A stretch of 35,340 bases of DNA from a virus, in IMG/VR virus record IMGVR_UViG_3300020728_000001. One strand, written 5' to 3'. Below are positions 1 through 35,340 of this stretch, piece after piece. The position numbers were made by a program, and so were the translations under genes. The notes under the pieces were generated by a model that saw nothing but the letters and a program-made list of their open reading frames with translations, was not told where the DNA came from and did no database searches. Numbering within the stretch: the first letter of the stretch is position 1; each line of letters begins with the position of its first letter.

Positions 1-99
1 CAGGCTCTTGCTTCTCTGCGTCTGCGATGGCTTGGCGTAGGGATGTGGTTGCTTCATCAACTTGATCAAACACAAAATCATCCCCAGTAAGAGAACCAT
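1..99. repeat. 99-bp terminal overlap, identical to 35242..35340 (closure of a circular or circularly permuted genome)
   Basis: Read directly: the first 99 nt (caggctcttgcttctctgcg...ccagtaagagaaccat) recur exactly as the last 99 nt. Confidence 0.95.
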
Positions 100-580
100 A
101 ACTTATAACGTTCTCCAACGCCTCAAGCGCCAGTGTCATTGCTTCTTTACTCGTATGTTCATCTTCACTCATCCATGCAACAGGCGCATCTTTTGTTTCT
201 AGTGCTTCTTCTAAGGCTTTGATAGCGTCTTCTTTTGCTTCACGAATAGATGAACCCCAAGTGTCTTTTGATTTCAATACCTCTAACGCTTGTTGCATTA
301 CTTCTTTAGTCATGGTGTTTCCTTGCTCGGATTGATGGGGTAACGGCTCGGTTGTAATGTGCTTACGTCCGTTGTTGTCTGTGATTATTCGTTCAGTCAT
401 AAGTTTAACCGCCACAGGCTCCTGTTCTGGTTGTGCCAAAACTTCTTGGATAGAAATAATGGTTGACCACACTTTATCTTCTGAATAAAGTCTTTCACCA
501 TTTCGCATCAATCTAAATGTTTCTTCTCGCACTTCTTTTAGTGTGTCTAGTGCAAGTCGTAATGCTTCGTCTTTGGTCAT
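1..580 (-). CDS. Hypothetical modular protein, N-terminal part. The ORF runs off the window start and continues at 35241..34910 (303 aa after removing the overlap)
   Basis: Hand translation from ATG 580..578 (MTKDEALRLALDTLKEV...) shows no stop down to base 1. ATGA overlap with the stop of 577..771. An in-frame internal ATG at 313..311 (MTKEVMQQALEVL) follows AAGGAA. The ORF is missing from the track because it has no stop inside the window. Confidence 0.6.
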   Translation of the reverse strand, partial: MTKDEALRLALDTLKEVREETFRLMRNGERLYSEDKVWSTIISIQEVLAQPEQEPVAVKLMTERIITDNNGRKHITTEPLPHQSEQGNTMTKEVMQQALEVLKSKDTWGSSIREAKEDAIKALEEALETKDAPVAWMSEDEHTSKEAMTLALEALENVISYGSLTGDDFVFDQVDEATTSLRQAIADAEKQEP

Positions 581-771
581 TCTTGTCCCCTTGCACGAAT
601 TTTTAAACCTACTATTCCAGTCAAATAACCAGGATGCTCATCACATAACTTTGCACACGCCTCACGTTCTTTTTCTGCTACTAATTTGGCAAAACGCAAT
701 ATTTCAACATCTGTAAAACTAGATTCATCAAACGTTTTATCAGCCATCTCTATGATTTCTTCTTTAGTCAT
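577..771 (-). CDS. Hypothetical small protein (C-terminal EREACA...IRARGQE motif)
   Basis: 64-aa ORF with ATGA start/stop overlaps on both sides (771/768 and 580/577). The C-terminal motif is shared with 5392..5673. Confidence 0.6.
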   Translation of the reverse strand: MTKEEIIEMADKTFDESSFTDVEILRFAKLVAEKEREACAKLCDEHPGYLTGIVGLKIRARGQE

Positions 772-1010
772 TTAGGTTTCCCCATTCTCTCGTCATCCCA
801 CCTGGCAATCTCTAACCGAATCTCTTTGTTCTTAGCGCAGTTGATCAGCTCACGGTAAAAGATCTCGCTGTACGTCTCCCGCCACTCTTTTGCCAGCTTT
901 CTCTTACTAGGCTTGCTAATGCAAGAGAGGGCACGTTGCATCTCCTTCCTGAGTTTCACACGAGATGCGTACAACTGCTGTTGCATATCCTTCTGCAAAT
1001 CCATACCCAT
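768..1010 (-). CDS. Hypothetical small basic protein (start uncertain)
   Basis: 80-aa ORF whose stop overlaps the next start (ATGA at 768..771). Its 5' part overlaps 916..1122 in another frame. Confidence 0.45.
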   Translation of the reverse strand: MGMDLQKDMQQQLYASRVKLRKEMQRALSCISKPSKRKLAKEWRETYSEIFYRELINCAKNKEIRLEIARWDDERMGKPK

Positions 1011-1122
1011 ATGCCTCTGCTACCAGTTTATTCTTCTCTCTCTGCACCTGGACAAGACTCTCCCACAGCACACGACATCTGTGCCGTAGTTCGTCTTCTT
1101 CTTCCCAGAGCAGATTACCCAC
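916..1122 (-). CDS. Hypothetical small protein
   Basis: 68-aa ORF. GTG start overlaps the TAG of the upstream ORF (TAGTG at 1120..1124). Contains AEAYGYGFAEGY. Confidence 0.4.
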   Translation of the reverse strand: MGNLLWEEEDELRHRCRVLWESLVQVQREKNKLVAEAYGYGFAEGYATAVVRISCETQEGDATCPLLH

Positions 1123-1340
1123 TAGGCCACCCTCCAGACGTGCAACGTACTCCCGTTGCTCTTACAAGTGAACTTGTACCCCAACCTCTTCCCCGCCCTG
1201 TAGTTGGCGTTGTATACCTTGTCCCGATACTCCACGGGCACGGCAAACGAATCCCCCACGTCCATCTCCTCATATGGGTAATCAAAGATTACTTTTGGAC
1301 TAGGCATCTCTACACCTTTTACTATCTCTATTCTTTGCAT
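1122..1340 (-). CDS. Hypothetical protein, first gene of the minus arm
   Basis: 72-aa ORF. GAGGTG Shine-Dalgarno about 8 nt upstream of ATG 1340. Confidence 0.65.
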   Translation of the reverse strand: MQRIEIVKGVEMPSPKVIFDYPYEEMDVGDSFAVPVEYRDKVYNANYRAGKRLGYKFTCKSNGSTLHVWRVA

Positions 1341-1366
1341 ACTCTACACCTCGTCAGATAACCCTG

Positions 1367-1394
1367 AGTATACATAAAAAAAGAGGCCATGCAA
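1367..1394 (-). promoter_or_regulatory. Possible proximal sigma70-like promoter for the minus arm (TTGCAT-16-TATACT)
   Basis: Minus strand: -35 TTGCAT (1394..1389), 16-nt spacer, -10 TATACT (1372..1367) preceded by TG. It overlaps the 3' arm and U-tract of the terminator. Confidence 0.35.
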
Positions 1395-1414
1395 GCACAC
1401 GCTCACATGACCTC
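1376..1414 (-). terminator. Intrinsic terminator on the minus strand
   Basis: Minus strand: GAGGUCAUG (1414..1406) pairs with CAUGGCCUC (1391..1383), giving 9 bp including one G-U. 14-nt loop, then U7 (1382..1376). Confidence 0.65.
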
Positions 1415-1420
1415 AACCCC

Positions 1421-1456
1421 TAAGTGGCAACTGCGGGGAAAACACTTAATTTTTTT
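1421..1456 (+). terminator. Terminator-like hairpin plus T7 on the plus strand, back to back with the minus-strand terminator
   Basis: TAAGTG (1421..1426) pairs with CACTTA (1443..1448), followed by A then T7 (1450..1456). The stem is AT-rich and only 6 bp. Confidence 0.3.
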
Positions 1457-1836
1457 GGGGTGGGCGCAATGTGGGGGTCACGCATACAGCACCCTCAGTC
1501 CCCATCGAGTGGCCGCCACCAGCTGGCTGCAGCAATAGAACACGCTCAACACCCCAATCCCATAACTTAACATAACGCTCGACGTATCAAATAGACGCTA
1601 TGGACATCAGGCAGCAGCTGCATCGAGCTGGACCGTGCCCCATCTAAGATGTGGCCACCAAGGTCATAACGTGTTGGCCACACACCAGAGCACTCACAGG
1701 CCCGTATCTAATCAATAAGATAACGAGCTGTGGAAGTCACCCTCACCAGGTGGCAGCCTATTATCCTGATACCCTGTTAACTATATAGCAACACACCTCA
1801 ATATTGAATGAATGTACGTCTCCCTATTGAATACAG

Positions 1837-1864
1837 ATTATACATAGTTAAAACCTATTATCAA
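1837..1864 (-). promoter_or_regulatory. Sigma70-like promoter firing leftward (TTGATA-16-TATAAT, TG directly upstream of the -10)
   Basis: Minus strand: -35 TTGATA (1864..1859), 16-nt spacer, -10 TATAAT (1842..1837), preceded by TG (1844..1843). Confidence 0.55.
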
Positions 1865-1892
1865 CTTTACATACATTTACACTACTTTCCAC

Positions 1893-1920
1893 TTGACAAC
1901 TCGTCAACTAACCCTATAAT
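1893..1920 (+). promoter_or_regulatory. Consensus sigma70-like promoter firing rightward (TTGACA-16-TATAAT)
   Basis: TTGACA at 1893..1898 and TATAAT at 1915..1920, both perfect hexamers. Lies 28 bp from the divergent -35. Confidence 0.65.
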
Positions 1921-1981
1921 CATTACGTTACATATTGACCTATATGTAATAAACCTCTTAATCCTAACCGAGAGCAAAACC

Positions 1982-2659
1982 ATGAAAATTATCCCTATTC
2001 ACCCAATGAATAAAGCCGCTGCCAAGTCGATCAATGGCGGCTTAACCTCTACCTCTAAAATGCCCTGTAAGTCTTACAGTTTGCCCACGGAGGCTTGTAT
2101 TACAGGTTTCAAAATGGCTCAAATACCTGGCAGCATATGCGCCAGCTGCTATGCCGATAAAGGGTTTTACAAAATGTATGCTAACACTGTGAAACCCTCA
2201 CAGTTTGCCAGGTTAGATTCTATTGATAACCCTCTATGGGTCGATTCAATGGTTAACTCTATTGGCTCTGATGAATATTTTCGCTGGCATGATAGTGGTG
2301 ATCTACAGAGTTTGGCTCATTTTGAGAAAATTGTTGCTGTTGCACAATTAACTCCAAATTGTAAGCATTGGCTGCCGACAAGAGAGTATGCAATCATTAA
2401 AGCATACAAGGCCACAGGTAAGAAAATCCCTAAAAATCTAATTGTCAGATTATCGGCTATGTACCCGGATAAAAAAGTCGTTATTCCTGGCAGCTTACAA
2501 GGGTTTGCCAATGTGACCACGTCTAATGTACATACAAGCATTGAATCTCTTGAGGTCAATCAATTGGGCCAGGCTTGTATTGCACCTAAGCAAAACGGTG
2601 AATGTGGCAGCTGCCGATCATGCTGGTCCACGGTAGAGGTTAGTTATTCAATGCACTAA
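1982..2659 (+). CDS. Cys-rich protein resembling the GP88 phage family (function unknown)
   Basis: Track ORF 1808..2659 trimmed to ATG 1982 (MKIIPIHP...), because 1808..1981 covers the AT-rich promoter region. Strings recalled from the GP88 family: SLPTEAC...CASCYADKG, FRWHDSGD, LPTREY, and a C-terminal CGSCRSCW. Confidence 0.5.
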   Translation: MKIIPIHPMNKAAAKSINGGLTSTSKMPCKSYSLPTEACITGFKMAQIPGSICASCYADKGFYKMYANTVKPSQFARLDSIDNPLWVDSMVNSIGSDEYFRWHDSGDLQSLAHFEKIVAVAQLTPNCKHWLPTREYAIIKAYKATGKKIPKNLIVRLSAMYPDKKVVIPGSLQGFANVTTSNVHTSIESLEVNQLGQACIAPKQNGECGSCRSCWSTVEVSYSMH

Positions 2660-2733
2660 ATAATAGCCTACAGGGCCTTTAATGGGTCTTGTGGGATGCT
2701 ATTTTGCATCATCCTAACTCTGGAGTTTTAATA

Positions 2734-3003
2734 ATGAAAACTGTTTTTACCTCGCATGGCCATGATGCTTGTTCGGTTAAGTATCTAGATAAAGTTTTTG
2801 ACATTCTTGAAAATCGCAGTTTTATTAGACGTGGACATTACGTTTTTGAAATTATCGGTTTTAATGGTGCAGAGCGACAATTATGTGGAAATTTGTCTAG
2901 AAGTGGGATTACTCTAATGTGCGATCCAGCTGTCGATCTAGTTGATATTATCCGTAAAGAGTTTAAAAAATACGAATCTCTACAATCTAAATTATTTGCT
3001 TAA
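2734..3003 (+). CDS. Hypothetical protein
   Basis: Track ORF 2689..3003 trimmed to ATG 2734, which follows GGAG with 8-nt spacing. 89 aa. Confidence 0.55.
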   Translation: MKTVFTSHGHDACSVKYLDKVFDILENRSFIRRGHYVFEIIGFNGAERQLCGNLSRSGITLMCDPAVDLVDIIRKEFKKYESLQSKLFA

Positions 3004-3087
3004 TAGCTAAAAATCTAGCGTATAGGGGTTTATATTGACCTCTATGCGATAGGTTTTTCCTATCATTTAATCCTAACGAGGTAAACC

Positions 3088-3291
3088 ATGATTAAATACA
3101 AAACCTGGCAAGACGGTAACCACACCACCGAACGGTACAAAAGAACACTATATGAAGCTTTCCCTGGCCATCAAGACTACAACATTTACGAACCCCATGA
3201 CCTTTATGCGATTGACGATGATGACTCATTGATTTTAGCTATCGGGTTTGTGTTTTCGATAGTTTGCATCATTTGGTCTATTTTCTGGTAA
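3088..3291 (+). CDS. Small tail-anchored membrane protein, hypothetical
   Basis: 67-aa ORF with an acidic DDDD stretch followed by a C-terminal hydrophobic helix (LILAIGFVFSIVCIIWSIFW). The upstream cassette is shared with gene 1982. Confidence 0.55.
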   Translation: MIKYKTWQDGNHTTERYKRTLYEAFPGHQDYNIYEPHDLYAIDDDDSLILAIGFVFSIVCIIWSIFW

Positions 3292-3492
3292 GTGATAAGA
3301 TCTGCACCACGGGGATAGTCCACCAGTCCCTGGGTGCGGTAGGCATGACCAATCCCGATAAACGTACTGAACTCTGCTTGTATCTCCTGGGAGCATATTC
3401 CCTCGGGGTAGTGAAAACAGGGGTGTCCTTAATGGGACATAAGTTAGATAAACGAGAATGCCCATGCGAGAGCATGATTACCAGTAAAAAAG

Positions 3493-3501
3493 TTATCCAC
3501 A
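3493..3501 (+). promoter_or_regulatory. Perfect DnaA-box consensus TTATCCACA in an ORF-free region
   Basis: Exact 9-mer read at 3493..3501. It is a single copy, so this may be chance. Confidence 0.3.
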
Positions 3502-3541
3502 GGGTAGCTTTCTCTGGTGGCTTTCCCTATGACGATAAGCT

Positions 3542-3573
3542 CCCCAGCCTATGGTGGGGTTTAAAATTTTATT
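3542..3573 (+). terminator. Weak terminator-like hairpin with a T-rich tail
   Basis: CCCCA (3542..3546) pairs with TGGGG (3555..3559), 8-nt loop, then TTTAAAATTTTATT. Confidence 0.3.
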
Positions 3574-3618
3574 AGTTCTCCCTCTCAAATCCCCATGTAA
3601 CCCTTAAAAGGCACACAC

Positions 3619-3825
3619 ATGATTGAACTTCTACAAAAGAGACGTGTACAGCTGGCCAAGTTGTACAAACAACAGGCCACAGGGGTGTTGTACACCAGGC
3701 TAAATGAGGTTGATCTCTTGATCAAGAGATACAAACGCACACATAAGCAAGTGGACACATTGCCCACAGTTGCGCCCACAATCAACACGAACAAAAAGGA
3801 GGTTAAAGATTTACTTGCAGACTAA
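3619..3825 (+). CDS. Small basic hypothetical protein
   Basis: 68-aa ORF. Its 5' leader CCTTAAAAGGCACA-N3-ATG is shared with gene 3894. Confidence 0.55.
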   Translation: MIELLQKRRVQLAKLYKQQATGVLYTRLNEVDLLIKRYKRTHKQVDTLPTVAPTINTNKKEVKDLLAD

Positions 3826-3842
3826 TCATCTATATGTATAAT
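3815..3842 (+). promoter_or_regulatory. Sigma70-like promoter (TTGCAG-16-TATAAT) for the recombination operon
   Basis: -35 at 3815..3820 and -10 TATAAT at 3837..3842, preceded by TG. Same ATGTATAAT string as the minus promoter at 1837..1845. Confidence 0.5.
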
Positions 3843-3893
3843 CCACTTTGTGGCTAGTCCACATATTCCTAACTTTCCTTAAAAGGCACAAAC

Positions 3894-4784
3894 ATGAGTG
3901 ATTTCTCACCCGCAACACGCAACGGGTCTATGTGGTCTGGAGACTCCAGGCGCATTGCTCAAGGCAAAGCAAACGAGGTCATATTGACCAAAACAGGCCA
4001 GATGGAGATTCCAGACTTATCTCACATCGAGGCGGTCCAGATGGGCCATGTGATGGAACCAGTGATCGGTAGACTAGCAGCCAACAAGCTGCAAGTTGAA
4101 CTCCACAAGATCGAGGACGCAATCACGCATCCAAAAGAGTCCTGGTTAAAGTCGCACTTTGACTTTGTAGGAAAAGAGAACGGGGAGACATTCCTCGTTG
4201 AATGTAAGAACTACAACGCTGCAGTCCGCAACAAGTTCAGTGAAGGAATTATCCCTCCCGCTGACCTGGCACAGTGCATCCATGAGGCCCTGGTGTACGG
4301 CTGCAGCACTGTCTACCTAGCAGTCCTCTTTGGCGGTCAAGAGCTAGAGCTGTTCCCTGTCTACGTCACAGAAGATATGAAGAACAACCTGTTGTTTAAA
4401 CTGGCAGAAGTCTGGGGGAGAATTCAAACAAAAAATCCATACCCACCAGAGGATTTGGAGCAAACTAAGCTGATGTTCCCAACTGCCACAGAAAGCCTTA
4501 AAACGGCCTCACAGAGCGTAGAAATGGCCTGTAACACCCTAGCGTCCATCAAAGCACAAATAAAGGGCTTAGAGGCACAGGAGGAGCAGCTGCAGACCCT
4601 CATCCAGGGCTATATGGAAGACAAGGGGACATTGGTGACTGTTGACAACAAAGTGCTGGCTACCTGGAAGAACGCCAAGGCCAGCAACAAGTTCGACAGC
4701 AAGTTGTTCCAGCAGTCCATGCCAGACATTTATGAGCAGTTTGTGCGCCCTATTCCAGGCAGCAGAAGGTTTCTAGTCAAATGA
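3894..4784 (+). CDS. YqaJ/lambda-Exo-like PD-(D/E)XK recombination exonuclease
   Basis: 296 aa. Contains HFDFVGKENGETFLVECKN (D...E-x-K nuclease core), as in YqaJ-type viral recombinase exonucleases. Coiled-coil C-terminus. Linked to an annealase gene. Confidence 0.75.
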   Translation: MSDFSPATRNGSMWSGDSRRIAQGKANEVILTKTGQMEIPDLSHIEAVQMGHVMEPVIGRLAANKLQVELHKIEDAITHPKESWLKSHFDFVGKENGETFLVECKNYNAAVRNKFSEGIIPPADLAQCIHEALVYGCSTVYLAVLFGGQELELFPVYVTEDMKNNLLFKLAEVWGRIQTKNPYPPEDLEQTKLMFPTATESLKTASQSVEMACNTLASIKAQIKGLEAQEEQLQTLIQGYMEDKGTLVTVDNKVLATWKNAKASNKFDSKLFQQSMPDIYEQFVRPIPGSRRFLVK

Positions 4785-5101
4785 AGACTAAAAAGCCTAA
4801 ACCTATCAAACCTGCACCAGTGTTTGAGTTTGCTGCTTGTACTAAATGCCACGGGTCTGGTAAAAGTAAAGAATACAGATGTGAAGGAATGTTATTAGCA
4901 GAGCGTTTTGATGGTGGCAGACACACTAAAAGTTACCAACAATGCACTTGTGAAGGCACAAACGAGGTAGAGTTTGATGATGGTTCTCTCTATCATTGTT
5001 GCGGAAGACACCTCGCTGTTCTCACTCGTTTGATTGAGAAAGAAAGCAATGACGAATTCACTTTGATTAAAGTAAAGGAACATTATGATGATGGACTTTA
5101 A
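4781..5101 (+). CDS. Cys-rich zinc-finger-like protein
   Basis: 106 aa. CTKCHGSGK (CxxCxGxG) plus further Cys pairs (C..C, CC). ATGA overlap with the upstream gene. Confidence 0.55.
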   Translation: MKTKKPKPIKPAPVFEFAACTKCHGSGKSKEYRCEGMLLAERFDGGRHTKSYQQCTCEGTNEVEFDDGSLYHCCGRHLAVLTRLIEKESNDEFTLIKVKEHYDDGL

Positions 5102-5399
5102 CCCCTACCAACACGATCTGTTCACCAAATACAGGAAAACAGACCCGATCACGTCTAGACAGGCTGCAGAACGCACGCTAGACAAGATCACAGAGATACA
5201 GCAGAAAGTCCTTAATTACGCTCTAGATCGTGGTTACTTAGGCTTTACTGATGAACAGTTAAATTGCTACTTCAACACACACAAAAGCACTTACAGGTCC
5301 AGGCGTGCAGAGCTGGTGAAGAAAGGTCTCATTGTGGACGCTGGTACAACCAGGAACAAAATGACGGTGTGGGTTCATAAGGAGTTCTCTAATGACTAA
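5085..5399 (+). CDS. Winged-helix DNA-binding protein
   Basis: 104 aa. TDPITSRQAA...LGFTDEQL...YRSRRAELVKKGLIVD...TVW matches the common phage wHTH pattern. Confidence 0.55.
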   Translation: MMMDFNPYQHDLFTKYRKTDPITSRQAAERTLDKITEIQQKVLNYALDRGYLGFTDEQLNCYFNTHKSTYRSRRAELVKKGLIVDAGTTRNKMTVWVHKEFSND

Positions 5400-5673
5400 A
5401 GATGAAGAAATGTGGTTACGAGAGTTAGCGGCTGGACGATGCGTTATTACAAAAGTAACAGAACAACTTGGCCCAATGTCTTTATGGTCTAAGGATGGGC
5501 TAGAAGCAGAAATACGCAGAGCAGTAGAAGCCGAGCGTGAGGCAATAGCGCAGATGTTTGAAGGTGCGCCTGCATTGGTGCAGTTTGCACAGAACGACAA
5601 AGGAGGCTGTTTGGTTTGTGGGTTTACACCAAAGCTAATAATTGAAGCCATTAGAGCAAGGGGACAACAATGA
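5392..5673 (+). CDS. Hypothetical protein (AEREAIA...C..C...AIRARGQQ motif)
   Basis: 93-aa ORF overlapping both neighbours. The C-terminal motif is paralogous to 577..771. Confidence 0.6.
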   Translation: MTKDEEMWLRELAAGRCVITKVTEQLGPMSLWSKDGLEAEIRRAVEAEREAIAQMFEGAPALVQFAQNDKGGCLVCGFTPKLIIEAIRARGQQ

Positions 5674-5909
5674 ATAAAGTCTATCCCTTTCTACACCGTA
5701 ACCCCACATCTGGCCTAGTCACCCAGCATGATGGTATAGATCAGCGTCTATGGGTGGCAACACACATAGCAGCTGGAATGGTCTCTTACGCTTATAGCAA
5801 GTGCGCTACGGTGGAAGAGATCGCAGCATCCTCGTTTGCAGTCGCAGACGCAATCCTAACTTTTAATGAAGGTAAACCCTATGAGCAACCAGTTAATACC
5901 CCTGAATGA
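5670..5909 (+). CDS. Hypothetical protein
   Basis: 79-aa ORF with an ATGA overlap with the upstream gene. Confidence 0.5.
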   Translation: MNKVYPFLHRNPTSGLVTQHDGIDQRLWVATHIAAGMVSYAYSKCATVEEIAASSFAVADAILTFNEGKPYEQPVNTPE

Positions 5910-6720
5910 CATTCAGACGATGGCAGAAGTCGCTGCTGGATCTAAGATGTTTGGGTTTAAAAACCCACAAGAGGCAATGGCAATCATGTTGCTGTGCCAG
6001 GCTGAAGACTTACACCCTGCTATTGCTATGCGTGACTATCACGTCATCCAAGGCCGTCCAGCTCTAAAGGCTGACGCAATGCTAGCAAGGTTTCAGGCAG
6101 CTGGTGGAAGTGTTAACTGGAAGGACTATACAGATGAGCAGGTCACGGGAGTATTTAGTCATCCAGCGGGCGGCAGCCTTGAGGTCACCTGGACACTTGC
6201 AAAGGCCAAACTCATTGGTATTGCGGGCAAGGACAACTGGCGCAATTATCCCAGGGCAATGTTGCGTGCTAGGTGCGTCTCTGAGGGTATCAGATCGGTC
6301 TATCCAGGCTGCGTTGTCGGTGTCTACACGCCTGAAGAAGTACAGGATTTCCAGCCTCCCAGACAAGAACAAGCTGCTGTACCACCGTCTCCAGTTGAGA
6401 TCATTAAAGAAGTGGTTAAACAACAATTAGACGCAGAATGGCCTCTATTCGTTCCAAATTTAGAAGAGGCACACAGTGCCCACCACACGCCAGAAGAGTG
6501 GATAGAGGCTTATGCGGGGCTTGTAGAGCGTATTAACGGCAGTGCAAAGCTGAAAGTACAAGAGAAGACAGACAAGATCATGTCTTTGTACGTTTGCAAC
6601 CAGATGGTTGTAGACAAGTTCAGCGCACACCAACGCATTTTGCTCAGAAGTGCTATTGCCCAAGCTGGTGTAGACCCAGCAACTCACATTCCCACAGACG
6701 CAGAAACCATAGATTTATAA
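5881..6720 (+). CDS. Single-strand annealing protein, RecT/Red-beta superfamily-like
   Basis: Track ORF 5866..6720 trimmed to ATG 5881 (GAAGG upstream). NYPRAMLRARCVSEGIRSVYPG...YTPEE resembles the HPKRMLRHKA...GIYDKDE region of lambda Bet. Paired with the exonuclease gene. Confidence 0.6.
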   Translation: MSNQLIPLNDIQTMAEVAAGSKMFGFKNPQEAMAIMLLCQAEDLHPAIAMRDYHVIQGRPALKADAMLARFQAAGGSVNWKDYTDEQVTGVFSHPAGGSLEVTWTLAKAKLIGIAGKDNWRNYPRAMLRARCVSEGIRSVYPGCVVGVYTPEEVQDFQPPRQEQAAVPPSPVEIIKEVVKQQLDAEWPLFVPNLEEAHSAHHTPEEWIEAYAGLVERINGSAKLKVQEKTDKIMSLYVCNQMVVDKFSAHQRILLRSAIAQAGVDPATHIPTDAETIDL

Positions 6721-6730
6721 GGAGAAAACC

Positions 6731-7072
6731 ATGCCATATGAAAAGAAACCAGCCGTAGGTGGCTATCCAGAAACCCCAGGTAAGGGTGTCATGTACTGGA
6801 ATGAGGTAGCAGACCGAAAACATGAGATGTCACCAGACTATTCTGGTTACGTTCTCCTAGAAATGGACTACAAACGGGGTGAAAAACTGTATCTTGGTGC
6901 CTGGAAAAAGGACACCTCTAGAGGCAACACCCTACTCAGCATTAAAGAAGACAACTGGCTAAAGAAGAAACGTCTGCAAGAACAGGGTATCAAGATGCAA
7001 GACCGTGAGGTGACTCCTGGTTACGCTAAGGTTCACAAACCCCGTGATGAAGACGATTCAATCCCCTTCTGA
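6731..7072 (+). CDS. SSB-like protein with an acidic C-terminal tip EDDSIPF
   Basis: 113 aa. The last residues D-E-D-D-S-I-P-F mimic the bacterial SSB tip (DDDIPF). Sits between the annealase and nuclease genes. Confidence 0.55.
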   Translation: MPYEKKPAVGGYPETPGKGVMYWNEVADRKHEMSPDYSGYVLLEMDYKRGEKLYLGAWKKDTSRGNTLLSIKEDNWLKKKRLQEQGIKMQDREVTPGYAKVHKPRDEDDSIPF

Positions 7073-7398
7073 TGGTTACTAAGAAGATCAGCCCCACCCA
7101 GCGGTCTCTAGCCTACCTCAGAGAGGAAGGTTATCTAGTGTCTATAGTCGAGCATTGGAATCCATTTGCACGCATTAGACAGGACCTGTGGGGGTGGTGC
7201 GATCTTCTGGCGATCAAAGACAATGAGGTGCTGGCGGTGCAAGTGACTGCCAGCGCAGTGTCTACAAGAATCAAGAAGATACAAGAAAGTGAGACTGTCT
7301 CATGGGTCAGGAAAGCCAACATCAAGATACACGTCCACGGCTGGAGGAAGTCTTTGAAGACGGGCAAATATGTTCTGAGAATAGAAGACATCTCGTGA
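7072..7398 (+). CDS. Small PD-(D/E)XK-like nuclease, possible junction resolvase
   Basis: 108 aa. LREEGYLV...RQDLWGWCDLLAIKDNEVLAVQVT resembles the D...(E/Q)-x-K core of Hjc-like resolvases, but the expected Lys is Thr. ATGA overlap with the SSB-like gene. Confidence 0.4.
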   Translation: MVTKKISPTQRSLAYLREEGYLVSIVEHWNPFARIRQDLWGWCDLLAIKDNEVLAVQVTASAVSTRIKKIQESETVSWVRKANIKIHVHGWRKSLKTGKYVLRIEDIS

Positions 7399-7471
7399 GA
7401 TTTATTAACATGAGTCTACAAGAGCTGTGGACACTAGCTTACTCAGAAGGGTTCAAAGACGGTCAAAAAGA

Positions 7472-7547
7472 GGGACGTTAGCTCAGCTGGTAGAGCAGCG
7501 GACTTTTAATCCGTTTGTCGTGGGTTCGATCCCCGCACGTCCCACCA
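7472..7547 (+). tRNA. tRNA-Lys (anticodon UUU) with encoded CCA
   Basis: Hand-folded cloverleaf. Acceptor GGGACGT/ACGTCCC; D arm GCTC-AGCTGGTA-GAGC; anticodon arm GCGGA-CTTTTAA-TCCGT; variable loop TTGTC; T arm GTGGG-TTCGATC-CCCGC; discriminator A, then CCA. Confidence 0.9.
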
Positions 7548-7601
7548 AACATAGCAGTGGATGCGAACTCTGGGGCAATCCCAGGAGTTAGGACAGGAGC
7601 T

Positions 7602-7634
7602 GGCATACCCCTGTAATCCACAGTATGCCTTTTC
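7602..7634 (+). terminator. Intrinsic terminator downstream of the tRNA
   Basis: GGCATAC (7602..7608) pairs with GTATGCC (7623..7629), 14-nt loop, then TTTTCT. Confidence 0.55.
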
Positions 7635-7655
7635 TAACTAAACAAGGAACAAATC

Positions 7656-8456
7656 ATGGCAACTCGCAAGAAAAAAGAAGTCGTAGAAGTAAAACCTGAG
7701 AAGAAAGAGAAGAAGACAAACGTGTTTGTGGCTACCCCTATGTACGGGGGAATGTGTACAGGCTACTTCACCCAATCCCTGATTACTCTGGGTCACACAC
7801 TGCAATCTAACGGCATTAGCATGGGGTTCTCTGCCATGTTCAACGAAAGCCTCATACAGCGGGGTAGGAACGCTTTAGCGCACACGTTTATGACGAACAA
7901 GCAGTACACCCATCTGATGTTTATAGACGCTGACATCAAGTTCAACGGGGCTGACCTGGTGAAGATGATCCAGGCAGACAAAGACATCATCTGCGGTATC
8001 TACCCCAAGAAAGAAATCAACTGGGGAGGCGTTGCACAAGCAGCTGCTGAAGGTATACCTGTTGACCAGTGGAAGAATAGAACAGGTAGCCTAGTGATCA
8101 ACTTAAAAGACTATCAAGGATCAGTTACTGTGCCTGTGGACAAGCCTGTGGAAATCTTTAATGGTGGCACAGGGTTCATGTTGATCAAGAGAAGGACTTT
8201 TGAACGCATGAAGAAGGTGGTCAACAAGTACAAGAATGACGTGGGTTTTATAGGCCAAGGCGTAGAACAACAAGAGTGGATCACAGAATACTTTGCCTGT
8301 GCTATTGAACCAGGCACAGAGAGACTGCTGTCTGAGGACTATTTCTTCTGCTGGAAGGCTAGAGAGGCAGGACTAAAGGTTTGGGCAGCACCCTGGGCGC
8401 AATTAGGGCACTTTGGGACGTATTTGTTTGAAGGTGGACTCTTACCAGCTCCTTAA
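7656..8456 (+). CDS. GT-A-fold glycosyltransferase-like protein with a Lys/Glu-rich N-terminal extension
   Basis: 266 aa. VFVATPMYGG...RGRNALAH...THLMFIDADIKF (DxD)...DIICGIYPKK matches the pattern of a phage/bacterial glycosyltransferase family as I remember it. Confidence 0.55.
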   Translation: MATRKKKEVVEVKPEKKEKKTNVFVATPMYGGMCTGYFTQSLITLGHTLQSNGISMGFSAMFNESLIQRGRNALAHTFMTNKQYTHLMFIDADIKFNGADLVKMIQADKDIICGIYPKKEINWGGVAQAAAEGIPVDQWKNRTGSLVINLKDYQGSVTVPVDKPVEIFNGGTGFMLIKRRTFERMKKVVNKYKNDVGFIGQGVEQQEWITEYFACAIEPGTERLLSEDYFFCWKAREAGLKVWAAPWAQLGHFGTYLFEGGLLPAP

Positions 8457-8683
8457 CGACAACCCCATCTTTTACGGGCAGCACGCCCTCTTTCTCCAGT
8501 CCAACCAGAACTACGAGCACAAAATGATTTATGCCTTGGTCCTGACTTTTGGGGTGCTTTTAGCTTGCTCCCTGTTGCTTTGTTGTATTTTGCTCGTCCT
8601 TTGGCTGTCAAGCCTCCCCCTTTGGATACTGGGAGTTTCTCTCCTCGGCCTACTGATAGGTTTGGACCTGACTTTCTAGGCAT
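8453..8683 (-). CDS. Small highly basic protein (KGGGLTAKGRAKYNKATGSKLKAP motif), last gene of the minus arm
   Basis: Track ORF 8453..8707 trimmed to ATG 8683, which overlaps the endolysin stop by 8 nt. I weakly recall a conserved GGLT-KGR-KYN motif family. The mirror plus-strand ORF 8413..8679 is judged a shadow. Confidence 0.5.
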   Translation of the reverse strand: MPRKSGPNLSVGRGEKLPVSKGGGLTAKGRAKYNKATGSKLKAPQKSGPRHKSFCARSSGWTGERGRAARKRWGCR

Positions 8684-9107
8684 ATAAACGTGTGCCATTG
8701 CGGTCAATTATGAGCCGTTGTAGTCTAGGTTTGTCATTAGGACTATTAGGCACAGATATATGAGTCCAACGATCAAACTCACGAATAACTTGGTCATACT
8801 GTAGGTCACTCCCAATAATAGCTTTGACTACCTCGTCTGGGGTCATGCCAGGCACTCTTAGGTCAGCAGCGCAACCCAGCCTATGCTGAGAGGTGTTTTT
8901 TGATCCACAAGCATTGTTCACGGCCTCTGACCGAAATGCGCTGTTAACCATGATCGGCTTGCCACCCAGCACTGTTTTAACTTGCTCCAGAAACTCAGCC
9001 AAGCGCATGAGATTAGCTTTTTCGTATTCGCTAGGTTCATTTGTAAACTCCCTGTGGTCTGTGACCGTAAGTTCTTCCAGCGTGAAGTGTTCGGTAAGTA
9101 GTGTCAT
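8676..9107 (-). CDS. Endolysin, peptidase M15-type (zinc D-Ala-D-Ala carboxypeptidase-like)
   Basis: 143 aa. SQHRLGCAADL (S-x-H-x3-G-x-A-x-D) and the downstream W-T-H are the M15 metal ligand motifs. ATGA overlap with the holin-like gene. Confidence 0.8.
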   Translation of the reverse strand: MTLLTEHFTLEELTVTDHREFTNEPSEYEKANLMRLAEFLEQVKTVLGGKPIMVNSAFRSEAVNNACGSKNTSQHRLGCAADLRVPGMTPDEVVKAIIGSDLQYDQVIREFDRWTHISVPNSPNDKPRLQRLIIDRNGTRLYA

Positions 9108-9598
9108 TTTGTGGGGGTACTCTGGTGAAGAAGTGCATCTTTGTTCTGGCTAGACGCAGAACTCCCAAAATAGAAACTAATCACTCCCGTCCAGGCAGTC
9201 CCCAGAGAACCCAATAGGAGCATCAAGGCATCACTAGAAGTCACTTTGCCTGTCATCATACCCACTAGGATACCAAAGAACCCCAGAGTGATGATTAGAG
9301 CCAGCAGGGGAGGAATAAAAGACTTGGTGGTAGTCTGCATATCCCTAGCAGACTTTCTGTCTTGTACAGCCAGTTGCTCAAAGTCTAGGTTCATCTCTTG
9401 AGCCTTGGCCTTTAACTGGATCTCTGCAGCCTGAATGCTGGCTATCTGGTCTGCGGTGAGTTTGCCTGAGTTGATGGTGTCTTGTACGGCACTAGGGTCA
9501 ACCCCTATAGCCTTGGATACGGCCTCCACAGCAAGGCCAGCGAGTGGACCGCCTAAGCAACTGGCAATGGTAGGGGCTATGCTTTCAATCCAACTCAT
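9104..9598 (-). CDS. Holin-like membrane protein (resembles the GTA-type 3TM holin family)
   Basis: 164 aa. Amphipathic N-terminus (GGPLAGLAVEAV), D-x-K-SARD, then two C-terminal hydrophobic helices. Lies immediately upstream of the endolysin. Confidence 0.5.
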   Translation of the reverse strand: MSWIESIAPTIASCLGGPLAGLAVEAVSKAIGVDPSAVQDTINSGKLTADQIASIQAAEIQLKAKAQEMNLDFEQLAVQDRKSARDMQTTTKSFIPPLLALIITLGFFGILVGMMTGKVTSSDALMLLLGSLGTAWTGVISFYFGSSASSQNKDALLHQSTPTK

Positions 9599-10148
9599 TT
9601 AATACTCCCATCTTTACTCTTTTGATAGTCAACATGAATAGCATACATGAGGGCAGAGAAGACGATCAAGAGAGATAAACAGCCAGCCAATAACGCTCCA
9701 CGAACTTGCCATTTGTCGATAAACTGCCGTCTCTTTCTGGCAGCCTCCTCAAGGGCTTTTTTTGTTCACGCTCGATCTTTTCTCGCTCTTTTCGTACAAC
9801 TTCCCGCATCTCTACAAACTTACTCCAGAGACCAGGCATACCTATTTGATAGATGATCATCTCTCTAAGATCGGTCTCCATCTGCTCCAGCTGTTGCTGG
9901 CGTAGGATGCGGTTCATGGCCTCCTCGTTGATAGACATACCTTTGCTTAGAGGCTTATTCTTTGCCTCCTTCTCGGCCTCTTTAAACGATTCCTGGTGGG
10001 TAAAGAACGCACCTAAGTTCTTACCAATGTCACCCACAATGTCGGACACGTCTTTACCATCCTTTTTAAAGTCCTGGTAAAGATCAATACACTCTCGAAT
10101 ACCCGCATGAGCAGCCTTGCACGCTGCGAATATTGTCAGCGGGTCCAC
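9595..10148 (-). CDS. Coiled-coil protein. The 0-frame product stops at 9666 (160 aa); a -1 shift at 9762..9756 gives 184 aa with a C-terminal TM helix
   Basis: GTG start at 10148 abuts the upstream stop. Hand translation of the -1 frame after CAA_AAA_AAG gives ALEEAARKRRQFIDKWQVRGALLAGCLSLLIVFSALMYAIHVDYQKSKDGSIK. Its TGA (9597..9595) overlaps the holin ATG (9598..9596). Confidence 0.55.
9756..9762 (-). other. In-frame slippery heptamer A_AAA_AAG (dnaX-type -1 frameshift motif) or homopolymer indel site
   Basis: Codons CAA(9764..9762) AAA(9761..9759) AAG(9758..9756) are in the frame of ORF 9666..10148. A 5-6-bp hairpin CTGCC/GGCAG (9743..9739 with 9728..9724) lies 11-12 nt downstream. Confidence 0.45.
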
Positions 10149-10511
10149 TTATAACCCCTCTCCTGGCGTGATGTAGGCTTCAACAGCACCCGATGCACCA
10201 GTGTCAGTAATGTAAGCTACATACACGGGTTGTGTAGGACTGCACTGCACAGCAGTAATTGTCCTGTTCATGCCAGGCACAATCACAATACAGTTGCTAG
10301 GTGACCCGTTGGCTGGGGCAGAGACGGTCACGTTTGCAGCCGTGCTGATGTTGACGTAGACGGGATAACCACCAGTACCTGTTGGCTGGTGACTAGACAA
10401 CAAATACTGGTTGGTAGGCGAAACCGTGGTGATCTGGATGGTTTGTGACGAGGACGTAGCGTTAGCCTTGTACGTCATTCCAGAGGCTTGGAACGCAATA
10501 TTGTTAGCCAT
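10149..10511 (-). CDS. Small S/T/N-rich beta-type virion-associated protein, paralogue of 19873..20208
   Basis: 120 aa. Shares N-C-I-x3-P-G and the C-terminal YITPGEG with the 111-aa protein, which ends YITPGDG. Confidence 0.55.
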   Translation of the reverse strand: MANNIAFQASGMTYKANATSSSQTIQITTVSPTNQYLLSSHQPTGTGGYPVYVNISTAANVTVSAPANGSPSNCIVIVPGMNRTITAVQCSPTQPVYVAYITDTGASGAVEAYITPGEGL

Positions 10512-10792
10512 TAGTAAACCTTTCCACCACCACCAGAGGTAGGTGACTTCTTGGTGTTGTAACTAGGCGTGCCAGAGAAGTCAATCACTGACCTAAACCC
10601 GCCCATAGGCAATGTGCCAGGTGTCCATCTTTCCATGCCAACAGACCCGTCACGGGGTAACTGGGGACGCACAGACTTGGCAATCTGTTGGTTTACCTCA
10701 TGGGGTCTCTGGTGCTTAGAGTTAGCCATGTTGCTGTTTTCATAATCAGCCTTGGGACTCATAGGGTTCTTGTTGCGGTTGCTGCTTGGCAT
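10511..10792 (-). CDS. Hypothetical low-complexity basic protein
   Basis: 93 aa. Perfect SD AAGGAGGT 5 nt upstream of ATG 10792. Confidence 0.6.
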   Translation of the reverse strand: MPSSNRNKNPMSPKADYENSNMANSKHQRPHEVNQQIAKSVRPQLPRDGSVGMERWTPGTLPMGGFRSVIDFSGTPSYNTKKSPTSGGGGKVY

Positions 10793-10982
10793 GACTAACC
10801 TCCTTGTTCTTTACAACTAAATAACTGAATAACACAAATATAGCAAGTGTTGCTACCCTTGTCCAATCACCCGCCCACAACGTGTAGGACGTTAATCCAC
10901 ACGCCATTAGCAGTGCCAGAATCGTGATTAAACGATCTGAAATAACCTTTAACGCTAACGTGATCAATGAGACTTTATCCAT
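10746..10982 (-). CDS. Small membrane protein (two predicted TM helices)
   Basis: 78 aa with hydrophobic stretches LITILALLMACGLTSYTLW and VATLAIFVLFSYLVV. Its 3' end overlaps the next gene by 47 nt. Confidence 0.5.
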   Translation of the reverse strand: MDKVSLITLALKVISDRLITILALLMACGLTSYTLWAGDWTRVATLAIFVLFSYLVVKNKEVSHAKQQPQQEPYESQG

Positions 10983-11004
10983 AGAACCCCCTTAAAAAGC
11001 TCTA

Positions 11005-11220
11005 TTATGCCTCGTTTTCCTCGTCTTCTAATCCCATAAACCCACTACCCCACTCGTCATCTTGCATCTTCATCTTGATCGCCTCTAACTTCAGGGCACG
11101 GTCTATAACCTTGGTCTTGTCGGTAATGGTTGCAGTAGGGTCTACCATGACCGCTTTTAGCATCTCAGAGATGGCGTTTTCTAGAGCTGGGTTAATCCCC
11201 TTGTCTTTCTTCTTGGTCAT
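11005..11220 (-). CDS. Hypothetical protein with an acidic C-terminus
   Basis: 71-aa ORF in the operon context. Confidence 0.5.
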   Translation of the reverse strand: MTKKKDKGINPALENAISEMLKAVMVDPTATITDKTKVIDRALKLEAIKMKMQDDEWGSGFMGLEDEENEA

Positions 11221-11238
11221 AACTTAAACCCTAGTTTT

Positions 11239-11397
11239 TCAGCCTCTTTTGCCTTTTCTCTTACCAGACTTTTTTGATTTGCGAGCCGATGACAAAGCGA
11301 TAGCAATAATTTGCTTGCGTGGACGGCCTCCTTCTTTTGTGAGTTTGCTAATGTTCTTGGATATTGTTTCACGGCTATTACCTTTTTTGAGTGGCAT
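11239..11397 (-). CDS. Small basic protein not in the ORF track ([52 protein letters not shown])
   Basis: Hand translation gives 52 aa. GGAG SD 6 nt upstream of ATG 11397. Fills the gap between 11407 and 11220. Resembles a widespread small K-rich phage/bacterial protein pattern (KKG.S..TIS.NI..L...G.P.KQ..AIALS.A). Confidence 0.55.
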
Positions 11398-11406
11398 GAT
11401 GATCTC

Positions 11407-13302
11407 CTATTTACCGCCTAAAATTCTGACTGCTTCCCACGCACCGTATCCCAGACTGGAATACTTGGCTGCTAAAACAGCCATACGTTGTGCCCGTTGT
11501 TTGCCTTCAAACTTTGCCTCAACATCTGCAATTTGACGCTCAAGATCAGCAATTTGAGCTGGTGACGCAAGGTCCTCTTTCTTGAGTTTCTGTGCAAACT
11601 GCCTGGCTAGACTGCCAACTTTACTTGGATCAGCGTATTCCATTGCAAAGGCTTGTGACTCTAGTTCTCTAACCTTGTTGATAGCATCACGCAAATTACC
11701 TTTGCCAGCAGTCTTGAGACGTTTTCTCATCTCTTCAGCAGACTTACCCTTGGTCTCTGCCTCTAGCAACTGCTTAACGTAATCCTCGGCACGTTGACGT
11801 AATCCTGGTACAGCATTCATCCAGTCTTTATTGTTCTTATCTGTCACCCAGTTCTCAGCCTCTTTTGCTGTTTTCTTGGCAGACAACTCGTTGATAACGT
11901 GCTGATTAGCATATTGAGCCACCTTGTTGGTGTCCCCGTCTAGTAGGTTGGTCAAGTCTTCAATGCCTTGTTTGCTCTGGAAGAATTTTTTAGGTGCGTT
12001 TACTGGGTCTGCAGCCAACTGATTTACGTCATATTTTTGTCTAGCAAGCACTGCTTTTGCACGTCTGCTCTCTTCTGGATACAGGCGTTCTGACATGGCC
12101 TTGTATGTCTGATCTGCTTTACGCAAACCATCATCCCAATTAGCAATAGATTCTTCTAGTGACTTAGCCACAGCCTTGGCACGGCCTTTTGTGATGGCCT
12201 CAAAACCTTGTGGCGGAAAACCTCTCTCAGCCTCTCTGAGTTTACGCAACTGCTCCACGACAACTTTAATGTCAGCTGGTGCATATATTGGATCACCAGG
12301 CACTTCAACAATACCTTTTGCTGGGTCATAGACTGATTTTGTCCCACGTCCAATAACTTTACCCCGCAACTCACCAATGATGTTTTTGATCTCGGACTCT
12401 TCTGCAGAACTAACATTGGTGGTGTCAGACGTTTTAATCTTGTTTTCTAGGGTTGTAAAGAAATTTTGGCCTGACGGTGACGTTTGCCAGAAATCTCCAT
12501 TTGCCTGTTTTGCCCGTGCTGAATCAAATGCAGCCGTATAAGTCTGGTCAGCCAGAGTCACACGTTGTTGACGATTAACATCACTCACACCCTTGATGTC
12601 ATTAACCAGGCTTGATCCTGTTGTAGACGGGTCTTGCGGTCTGCCTAGTTGTGCCTTTGCCTGTGCTGCCTGTTGTTCTGCTGTTTGCACTTCTTGTCCA
12701 GCACGCAGTCTTGCCTGGCGTTGTTTACTGACCAATTCTCTTCCAGACACTCTTTCTTGTGCTGCTAATTGTTCTGCTAATGTTTTTGCTGATGTTTGTA
12801 AACCACCCGCAGCCTCTCTGAATGGTGAACCCGTTAAGGCTTTTGCACCCTTTACTAATGCTTGTCCACCTTTTGCCAAACCAGCTGTTCCCAGTCCCAA
12901 ACCCATCTCTGTAAGTTGTTTTGCAGCCTCTGCCTTTTTCGGTGAAACACCTTTTCTTTCCAGAACTGTTTTAACCGCCTCACCACCCACGCCAGTCATA
13001 CCAGCAGCTGTAGTGGCTGTTGTTGCGCCAGTTAATGTTTTAGGAATAACCGCTTCTGCAAACCGTTCAAAATATGGTGCTAATTTTGTACCCGTAGAAC
13101 CAAATCTGGCAGCACCAGCAAGCAAACCCACTTCTGGAACCATCTGCGCTGTTTGCAAAAAGGACTCCATAAACTTAGGTTCACCAGCCAATTCACCTTT
13201 TAACGGTACAGTCTTTTCCCCGCCAGTAGGAATTTGTGCAACATCACTGGCGTATTCTCTTTTGGGTGCGGGAGTGTCATCAGGGGCGTATTCTCTGGTC
13301 AT
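11407..13302 (-). CDS. Large coiled-coil internal virion / ejection-type protein (putative)
   Basis: 631 aa, A/K/E/Q-rich. Lies in the block of large genes after the fibre genes, as in podovirus internal core genes. No enzymatic motif recognised. Confidence 0.4.
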   Translation of the reverse strand: MTREYAPDDTPAPKREYASDVAQIPTGGEKTVPLKGELAGEPKFMESFLQTAQMVPEVGLLAGAARFGSTGTKLAPYFERFAEAVIPKTLTGATTATTAAGMTGVGGEAVKTVLERKGVSPKKAEAAKQLTEMGLGLGTAGLAKGGQALVKGAKALTGSPFREAAGGLQTSAKTLAEQLAAQERVSGRELVSKQRQARLRAGQEVQTAEQQAAQAKAQLGRPQDPSTTGSSLVNDIKGVSDVNRQQRVTLADQTYTAAFDSARAKQANGDFWQTSPSGQNFFTTLENKIKTSDTTNVSSAEESEIKNIIGELRGKVIGRGTKSVYDPAKGIVEVPGDPIYAPADIKVVVEQLRKLREAERGFPPQGFEAITKGRAKAVAKSLEESIANWDDGLRKADQTYKAMSERLYPEESRRAKAVLARQKYDVNQLAADPVNAPKKFFQSKQGIEDLTNLLDGDTNKVAQYANQHVINELSAKKTAKEAENWVTDKNNKDWMNAVPGLRQRAEDYVKQLLEAETKGKSAEEMRKRLKTAGKGNLRDAINKVRELESQAFAMEYADPSKVGSLARQFAQKLKKEDLASPAQIADLERQIADVEAKFEGKQRAQRMAVLAAKYSSLGYGAWEAVRILGGK

Positions 13303-14885
13303 TTTTTATCCCTGTAAAACTTGCCATTTTCAAAGCCATAGTCATACTTGTCAGGTTCATATGACCCAAAACGTCTAACAGCTTCTGCTTGTAAGTCTTG
13401 ACTTGGTGCTGTTGAGGTTGTAGAAAATGCTTTTTTTGCATCATCAGTTAAGAACTTGTCAAAGTCTTTCTTACCAGTACCCGCCTCATATTGTTGTTTA
13501 GACGCATCCAAACGTCCCTTGATCAATTCTTTTGCAACGTCAATAGCACCTTGCAACTGTTCTGGTGAGTTAGCAGCACTAAAGTTAGCAGCGGCCTCTT
13601 CACGTTCTTTCACGCCACCACCAGCTCTTGTGATTGTGTTAATAATCTCAGTGGCAACAATTTGCTTAGCAGTGTTGAAATTGGTGACATTGTTTGCACC
13701 AAATTCAGTTTGCAAGTAATTTAAACCCCTATTTGCAAGTCTAGCATCACCATTCTGCAAACCTTTTGCATACTCTTCTAGTGACGCTAAGTGACCAGCA
13801 ACTGTATTAAACGACTGCAACTGCTTTGTTCCCTGTCCTGTAGTCCAGTATCTGTCTGCAGCACCAGTTGTTTTGTACTCATTCTCGTTATAGGATGGGT
13901 TAATTACCCGTACTTTTGCAAGAATAAGGTTACGCAATTTATCCCGCAAAGCTGGGGGGGCTTGTGAATAGCTGGCAATGGCCTGGGCAGCATCATTGAT
14001 ACTTGTGTCGGTCAGTTGACCAGCCTCTGCTTTTGCTTTTTCTTGAGCCATTCTGAGTCTTGTAAATTCAATGCCCAGCTTTTGCTCTTCTCTGACTCCC
14101 CTTTTTAAGGCTTGATCTTCTTCAAATTTAACGTGAGCAGCAGACGCAGATTTTTCCTCTAGCTTTTGTGTTCTAGCCAGGTTGTCCTCATTCATCTTGT
14201 AGGCTTGCTCTGCCAACTTGTAAGTGGGCACTAACCCTTGCTTTTCCAAATAAGGCATGAGGGTGGTAAAACCGTGCTTGGCAATGCTGTCTCTAGCCTT
14301 GGCAATGCCTAGCTGAGAATCAACTGCTGCGGTATCTGCAGCGTCTTTTAACTCGTTTCTGAGTTGCTCTATAGACTTAGAAAGCACCTTTTGATTTTCG
14401 TCAAAGATGTCTTTTTCTTTCTTGTATAAATCATCACGGCCTTTTTGGTGGCCTTCTAGCATACCGTTCATAGCAGACATAGCAGCCTGGGCATTGTTTT
14501 TCCCCCTACCACCTACTAAAAATCCAAGTAAGTTAGTGGTCACAAACAAAGCAGTAAGATCGTCTGTGGTTTCTTTGGTGGGTACAAAAGGTTTTGACTG
14601 CTCGTCTAGATGTTTTTCTAGCTTTGCTTTCAAGTCTTCTGGCACTCTTTCTTTGGCATACTGTTCTTTTGCGGCCAATTCAGCACCAGCCATCTCTTGT
14701 TCACCATACAGCTTTTCTTTCTTCTGTGCTGTTTCCATTTCACTCTCGGACTTGGCAGCCTTCATCACATCTTCTTGTAAAGACGTTCTTGTTTCTTCTG
14801 GTGTTTTAGGTTTTGCAGGAGCAAGGTCCTGTAACCCAAACGCCCCAAATGTGCCTGATCCTAATTTGCCTAGTGTGGTAGTCAT
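13299..14885 (-). CDS. Large coiled-coil internal virion-type protein (putative)
   Basis: 528 aa. ATGA overlap with the next gene. Composition and position as for 11407..13302. Confidence 0.4.
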   Translation of the reverse strand: MTTTLGKLGSGTFGAFGLQDLAPAKPKTPEETRTSLQEDVMKAAKSESEMETAQKKEKLYGEQEMAGAELAAKEQYAKERVPEDLKAKLEKHLDEQSKPFVPTKETTDDLTALFVTTNLLGFLVGGRGKNNAQAAMSAMNGMLEGHQKGRDDLYKKEKDIFDENQKVLSKSIEQLRNELKDAADTAAVDSQLGIAKARDSIAKHGFTTLMPYLEKQGLVPTYKLAEQAYKMNEDNLARTQKLEEKSASAAHVKFEEDQALKRGVREEQKLGIEFTRLRMAQEKAKAEAGQLTDTSINDAAQAIASYSQAPPALRDKLRNLILAKVRVINPSYNENEYKTTGAADRYWTTGQGTKQLQSFNTVAGHLASLEEYAKGLQNGDARLANRGLNYLQTEFGANNVTNFNTAKQIVATEIINTITRAGGGVKEREEAAANFSAANSPEQLQGAIDVAKELIKGRLDASKQQYEAGTGKKDFDKFLTDDAKKAFSTTSTAPSQDLQAEAVRRFGSYEPDKYDYGFENGKFYRDKK

Positions 14886-14894
14886 ATTAACCCC

Positions 14895-15953
14895 TTATTG
14901 TTGAGGTGTAGGAGTTGTTGCTGTTGTGCCACCAGGCAAACCACCCGCCAGTGTTCTCGCTACGTTCATGGCGTAATTGCTCGTAAGAGTATTGACATAC
15001 TGATCAGCCTGTACACCAGCTTGAATAGCACCTTGAGCAATCTTGTCACCCACAGACTGCAACTGTAGACCCAAATTGAGTTGACTAGACAACAGTTGCT
15101 GCTGTAGTGCGTTGATTTGGTTCTGGGCTTGCATACCGCCAACACCGCCTCTAGTCGCAATATTCTGCGCTGCCTGTGCTTGTGCAGCCTGAAGAACTTG
15201 CTGGTTGGCGGGCGTGAGTTCACCACGTTGTGAGGCTGCCAACAACTGTTGACCTTGCTGTTGATAAGGTGCTGCCTGTGCCTGTAAAGCCTCTTTAGCA
15301 GCCTGACCTTGTGATTGTGCTGCCCTGACCTGAGATGCGCCTAAAAGAGCCTCTAGACCGCTTATGCCTAGTTTAGCCTTGGTAGCGTCTGACATACCGC
15401 CAGCGGGTGGTGCGCCTACTTCTGGCCCAGGTGCAGCAAGAGTTGATGCTGTTTTGCTTGTGATGTCGTAAGGAGAAGGACCAGATGGCGTTGTAATTGA
15501 CGGTGTTACGTCAGACGGCAAGGCCAAACTGAGTTGACTAGGTGTCCCCAGTCTAATGCCTGGTTGACCTCCACCACCTCCCCCGCCAAACAAACTGTAT
15601 TCTGATGGCGCAGCACTAACTGATGTTTCTGCGGGTGCTGGTGCAGCAGAAATAGTGTCACCACCGCCACCAGTTGCAGTAGATATAGGCCCAATATCTG
15701 GTTGAACCTGTTGTCCTGTTTGCACAGGTTGATCAAATCCTAGAGTGTTTTCACCAGTAACATCAATAGGTTCAAACGAGGGAATACCCTCATCTGTGAT
15801 GCGTCCAGAGCCACCTCTTTGCTTGAGAACCTTTGCTTCTTCTGGAGAAATGTAGGCCAGCATATGCCCTGGAGGAGCTTTCTTTTGCAACAGGCGTGCA
15901 ATCTGTTTTACGTCTGTGCCTAGTTTTGTCAGGTTTCTGAGTGCTGTAGCCAT
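14895..15953 (-). CDS. Internal virion-type protein with the N-terminal GHMLAYISPEEAKVLKQRGGSG motif and a Q/A-rich C-terminus
   Basis: 352 aa. The N-terminal motif resembles the (G)D.MLAHI.P.EA.LLK..GG.G motif I recall from marine podophage virion proteins. Contains a poly-G run and a Q-rich tail. Confidence 0.45.
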   Translation of the reverse strand: MATALRNLTKLGTDVKQIARLLQKKAPPGHMLAYISPEEAKVLKQRGGSGRITDEGIPSFEPIDVTGENTLGFDQPVQTGQQVQPDIGPISTATGGGGDTISAAPAPAETSVSAAPSEYSLFGGGGGGGQPGIRLGTPSQLSLALPSDVTPSITTPSGPSPYDITSKTASTLAAPGPEVGAPPAGGMSDATKAKLGISGLEALLGASQVRAAQSQGQAAKEALQAQAAPYQQQGQQLLAASQRGELTPANQQVLQAAQAQAAQNIATRGGVGGMQAQNQINALQQQLLSSQLNLGLQLQSVGDKIAQGAIQAGVQADQYVNTLTSNYAMNVARTLAGGLPGGTTATTPTPQQ

Positions 15954-18023
15954 TTATATCCCCAATGCTGATGATAATGCCCCGTAATCGGGCGTTCCCT
16001 CTGCCTCTTCTTTTAACTTCAAAGAGGCCACGTTCCAGACGGGTTGCTGTTGCTGTCCTGATTCTACAGAAACACCCCCACCACCGCCACCTATGCCCAC
16101 TGTCTCGCCAGTAGTGGGTAGTGATCCACCAATTTTAGAGATATTAGCCAACGTCTTTGGCACGTTACTCTCTACAAATACGTCAGGCTTAAAAGTTGGA
16201 TAAGGTGTTTTTTCTGTAGATGGACCTGTTGGTGCTGATGGTGTAGACAATGTTTGACTTGTAGGTGATGTTCCTAGCAAGGTGGTCACAGCAGATGGTG
16301 AAATAGGAGACGTTGTTGTTGCCGTAGGGTAAACAGGTCCTGCGGGCACTTTTGGCGTTGCAGGTCCTGCGGGCGCAGCTGGAGAACGTGGGCTTGATGA
16401 TGCGGGTGGCGTATCGGGTGCGTATGTACCCACTGGTGCTATCGCTGTTTGTGCGTTTGGCCCTGTCACTGCACCAGTAGAAGGTATGTTTGCTGGCCCT
16501 GTGAGGTTTGTAGCTGATGGATATGTTGTAGGCTTTTCTGCAGGTGCAGCGGGGGTCTCTGGACTTGTATTGATTACATCTTGTGGCGTTTGATTTGTAA
16601 CGCTACTTGGAATAGCTGCATTTGTTGTTGTGTTGTATGCAACTGTTTCACCAGGTGTTAACGGGACAGTACTAGAAATTGGTAACGGGTTTCCATCTGC
16701 GCCTACTACAAAAGTAATTCCACTGACTGGATCTGAGCTGATCACTCTAGATGCAACAATAGTTACTGGTGGCAAAATATAATTAGGTACACCAGAAGGG
16801 CTAATAAAGTCTGTACCCGTCACAGCCTTGTATTCTGCTCGCAAAGAGTTGTAGCTAGGGTCTGTTCCTGTAGGATCATTAGCCAACTCTGTAGCCATTT
16901 GCGTTACAAAAGTGGGCAAAGATGACGTATAGGCGTAGGTGTTGTAATACTCGTCTACAGACTTACCCGCCTTCAGTGCGTTGATCATGTCACTACTGGT
17001 CTTACTAGCAACATTCTGCAGCGCAGCTTGTTCTTCTGCTGACAAGTTTGGGTTAATAGGAGTCTTGTCAAAAAAGATAGGGTTTATCTTTGATGGATCA
17101 CTAATCGTTAATGTTTTAACGTAATTAACTGCCTCTGGGTCTGTCGAGGTGGTACTTACAGAGCCTGTTTGCTGATTGTATGTAACAGGAATGTTTACGG
17201 TTGTGCCGTCTGCAGCAATAAAGGTTGTAAACAAACCATTTGCTGTTTGAGTAATCTGACCTGGTTGAAATCCACCAGAAGGTAATTCACCTGGCACATC
17301 AGAAGTTCCAGCAACATTGGTTCCTTGTGATAGGTCAATCACAGTCGCATCTATAGTTGCTACATTTTGTCCTGTAGGCAATACAGATGTTGTTCTGGTA
17401 GCTCCACTGGCTGCTCCCGTCAATCCAGACAAAACAGTTCCACCCGCTTGTGTTTCTCCACTGACATAACCGCCTAGTGCATTAGCCACGGTAGGACTTG
17501 CACCAGCATATTGTGCGGCAGCTGACGTACCCGCACCCAGAGAACCTGCTAATGCGTTTTGTACAATTTGATTGGGATTACCACCCGCAACAAGAGTTGC
17601 AGCAGCACCACCCGCAGCAGAACCCGCAATGTTTGCCAACAATGCTGTTGTAGAAGACGGCACAGGAGGCGTTGGCGGTGCAGGAGGAGCTGGAGGAGCA
17701 CCTGGTGCTGGAGGAGCACCTAATGCTCCTGCAACTTCTGTTGAAACGTAAGTTCCTGTGGCTGCCACCGCAGCAGATTTTGCAATATTTTCTGGACTTG
17801 CACCATTCATGGCTGCCACCGCAGCACTAGAAATGGCAGAAGTTGCAACATTGCTCAACCCTAAATCCAAGTATTCTGGACCTAGCACAATAGCCACCGC
17901 TATTGTCTCAATAATAGGAATAGGGTTTTCTATGGCAGTAGTAACCACCAAGTTAATATCACTAGCAACATTGCTGACAAAGTTGCCGACTTGAGTTGTT
18001 ACGCTGTTGACTACATTACTCAT
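15954..18023 (-). CDS. Large low-complexity (A/T/P/G/S-rich) virion protein
   Basis: 689 aa with APPAPGAPPAPPAPPTPPVP and long T/P/S tracts. Overlaps the next gene start. Confidence 0.45.
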   Translation of the reverse strand: MSNVVNSVTTQVGNFVSNVASDINLVVTTAIENPIPIIETIAVAIVLGPEYLDLGLSNVATSAISSAAVAAMNGASPENIAKSAAVAATGTYVSTEVAGALGAPPAPGAPPAPPAPPTPPVPSSTTALLANIAGSAAGGAAATLVAGGNPNQIVQNALAGSLGAGTSAAAQYAGASPTVANALGGYVSGETQAGGTVLSGLTGAASGATRTTSVLPTGQNVATIDATVIDLSQGTNVAGTSDVPGELPSGGFQPGQITQTANGLFTTFIAADGTTVNIPVTYNQQTGSVSTTSTDPEAVNYVKTLTISDPSKINPIFFDKTPINPNLSAEEQAALQNVASKTSSDMINALKAGKSVDEYYNTYAYTSSLPTFVTQMATELANDPTGTDPSYNSLRAEYKAVTGTDFISPSGVPNYILPPVTIVASRVISSDPVSGITFVVGADGNPLPISSTVPLTPGETVAYNTTTNAAIPSSVTNQTPQDVINTSPETPAAPAEKPTTYPSATNLTGPANIPSTGAVTGPNAQTAIAPVGTYAPDTPPASSSPRSPAAPAGPATPKVPAGPVYPTATTTSPISPSAVTTLLGTSPTSQTLSTPSAPTGPSTEKTPYPTFKPDVFVESNVPKTLANISKIGGSLPTTGETVGIGGGGGGVSVESGQQQQPVWNVASLKLKEEAEGTPDYGALSSALGI

Positions 18024-18406
18024 GGTACTTGCACCACCGCCATCATTTGACCGTTGGGCATAGGCTGCAGTTGATATTGCAAACCCGTCATTTTCAGTAT
18101 TTTTTCAACTTGTGGGTTGTTCATCTGGAACTTGACGTTTTTAAACTTAGCCACCTTCAGAGCTTTAGCAAATTGCTTGATGCTGTCCACCAGATCTCTA
18201 GGATTGTCTGCCGTGTCCATAGACATATCTATGTTCCCGTTGCCTAAGTTATAGTAAGAAAACAAGGTGTTATTAGCACGCATGACCCTAAACTTAGGGT
18301 CTTTCTTAACCAGACTTGCCATAGCAGCATGAATACGCTTGGGGTCTTGTCTAGACCCTTGCATACTTTTTTCCAATATTTGTATAGGTTCAAGTCTTGT
18401 TGCCAT
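18020..18406 (-). CDS. Hypothetical protein
   Basis: 128-aa ORF with overlapping start/stop junctions on both sides. Confidence 0.55.
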   Translation of the reverse strand: MATRLEPIQILEKSMQGSRQDPKRIHAAMASLVKKDPKFRVMRANNTLFSYYNLGNGNIDMSMDTADNPRDLVDSIKQFAKALKVAKFKNVKFQMNNPQVEKILKMTGLQYQLQPMPNGQMMAVVQVP

Positions 18407-18747
18407 TACTGCACCTTTAGACGTTGTGCTATTTGCTGGTGAATATCCTGGTGAACCCCGATCCAGTCATAGAAGTCATCTTCCACGTTCCAGTCAGCGT
18501 CTAGTAACTGAAAAGGGTTAGCTAAGTTCAGTATCTTTGCCAGGGACTCGTGCATCTGGTTATGGATCAGTAGCCAGTCATCGAGGTTGTCTGGATTGGC
18601 CTGTTCTATAGGATAGAAAGGTGTAGCAATGTTGTTGCGGTTTAGCGTCTGCCAGAAGAGTCTGTGCTGCTGGAAGTTCTCAAAGACGAGCCTAGAGAGT
18701 CCCTCCACGTCACCAAACTGTACATAGGCTAAATCATTTTGGTTCAT
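18406..18747 (-). CDS. Hypothetical protein
   Basis: 113-aa ORF in the operon context. Confidence 0.55.
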   Translation of the reverse strand: MNQNDLAYVQFGDVEGLSRLVFENFQQHRLFWQTLNRNNIATPFYPIEQANPDNLDDWLLIHNQMHESLAKILNLANPFQLLDADWNVEDDFYDWIGVHQDIHQQIAQRLKVQ

Positions 18748-18925
18748 CAGGCTTTCTCCAAAAGTTATCCCTGATCAACAAATAAGTCTTTATTACAGTG
18801 TAAACAAGAGTAGCCAACAACACCATAGTAGACAGCGTGATGTGTCCCACTACCGTCCCTACCCACATAATGAGTAAATCTAGGAAAGTAATGTTGTGGT
18901 TGTCATCGTTCATCTTAAACAGCAT
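18734..18925 (-). CDS. Small membrane protein (two hydrophobic helices)
   Basis: 63 aa with LDLLIMWVGTVVGHI and TMVLLATLVYTVIKTYLLI. Confidence 0.45.
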   Translation of the reverse strand: MLFKMNDDNHNITFLDLLIMWVGTVVGHITLSTMVLLATLVYTVIKTYLLIRDNFWRKPDEPK

Positions 18926-19871
18926 AGTAAGGCACTTTTACCACTGTGCCGTTGAGGTCAACATCTATGTATCCAGCTGGTACAAGCATCATGCTAGAGT
19001 TAGAAAAAGTAGCACTAGCAGCAGTGGTAGCAGCCACATTAGTAGACGTAACATTGATTGTCCCTGTTGTGATGGTGACGTTAGCCATAGTCACATTGCC
19101 TAGAGTAGACACCGTGCTACCCAAGGCCACCACCGTGTTGCCTATGGTCGCACTGTTGGCAGACAAGTTGCCTGACGGGAATGTACCGCTTTGTATGGTG
19201 ACGTTGGCTAAGGTGAGATTACCCACATTAGACGTTGTACCGCCCAATGTAATTGTGGCATTCCCTAGTGTGGCAGAACTGTTAGACAGAAAGTTATTAG
19301 GAAAAGTGGTAGCAACGCTAGAAATAGTAGTATTTGTTAGCGTTACATTACCTAAACTTGTTACAGTTGAACCCAATGCAACTGTGGTATTACCAATAAC
19401 AACGCTATTGCTAGAAAGGTTGGCAGAAGGGATTGTTCCACTCTGAATGATGACGTTGGCTAAAGTAAGGTTGGCAAGGTTAGCAGTTGAACTTCCTAAC
19501 GCAATTGTTACGTTGCCAATAATGACGTTGCTGTTGGCAAGTCCAGAATTAGGAATGGTCAAAGATGCTGTGACGTTGGCAGTATTGTTGGCGTAGAGGT
19601 AACCTGTTGCCGTTGTGATGGACACATTTGCAAAGGACTCTGTAGTGCCTCCTAAAACTCTTTCCCAGACTGTGCCGTTAAAGATAGCCCAGTCACCCAC
19701 AGACCAAGAAGATATGCCGTCTAGCGTGGTTGTACCCGCTACAGAAACCACATAATAGTTGTTCTTAGTACCAGTGCCAGAGGCAAGCGTAGGCGAATTA
19801 GTATTGGCATTCCATGTGCCTTGATAATTCAATTGGCCTGTTGTACTTCCACCGCTGGCTGTTTTTAACAT
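18915..19871 (-). CDS. Tail fibre-like protein with four exact-period 42-aa repeats
   Basis: 318 aa. Repeat units start at N113, N155, N197 and N239, each NS..IGN.T.ALGS....LGN.TL.N.TI. Confidence 0.6.
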   Translation of the reverse strand: MLKTASGGSTTGQLNYQGTWNANTNSPTLASGTGTKNNYYVVSVAGTTTLDGISSWSVGDWAIFNGTVWERVLGGTTESFANVSITTATGYLYANNTANVTASLTIPNSGLANSNVIIGNVTIALGSSTANLANLTLANVIIQSGTIPSANLSSNSVVIGNTTVALGSTVTSLGNVTLTNTTISSVATTFPNNFLSNSSATLGNATITLGGTTSNVGNLTLANVTIQSGTFPSGNLSANSATIGNTVVALGSTVSTLGNVTMANVTITTGTINVTSTNVAATTAASATFSNSSMMLVPAGYIDVDLNGTVVKVPYYAV

Positions 19872-19872
19872 A

Positions 19873-20208
19873 TCAGTCCCCGTCCCCAGGTGTTATATAA
19901 ATAGTTGCCGTACTGGTTGTTGCGTTGGCAGTGAAGTAAGCATTGGGCACAAACGTCAATATCTCATCTGTACCAGGCAACATGGGTATGCAGTTGTTCT
20001 GAGTGCTAGTAGGTATGACACCACCAGCTGCAGCCTGTGCAGAGTTAGCACCAAACCCCAAAATAACTACTTGAGAACCAGAGTTAATGATCCTGTACTG
20101 GTTACCGCCTAATGTTGTAGACGGTACTTGTACAGGAGCTGGTGCAGTTGTAGCAGCAGTAATGACTACTGTGTTACCAGATGGGCTAAATGGTGCTGAT
20201 ACTGACAT
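19873..20208 (-). CDS. Small S/T/A-rich beta-type protein, paralogue of 10149..10511
   Basis: 111 aa, ending IYITPGDGD. Shared NCI...PG core. Confidence 0.55.
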   Translation of the reverse strand: MSVSAPFSPSGNTVVITAATTAPAPVQVPSTTLGGNQYRIINSGSQVVILGFGANSAQAAAGGVIPTSTQNNCIPMLPGTDEILTFVPNAYFTANATTSTATIYITPGDGD

Positions 20209-20558
20209 TAGGCACTCCAGGGTAATGCGGGTGAAATTACAGGCGGGTTAATCTGGTTTTCAATCATGCCATCCAATGCGGTCTGTGTTGCCGTTTGGTC
20301 AACACCATTTTCATAAATCCAATTCAATACCTCTGCCTGTGTCAAATTGGCATAAGGTATGTATTGTTCATTTGGGTTGTAAACAATGTTGCAAGTGCTA
20401 TAAATCCTTGCGGTATAGGGGACTGTTTGCCCATTTACTGTTTGGGTTTGGTCGCTAGTCGCAACGCATTGCCAATGGGCATTGAACACGCAATCAGGTT
20501 GTGGTGTTGTTGGATATGCGTCTAGCGCAGAAATTGTCCATGTGTAAGTGTTTGCCAT
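20208..20558 (-). CDS. Hypothetical protein in the fibre module
   Basis: 116-aa ORF whose start overlaps the neighbouring stop. Confidence 0.55.
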   Translation of the reverse strand: MANTYTWTISALDAYPTTPQPDCVFNAHWQCVATSDQTQTVNGQTVPYTARIYSTCNIVYNPNEQYIPYANLTQAEVLNWIYENGVDQTATQTALDGMIENQINPPVISPALPWSA

Positions 20559-20560
20559 TT

Positions 20561-21610
20561 TTAAACTCCTAATTTAGCCTCTAGGGCGGTTACTTTTGCT
20601 GATAATTCTTGAATGGCTTTGACCAAAATTGGGACAAGAACAGATGTTTTAATAGATTTAGTAATATCATTAGGATTATTTGGTGATGATGTATTGTCAA
20701 TTAAGGCGGGAAATACTTCCTCAAGTTCCTGTGCAATAAAACCAATTTGTTTATGGTCTGGATCAGTCTTTAAATTAAAGTTCCGCACTTTTAATTGCAT
20801 AACATCTGCAAGTTTTGGAGTAGCATTAATTATGTTGTCTTTTAGTTTTACGTCAGACAAAGTACCATAACTGTTATTTACATTAACTATATTGCCATTT
20901 GAATAACAATACATTCTGTCAGAATTAGCGGAACTAACGGCTATAAGGTAAGAAGATGTGCTAGAAGTGACATTTGGTGCGTTTATTTCGAAGGCTATAC
21001 CATTAGAAGCAGATGTAGGCTGAATACGCAACCCATATTGACTCGATGAAGAAATGGCACTTTGTCCACTTCTATAAGCACTTGTTACTCCCACTAACAA
21101 GTTACCGCTGGAGTCTATACGCATACGCTCGCCATTGATGCCACTAAAAATGTAACCTGTTGCACCGCTTTGATTGCCGTAAAACTGCAATAATCCAGAA
21201 GCCGCTACACGACCAATATCGTAAGTAAATTGAGCGCCTGTTACAGAATTACCAATACGGGCTTGAATATCGCTAGAAGTGCTTATATCTAGTTTTTGTC
21301 CCGGACTTGTTGTTCCAATACCTAAGTTACTTCCATCAAACGTCAGCGCAGACCCAGTAGCCAACGTACTTGTTGTAGGTGCATACACCACCGCATTTGC
21401 TGTAAATACAGAACTGTTACCCGTTCCACCTTGAGTAGCTGTAATAGGCGTAGACACACCGCTTATAGTCACATTTGCTAGTGCTACTGACCCGTTACCT
21501 ATCCCGTTGACGGCCTGGTAGACGGTGGCATAGTCACTGTCAAGGTTAGACAGCGGGATAGCCGTAGTTGCATTTCCAAATGTATAGGGGACTGTGATTG
21601 GTAGTGCCAT
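20561..21610 (-). CDS. Tail fibre/spike with a C-terminal intramolecular chaperone (peptidase S74-like) domain
   Basis: 349 aa. The C-terminus SDVKLKDNI...QIGFIAQELEEVFPALI...VLVPILVKAIQELSAKVTALEAKL matches the S74 auto-cleaving chaperone pattern (SD.r.K.ni...iGfiAqe...aiqeL...Le). Confidence 0.75.
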   Translation of the reverse strand: MALPITVPYTFGNATTAIPLSNLDSDYATVYQAVNGIGNGSVALANVTISGVSTPITATQGGTGNSSVFTANAVVYAPTTSTLATGSALTFDGSNLGIGTTSPGQKLDISTSSDIQARIGNSVTGAQFTYDIGRVAASGLLQFYGNQSGATGYIFSGINGERMRIDSSGNLLVGVTSAYRSGQSAISSSSQYGLRIQPTSASNGIAFEINAPNVTSSTSSYLIAVSSANSDRMYCYSNGNIVNVNNSYGTLSDVKLKDNIINATPKLADVMQLKVRNFNLKTDPDHKQIGFIAQELEEVFPALIDNTSSPNNPNDITKSIKTSVLVPILVKAIQELSAKVTALEAKLGV

Positions 21611-21611
21611 G

Positions 21612-23843
21612 TTAGAACCTCACTCTTAATTCATGTTCAAACTCAAATGTGTTGACAATATATCCAGCAGAATTACTGGTTATCGTTAACCCTAAATATT
21701 TACCGTACTGCTCTGCATCGCTCTTGTACAGGTAATATCCCGCCTGATTTACCCAAATTATCGTAGCAGACGCATTGTTTGTCCAACCTATAGCATTTCC
21801 AGCATTGTTAACCCACGCAATGGTGTTTGTAAGCACATAGACGGGGCTAGAACCCGTTTCTGAGTCCACGGTAACACTAAGAGTCCCACCTTGCGCTAAA
21901 GTCGCTTCTATAGCGAATTTGAGGGCTTGTTTAGTCCTGATGGAGTCACCCATCTCGTTCAATGCCGTCTGTATGTAACTGCTTACATTGCCTGTACTAT
22001 CGTTGTATAACTGTTTTAATACTTTATTGTTATCAGTGCCATACAGTTTAACCTTGCCACTAAATGGCACAGAGGTCACATACTGAATGTTGCCCTGGCT
22101 AGATATGTACCACTTCTTTTCAAAGAAAATAGCCTGAATGTAGCGTGATCCTGATGGCCCTAGAGGAAAGGAGCTGTTCACATAGAAGTTAAACACCGCA
22201 CAAAGAATGTTATTGAGCAGCGTCTGACCGCCAGTGACAGGTTTGGTGAAGTCAATATAGGGAAAAATACCGTCTAGAGGGTCACTGATCTTGGTGGTGG
22301 TTGAACCTACTAGGGCATACACCCCGTAGTCGTTCATAAAAAGGACTGACCTGAAGTAGGGGAAAATGGCGTATATTCTGGATGTACCTATAGACGCACT
22401 CACGTTGGTGTTGGTGAACACCGTAGCCCCTGTGGAGGTCACTTGCAAGTCAGAAAACACGTTAATGCTATCGTCCCCAAAGATGTACAAGAAGTTGTTG
22501 GCAGACAAGAGGCCCTGAATGTTGCCGTGCAAAGTGCTGTCTTGAATGTTGAACGCTACAGCAGATACAGAAGTGAAGTCTGTGGGGCTTGTAGACGCAC
22601 TGGCGTACACCGTGCGCCCCTGTGCCACCCAAACACGGTTAGAAAAGGTGGCTACGTCCACTATGGGGTTTAACTGGACAGTTGCAACAAGGTTTGCACC
22701 CGTACCAGACCCACCAGAAACAACAGCTGTAGGCGCAGACGTGTAGCCTGTCCCTGGGTTATTCATAATCACTTGCGTGACTGCATTTCCAGAAACAATG
22801 GCAGTAGCGTTGGCAGCAGAGCCACCACCACCCGTGATCGTGACTGCTAAATTGCCATATTGACCATAACCTGTGCCCCCGTTGGTGACCTGGATGGACA
22901 CCACACCTGTGGCAAACGTGACGAGCTGGGCAATAGCATTGGCATTAGACCCCCCACCACCTGAAATGGTGACACTGGGCTGAGACGTGTACCCGCTACC
23001 CCCGTTTGTCAGGCTTATGGAGTTCACAATACCCGTGGAAAGTGCTGCATTTGCAGTTGCGCTAGTTCCACCACCCCCAGTAATGCTCACAGCGGGAGAT
23101 GTAAGGTATCCAGAGCCAGGCGAAATCACAGAAATAGCCACCACTGCCCCGCCAGAGATAGTGGCTGCAGCCGTAGCTGTGCTGCCACCCTGAACGTCAG
23201 GTGTTGCTATTGTTATGGTAGGAACAGACGTAAATCCTGAACCACCAGCAGTGACCTGAATGCTCTGCACCCCACCAGAACCAGTAGTTATTGAGGCCAC
23301 CGCAGTAGCCCGTACACCATTGGCGTTGTTAGGGGAGGAAATAACCACGTTGGGGGCAGAAGTGTAGTTAATGCCTGGGTTTGTGATTGCAATACTGCCC
23401 ACAGATCCCACAGGAATGAGACTAACCCCGTTCCAGTCAAATAGTCCCTTGTTGGGGTCACCCACAAACAAGTCAGTATTCTGGTATTGCGTAGAGGAAA
23501 CATTGGCGTTTGACAATGTGCCTGTACTGGCAATAGTGACAAAGTTATTGGACGTTAAATCGTATGCTTGTAATGCCCCGTTATCTTCAGCCGCAACAAT
23601 GTAGTCATCATTGATATTTGCAGAGGTGAGGTAGGTCACATTATTGGTGAACACCACCGCATTTGCACCGTTGGTGACGTTGCTACTGGTGGGAATAATC
23701 CGCATATTGCCAGAACCCACGGGCATGGCGTTCTCTAACCAGGAGAATTCATCCTTGTCGATGGCAGTTCTGTTGGCCTTGGTGTTAAGACCCTTGAAAG
23801 CCTTGATTACCTGGTAGGACTTCTTCTGTTCTGCGGAGGCCAT
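21612..23843 (-). CDS. Large tail (nozzle / tail tubular B-like) protein carrying six tandem ~40-aa G-x-G-Y-T-S repeats
   Basis: 743 aa, the largest structural ORF, adjacent to the fibre genes. N-terminal KAFKGLNTKAN...NM..G resembles nozzle-protein N-termini. The repeats were read by eye. Confidence 0.5.
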   Translation of the reverse strand: MASAEQKKSYQVIKAFKGLNTKANRTAIDKDEFSWLENAMPVGSGNMRIIPTSSNVTNGANAVVFTNNVTYLTSANINDDYIVAAEDNGALQAYDLTSNNFVTIASTGTLSNANVSSTQYQNTDLFVGDPNKGLFDWNGVSLIPVGSVGSIAITNPGINYTSAPNVVISSPNNANGVRATAVASITTGSGGVQSIQVTAGGSGFTSVPTITIATPDVQGGSTATAAATISGGAVVAISVISPGSGYLTSPAVSITGGGGTSATANAALSTGIVNSISLTNGGSGYTSQPSVTISGGGGSNANAIAQLVTFATGVVSIQVTNGGTGYGQYGNLAVTITGGGGSAANATAIVSGNAVTQVIMNNPGTGYTSAPTAVVSGGSGTGANLVATVQLNPIVDVATFSNRVWVAQGRTVYASASTSPTDFTSVSAVAFNIQDSTLHGNIQGLLSANNFLYIFGDDSINVFSDLQVTSTGATVFTNTNVSASIGTSRIYAIFPYFRSVLFMNDYGVYALVGSTTTKISDPLDGIFPYIDFTKPVTGGQTLLNNILCAVFNFYVNSSFPLGPSGSRYIQAIFFEKKWYISSQGNIQYVTSVPFSGKVKLYGTDNNKVLKQLYNDSTGNVSSYIQTALNEMGDSIRTKQALKFAIEATLAQGGTLSVTVDSETGSSPVYVLTNTIAWVNNAGNAIGWTNNASATIIWVNQAGYYLYKSDAEQYGKYLGLTITSNSAGYIVNTFEFEHELRVRF

Positions 23844-23845
23844 GA

Positions 23846-24706
23846 TTACCCTCCACTACTGTATGGATCTGGAATCCTTCTAGTGAACGTGCTGTTGAGT
23901 ATGTTCAAGACGTGCTTGTTGTACTCTTGCTTGAAAATCTCAGCCTCACCGTAGGATTGTTCGTAAAACTTGGCTTTGTAGGCAGCGTAATACTGCACAG
24001 ACGTATTCCAAGGGTCAATGATGCTGTCAGTGACGTTAGGACTATTGAGAGACAGAGCTGTGGGCAATATGTTGGTATCTACTTCAATGAAGTAAGACTG
24101 ATCGGGAATGGGGGCAATGTAGATTGCTTGTTGTCCATACATACTGAAACAGATGGGTCTACCCACATAATTCTGCCAGTAACGCAATTGGGCGGTAAAG
24201 TTGGACCAAGGCAGATAACGCAGAGGAATCCTACTATTGCCCCAGTAAAGGTTAATGTTGACAACATCATAGACGTTGATACCCTGAGGTAGAGCATTAA
24301 AAGGGATGATTTCACAATTGCTCACATACTGCAGCTGGGCAGTGCCGTCTGCAAAAGGGGTGGACGGGGGAAAAGGACTAGACCCAGATGGATAGGCTGG
24401 AGCAGAACTGCCAGATGTCCCACTCTGGGTGTAGACGTAGTTAAAGATGTTGGAAAAGACGTACTGACCAGCCGTGACTGCGGTGTTGCCAGCCCATGCT
24501 GTGGGTGACACACCCGTCAGGGCGGTAGAGTTATAAGCCAGTGGAGCTGTTGTCGTTTGTAGGTTTCGTAGGCAACCCGTATCTCTGACCGTGCGCTCTC
24601 TCGCCTCGTTAATATAGGTTGTTAACTGGTTTTGCGTCCAGAAAACATTGTTAACGTCATGGAGCAAATTTTCAACTTGGCTGAGATAGTCGTTAAGCGT
24701 TGCCAT
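23846..24706 (-). CDS. Tail adaptor / tail tubular A-like protein (putative)
   Basis: 286 aa, placed between the head genes and the large tail protein. No specific motif recognised. Confidence 0.35.
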   Translation of the reverse strand: MATLNDYLSQVENLLHDVNNVFWTQNQLTTYINEARERTVRDTGCLRNLQTTTAPLAYNSTALTGVSPTAWAGNTAVTAGQYVFSNIFNYVYTQSGTSGSSAPAYPSGSSPFPPSTPFADGTAQLQYVSNCEIIPFNALPQGINVYDVVNINLYWGNSRIPLRYLPWSNFTAQLRYWQNYVGRPICFSMYGQQAIYIAPIPDQSYFIEVDTNILPTALSLNSPNVTDSIIDPWNTSVQYYAAYKAKFYEQSYGEAEIFKQEYNKHVLNILNSTFTRRIPDPYSSGG

Positions 24707-24718
24707 TTGCTGTCCATG

Positions 24719-25039
24719 TTATGCTACCCGCTGTGTTTTTTCCCCTGCGCCCTTTTCAAGACGCAAGGGTACTCGAACAACAGCCGAGGGTAACGAGCTG
24801 TTTTTCCCTGGTCTTTCAGTTGTTATTTCAAACTGATCTAACTTTTTCAAACCTTCTGCTAGTTCACTGTGAAGTTGAATCCAACCCCAGCGAACTAGGA
24901 TATGCTCTCGATCTGCGAGGCCATACCCAAACAACTGCACAGCCACCTCTTGGGGTAGCTCTACAGGATTATTCTTTTTAAACTCGTAAGGACCAACAGC
25001 AAGCTGTGTGTCCCCACGGTTAGTCACAAACACGTTCAT
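24719..25039 (-). CDS. Hypothetical head-tail region protein
   Basis: 106-aa ORF in the operon context. Confidence 0.5.
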   Translation of the reverse strand: MNVFVTNRGDTQLAVGPYEFKKNNPVELPQEVAVQLFGYGLADREHILVRWGWIQLHSELAEGLKKLDQFEITTERPGKNSSLPSAVVRVPLRLEKGAGEKTQRVA

Positions 25040-25500
25040 TAGAACTGCACAACGTCACCGTAAACTTGGAAGTTTACAGTATTTGAATTGCCAGAAACTG
25101 TGGTCACATTCACATAAAGTGCCTGTGTCAAGTTACCAGTTATTGATGTTGTTGTGGAGTAAGGTGTTGCTATCGTCAAGTCTTGGTATCTACCCGCTGC
25201 CGTAATGTTACTCAAAGCCACGTTAGCAACTATCGCATTAGATGCGTTGCCGTCATTGCTTGTCGTAATAGTCACATAGGCAGACGAAACAGACCCTGTA
25301 GGATTGTTTACAGTAATTCTGCGAGGAATCACTGCACCAGATCCTAATGCAGCTCCTGAACTTGTCAGTCCACCATTCACTAAAGGAATAGTGCCAACTG
25401 CGTTGCCCAGGGCTGCCATAGACACAACTGTAGCTTGACCAATACGCCCATTCCCAAACGAGTCCAAATATAGCTGACTGACTGAATCGGGATTAGCCAT
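25039..25500 (-). CDS. S/T/N/A/V-rich beta-type protein downstream of the capsid gene (possible decoration or head fibre)
   Basis: 153 aa. The call rests on position and composition only. Confidence 0.45.
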   Translation of the reverse strand: MANPDSVSQLYLDSFGNGRIGQATVVSMAALGNAVGTIPLVNGGLTSSGAALGSGAVIPRRITVNNPTGSVSSAYVTITTSNDGNASNAIVANVALSNITAAGRYQDLTIATPYSTTTSITGNLTQALYVNVTTVSGNSNTVNFQVYGDVVQF

Positions 25501-25510
25501 TGTTCACTCC

Positions 25511-25855
25511 TTAGACGTTATTAAATGTGCCAGACACGTTCTGACCACCGTCAACAGTCAACAAAGTAACTGTAGCATTGGTAACAGAAGAGTTGGCAAA
25601 CACGTTAACACCGTCAGAGAAGATCATGCCACCAGTGTTGTTCGCTAGAACAATAGAGGTTGCTGTTGCGTTACCAGCTGTGTTCACGGCTGAAGTGGCC
25701 TGAATGGTCACGTTAGCAGTGGGAAACACAATGTAAACACCAGCGGGAATGACGTTACCAACTGTGGTAGCGGGAGTAGTGGTAATCTGAAAATACGCAC
25801 CAGGCGTATTAGCGACTGCACTTGCAAGGATAATTTTATTAAGAGCTAATGCCAT
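25511..25855 (-). CDS. S/T/N/A/V-rich beta-type protein downstream of the capsid gene (possible decoration)
   Basis: 114 aa with six N-x-S/T tripeptides by hand count. Confidence 0.45.
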   Translation of the reverse strand: MALALNKIILASAVANTPGAYFQITTTPATTVGNVIPAGVYIVFPTANVTIQATSAVNTAGNATATSIVLANNTGGMIFSDGVNVFANSSVTNATVTLLTVDGGQNVSGTFNNV

Positions 25856-25867
25856 TTTATATTCTCC

Positions 25868-26890
25868 TTATAGCGACAAGTAGTTGTAGCCAGTGATCTT
25901 AGACATTGACTTGGGCTTCACAGACACCAACTCAGCAATCATAAGAACAGCACCTACATAACCAATCTGCCAATTTGGTAGAGTTGATTCAAATCCTGTG
26001 AACACAAATGAACCTTGCTCGTGGATGTACAAGCTCAAGTAGTTGGTGTTGAGGAAATAAACCGTACCTTCTGGACAGTAAGGGTCTGGATAAATTGGCA
26101 CACCAGCAACCATCAGTGCTCTGAATGCTGCTTGAGGGCCGTTGTTGTCACCGTCAAAGCCAGAGCCTGGGGTAATAACATATTGCTCTTGACCAACAAA
26201 GTCTTGAGCCAACAAAGTCCATGTACCAAATCCGCAGACACCGAAAGAAGGCATTTCTGCGCCCTTTTTCACTGTACCAGAGATGTACTGGAGAATGTTT
26301 TGTCTTGTGGGATTCACGTTACCAGCAGCGTAAACCTTAGACTGCCACCAAGTATAGGTAGAGCGGTTAATGTTGCCGTAAGTGGTTTGGTATGTAGCTC
26401 CACCTGTACCGTCATCCACAGCAGCGGGCAAGCCGATGAACTGTTGATTGTTGGTGGTGTTGTTGTACAAGGCCGTTGCCATTGCGTCCATCATGACGTT
26501 TGTTGCGTCATTCATACGGGCTTCAATCAGCGGAATAATTGCAGCATCTTGTTGAGCCACGCCTTCCATACCGAGGAACGGCACGGGGGAGATCATCAAC
26601 TTGAGGTCAAATTCAGCGTTGTAAGCACCTTGTTGGACTGACGGCTGGGCAAAAGAGCCAGAGTAGTCAGACCACTGAGCGTTCACAAACTGTGCGCCCT
26701 GGACGGGAACAGTTACTGAAGAAACACCACCAGAGGCTTGTTGACTGTTAGCAATCAACGCAGCCATTAGTGGCGTAGAGTTATACAGTTGGACAACCAG
26801 TTTAGGAATAAACGCACGTCTTGTGACGTAGGTTAATTCTGTAAACTGACTTGACCCTGTTTGAGGCAGAATACCGCCACCAATAGCCAT
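25868..26890 (-). CDS. Major capsid protein
   Basis: Track ORF 25868..26914 trimmed to ATG 26890 (AAGGAG SD 6 nt upstream). 340 aa, directly after the scaffold-like gene and downstream of the portal. Confidence 0.7.
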   Translation of the reverse strand: MAIGGGILPQTGSSQFTELTYVTRRAFIPKLVVQLYNSTPLMAALIANSQQASGGVSSVTVPVQGAQFVNAQWSDYSGSFAQPSVQQGAYNAEFDLKLMISPVPFLGMEGVAQQDAAIIPLIEARMNDATNVMMDAMATALYNNTTNNQQFIGLPAAVDDGTGGATYQTTYGNINRSTYTWWQSKVYAAGNVNPTRQNILQYISGTVKKGAEMPSFGVCGFGTWTLLAQDFVGQEQYVITPGSGFDGDNNGPQAAFRALMVAGVPIYPDPYCPEGTVYFLNTNYLSLYIHEQGSFVFTGFESTLPNWQIGYVGAVLMIAELVSVKPKSMSKITGYNYLSL

Positions 26891-26941
26891 AGTTAGCTCC
26901 TTAAAGACGGGCATCTCTGCCCAAACAAATTACACCCTCTT

Positions 26942-27469
26942 TTACAAACCGATAGGACGTGTGGGTTTCCGCAAATCTGCGAAAGCACGCACGGCCTCTT
27001 GCTGCGCTGCGCCCCGTGGGTCTTTCCAATACTTACCAAGATCAAATTGGCGAATAGCACTGGGGTTGTACCCTGTAGGCGTAGGCTTTGCAGCTTGTTT
27101 CATCCAGTTGTAGTGCTCTGCAGCCGTTTCATGGTCTGCAATGCGTTTCTCCAACATCAATTTTTCTACTTGAGGCATCTCATCCTCACTCACCAACCCT
27201 TTTTTCACGACATTACGTCTGATGTTTTCAAGGTTTTCTACTGCCTCACGCTGTGAAAACTTGGCCTTTAAAGCCTCATTTTCTGCACGCATTTGAGAGA
27301 TAGCTGAATTGGTGTTGTCCTCAATGTCAAGTTCAGGCACATTCAATCCAGGACGAATCTTCTTCGTCAAACGCAAAATATCCTTGCGTGTTTCTGGCGT
27401 GTCTGCGAGCTGCTGCATTAAGCCAGCAAGCTCGTCTCTTTGTTCAAGTGACAGGTTTTCTAAAGACAT
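26942..27469 (-). CDS. Scaffolding protein (putative)
   Basis: 175 aa, charged and helical (E/K/L/A-rich), immediately upstream of the capsid gene. Confidence 0.5.
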   Translation of the reverse strand: MSLENLSLEQRDELAGLMQQLADTPETRKDILRLTKKIRPGLNVPELDIEDNTNSAISQMRAENEALKAKFSQREAVENLENIRRNVVKKGLVSEDEMPQVEKLMLEKRIADHETAAEHYNWMKQAAKPTPTGYNPSAIRQFDLGKYWKDPRGAAQQEAVRAFADLRKPTRPIGL

Positions 27470-27490
27470 TTTGTTACCCTCTTACCGTTG

Positions 27491-27673
27491 TTAGATGACT
27501 TTTTTGCCGTCAGCTGGCTTTTCAACTCTCATACCGTTTGTAGCTGCTTTTGTAGCACCTGACAAACCACCGAATTGAGAATAACGGGGCGTGTTAATCA
27601 CTACACCGTTCTTTTGATTGTTGTCTGTGGGTCTACGGGGAGACGCTGCGCCTCTGGGTTTAAACAAATCCAT
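27491..27673 (-). CDS. Small basic hypothetical protein
   Basis: 60-aa ORF in the operon context. Confidence 0.4.
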   Translation of the reverse strand: MDLFKPRGAASPRRPTDNNQKNGVVINTPRYSQFGGLSGATKAATNGMRVEKPADGKKVI

Positions 27674-27685
27674 GATTAACTCCTA

Positions 27686-28219
27686 TTACATTGGGGGGGG
27701 CATACCACCGCCAGGAGGTGGGGGCATACCTGGTGGCATACCACCACCTGGGGGAGGTGGAGGGGGTGGAGGCATTCCACCACCAGGTGGTGTCATACCA
27801 GGAAGGGGTGCAGCCGCTAGTGACTTACTCTCGGGAGTAGCGCCACCAGCTTGGGGGAGAGACTGTAGCATCTGAATAATCTCAGACTGCTGCAACTCGT
27901 TTGTTTTGTTTTTGCGTGGACCTAGCACCTTGTTCAGCGTAGAGATGGCTGCCAAAATGGACTTGCCTTCTTCTGAGTCTGAACCGATAGAGGCCAAGGA
28001 CTGCTCTAGCAAGTCTTGCGCCATTCCAAGGTTGATCATGGCAGCTTGTTTGCTACCCATCTTAGGTTCTGGGGTAGACATGGGAGAACCCATAGGAGGA
28101 GTTTCTGCATCTGGTGGGGCTGAACCCATACCAGCAGATGTAGGCAGTACAGGCGGGAGCGCACCAGCGGACTTAGGTCCACCCATTAACTCCATCAATT
28201 TGTCTTGCGGAACACTCAT
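27686..28219 (-). CDS. Hypothetical protein with an extreme Pro/Gly/Met C-terminal tail
   Basis: 177 aa. AAGGAG SD upstream of ATG 28219. The tail reads PLPGMTPPGGGMPPPPPPPPGGGMPPGMPPPPGGGMPPPM. Confidence 0.55.
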   Translation of the reverse strand: MSVPQDKLMELMGGPKSAGALPPVLPTSAGMGSAPPDAETPPMGSPMSTPEPKMGSKQAAMINLGMAQDLLEQSLASIGSDSEEGKSILAAISTLNKVLGPRKNKTNELQQSEIIQMLQSLPQAGGATPESKSLAAAPLPGMTPPGGGMPPPPPPPPGGGMPPGMPPPPGGGMPPPM

Positions 28220-28237
28220 CTATTTCTCCTTGCCCTA

Positions 28238-28267
28238 GTTTGTAACCACTTACAAACTTTCTGTCAA
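28238..28267 (-). promoter_or_regulatory. Internal sigma70-like promoter (TTGACA-17-TACAAA) overlapped by a perfect 8-4-8 palindrome
   Basis: Minus strand: -35 TTGACA (28267..28262), 17-nt spacer, -10 TACAAA (28244..28239). The palindrome GTTTGTAA-ccac-TTACAAAC occupies 28238..28257. Confidence 0.5.
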
Positions 28268-28272
28268 GTGGT

Positions 28273-28297
28273 GGGGGGTGATTAGCGACAACCCCCC
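28273..28297. other. GC hairpin GGGGGGT-N11-ACCCCCC with no U-tract
   Basis: 7-bp stem read at 28273..28279 and 28291..28297, just upstream (in the minus sense) of the internal promoter. Confidence 0.5.
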
Positions 28298-28314
28298 AAA
28301 GTCGTTAAGTGCAA

Positions 28315-28350
28315 TTACTTGCGCTTATGTTTGCGTGCTTTGCGTGCCAT
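28315..28350 (-). CDS. Mini-ORF, 11 aa, MARKARKHKRK
   Basis: AAGGAG SD 7 nt upstream of ATG 28350. Hand translated. Confidence 0.3.
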   Translation of the reverse strand: MARKARKHKRK

Positions 28351-28423
28351 GATGCAACTCCTTGAGCAGCGGCCACCTATTTAAAAGGGAAGGCAGCCAT
28401 ACCCTTCTTCTTTGCAGGAAGTC

Positions 28424-28465
28424 TTACCGTCTGGTCTTGCGACCACGTTTGTGTGCTTTGTACAT
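28424..28465 (-). CDS. Mini-ORF, 13 aa, MYKAHKRGRKTRR
   Basis: GGAG 6 nt upstream of ATG 28465. Hand translated. Confidence 0.3.
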   Translation of the reverse strand: MYKAHKRGRKTRR

Positions 28466-28477
28466 AAACATCTCCAG

Positions 28478-28648
28478 TTAAGTTCTGGCGTAAGAGCGTT
28501 GTGTCCTACCACCAGACGAGTTTTTAACACCAGTTTGGCGGTATGTCAAACCAGGCCCTGACGATTCCCGTTTCAGAGTATCAGAACTTACTCTGGGCTG
28601 ATCTGCACGGGGTTGAGTTTGTGGACCACCCACATTCTTAGTTGCCAT
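28478..28648 (-). CDS. Small basic low-complexity protein, 56 aa, not in the ORF track
   Basis: ATG 28648 lies 2 nt after the portal stop, with AAGGTGGG upstream. Sequence: MATKNVGGPQTQPRADQPRVSSDTLKRESSGPGLTYRQTGVKNSSGGRTQRSYART. Confidence 0.45.
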   Translation of the reverse strand: MATKNVGGPQTQPRADQPRVSSDTLKRESSGPGLTYRQTGVKNSSGGRTQRSYART

Positions 28649-28650
28649 GA

Positions 28651-30273
28651 TTAACCCACCTTTTTCAGTTCTGGTTTCTCTTTATGAGATGGAGGAGCTG
28701 GGGGTTGCCCAGCTTGTTTTTCCTCCATACGCTTTAGACGTGACTTTAATTCTTCTTTCATGGGTGGTTCAATCAAGTCCAACAAGGACTCTTTGTCAAT
28801 CACTCCAGCCTTGAAGAGATTAAAGGCCATCTGTCTGTTGTCTTCCATGAAGATGGGGGAGTTGCTGTGAGCGTCCACTTTCACAGTAAAGTTACTGGTG
28901 AATTGCTCTGCAATAAACGTGTGGCCTTGCGTGTCTTTAAACCTTGTATCGTCATAAAGCTGCATACATTTGAGGTATAGAGTTGCCAATTTCTCTAGAC
29001 TGTCCTCGATAACGAGCGCACGCTTCTTTGTTCTTGATGAACCTAGACGAGCCAGTTGACTTGCATGACCTGCTGATCTCACCCCCGCTTCACCCTTGCC
29101 TGAGAGGACGTTGCCAATACCGCTGGCCTCCTCAAACATAGCATCCACTTCTTTAATTTCTGTAAATAGATCAGGTGGCATATTTGGGGCCATCTTCTCT
29201 ACTTTTGCGTTTGGCATATCTGTAGAGAGTAAACCACCCGCACGGTTGAGTGCAAAATTCTTCTCGTCCAAAATGCCCGTAAATCCAATAAGTGCCGTGG
29301 GTGGGCTAACTTGTTTGGATAGCAAGTCTAGAATCTCGCTCATGCGTTTGTTTCGCAGCTGCTGCAAGAAGACCAGGCGTTGAACTTCTGATCCACCCCA
29401 GTAGTAATCGTAGAGCGGGTTAGGGCACAACTGCACAAATGGCAGTTCACCCTTCATAAAGAGGGACTCACCTGGGCGGTCATAGATGATCACGTCAGGG
29501 TCTGCCTTTGTGACTACACGGTAGTCTGCTAGTTCATCATCCCAGACCCACAGCTCAGTCATCTCAACTGTATCTTCTGAAACCTCGGCTTTGTATCTGT
29601 TGCCCCCTGCCAAGTCTAGGTTCACATTACCGTACATGGTAGGGTTAGACTGGGAGAGAATGATCCTCTCTAGGCCGCTTGCAACTTCTGTTCTTTCGTG
29701 TGGCATAGATCCAACACGGTTAACAATTTCTTCTCGTCTTGGGTGCGAGTACAGGCGTGCGTACAACTCAGACTTGGTGATGTAGTATTTTTGAATGATC
29801 GCTTCTTGGCGGTCTGTATAGGTAATGTCTTCACGCAACACGCCTACGGTGCCTGGTTCAACCATGTACGGGTGAATCCCGTTGTTCATGATTAACTTAA
29901 CGTAAGAAGTACCGTAGACCAGTGACCAGGTGGTAGCGGTAGAAAACACCTGATCGGCATTGGAATTTAGCCACTCGTCATTGAGTGCCTTGGTAAGAAC
30001 AGGCACTTTCTGGTGTTCGTTCTCAGGTATGGATGCACCCAAGTTAATGCTAAATCTGGTGGTTTCTGCTGAGTAGAGAAACGAGGTGAGCTGGTCTAGA
30101 TGGGGAAAGATCTTATTGTAGAGGGCTGGGGCTTCATCAAGCCCGCTGCCAAACAAGTACCAGTTTCTCAAAGATGCGTAGTCAGTTTTGCGAGAGCCTA
30201 AAGAGACTTCACATTTGTAGATGATGTCTTTAAAAAACTCATCTCGATCTAGCGCATTCTTTGGAATCTTCAT
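28651..30273 (-). CDS. Portal protein
   Basis: 540 aa. The size and the position between terminase and scaffold/capsid are typical of podovirus head-tail connector genes. Confidence 0.7.
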   Translation of the reverse strand: MKIPKNALDRDEFFKDIIYKCEVSLGSRKTDYASLRNWYLFGSGLDEAPALYNKIFPHLDQLTSFLYSAETTRFSINLGASIPENEHQKVPVLTKALNDEWLNSNADQVFSTATTWSLVYGTSYVKLIMNNGIHPYMVEPGTVGVLREDITYTDRQEAIIQKYYITKSELYARLYSHPRREEIVNRVGSMPHERTEVASGLERIILSQSNPTMYGNVNLDLAGGNRYKAEVSEDTVEMTELWVWDDELADYRVVTKADPDVIIYDRPGESLFMKGELPFVQLCPNPLYDYYWGGSEVQRLVFLQQLRNKRMSEILDLLSKQVSPPTALIGFTGILDEKNFALNRAGGLLSTDMPNAKVEKMAPNMPPDLFTEIKEVDAMFEEASGIGNVLSGKGEAGVRSAGHASQLARLGSSRTKKRALVIEDSLEKLATLYLKCMQLYDDTRFKDTQGHTFIAEQFTSNFTVKVDAHSNSPIFMEDNRQMAFNLFKAGVIDKESLLDLIEPPMKEELKSRLKRMEEKQAGQPPAPPSHKEKPELKKVG

Positions 30274-30788
30274 GTTTTTACTTTCAGACCCTCATGATCA
30301 ACCATAGTCCCAGCACCCGCCTTGGGTGGTGTGAATTGTCCTATATCTCTGGGCATAATGGAAACAGATTCGTCTTTTACGGCCTTAAACTGCCCACCCA
30401 TAACCGATTTAAGGTTAATGTTACCACCATTGCCCCACATAACGCTATCCCCAGGCCGTGGTTCTTTAGGTTGCTCTGCCATTCGCTTGTTGTTGGCCTC
30501 CATAGCCTCAGTTGCCTGGTTAAACTCCTTGTCTGACAGCTTATTTTTGCGTTTTAGGTAGCCAGACTGGTGCTCACCCGCTTTGGTGGACTTGATGTCG
30601 GTCATATCAAAGTCCATAGCCAGCTGCTGTAGGTTTTTGTCTGTTTTTGTGGTCTTGGAAGACTTTATAGCCACTGGTTGAAGAAAAACCACAGATAAAG
30701 CAGCATTACACCCCTTTATCGGGCACTTGGCCTCTCTAGACTCAAATACACCGTGCGATTCGCAGAAATAGTCCTTTAGAACACCCAT
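30270..30788 (-). CDS. Hypothetical protein with an N-terminal zinc-ribbon-like motif
   Basis: Track ORF 30270..30833 trimmed to ATG 30788 (AAGGGGGT SD). 172 aa. YFCESHG...CPIKGC. ATGA overlap with the portal. Confidence 0.5.
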   Translation of the reverse strand: MGVLKDYFCESHGVFESREAKCPIKGCNAALSVVFLQPVAIKSSKTTKTDKNLQQLAMDFDMTDIKSTKAGEHQSGYLKRKNKLSDKEFNQATEAMEANNKRMAEQPKEPRPGDSVMWGNGGNINLKSVMGGQFKAVKDESVSIMPRDIGQFTPPKAGAGTMVDHEGLKVKT

Positions 30789-30789
30789 A

Positions 30790-31188
30790 TTACCCCCTTT
30801 TTGACAAAATATCGTTGAAATTGCTGTAATCATGCCTGTTTACAGCCCCTAGTTTGATTTTTGCTGCCCCACTTGATAGGTCAATTTTTAGCTGAGACAC
30901 CATAGGAACAACTGGTTCTTTCCTAAAATCCACATATCTGTGACCTGAAAACTTACGCATGACCTTCACTCTGCCTGTTTTCCACATGGCATAAGCCCTG
31001 TTGACCCGTCTTTGGGTGTATTCAGTCAGCGGTCTGTTCTCTTTAACGAACACTTCTTCCATGTGCATCTTAGAAAGTCCCGCCAGTTCCCCAAATAGTT
31101 CAATAGAAATGCCCCTGTCCTTGTCCTTGAAGAACAATTTGATCTCTGTCATAAGCTGTTGCTTGCTAAGAGCGTGCGTCTTTTCCAC
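30790..31188 (-). CDS. Hypothetical protein (possible HTH segment)
   Basis: 132 aa. ISIELFGELAGLSKMHMEEV looks HTH-like. Overlaps the terminase 3' end by 23 nt. Confidence 0.45.
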   Translation of the reverse strand: MEKTHALSKQQLMTEIKLFFKDKDRGISIELFGELAGLSKMHMEEVFVKENRPLTEYTQRRVNRAYAMWKTGRVKVMRKFSGHRYVDFRKEPVVPMVSQLKIDLSSGAAKIKLGAVNRHDYSNFNDILSKRG

Positions 31189-32935
31189 CGTAGACTCCTA
31201 TCATCTTCAAGTAGTTGGAGACATTCTTGCCAACTGCAAGTTGTTCTGGCGTGTACTCGTCTTGTTTGAGAGACATCTCCTTAGATAGACGCATACCGAT
31301 TAGCCTTGGCTGCACTTGTTCTGCCCACGCAATGGTTGCTAGAGCAGCTGCTATCACTCGGTCATCCTTGCCACGGCCTGGTGCGCCTATAAACCCGTTC
31401 TCCCGCACAATGCCTTTCATCTCTTCTAGCGTATCCATGCTGTAAATGCCCATCATGCCACGTTCAAAGTAATCCTTCATGTAAGACAGCATACGCTCTT
31501 TAGAACTAGAACTGGTCACAAACCCAATGGAGGAGGACAGGCCACCCATGTTGTCCATGCGTCTCCAAATGTAGTTGGACATACTGCCCAGCACGTCCAT
31601 CAAGCCTCTGCCCGTGTCCCCTGTCATTGCTGCAGCCAGGCGTTTGAGGTTTCTTAGTTCATTGATTACGGCTTGGCCTGGACCGTTCACTTCTAGGTTG
31701 AGCGTACTATTCTTGTATGCCCCCGCCAGATGAGCAATAACCCATGCGAATTGGTAGGTGTTGAGTTCTGATGTTGCAAACTCTGCCACTTGATCAAGAC
31801 CATCCGCATAAACTCGAAACACCTGAATGCAGAATCTATCGGCCCAGTCTGATGATCCGTAGGCAGGATCTGCACCGATGACGTAGTAGGCTGAGTCAAC
31901 TGGTTGTTGCCATATCCGCAGGGTAGCGAGACGATCTGTTGATTGAAGGCACTCTGTATCTTGAAAGAGTTGTCCAAATGCGTATCTGTAACACTCATAG
32001 TCCAACCCCTTTGCGTGCTTGGCTGCGTCTGTGCAGCGACTGTTAGAAAAGAAACTTGTTCCCGTCATCACAAACGCATAGTCCTCAGTGGGTGGAAACT
32101 CCTGGTACATAAGGGTTTCGTCCTTGATCCCCTCTGCCATCTTCCACCGCCACCAGGCCATTTGTCTGCTGTTGACCTCAACCCCGTACATCTTTTTGAT
32201 TTCCCTGACCCACTCTTTCTCATCAGACTTGAGTTTGCCATCCCAATACACTTTGTACTCTTTGCTCTCAGCATCTACGCTGTAGTATTCGTTTCTCCAC
32301 CAGCCACAGAAGATTGCACGCTGAGTACGGGCTTTCTTAGCGGTCTTGTACATATCATGGAACATATTGAACCCCTGTGCCGTGGACTCGAATAGGTAGA
32401 GTCGTTCAGGGTTCTTTTCTGCGAGTGAGGCGATGAGAGACGCTAGTCCTTCTTCATTTCCCCAGGATGCGGTCTCTGTACCATGTAGGTAAGTGATAGC
32501 CTTGCCTTGGCCCAGTCGAGCTTTGTTTCCCGCAATCTGGTAGAAAATACGACTTCTGTTCTTGAGGACCATTTGGTTGCGATTGTGGGCCACCAACGGA
32601 ATCTTGTACTCTTTGGGTAAACCCTCAATGTACATTCCCAGTGTTGAGCGGAACATATCCCTGTTCTCTTCTGTATCTGCAACGAGTGTTCCTTGCCACC
32701 CAGGATGTGTGAACTGCCAATACAAATCCAATGCCAACGACACTGTGGTGATCCCCAGCTGCCGCCCTTTGAGTATGACGAAAAAGTGGACATCTTCTTT
32801 TAACCCCTTATCAATCTCACCCATCACATACGATTGAGTCCCCAGAAGTTTGCCCATCTTCTTGAGACCCTCTTCCTTGGTCTCAATCTTGAGTTCACTA
32901 CAGAACTTGTAGAACTGCTGGAGGTTGAAGTTCAT
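31166..32935 (-). CDS. Terminase large subunit
   Basis: 589 aa. ILKGRQLGITT is Walker A-like (K-x-R-Q-x-G-x-S/T pattern). LYLFESTAQG lies in the ATPase region. A C-terminal IGADPAYGSSDWAD segment is nuclease-like. Confidence 0.85.
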   Translation of the reverse strand: MNFNLQQFYKFCSELKIETKEEGLKKMGKLLGTQSYVMGEIDKGLKEDVHFFVILKGRQLGITTVSLALDLYWQFTHPGWQGTLVADTEENRDMFRSTLGMYIEGLPKEYKIPLVAHNRNQMVLKNRSRIFYQIAGNKARLGQGKAITYLHGTETASWGNEEGLASLIASLAEKNPERLYLFESTAQGFNMFHDMYKTAKKARTQRAIFCGWWRNEYYSVDAESKEYKVYWDGKLKSDEKEWVREIKKMYGVEVNSRQMAWWRWKMAEGIKDETLMYQEFPPTEDYAFVMTGTSFFSNSRCTDAAKHAKGLDYECYRYAFGQLFQDTECLQSTDRLATLRIWQQPVDSAYYVIGADPAYGSSDWADRFCIQVFRVYADGLDQVAEFATSELNTYQFAWVIAHLAGAYKNSTLNLEVNGPGQAVINELRNLKRLAAAMTGDTGRGLMDVLGSMSNYIWRRMDNMGGLSSSIGFVTSSSSKERMLSYMKDYFERGMMGIYSMDTLEEMKGIVRENGFIGAPGRGKDDRVIAAALATIAWAEQVQPRLIGMRLSKEMSLKQDEYTPEQLAVGKNVSNYLKMIGVYGGKDARS

Positions 32936-33597
32936 AGGGGTGTTCTACAGGGCAACATATTGTTGTAGTCAAACGTGTTGTTCCTAATGCCCTTACAGAT
33001 GTTGTGAAACAAGGTTGCATTGTTGGGCATTCTGCCCTGGTACAAGTGAAACACCCCTCCCTCAAAGTGTGTGCCTATCCCGTACTTCCCGTAGGTATGC
33101 AAGTCCCACGCCCCCTCTTCTGGGGTCTTGAAGTAGTGGGTTGGATAAAGAGTCTTGTACTTGACCTTGTAAATTTCGGCAGCATAGCTCACGTTCTCTG
33201 CCACGTCACACGTCTCATTCTCACAAAATGACGGTCTTCCCATATCATCCCAAATGTCTCTGCTGATGGCTAGAAAGGCGGGGGCTGCATAGATATGTGA
33301 GTAGGGTGCAATATGATTGCTCACCTGGGCAATCCCCACCATGCTTTTGTTGTTTAGGGCAAACCCTATAGCCTTGTCCACAATCTCCTTGTTGGTGGGC
33401 ACACAGTCAATGTCCAGAAACAACTTCACCTCTGCCATGCTGGACATCATGATGTTGTCCATCCAAATCCCGTGTGGGATTTCTTGTTCTGTGTAATTCA
33501 CAGTCAGCCCCAGATGCTCACAGGTTTCTTTGTGAGCGTTGACAATCAGACGGTCTACATTAGGCCAGTGTAAGCAGTGAATCTGGGGTTGCATCAT
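32932..33597 (-). CDS. Glycosyltransferase-like protein (DxD motif), tentative
   Basis: 221 aa. VKLFLDIDCVP contains D-I-D. ATGA overlaps with the GT2 gene and the terminase. Confidence 0.4.
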   Translation of the reverse strand: MMQPQIHCLHWPNVDRLIVNAHKETCEHLGLTVNYTEQEIPHGIWMDNIMMSSMAEVKLFLDIDCVPTNKEIVDKAIGFALNNKSMVGIAQVSNHIAPYSHIYAAPAFLAISRDIWDDMGRPSFCENETCDVAENVSYAAEIYKVKYKTLYPTHYFKTPEEGAWDLHTYGKYGIGTHFEGGVFHLYQGRMPNNATLFHNICKGIRNNTFDYNNMLPCRTPL

Positions 33598-34292
33598 TTG
33601 TAAATCATCCTGGCTAGTTTATAAATCTCTACTGTCTTGTCTGTCATCATGATCATCTGTGAGTCAACGGGTGGCACTTCTCCTACCGCCTTGTAGTGCT
33701 GCACTACCCTAGTCGAGTAATTCACAGTAGGCTTTAATGATCTGGCTACCCTGACATTATGAGCCTTCACGTTTGCCCACATATGACGGTCTCCTACCGC
33801 ACAGTCAGCTCTACTCTTGAACATCCAGTTGCGTGCCAGGTGGTGCGCTGTAGGCCCAAACAAATAACAGTTGGTATCATTAAAGTCATACCCGTCTGAC
33901 TCCTCGTCCACGCACATCCACGAACCATCTTCTCTGTAGAGGTTTCTAGGACAGGTCACCACGTCCACGTTGGCCTCCTTCATGACCCCCAACATTGTCT
34001 CTAGGTGATTAGGTTCATACCAACAGTCTGCATCCAAAAAGGCAATGTAGTCGTACCCCTGTGCAGACGCTACCGCAGCCCCCACCCCTCTGGGCGTGTC
34101 TCCAAAATCAGCACTGTTGGGTATTGTGATGTGCTTGATCCAGGACAACTTTTCCACCACCTCATTAGGATACCCGTCTGCCACCATGAAGTGATCTACA
34201 TGACTATGGGTCTGGTTGCCCACACTGGTCATGCAATTGGTCAGCGTTTCTATTTCTTCTTTGTAGTAAGGGGTAATAACCGCTATCCTCAT
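33594..34292 (-). CDS. Family-2 (GT-A) glycosyltransferase
   Basis: 232 aa. IAVITPYYKEE...SV.NQT...YIAFLDADCWYEP is the classic GT2 N-terminal signature with DxD. Confidence 0.8.
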   Translation of the reverse strand: MRIAVITPYYKEEIETLTNCMTSVGNQTHSHVDHFMVADGYPNEVVEKLSWIKHITIPNSADFGDTPRGVGAAVASAQGYDYIAFLDADCWYEPNHLETMLGVMKEANVDVVTCPRNLYREDGSWMCVDEESDGYDFNDTNCYLFGPTAHHLARNWMFKSRADCAVGDRHMWANVKAHNVRVARSLKPTVNYSTRVVQHYKAVGEVPPVDSQMIMMTDKTVEIYKLARMIYK

Positions 34293-34585
34293 TCTTGTTC
34301 CCTTGTGTTCTTATCCTTGAGTTTGGCTTGAACCGCAAGATATAAACTTTCCCAATCGTGATGCTCTGCAACTAATTTTTGTTTATCCTCATCAGTCAAC
34401 CCTACCCATGTGCGTTGTGGTGCGACATAATTTGGCCCCGCCATGTGTTCGTGGAATTGCTCCCACGCCACAGGCTCATCTTTTTTTTCTAATGCTTCAT
34501 CTTTAGCAATAGCATCAAAAATAGTGCGTACCATACCTTCGCTAAAATGTTCGCAGAGTAAAATAACTGCTTCGTCTTTAGTCAT
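34289..34585 (-). CDS. Small protein of the EPVAW...TWVGLTDE(E/D) paralogue family
   Basis: 98 aa. DEPVAWEQF...QRTWVGLTDEDKQ...KLKDKN. Confidence 0.65.
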   Translation of the reverse strand: MTKDEAVILLCEHFSEGMVRTIFDAIAKDEALEKKDEPVAWEQFHEHMAGPNYVAPQRTWVGLTDEDKQKLVAEHHDWESLYLAVQAKLKDKNTREQE

Positions 34586-34917
34586 ATGTTGCGCTCCTTC
34601 AGCTTGGTTTCTAAAGCTCTTGCATTTTGTTGAAAACTCATGGTATCCATGTATATTTGTTCAATTTCCTCATCCGTCAGTCCTACCCATGTGCGTTCTG
34701 CTGTAATGTAAAGAGGTACTGTATAGCTACCTTCTTCACGCTCATGTTCGGCAGGGCAGATTACATCAAGGATAACTCCGTCTTTTTCCATGCCCCACGC
34801 CACAGGCTTAACTTGCTCTTGTTTTGGTTGTTGTAGTTCTTCATTAGGGCATTTGCAAGTTCTTGGATTGCCTACATACCAAGATTCGCCACAATCTTCG
34901 CAACAAAACTTAAACAT
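34582..34917 (-). CDS. Small protein of the same paralogue family, with an N-terminal 4-Cys motif
   Basis: 111 aa. CCEDCG...CKCP, then KPVAWG...ERTWVGLTDEEIEQ...KLKERN. Confidence 0.65.
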   Translation of the reverse strand: MFKFCCEDCGESWYVGNPRTCKCPNEELQQPKQEQVKPVAWGMEKDGVILDVICPAEHEREEGSYTVPLYITAERTWVGLTDEEIEQIYMDTMSFQQNARALETKLKERNI

Positions 34918-35340
34918 GATTTTTCTCCTTGAGGTATTTTTCGTAGTCGCTCATTAAAGATACTGCCGTTTTTCTGTCCCAGTTTGATGGGTAATACGCA
35001 ACAACAAATTGCGCCTTTTCCTCATCCGTAAGTCCTACCCATGTGCTTTGTGGTGTGGTGTAAAGAGGTTTCCATTCTTGTGTTTCTTTTTTTAACGAAA
35101 CACCTCGTTGATTTAAACCTTGTAAATACCACGCCACAGGCTCATCCTTCGCTTCTTGCTGTGGTGCAACATAACCAACCACTTCAGCATTGAAAGCAAT
35201 CTGTGGTTTTCCCATGTCAGGATAAAACTGTTCCCAAGGCACAGGCTCTTGCTTCTCTGCGTCTGCGATGGCTTGGCGTAGGGATGTGGTTGCTTCATCA
35301 ACTTGATCAAACACAAAATCATCCCCAGTAAGAGAACCAT
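34910..35340 (-). CDS. C-terminal part of the junction-spanning ORF (same paralogue family). The frame is open to the window end
   Basis: The track lists 34910..35314 from a GTG, but the frame stays open through 35340 and continues at bases 100..580 of the circular molecule. QEPVPWEQF...DEPVAWYLQ...STWVGLTDEEKAQ...YLKEKN. Confidence 0.6.
   Translation of the reverse strand, partial: GSLTGDDFVFDQVDEATTSLRQAIADAEKQEPVPWEQFYPDMGKPQIAFNAEVVGYVAPQQEAKDEPVAWYLQGLNQRGVSLKKETQEWKPLYTTPQSTWVGLTDEEKAQFVVAYYPSNWDRKTAVSLMSDYEKYLKEKNHV
35242..35340. repeat. Second copy of the 99-bp terminal overlap
   Basis: Identical to 1..99. Confidence 0.95.

Follow-up and report, generated by a model that had tools for sequence, protein, structure and literature searches.

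A near-invariant 55-nt core in an untranslated transcription unit of uncultured freshwater phages, possibly part of a transcription-dependent replication origin

In lactococcal phage c2, the origin of replication occupies a non-coding region that separates divergent gene clusters and has the promoters PE1 and PE2 at its borders, and the non-coding transcript from PE1 is required for transcription-mediated replication; c2 ori types are mutually unrelated in sequence and function without phage proteins (PMC7150918). The R-loop origins of ColE1 and T4 combine a promoter with an rG/dC interaction or an unwinding element, and at ColE1 RNA II and T4 oriF and oriG a persistent hybrid primes or activates synthesis by host or phage polymerases (PMC4412123). 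In phage HK022, put is a nascent RNA of ~70 nt, and no phage protein is required (PMC9378689).

Here we compare with these systems a locus in the genome of an uncultured virus. The window, by which we mean the whole 35,340-nt stretch of DNA that was analyzed (IMG/VR record IMGVR_UViG_3300020728_000001), contains an untranslated transcription unit on the minus strand, located within the non-coding control region that divides the two divergent gene arms of the phage. We establish that the stretch from promoter to terminator is a genuine protein-free transcription unit, and that its core, which corresponds to none of the RNA families described so far, is conserved among uncultured freshwater phages of a large family. 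The unit probably serves either the start of replication or the control of late-gene transcription. As its most likely specific role, with a probability of roughly one in three, our analysis puts forward that of a transcription-dependent replication origin or primer RNA.

The unit spans ~455 nt of the minus strand, between a promoter at 1864..1837 and an intrinsic terminator at 1414..1376, and in every relative examined it lies within a non-coding region of 450-640 nt between the divergent arms. Relatives were collected from IMG/VR and JGI freshwater contigs and from GenBank (MW202753). An initial annotation of this DNA had described the unit as devoid of open reading frames (ORFs), and neither strand indeed holds an ORF of at least 60 aa within 1376..1836. 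The longest minus-strand ORFs measure 38, 31 and 29 aa, and 1-nt indels disrupt every frame in the alignment with a relative of 82% identity (L092); a conserved small coding frame, which the annotation had named as grounds against its own proposal, was thus not found. The 283-aa plus-strand ORF listed from position 1808 is an upstream extension of a GP88-family gene, the true start of which lies at 1982, downstream of its own promoter; in relatives, the gene on this side of the unit is ArdC-like. The claim that the stretch is richer in G+C than its surroundings also holds, with a G+C content of 0.53-0.55 across 1401-1700 versus 0.31-0.37 across 1701-2000 and 0.445-0.47 in the gene-side intervals 1201-1400 and 1301-1500.

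The annotation had further stated that the unit matched nothing known and had proposed a scan against Rfam, which returned no family on the element in either the window or the loci of relatives. With the covariance models of Rfam 15 at gathering score, covering families that include GOLLD, ROOL, HEARO, 6S, tmRNA, RNase P, riboswitches and self-cleaving ribozymes, the sole match in the window was a tRNA-Lys at 7472-7544; at E-values up to 10, positions 1200-2000 yielded just three chance-level matches of 12-14 bits. The loci of 20 relatives gave one tRNA and one Betaproteobacteria-1 match at gathering score, both away from the cores, and the cores in six relatives' loci stayed unmatched at E-values up to 5. 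ARAGORN detected no tmRNA or tRNA within the element, and no phage DNA resembling it was found in GenBank, the closest entries at the protein level being only two uncultured Manatee Spring phages.

The promoter at the head of the unit, P1 (minus strand, 1864..1837), consists of a -35 element TTGATA (1864..1859), a 16-nt spacer and a -10 element TATAAT (1842..1837), matching the consensus at 11 of 12 positions. This leftward promoter had been reported by the initial annotation and withstands comparison: its -10 is invariant in all eight close relatives, while the -35 varies (TTGACG, TTGATG, TTGTGT). P1 is specific to the close clade of the window. On the plus strand, a divergent early promoter at 1893..1920 (TTGACA-16-TATAAT, 12/12) serves the GP88-family gene, and within 1..6000 only these two sites reach 11/12 or better. 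The same interval contains 11 promoter-like sites for a shuffle expectation of 10.5; since the count equals chance expectation, it is match quality and conservation that matter. Two further minus-strand sites are weaker than P1 and are backed mainly by their conservation in relatives. The putative promoter P2 (TTCAAT-17-TATAGT, 1808..1780) lies inside the unit, overlaps a widely conserved GGTGTGT...CTATATAG motif (1797..1781) and reads TTGAAG-17-TATAGT at the same place in relatives; distant clades display a similar GTGTGTG-N-TCTATAT element with TTGNNN-17-TAnnnT. The second site, P_late (1394..1367; -35 TTGCAT at 1394..1389, 16-nt spacer, -10 TATACT at 1372..1367), is presumably the structural arm's own weak promoter. 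A TTGNNN-16..18-TAnnnT pattern occupies this position in nearly all of the 49 terminator-bearing loci scanned, is kept beside terminators with unrelated stems (e.g. TTGACT-17-TATACT in L148) and is present without a terminator in L163 and L165.

At its 3' end, the unit shows the G+C-rich hairpin followed by a U-tract that defines intrinsic terminators: the hairpin (1414..1383, minus strand) comprises 14 pairs, seven of them G-C, with a 4-nt loop, and the U7 tail occupies 1382..1376. The hairpin and U7 tract of the initial annotation were therefore correct, while its 9-bp stem was an understatement. Compensatory changes between U-A and C-G occur at two pairs of the stem in close relatives, the equivalent hairpins of relatives have predicted energies of -12 to -23 kcal/mol, and in 16 of 33 clades a terminator, differing in sequence, is found at this position; in about half of the clades, the core is not followed by one. 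Upstream of the hairpin, a U-run and a small hairpin (1449..1415, minus strand) carry the conserved GCAGUUGCC (1434..1426). The sequence GCAGTTGCC is kept in terminator-bearing clades while the register of the surrounding hairpin shifts, and where a gene has been inserted behind the core (L158, L160), this sequence remains with the module of terminator and promoter. Downstream, the first gene of the minus arm (p72, 1340..1122, minus strand) encodes a 72-aa protein; its ATG at 1340 is separated from the end of the U-tract at 1376 by 35 nt, close to the 36 claimed. Its 5' UTR (1365..1341, minus strand; AGGGTTATCTGACGAGGTGTAGAGT) contains a GGTTAT...TAGAG sequence kept in all relatives that carry the 72-aa gene. 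This UTR constitutes one copy of a 25-nt repeat (1341..1365), the other copy of which (1891-1915, 20/25 identical) supplies the early plus-strand promoter with its -35 and spacer, in a region (1891..1920) that also holds the inverted repeat TTGAC-N5-GTCAA.

The P_late -35 sits within the 3' arm of the terminator. This arrangement could be read as pure insulation or interference with no function for the RNA, in which a strong early promoter would read into a terminator placed on the P_late -35 and thereby occlude P_late until early shut-off. In 16 clades, as such a reading would have it, the terminator extends over the P_late -35 and spacer, and the 25-nt repeat common to the early promoter and the P_late leader suggests common regulation. 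Yet the near-invariant 55-nt core in 33 otherwise diverged clades would be left unexplained, as would the terminator-less clades, and we give this reading very little credence.

The core (1504..1450, minus strand) is the sole part of the unit that is conserved in all distant relatives. It extends over 55 nt with the pattern UGGG-N19-GUG-A-CCCCC-AC-N-CCCC-A7, in which UGGG maps to 1504..1501, GUG-A-CCCCC-AC to 1481..1471, CGCCCACCCC to 1466..1457 and A7 to 1456..1450, and in the window it ends 36 nt before the terminator hairpin. Searching by DNA pattern was enough to retrieve the core from IMG/VR and JGI metagenomes, and in most of the loci recovered in this way the 72-aa gene lies behind it. 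A profile search over the collected loci returned 146 core matches, the window holding one copy. No core was found in bacterial genomes, where the single match was a chance occurrence in a high-G+C MAG; a prophage or host origin was dropped on this account. Judged by eye, a reading of the core as a sigma-54 (GG-N10-GC) or sigma-70 promoter fits just some of the clades. In composition, the core is very rich in C and poor in G (14.7 C and 1.6-4.4 G per 30 nt), with an A-run and then a U-run behind it, and in some clades a C-run occupies the position of one G-run. It is followed by a conserved A-rich and then T-rich patch of ~40 nt, which may possibly act as an unwinding element.

The remainder of the unit behaves very differently. 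The variable 5' domain (1779..1505, minus strand) is G/U-rich and hairpin-rich, with a GC skew of +0.17 to +0.20 on the RNA strand and more U than A. The 5' two-thirds of the unit are replaced even in close relatives, as is the middle of the 5' domain. Across the family, 66 core variants stand alongside 33 unrelated versions of this domain. Alternating G-rich and C-rich blocks nevertheless recur at conserved distances from the core despite the unrelated 5' domains, and the local hairpins of the domain show compensatory changes within clades.

The fold and covariation analysis suggested by the annotation gave a divided answer, with compensatory changes in the terminator and the local hairpins and no supported fold in the core. 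RNAalifold on 56 cores produced essentially no consensus structure, mutual information in the core alignment was dominated by phylogeny, and the predicted pairing partners of the core vary from clade to clade. A helix enclosing GUGMCCCCCMAC scored no better within sequences than between them (4.09 vs 3.95), a long-range UUGGGG:CCCCAA pairing hinted at by two clades failed a permutation test (p=0.77), and a hairpin with UGGG in its loop was lost in the larger sequence set. The U:A / C:G / U.G pattern at the end of a helix between the second G-run and the first C-run, compatible with 20 of 20 sequences, was not significant. A riboswitch-like pairing of GUGACC with the 5' arm of the terminator is present in the window and, by eye, lost where that arm changes. 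No specific core fold passed the controls, although an A-run able to form a triplex is present. The folding z-score is only -0.48, with a mean of -1.14 over 33 clades.

Conservation of sequence without covariation, together with the exchange of a G-run for a C-run, is what one would expect if the core were a protein-binding DNA element through which transcription is incidental, be it a pac or cos site recognized by terminase, or an upstream activating site or UP-like element that serves the structural-arm promoter. The core adjoins terminase genes in several clades, lying 40-75 nt ahead of TerS, TerL or the 72-aa gene in some; its A6-8/T-tract would bend DNA and, in terminator-less variants, stands 18-50 nt upstream of a -10-like hexamer. 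Several observations argue against this proposal, and we consider it quite improbable. The contig ends that lie close to the core are spread over both of its sides, at 19 to ~370 nt, with no fixed base in common, giving no sign of a physical genome end; because they do not coincide, a cos site was rejected. The terminase genes of the window are ~3.8 kb away from the core, and the distance from core to -10 ranges from 18 to more than 700 nt with no helical phase, which speaks against an activator or UP site. To judge from gene arrangement, moreover, the core is transcribed in relatives, because a co-oriented tRNA and ORF that stand between core and terminator depend on transcription that crosses the core.

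These genes form part of an insertion hot spot located directly after the core, which has taken up a tRNA, ORFs and a reverse-strand gene. One relative (L107) has a tRNA gene within the unit, and in one clade an opposite-strand gene of 240-260 aa lies between the core and the structural genes, which there have their own -10 and -35. The initial annotation had offered a discrete phage ncRNA as one of its readings, citing GOLLD and ROOL as precedent. The precedent does not stand, given the z-score of -0.48, the replacement of the 5' two-thirds and the tolerance of insertions between core and terminator. The reading itself does, at a low probability: the unit would be a stable-RNA gene for a trans-acting or protein-binding RNA, the single-stranded C-runs and A-run of which would bind Rho, Hfq or the 72-aa protein, or base-pair to ribosome-binding sites rich in G. 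The unit's near-consensus promoter, like its strong terminator ending in U7-8, is of the kind found in stable RNA and sRNA genes, the C-rich, G-poor core with an A-run and U-run behind it is compatible with such binding, and the tRNA gene of L107 points the same way. So does the co-occurrence of the 72-aa gene with the core. This protein belongs to no Pfam or PHROG family, its database homologs being all hypothetical proteins; its AlphaFold2 model (pLDDT 85) has no significant structural match, and the best natural one, a KH domain (E=0.09), would suit an RNA partner. Three clades, however, keep the core without the 72-aa gene, which rules the protein out as a universal partner. The large insertions between the core and the 3' end, the half of the clades that have no terminator, the unconserved sequence of the 5' domain and the failure to find conserved target pairing with the structural-arm leader further count against a discrete RNA, which we deem improbable.

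The annotation's other reading, that of a leader with an overridden terminator, fares somewhat better. In this case, the RNA would be the 5' leader of the structural and lysis transcript, the core would make RNA polymerase resistant to termination, either alone (as in HK022 put) or with a factor (as in lambda nut/N and Q), and the 455-nt species would be a terminated by-product, like lambda 6S RNA. The orientation of the core is fixed, always heading the arm with the terminase, structural and lysis genes, and strong promoters or terminators are lacking from the interior of this 27-kb minus arm. In about half of the clades no terminator intervenes between core and first gene, and a core-to-gene distance of ~45 to more than 700 nt suits an RNA signal acting at a distance; put, a nascent RNA of similar size (~70 nt), works on terminators at least 10 kb away (PMC9378689). 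Against this stand the conserved sigma-70-like P_late, which follows the terminator, has its -35 within the hairpin and would yield transcripts without the core, and the opposite-strand gene of 240-260 aa that separates the core from the structural genes in one clade. No Q-, N- or LoaP-like protein was found by Pfam or PHROG among 20 window proteins taken from across the plus arm and from the first part of the minus arm, in agreement with the annotation, which had recognized no Q-like gene; the Cys-rich 106-aa protein it had named as a weak candidate (4781..5101) could not be linked to the element. The window also encodes a winged-helix protein (5085..5399). Neither a two-stem-loop nor any other fold has covariation support, and a constitutive RNA-only antiterminator would render the strongly conserved terminators pointless. 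On balance, we view antitermination as somewhat unlikely.

A transcription-dependent replication origin, which the initial annotation had not considered, is at least as likely as its two readings in view of how the genome is laid out and of the replication genes that are missing. Under the origin reading, transcription would begin at P1 and probably at P2 too, cross the G/U-rich hairpin domain and then the C-rich core with its A-run, and stop at the terminator (1414..1376). The transcript would activate or prime DNA synthesis by host enzymes, with the priming site at the core or just behind it, in the A/T-rich patch, while the terminator would bar early transcription from the structural genes, which would use their own weak promoter. 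The link to replication and the hybrid-forming or priming step are put forward here by analogy and as conjecture.

Several features favor this interpretation. The layout is c2-like: two co-directional promoters flank the unit, and the stretch from one to the other holds no conserved ORF. The search for replication genes in the window recognized only RecE-like, RecT-like and SSB-like proteins and no initiator, polymerase, helicase or primase, and the annotation of the complete relative MW202753 lists no such initiator or replication enzyme either; nor is there a DnaA-box cluster, for want of which a DnaA-dependent origin was rejected. An independent promoter behind the terminator would explain why early transcription is halted before the structural genes. 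The core is kept as sequence, with no supported helix and with the G-run/C-run swap, which suits a signal at the level of DNA or of a hybrid; the RNA strand is G-rich overall with repeated G-blocks, an A-rich/T-rich patch lies behind the core, and relatives have an A/T-rich, repeat-rich stretch immediately upstream. Other observations weigh against an origin. No sequence signature seen here points to replication. The conserved runs close to the 3' end are rC (dG in the template), the opposite of the ColE1 rG:dC hybrid, and the non-coding transcript of c2 heads to the early genes, whereas here it heads to the structural arm. In the half of the clades that have no terminator, the transcript would enter the structural genes, which a leader would fit better. 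An unrecognized initiator may also hide among the uncharacterized proteins of both arms, such as the GP88-family protein. The window contains a second ORF-poor stretch at ~3050..3618, which could equally house the origin.

Taken more broadly, the core and the variable G-rich RNA upstream of it may represent a new family-wide signal, a proposal we hold tentatively, at something short of even chances. The signal would be either a start of replication without an initiator or an RNA class for terminator read-through, so that small lytic freshwater phages would start replication from a host-polymerase transcript, or host RNA polymerase would be made to pass terminators; in either form, its sequence and architecture would be unrelated to those of ColE1 RNA II, c2 PE1-T and HK022 put. 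The locus thus bears on the question of how replication begins in small lytic phages that have no replication initiator, and on the timing of a 27-kb structural operon without known regulators, especially in abundant uncultured freshwater phages. If the unit is only a leader or an insulator, it would be one among thousands of candidate phage RNA motifs, of which 8,495 unnamed ones come from IMG/VR (PMC10690425). The core is in any case a sharply defined, near-invariant 55-nt mark of the two-arm junction in at least 33 diverged phage lineages, useful as a landmark for annotating and orienting metagenomic phage genomes, and the site directly behind it naturally attracts inserted cargo (a tRNA, what may be a homing-endonuclease gene, and other genes).

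Compared with known systems, the unit resembles GOLLD and ROOL in being non-coding, phage-borne and several hundred nt long, and in sometimes adjoining tRNA genes; it departs from them in its lack of an Rfam match, its weak thermodynamic signal, its mostly unconserved length and its tolerance of large insertions. With HK022 put it shares a comparable size and a position between promoter and terminators at the start of a long operon. The two stem-loops of put, the first with a triplex, have no supported counterpart here, and putL, with its -10-like pause element, directly follows its promoter, whereas the core lies ~300-360 nt downstream; put works in cis by way of the beta' zinc-binding domain, and put-like action would, moreover, not serve transcripts starting at P_late. 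Like lambda PR'-6S-tR'/Q, the unit places a strong promoter and a short terminated non-coding leader before a very long late operon, and lambdoid phages have tRNA and moron insertions in the late-leader zone as well. Unlike in lambda, a Q-like gene was not found, the terminator is missing from half of the relatives, and the leader is twice as long, with its conserved part at the 3' end rather than at the promoter. In addition, the late operon of lambda has no promoter of its own behind the terminator, where the sequence here presents the conserved, putative P_late.

The likeness to ColE1 RNA II and to T4 oriF and oriG lies in a promoter-driven, untranslated and folded transcript of a few hundred nt, with a G-rich RNA strand and an A/T-rich patch downstream. 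The unit differs from these R-loop origins in ending in a strong terminator, and from ColE1, where an rG stretch pairs with template dC, in that its RNA has many G-runs while the runs conserved towards the 3' end are rC. ColE1 priming is in addition controlled by the antisense RNA I and depends on RNase H and Pol I. With the c2 origin, a fragment of which supports plasmid replication in the host, we know of no sequence similarity. The unit is nonetheless like that of c2 in being non-coding, in lying between divergent arms and in having two co-directional promoters with no ORF or RBS between them. It is unlike c2 in direction, PE1-T being the first early transcript toward the early genes and the transcript here running toward the terminase, structural and lysis arm, and in that a short near-invariant core extends family-wide here, whereas c2 ori types are conserved only within type.

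The promoter scan placed a minus-strand promoter, P1, at 1864..1837 (TTGATA-16-TATAAT, 11/12), and an intrinsic terminator on the same strand at 1414..1376, whose 14-pair stem (7 G-C) closes a 4-nt loop and leads into T7; it is stronger than first described. No ORF of at least 60 aa lies between them on either strand; on the minus strand the three longest, of 38, 31 and 29 aa, are each interrupted by single-base indels in a relative with 82% identity. G+C content, previously judged by eye to exceed that of the surroundings, is 0.53-0.55 across 1401-1700, versus 0.31-0.37 in the promoter zone. Because of this combination of promoter, terminator, coding content and composition, the ORF-free unit of about 455 nt proposed in the initial annotation is real and correctly positioned. 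A divergent early promoter of perfect consensus (1893..1920, plus) serves the GP88-family gene starting at 1982.

The remark that the unit matched nothing recognised also held in Rfam 15, which yielded no match on the element for the window at the gathering score, for positions 1200-2000 at E up to 10 or for 26 loci of relatives. No GenBank phage with shared DNA was found, and the nearest records at the protein level are two uncultured Manatee Spring phages. Elsewhere in the window, a tRNA-Lys gene (anticodon UUU; 7472-7547, plus) is found where the early arm ends. The early arm of one relative (L142, 1-115, minus) carries a Betaproteobacteria-1 RNA (RF02932, 90 bits) about 2.2 kb from the conserved segment described below, which hints at Betaproteobacteria as hosts; this family has no match in the window.

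Querying IMG/VR with the flanking proteins, the GP88 protein and p72 (the 72-aa product of the first gene of the minus arm), yielded 160 loci. The eight closest relatives keep the first ~70 and last ~140 nt of the unit, the middle being swapped for unrelated sequence, and the near-consensus P1 is specific to the close clade of the window. In distant relatives, with p72 57-69% identical, only ~55-60 nt of the unit remain. The conserved core, which occurs once in the window (1504..1450, minus), follows the consensus UGGG, ~19 nt, GUG-(A/C)-CCCCC-(A/C)AC, 4-10 nt, a second C-run and (AU)A5-9. Used alone, its degenerate DNA pattern added 30 stretches from IMG/VR and 37 from JGI metagenomes, three of the latter being low-complexity chance matches; among 185,579 species genomes it hit just one, a high-G+C MAG, by chance. 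Distinct cores number 66, and the sequences upstream of them fall into 33 clusters that share no recognisable similarity with one another; a core profile produced 146 matches in the loci collected, including the complete GenBank relative MW202753. Judged by these sequence matches, the element belongs to uncultured freshwater phages of one large family and is absent from sequenced bacteria. One contig (Ga0194049_1000017, 67,895 nt; loci L204 and L206) holds two core copies ~5 kb apart with the same genes after each, which may reflect a concatemer or an assembly repeat.

The non-coding stretch that separates the two divergent gene arms is 450-640 nt long and has the core at its end in every case, always on the strand of the terminase/structural/lysis arm. 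Pure insulation as the role of the unit strikes us as very improbable. A p72 homolog follows the core in most pattern-found loci, and in three clades the core directly precedes the small or large terminase gene or other genes. For 16 of the 33 clusters our detection rule located a terminator no more than 300 nt behind the core, and it missed that of L151; the remaining clusters have none. The point just behind the A-run of the core is a hot spot for insertions. Loci L084 and L095 contain there a 53-nt insert (columns 432-484 of alignment A1) with its own hairpin and U-run, between duplicated copies of TATGTGTTTTCC, which looks like a target-site duplication from a small mobile element. A separate, structured insert has an outer helix that, by eye, stays paired through A-U, G-C and G.U changes. 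In L107 a tRNA gene (3736-3807, plus), co-oriented with the unit, begins a few bases past the A/U-rich tail behind the core and precedes the terminator, while L158 carries a co-oriented 162-aa ORF (3225-3713, plus) between the core and a module of GCAGTTGC, terminator and promoter, and L160 has an ORF at the same place. The C-terminus of the L158 ORF is HNH-like by eye (CxxC...HHxDY...WLCxxHH); Pfam returned no match at E up to 0.01. The co-oriented tRNA gene and ORF between core and terminator show that, in relatives, transcription crosses the core in the direction of the unit. In a further clade, an opposite-strand gene of 240-260 aa lies directly behind the core (L163, 4993-5781, minus; also L162, L171, L174, L181 and L195), and the A-run and U-run form a perfect 8-bp hairpin, CAGAAAAA...UUUUUCUG.

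For its composition, the 455-nt RNA has an unremarkable folding energy (z = -0.48); over 33 clade representatives the mean z-score is -1.14. Compensatory changes within clades fall in the terminator and in local hairpins of the variable 5' domain upstream of the core, where G-rich and C-rich blocks alternate at fixed distances. On these grounds the transcript is hairpin-rich. A large ornate RNA, for which GOLLD and ROOL had been invoked as precedents, is not supported, and we consider it unlikely that the unit is a discrete trans-acting or protein-binding RNA. RNAalifold found no fold on the core, and its predicted pairing partners vary from clade to clade. Three candidate pairings failed simple controls: a helix enclosing the GUGMCCCCCMAC segment, a long-range one of UUGGGG:CCCCAA, and a hairpin that would present UGGG. 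Some clades have a C-run in place of a G-run inside the core, which is very C-rich and G-poor, with an A-rich and then a T-rich patch behind it. Together, the missing fold, the exchange of runs and the composition make the core signal look like conserved sequence (single-stranded, hybrid or DNA) rather than a set of covarying helices. If it acted only as DNA, the core could be a pac or cos site, or else an activator or UP site. Contig ends fail to coincide and the distance from core to promoter is unconstrained; we hold either role to be quite unlikely.

Nearly all of 49 terminator-bearing loci scanned carry TTGNNN in the 3' arm of the terminator hairpin, 16-18 nt before a TAnnnT just past the U-tract, and this arrangement is kept even with unrelated hairpins (TTGACT-17-TATACT in L148, TTGCGT-17-TATGAT in L098). 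The corresponding site in the window, P_late (TTGCAT, 1394..1389; TATACT, 1372..1367; minus), belongs to this sequence pattern, and its -10 and the GGTTAT...TAGAG leader are kept wherever p72 is present. The promoter-like pair is found behind the reverse gene in L163 (TTGTAT-17-TATGAT) and with no terminator in L165 (TTGTGT-18-TATAAT). This sequence conservation leads us to think that a promoter of its own serves the structural arm. Within the 27-kb minus arm, strong promoters and terminators are absent. The sequence GCAGTTGCC (1426-1434, minus) is kept in all terminator-bearing clades while the surrounding hairpin shifts register. It accompanies the module of terminator and promoter, 15-31 nt ahead of the -35, and could act either as a protein site or as an RNA seed. 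A second promoter-like site inside the unit, P2 (1808..1780, minus; TTCAAT-17-TATAGT, TTGAAG-17-TATAGT in relatives), overlaps a GGTGTGT...CTATATAG motif present in many clades. The p72 leader (1341-1365) forms a 25-nt direct repeat (20/25 identical) with 1891-1915, the -35 and spacer of the early promoter, and this promoter also holds the inverted repeat TTGAC-N5-GTCAA; one regulator may use the repeat as a shared operator.

The protein scan took in twenty products of the window, from most of the plus arm and the beginning of the minus arm, and yielded GP88-family, RecE-like exonuclease, RecT-like annealase, SSB-like, winged-helix-like and family-2 glycosyltransferase proteins and unknowns. 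None of them was recognised as a replication initiator, polymerase, helicase, primase or sigma-like protein, nor, in agreement with the initial annotation, as a Q-like one. The annotation of MW202753 likewise lists no DNA polymerase, helicase, primase or replication initiator, and labels one 43-aa ORF as a sigma factor. No DnaA-box cluster was found in the window. The p72 protein (1122-1340, minus) shows a tight link to the core and belongs to no Pfam or PHROG family; 24 positions, including the YPYEEMDVGDSF motif, are invariant in a 34-sequence alignment. Its AlphaFold2 model is confident (pLDDT 85, beta-alpha-beta-beta) and has no significant structural match; the best natural one, a KH domain (E=0.09), is only a lead.

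The earlier suggestion of a late leader governed by antitermination, as in lambda 6S/Q and HK022 put (PMC9378689), accounts for the fixed position and orientation of the core, for terminator-less clades and for a geometry of action at a distance, but sits poorly with a promoter following the terminator, with the reverse-gene clade and with the lack of both an antiterminator gene and a supported put-like fold; we regard it as possible, if doubtful. We favour, with a probability of roughly 0.35, the reading that the unit would be a transcription-dependent origin, which would explain why a promoter follows the terminator, why replication genes are missing, why conservation is of the sequence type and why there is an A/T patch. 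Against an origin stand the conserved runs, which are rC and not rG, the direction of the transcript towards the structural arm and the half of clades without a terminator. The sole perfect DnaA-box match of the window (3493-3501) lies in an early-arm stretch (~3050-3618) with only doubtful small ORFs, behind plus-strand terminator-like hairpins (2667-2695, 3019-3048), which is a further candidate for a non-coding or origin region.

Non-coding control or origin units that separate phage gene arms are already known as a kind; the family, its invariant core and a terminator bearing the -35 of the next promoter are without description in Rfam or the literature examined, and the unnamed IMG/VR candidates in PMC10690425 may include pieces of the unit. 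R-loop mechanisms operate in ColE1 and T4 (PMC4412123). In phage c2, the non-coding PE1 transcript is required for transcription-mediated replication, ori types differ wholly in sequence and no phage protein is needed (PMC7150918). In layout the unit matches the origin of this lactococcal phage in being non-coding, in lying between divergent arms and in having two co-directional flanking promoters, the first of which makes an untranslated transcript.

Follow-up and report, generated by a model that had tools for sequence, protein, structure and literature searches.

A conserved A_AAA_AAG heptamer in a phage lysis-cassette gene points to programmed -1 frameshifting towards a tail-anchored protein

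The virus record IMGVR_UViG_3300020728_000001, of which the whole analysed stretch of 35,340 nt is here called the window, carries on its minus strand a gene that appears to end twice, and the question is whether one protein or two are made from it, and by which step. The annotated 0 frame crosses a run of seven A (9763..9757) and a G (9756) as ...GAA CAA AAA AAG CCC..., continues into the tail PLRRLPERDGSLSTNGKFVERYWLAVYLS and stops at 9666, leaving 67 nt before the next ATG (9598). Read one base back from the same site, the DNA gives KK-ALEEAARKRRQFIDKWQVRGALLAGCLSLLIVFSALMYAIHVDYQKSKDGSIK up to a TGA (9597..9595) that overlaps the start of the downstream gene as ATGA, the fused trans-frame product having 184 aa (Table 1). 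A sequence-only reading of the locus had called attention to the in-phase heptamer, the early stop and the gap, as well as to the continued frame with its transmembrane (TM) helix and overlapping stop, and all of these are present in the sequence; it had left two explanations side by side, an indel error in the homopolymer and programmed frameshifting.

Table 1. Features of the frameshift locus and its surroundings in the window
Feature	Position	Strand	Description
tRNA-Lys(UUU)	7472..7547	+	Sole tRNA gene in the window; decodes both codons of the heptamer
Endolysin	8676..9107	-	Peptidase_M15_3; defines the lysis cassette
Downstream gene	9104..9598	-	164 aa; membrane protein with two C-terminal hydrophobic segments; own Shine-Dalgarno sequence (GGGAG)
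-1-frame extension	9595..9756	-	53 codons: ALEEAARKRRQFIDKWQVR, TM, HVDYQKSKDGSIK, then TGA at 9595..9597
C-terminal TM helix of the trans-frame product	9637..9699	-	G151-I171, GALLAGCLSLLIVFSALMYAI
0-frame ORF as annotated	9666..10148	-	GTG start, 160 aa
0-frame ORF, residues 1-131			Conserved N-terminal domain and first part of the stalk helix
0-frame ORF, residues 132-160			Out-of-frame tail without constraint
Predicted 3' hairpin	9716..9752	-	Outer stem 9752..9749/9719..9716, inner stem 9746..9739/9728..9721, loop of 10 nt
Slippery heptamer A_AAA_AAG	9756..9762	-	X_XXY_YYZ phase, codons CAA AAA AAG
Invariant 5' block GAGCGTGA	9766..9773	-	Codons GAG CGT GA-, fixed including synonymous positions

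The string AAAAAAG is not enriched in the window (14 occurrences against 9.7 expected), and only this one combines the shift-prone phase with a long open -1 frame, which opens just two codons ahead of the slip site, for the invariant block GAGCGTGA contains a -1-frame TGA (9768..9766). Of all heptamers, A_AAA_AAG shifts most readily in bacteria that have a single tRNA-Lys (PMC5009743), and in vitro the dnaX heptamer by itself supports about 14-16% frameshifting (bioRxiv 10.1101/2025.10.02.679949). Judged by the comparative evidence set out below, the two frames are probably joined by programmed -1 ribosomal frameshifting, which would yield a minority tail-anchored protein of 184 aa beside a truncated soluble form. 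Most ribosomes would read CAA AAA AAG CCC..., add a meaningless tail and terminate ahead of the gap, releasing the soluble protein; some, with tRNA-Lys in both the P and the A sites on the heptamer, would slip back one base, complete the stalk in the -1 frame, followed by the TM helix, and end on the ATG of the next gene of the lysis cassette. The split would fall inside the stalk helix in this phage lineage, and a single gene of the late operon would supply little anchored protein relative to soluble protein, in a proportion fixed genetically. What I infer here concerns the ribosomal nature of the slip, its efficiency and the function of the short form.

An error of sequencing or assembly would make the true genome A8, with a single ORF of 184 aa. 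Runs of seven A are error-prone on some platforms, distant relatives do have single ORFs, and the fused ORF restores the standard packing of the genes; the close relatives argue strongly to the contrary. The in-phase A_AAA_AAG is invariant, with the same A7G and the same split into two frames, at all 80 related viral contigs or loci from 65 metagenome datasets, and more than 100 independent protein clusters (ENA, JGI, Logan) end at the same ...EREQKK, followed by divergent tails which evolve as expected of sequence long read out of frame. Relatives with an A8 or A5 run giving one continuous ORF, which the sequence-only reading had regarded as fatal to frameshifting, are absent from the close set, in which the -1 frame is conserved. 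With six divergent clades split likewise (see below), an error has virtually no probability. Two apparent exceptions were dismissed: P0189, a candidate natural fused variant, is an assembly artefact, its contig (L165) having many indels and in-frame stops and still carrying A7G, and the putative fusion L011 (same contig as L093) owes its appearance to a 1-nt upstream insertion that leads to a premature stop, and reflects either an error or a mutation. When the region was compared with 50,697 phage records by megablast, no close cultured relative was matched, and scans of 185,579 species genomes with the N-domain and with the family alignment found no host or prophage context.

The 51 unique sequences of the close set allow the two frames to be compared for selection, and the frame under constraint changes at the heptamer. 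Frame 0 has a pN/pS of 0.14 (0.09-0.20) upstream of it and of 1.04 (0.83-1.35) beyond it, where the value for frame -1 is 0.36 (0.25-0.47); the 0-frame tail varies between 29 and 44 codons in length. The -1 codons past the site, being under purifying selection, must therefore be translated. They might be so as an independent gene with its own start, or they might belong to a decaying pseudogene without expression; gene callers indeed report the 0-frame ORF alone, save for an occasional short -1 ORF (P0251). This is, however, highly improbable, given that the -1 ORF is closed in all 51 sequences by a stop 6 nt 5' of the heptamer and lacks a conserved start codon, the first possible start ranging from +9 to +96 and often lying within the TM helix, that the first 28 codons past the site already have a -1-frame pN/pS of 0.35, and that no sequence (0/51) has acquired a -1-frame stop within 40 codons. 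Constraint also extends to the nucleotides themselves: the invariant codons GAG CGT .. CAA AAA AAG have a third-position entropy of zero, against about 1-1.9 bits elsewhere, and the five-codon mean falls to about 0.17 bits at the heptamer.

Beyond the close set, the split recurs in six distant clades (28-43% identity), at the homologous codon and in the same alignment columns, on runs of A6G, A7G, A8 or A9, and their -1 extensions are conserved, with TM segments in all clades. By profile search the family, probably one of tail-anchored inner-membrane proteins, comprises more than 6,000 proteins; they share an N-terminal helical bundle with a MIYQ motif, followed by a charged helix as stalk and by a TM segment at the C-terminus, and most of them carry this architecture in one ORF. 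The fused product has this architecture too; it aligns end to end with the single-ORF homologues and matches phrog_32327 (E = 3.8e-5), a PHROG family of unknown function. In the AlphaFold (AF2) model, with a pLDDT of 81, a continuous helix (105-179) crosses the junction into the TM segment, and the protein is predicted to consist of a three-helix bundle, a single long helix as stalk and, at the C-terminus, a TM anchor. A Pfam search of the frameshift protein returned no domain, Foldseek against the PDB gave generic helical bundles including syntaxin Habc (best E = 0.34), and a BFVD structure search matched uncharacterised proteins only. Programmed frameshifting, as the second explanation of the sequence-only reading, thus draws support from the change of constrained frame at the heptamer, the missing -1 start codon, the collinear single-ORF homologues and the recurrence of the same split in deeply divergent clades.

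Synonymous divergence in the window clade is saturating (pS about 0.7), the split and the exact heptamer being kept nonetheless; as the arrangement has also been retained in at least six other clades, these comparisons suggest that the arrangement itself is under selection. In a neighbour-joining (NJ) tree, on the other hand, split forms are scattered among unsplit sisters, the unsplit state being the majority, which suggests that the two states switch easily and repeatedly. Given the lack of constraint on the 0-frame tail, the short product could be a by-product, as opposed to an isoform with a role of its own. Along this line, the frameshift might be regarded as an attenuator, or as the 'correction' of an indel that became fixed: function would lie in the anchored -1 product alone, the 0-frame product being waste, and a potentially toxic membrane protein would be limited to a few percent of what the highly expressed late operon yields. 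This account concerns function only and shares its recoding mechanism with programmed frameshifting to two products. It is a serious possibility, if not a probable one: the pN/pS of about 1 and the variable length of the tail fit it, as do the majority and the tree position of the unsplit forms, whereas the long retention of the exact heptamer speaks against it, and so does the short form itself, which keeps a complete and strongly conserved three-helix bundle (the 0.14 stretch above).

Downstream of the site, the sequence-only reading had described a small CTGCC/GGCAG hairpin. Both arms are present (9743..9739 and 9728..9724), 12 nt past the heptamer, but they form the centre of a more extended predicted helix, so that the hairpin is larger than described, and moderately supported. 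Its inner stem pairs AGGCUGCC with GGCAGUUU, its outer stem is UUGA/UCGA, and predicted hairpins lie 3-9 nt 3' of the heptamer. Under synonymous randomisation the hairpin has a z of -1.2 to -1.3, control blocks ranging from -0.63 to +0.38; pairing amounts to 75.9%, against 71.2% in shuffles, with 4 covarying pairs. In per-sequence folds the position of the hairpin is kept across relatives while sequences and registers differ, and RNAalifold, run in six windows, gave no consensus 3' structure; the hairpin is missing in L013, L052, L072 and L080 and in the A9 clades L162 and L164. The signal is modest, and a moderately stable hairpin probably helps the slip. On the 5' side, the sequence has no GGAGG-like stimulator at -10 to -14 from the heptamer, GAGCGTGA at -11 to -4 being invariant yet no canonical Shine-Dalgarno (SD) sequence, and an Rfam scan of 9500..10200 with E up to 10 returned just chance miRNA and lncRNA matches and no frameshift element. 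The enriched 3' hairpin and the short A6G and A7G runs were both counted in favour of a ribosomal slip.

The length of the run bears on whether it is the ribosome or the polymerase that slips, for a host or phage RNA polymerase adding one A to some transcripts would yield the same 184-aa protein as a ribosomal shift to the -1 frame. Runs of some nine or more A or T are typical of productive slippage sites in bacteria, a length reached only by L162 and L164 (A9); L163 (A8) is borderline and the A7 of the window clade falls below it. The A8 and A9 runs of these distant split clades favour such a polymerase slip, as does the lack of a 3' hairpin in both A9 clades. A precedent comes from the Ebola virus GP gene, where one A added on an A7 run converts a soluble into a TM-anchored protein, the soluble form being the majority (PMC5009743), although there a viral RNA polymerase stutters, in a eukaryotic RNA virus and on an unrelated protein. 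The window clade, however, has a run of A7, no more and no less, with an invariant G behind it, and L158 has just A6, both short for polymerase slippage; moreover, an A invariably precedes the two Lys codons, despite changes of the residue (CAA or GAA), and in every A7 clade AAG comes third, as in an optimal ribosomal heptamer, and the hairpin is enriched at the spacing of a ribosomal stimulator. Transcriptional slippage is therefore unlikely.

As regards the neighbourhood, the frameshift gene is found in a lysis cassette in every case, with downstream endolysins that differ by lineage (M15, GH24, GH19 or Phage_lysozyme). The downstream gene of the window had been called holin-like, and it does encode a membrane protein; the holin label, in contrast, could not be confirmed, for the gene belongs to phrog_1544, of unknown function, and has no holin match in Pfam. 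Its counterparts vary in identity, comprising a lipoprotein, an HNH-like insert and other membrane proteins. In nearly all lineages the -1 stop lies between -11 and +3 nt from the next start and the 0-frame stop 28-85 nt upstream, which raises the possibility that the shift serves to bring terminating ribosomes to the downstream ATG, coupling its translation to the frameshift rate. MS2 offers the precedent, in the frameshift-dependent reinitiation from coat to lysis gene (Kastelein 1982, as cited in PMC10885494 and PMC5009743); shifted ribosomes terminate there beside the start of a lysis-related gene. Here, by contrast, the downstream gene is preceded in every lineage by an SD of its own, its start region shows no excess of structure over shuffled controls (z = +0.64), so that no structure appears to hide it, and its identity changes between lineages, while the -1 extension is a conserved functional domain, under purifying selection and homologous to the C-terminus of single-ORF relatives. 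Such a delivery as the main purpose of the shift is hence quite improbable.

Several identities were considered for the frameshift protein and rejected. It has no holin match in Pfam or PHROG, and L156 and L157 carry a separate Phage_holin_2_2 holin two genes upstream of it. An i-spanin has an N-terminal TM segment and a periplasmic coiled coil, and a u-spanin an N-terminal lipoprotein signal and a C-terminal TM segment. Neither kind (Rz as i-spanin, T1 gp11 as u-spanin) fits a protein whose sole TM segment is C-terminal and preceded by KRR..K..R, which suggests an N-in topology; the u-spanin option by way of the 'IFAAC' of residues 6-10 fails on the lack of a signal peptide and on the Cys being missing in CRP-1 (gp58) and CRP-406 (gp21), both Roseobacter phages in which the gene is a single ORF. 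Separate Rz-like i-spanins exist in the relatives L156 (with an embedded ORF for an Rz1-type lipoprotein), L032 and L071. A tail assembly chaperone is likewise excluded, the gene following the tail-fibre genes and adjoining those for the membrane protein and the endolysin, with a TM helix as its extension. Judging from the gene neighbourhood only, the protein would be a lysis accessory or regulator next to the holin, and itself no holin, spanin or endolysin.

A more specific proposal, speculative and rather doubtful, is that the frameshift is a lysis-timing device, whose efficiency would set the ratio of the soluble to the anchored form of an accessory protein that acts on the neighbouring holin or membrane protein, this ratio perhaps being tRNA-tuned in one sub-clade. 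If true, the device would be a functional equivalent, by recoding, of the holin-antiholin pair S105/S107 of lambda. That pair, mentioned in PMC3091744, likewise consists of two isoforms from one lysis-cassette gene, which differ in membrane behaviour and are made in a ratio fixed by translation. The lambda isoforms arise, however, by alternative initiation, and S is a holin with three TM segments, whereas the protein described here has one anchor only, at its C-terminus, and occurs in relatives beside separate holins.

Among known recoding systems the closest is E. coli dnaX (tau/gamma), with an identical heptamer in the same phase, decoding by tRNA-Lys(UUU), a hairpin a few nt downstream, here a predicted one, and, as proposed here, two products of one gene in a fixed ratio. 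It differs in that its shift gives the shorter product, while here the shift gives the longer, complete protein; in addition, the present site has no recognisable SD-like element about 10 nt upstream, its predicted hairpin is weaker and not conserved in sequence, it has no match in Rfam, and the protein family is unrelated. Another E. coli case is the -1 frameshift of copA, reportedly described by Meydan and colleagues in 2017 (CopA(Z)). There too the frameshift decides between a soluble and a membrane-embedded product of one gene, but with reversed polarity, the shift truncating a membrane transporter to a soluble chaperone, on another heptamer and in a cellular gene.

In tailed phages, the tail assembly chaperone genes provide the established example (lambda G/GT, P2 E/E+E'; Xu et al. 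2004, as cited in PMC3091744 and PMC10885494). They likewise have a -1 shift in a late-operon gene, at a homologous position across very divergent phages, giving, as proposed for the present gene, a rare C-terminally extended form beside an abundant short one, often with no obvious stimulatory structure. Chaperone genes lie between the major tail and the tape-measure genes and their extension binds the tape measure, whereas the present gene belongs to the lysis cassette, past the tail-fibre genes, and has a membrane anchor as its extension; in contrast to the chaperones, most members of the present family are unsplit.

The mechanism would be a frameshift of known kind, to which this gene family, by its sequence features, appears as a previously unreported addition. 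Conserved programmed frameshifts in dsDNA phages are essentially those of the tail assembly chaperones and of a few capsid genes, and the catalogue searched (PMC5009743, PMC10885494) contains none in a lysis cassette; literature searches agree with the earlier remark that no frameshift-made lysis regulator is known. The site is deeply conserved in a very abundant and completely uncharacterised family of phage proteins, and gene callers systematically mis-annotate such genes as soluble proteins of 157-173 aa with junk C-termini. It also provides an experimental handle on a component of the lysis cassette, as its destruction or fusion should shift the ratio of anchored to soluble protein, and the repeated interconversion of split and unsplit genes is a natural system in which to test the benefit of a fixed-ratio frameshift over a single ORF.

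A last observation concerns the tRNA-Lys(UUU) gene of the window. As an obligatory partner of the slip site it was rejected, being absent near the site in more divergent split lineages: it is limited to a sub-clade at no less than 90% identity, and the other split lineages are without it within 10 kb on either side. That the phages of the window sub-clade tune the ratio by supplying this shift-prone tRNA is an idea of slender probability.

The gene holding the slip site ends in frame 0 with the tail PLRRLPERDGSLSTNGKFVERYWLAVYLS, 67 nt short of the next ATG; in the -1 frame it continues as KK-ALEEAARKRRQFIDKWQVR-GALLAGCLSLLIVFSALMYAI-HVDYQKSKDGSIK, adding a transmembrane (TM) helix, up to a TGA within ATGA, with a fused product of 184 aa. 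The sequence-only reading had described the ORF, the A7 run, the heptamer, both frames and the ATGA junction, all of them correctly. As a plain string, AAAAAAG shows no enrichment over the window (14 observed versus 9.7 expected); of the ten copies within same-strand genes, this one alone is in the shift-prone phase and leads into a long open -1 frame. At the window's only other A_AAA_AAG in shift-prone phase, located in a doubtful ORF, the -1 frame ends after 2 codons.

Positions of the features discussed, in the window unless a related locus is named
Feature	Position	Strand	Description
0-frame ORF	10148..9666	-	GTG start, 160 aa; reads ...GAG CGT GAA CAA AAA AAG CCC...
A7 run	9763..9757	-	
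Heptamer A_AAA_AAG	9762..9756	-	X_XXY_YYZ phase
GAGCGTGA	9773..9766	-	directly 5' of heptamer
-1-frame stop TGA	9597..9595	-	within ATGA
Next ATG	9598	-	
Other A_AAA_AAG in shift-prone phase	11269..11275	-	
Doubtful ORF holding it	11239..11397		52 aa, overlapping an alternative ORF
tRNA-Lys(UUU)	7472..7547	+	sole tRNA gene of window; decoder of both slip-site codons
266-aa protein	7656..8456	+	just past late-operon end
Second in-phase A-run	L071 ~1470		GTA AAA AAA GAG
Cys-rich small lipoprotein	L032:3548-3709, L071:1665-1832, L156:4805-5053		directly after family gene
Spanin pair	L156:5537-6007, 5634-5981		embedded

A homopolymer sequencing error in the A7 run, one of the two options of the sequence-only reading, is rejected: in the 80 IMG/VR contigs compared as related loci (65 metagenome datasets), A_AAA_AAG is found in phase at the same codon in all 80, preceded by C or G, and none of the relatives compared joins the two frames into a single ORF through an A8 or A5 run. 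The proposed comparison of orthologues, heptamer with two frames against a single ORF, finds the heptamer kept at all 80 of these loci. Searching with the fused protein yielded 251 proteins, the best 120 of which are all 127-173 aa long; the 20 of them inspected at full length have ...EREQKK in common and differ downstream in sequence and length. P0189, the one apparent fused protein, was rejected as a natural fusion, its source contig having many indels and in-frame stops with A7G still there. Several indels affect the family gene of locus L165 (ENA ERZ25039480 contig_110614) and one that of L011/L093 (IMG 3300000162), L011 having a 1-nt insertion 20 nt 5' of the heptamer that leads to a premature stop; errors of sequencing or assembly are the best explanation for these indels, which account for the misleading entries P0189 and P0016 in the public protein collection.

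Over the 60 codons upstream of the heptamer, pN/pS in frame 0 is 0.14 (95% bootstrap interval 0.09-0.20), whereas over the 40 codons downstream it is 0.36 (0.25-0.47) in frame -1, 1.04 (0.83-1.35) in frame 0 and 1.66 in frame +1 (pooled Nei-Gojobori, 51 unique sequences, bootstrap over codons), contrasts that are descriptive rather than independent tests because the sequences share kinship. The contrast between frames is large and agrees with the pattern in the protein sequences; stops fall within those 40 codons in 33 of the 51 sequences in frame 0 and in none in frame -1. Purifying selection moves from frame 0 to frame -1 at the heptamer. The extension retains the motif A.E.AA.KRRQFI.KW.VR, the TM helix and LMY.IH.DYQ.SK. 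The -1 ORF as an independent gene was rejected, for a -1-frame TGA lies 6 nt 5' of the heptamer in 51/51 unique sequences (GCG TGA ACA AAA AAA GCC), its earliest ATG/GTG/TTG shifts between +9 and +96, often within the TM helix, and the first 28 -1-frame codons past the site are already under purifying selection (pN/pS 0.35) and therefore entered from the upstream frame.

Third-position entropy, ~1-1.9 bits over most of the gene, has a five-codon mean of ~0.17 bits at the heptamer, with GAG CGT and CAA AAA AAG as invariant codons. The base 5' of the two Lys codons is A throughout, despite a residue change from Gln (CAA) to Glu (GAA), and this fixed A is a requirement of the ribosomal tandem-slippage model. 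GAGCGTGA is invariant in all unique sequences, synonymous positions included, supplies the upstream -1-frame TGA, and also precedes the slip site in the distant clade L159. It does not match a canonical Shine-Dalgarno (SD) sequence, and its distance from the heptamer is shorter than that of the dnaX stimulator (~10 nt spacing). Locus L071 has a second in-phase A-run 31 nt 5' of the real site, where the -1 frame ends after 7 codons, so that a slip there would be abortive.

The CTGCC/GGCAG hairpin of the sequence-only reading proves to be the core of a predicted hairpin (AGGCUGCC/GGCAGUUU). RNAalifold gave no consensus structure 3' of the site, and the stability of the whole 101-nt region is not unusual (z = -0.96). 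Folded one by one, most lineages have a hairpin at the same position (stem ~+10 to +23 with +31 to +46, loop ~+24 to +33), varying in sequence and register: GACGCU/GGCGUC in L016, GCUGCU/AGCAGC in L026, GGAGG/CUCCU in L029, GAAGAAG/CUUCUU in L050 and a stem of 12 bp in L071. The 45 nt 3' of the site rank in the top 10% of stability within the gene in 35/52 sequences. Under synonymous randomisation, with the -1-frame peptide constant and codons shuffled, the post-site mean MFE is -11.9 kcal/mol versus -8.3 in randomised sequences, and the mean z is -1.2 to -1.3 (z < -1 in 25-27 of 37 sequences), eight control blocks averaging -0.63 to +0.38. Column by column, 75.9% of cells of the window helix pair versus 71.2% when shuffled, a value equalled in 0/500 shuffles of what are related sequences; both sides are altered in 4 of its 12 pairs. 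Together, these folds moderately support a hairpin after the site.

The same plan exists as a single ORF in cultured or complete relatives, namely CRP-1 gp58 (153 aa), CRP-406 gp21 (156 aa) and a Manatee Spring phage protein, whose alignment with the fused protein spans the junction and reaches the TM. A profile search collected >6,000 proteins, most of them encoded by one ORF and 155 or 221-231 aa long, none having a Pfam domain or informative name. AlphaFold2 (12-row alignment, pLDDT 81) predicts helices at 3-29, 35-64, 73-102 and 105-179 of the fused sequence, the last spanning both TM and junction (residues 131/132) without a break; a fold search gave no significant PDB match, and in BFVD matched uncharacterised viral proteins only. 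Judging by the basic residues ahead of the TM, the protein would be tail-anchored, with an N-in orientation. Longer members (P0188, P0190, and the -1 extensions of L159, L160 and L162) have an extra, presumably periplasmic, C-terminal segment past the TM with two conserved Cys (...DP..I.CW.....G.LP..C...), which the window's clade is without.

When 1.84 billion cluster representatives were searched exhaustively, the closest unsplit relative was P0188 (48% identity), and several representatives at 28-43% identity break after 'KK' at identical alignment columns. In six of these distant representatives the DNA carries, at codon 127-131, a slippery run that is in phase: GC A_AAA_AAG in L158 (A6), A_AAA_AAG in L159 and L160 (A7), and A_AAA_AAA in L163 (A8), L162 and L164 (A9). 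Their -1 extensions (57-93 aa) contain the basic motif, the TM and LMY.IH.DY. The split state occurs in ~9-10 of 134 full-length representatives, and a rough NJ tree that has no support values disperses split members among unsplit sisters, hence repeated gain or loss; the split appears to be ancient and recurrent.

Slippage of the polymerase would produce an identical protein, and would be most plausible where the run is A8 or A9. Among the distant split clades, L160 (z = -1.4) and L163 (z = -3.4) have strong hairpins, and none was found in the two A9 clades. As the source of the anchored protein, polymerase slippage is nevertheless improbable, and -1 ribosomal frameshifting is favoured on comparative evidence, given the optimal heptamer in fixed phase, runs down to A6 and A7 and a predicted hairpin at stimulator spacing. 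The bare dnaX heptamer frameshifts at ~14-16% in vitro (bioRxiv 10.1101/2025.10.02.679949), and a single tRNA-Lys reading both AAA and AAG makes it especially shift-prone (PMC5009743). Throughout the sub-clade of at least 90% identity, a tRNA-Lys(UUU) gene lies 2.2-4.3 kb from the site, the sole tRNA in any locus; other, more divergent split lineages have none within 10 kb either side, so the site does not depend on it. This tRNA may modulate frameshifting or merely supply codons (among 10,695 codons, Lys is AAA in 317 and AAG in 307).

Searches of the literature turned up no case of frameshifting within the lysis cassette of a dsDNA phage, in line with the sequence-only reading, which was aware of none for lysis regulators; MS2 is the closest lysis-linked case. 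The recoding mechanism would be familiar in kind; what is new is the gene family, its membrane-anchored output and its setting in a lysis cassette.

On its minus strand the window carries a late operon with genes for terminase, portal, major head protein and tail fibres, ending with the slip-site gene, a 164-aa membrane protein (phrog_1544), a Peptidase_M15_3 endolysin and DUF6321. The module downstream varies as a mosaic across the split clade: a different membrane protein and GH24 lysozyme in L076; a Cys-rich lipoprotein, membrane protein, Rz-like i-spanin and GH19 endolysin in L032 and L071. In the distant, unsplit L156 and L157, the family gene is flanked on one side by a Phage_holin_2_2 holin and on the other by an Rz-like i-spanin in which a lipoprotein ORF is embedded, with a GH19 endolysin after it; in further distant unsplit members, the genes downstream are of the Phage_lysozyme or GH19 type. 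From these neighbours in split and unsplit loci, the family protein would be a lysis-cassette accessory rather than a holin, spanin or endolysin. The L156 pair is a textbook embedded one, in which the gene of the Rz-like i-spanin contains, in the +1 frame, an ORF for a proline-rich lipoprotein (LVGC lipobox); the family protein is therefore additional to the canonical lysis set. In nearly all lineages the -1 stop falls -11 to +3 nt from the start that follows, and an SD of its own serves the downstream gene.

The Cys-rich small lipoprotein, found in split and unsplit phages upstream of the membrane protein, Rz-like spanin and GH19 endolysin genes, has a lipobox (LLVSC, FLCSC or LFGC) and a conserved RY.CQ...C..P.C.F.QTCPEYL.APV, and is a recurrent uncharacterised component of lysis cassettes. 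In one lineage (L015), a 204-aa homing-endonuclease-like ORF with a Cys-rich N-terminus, 66 nt past the -1 stop, separates the frameshifted gene from its usual downstream gene. The 266-aa protein beyond the late operon matches phrog_1574 (function unknown) and, weakly, a glycosyltransferase PHROG.
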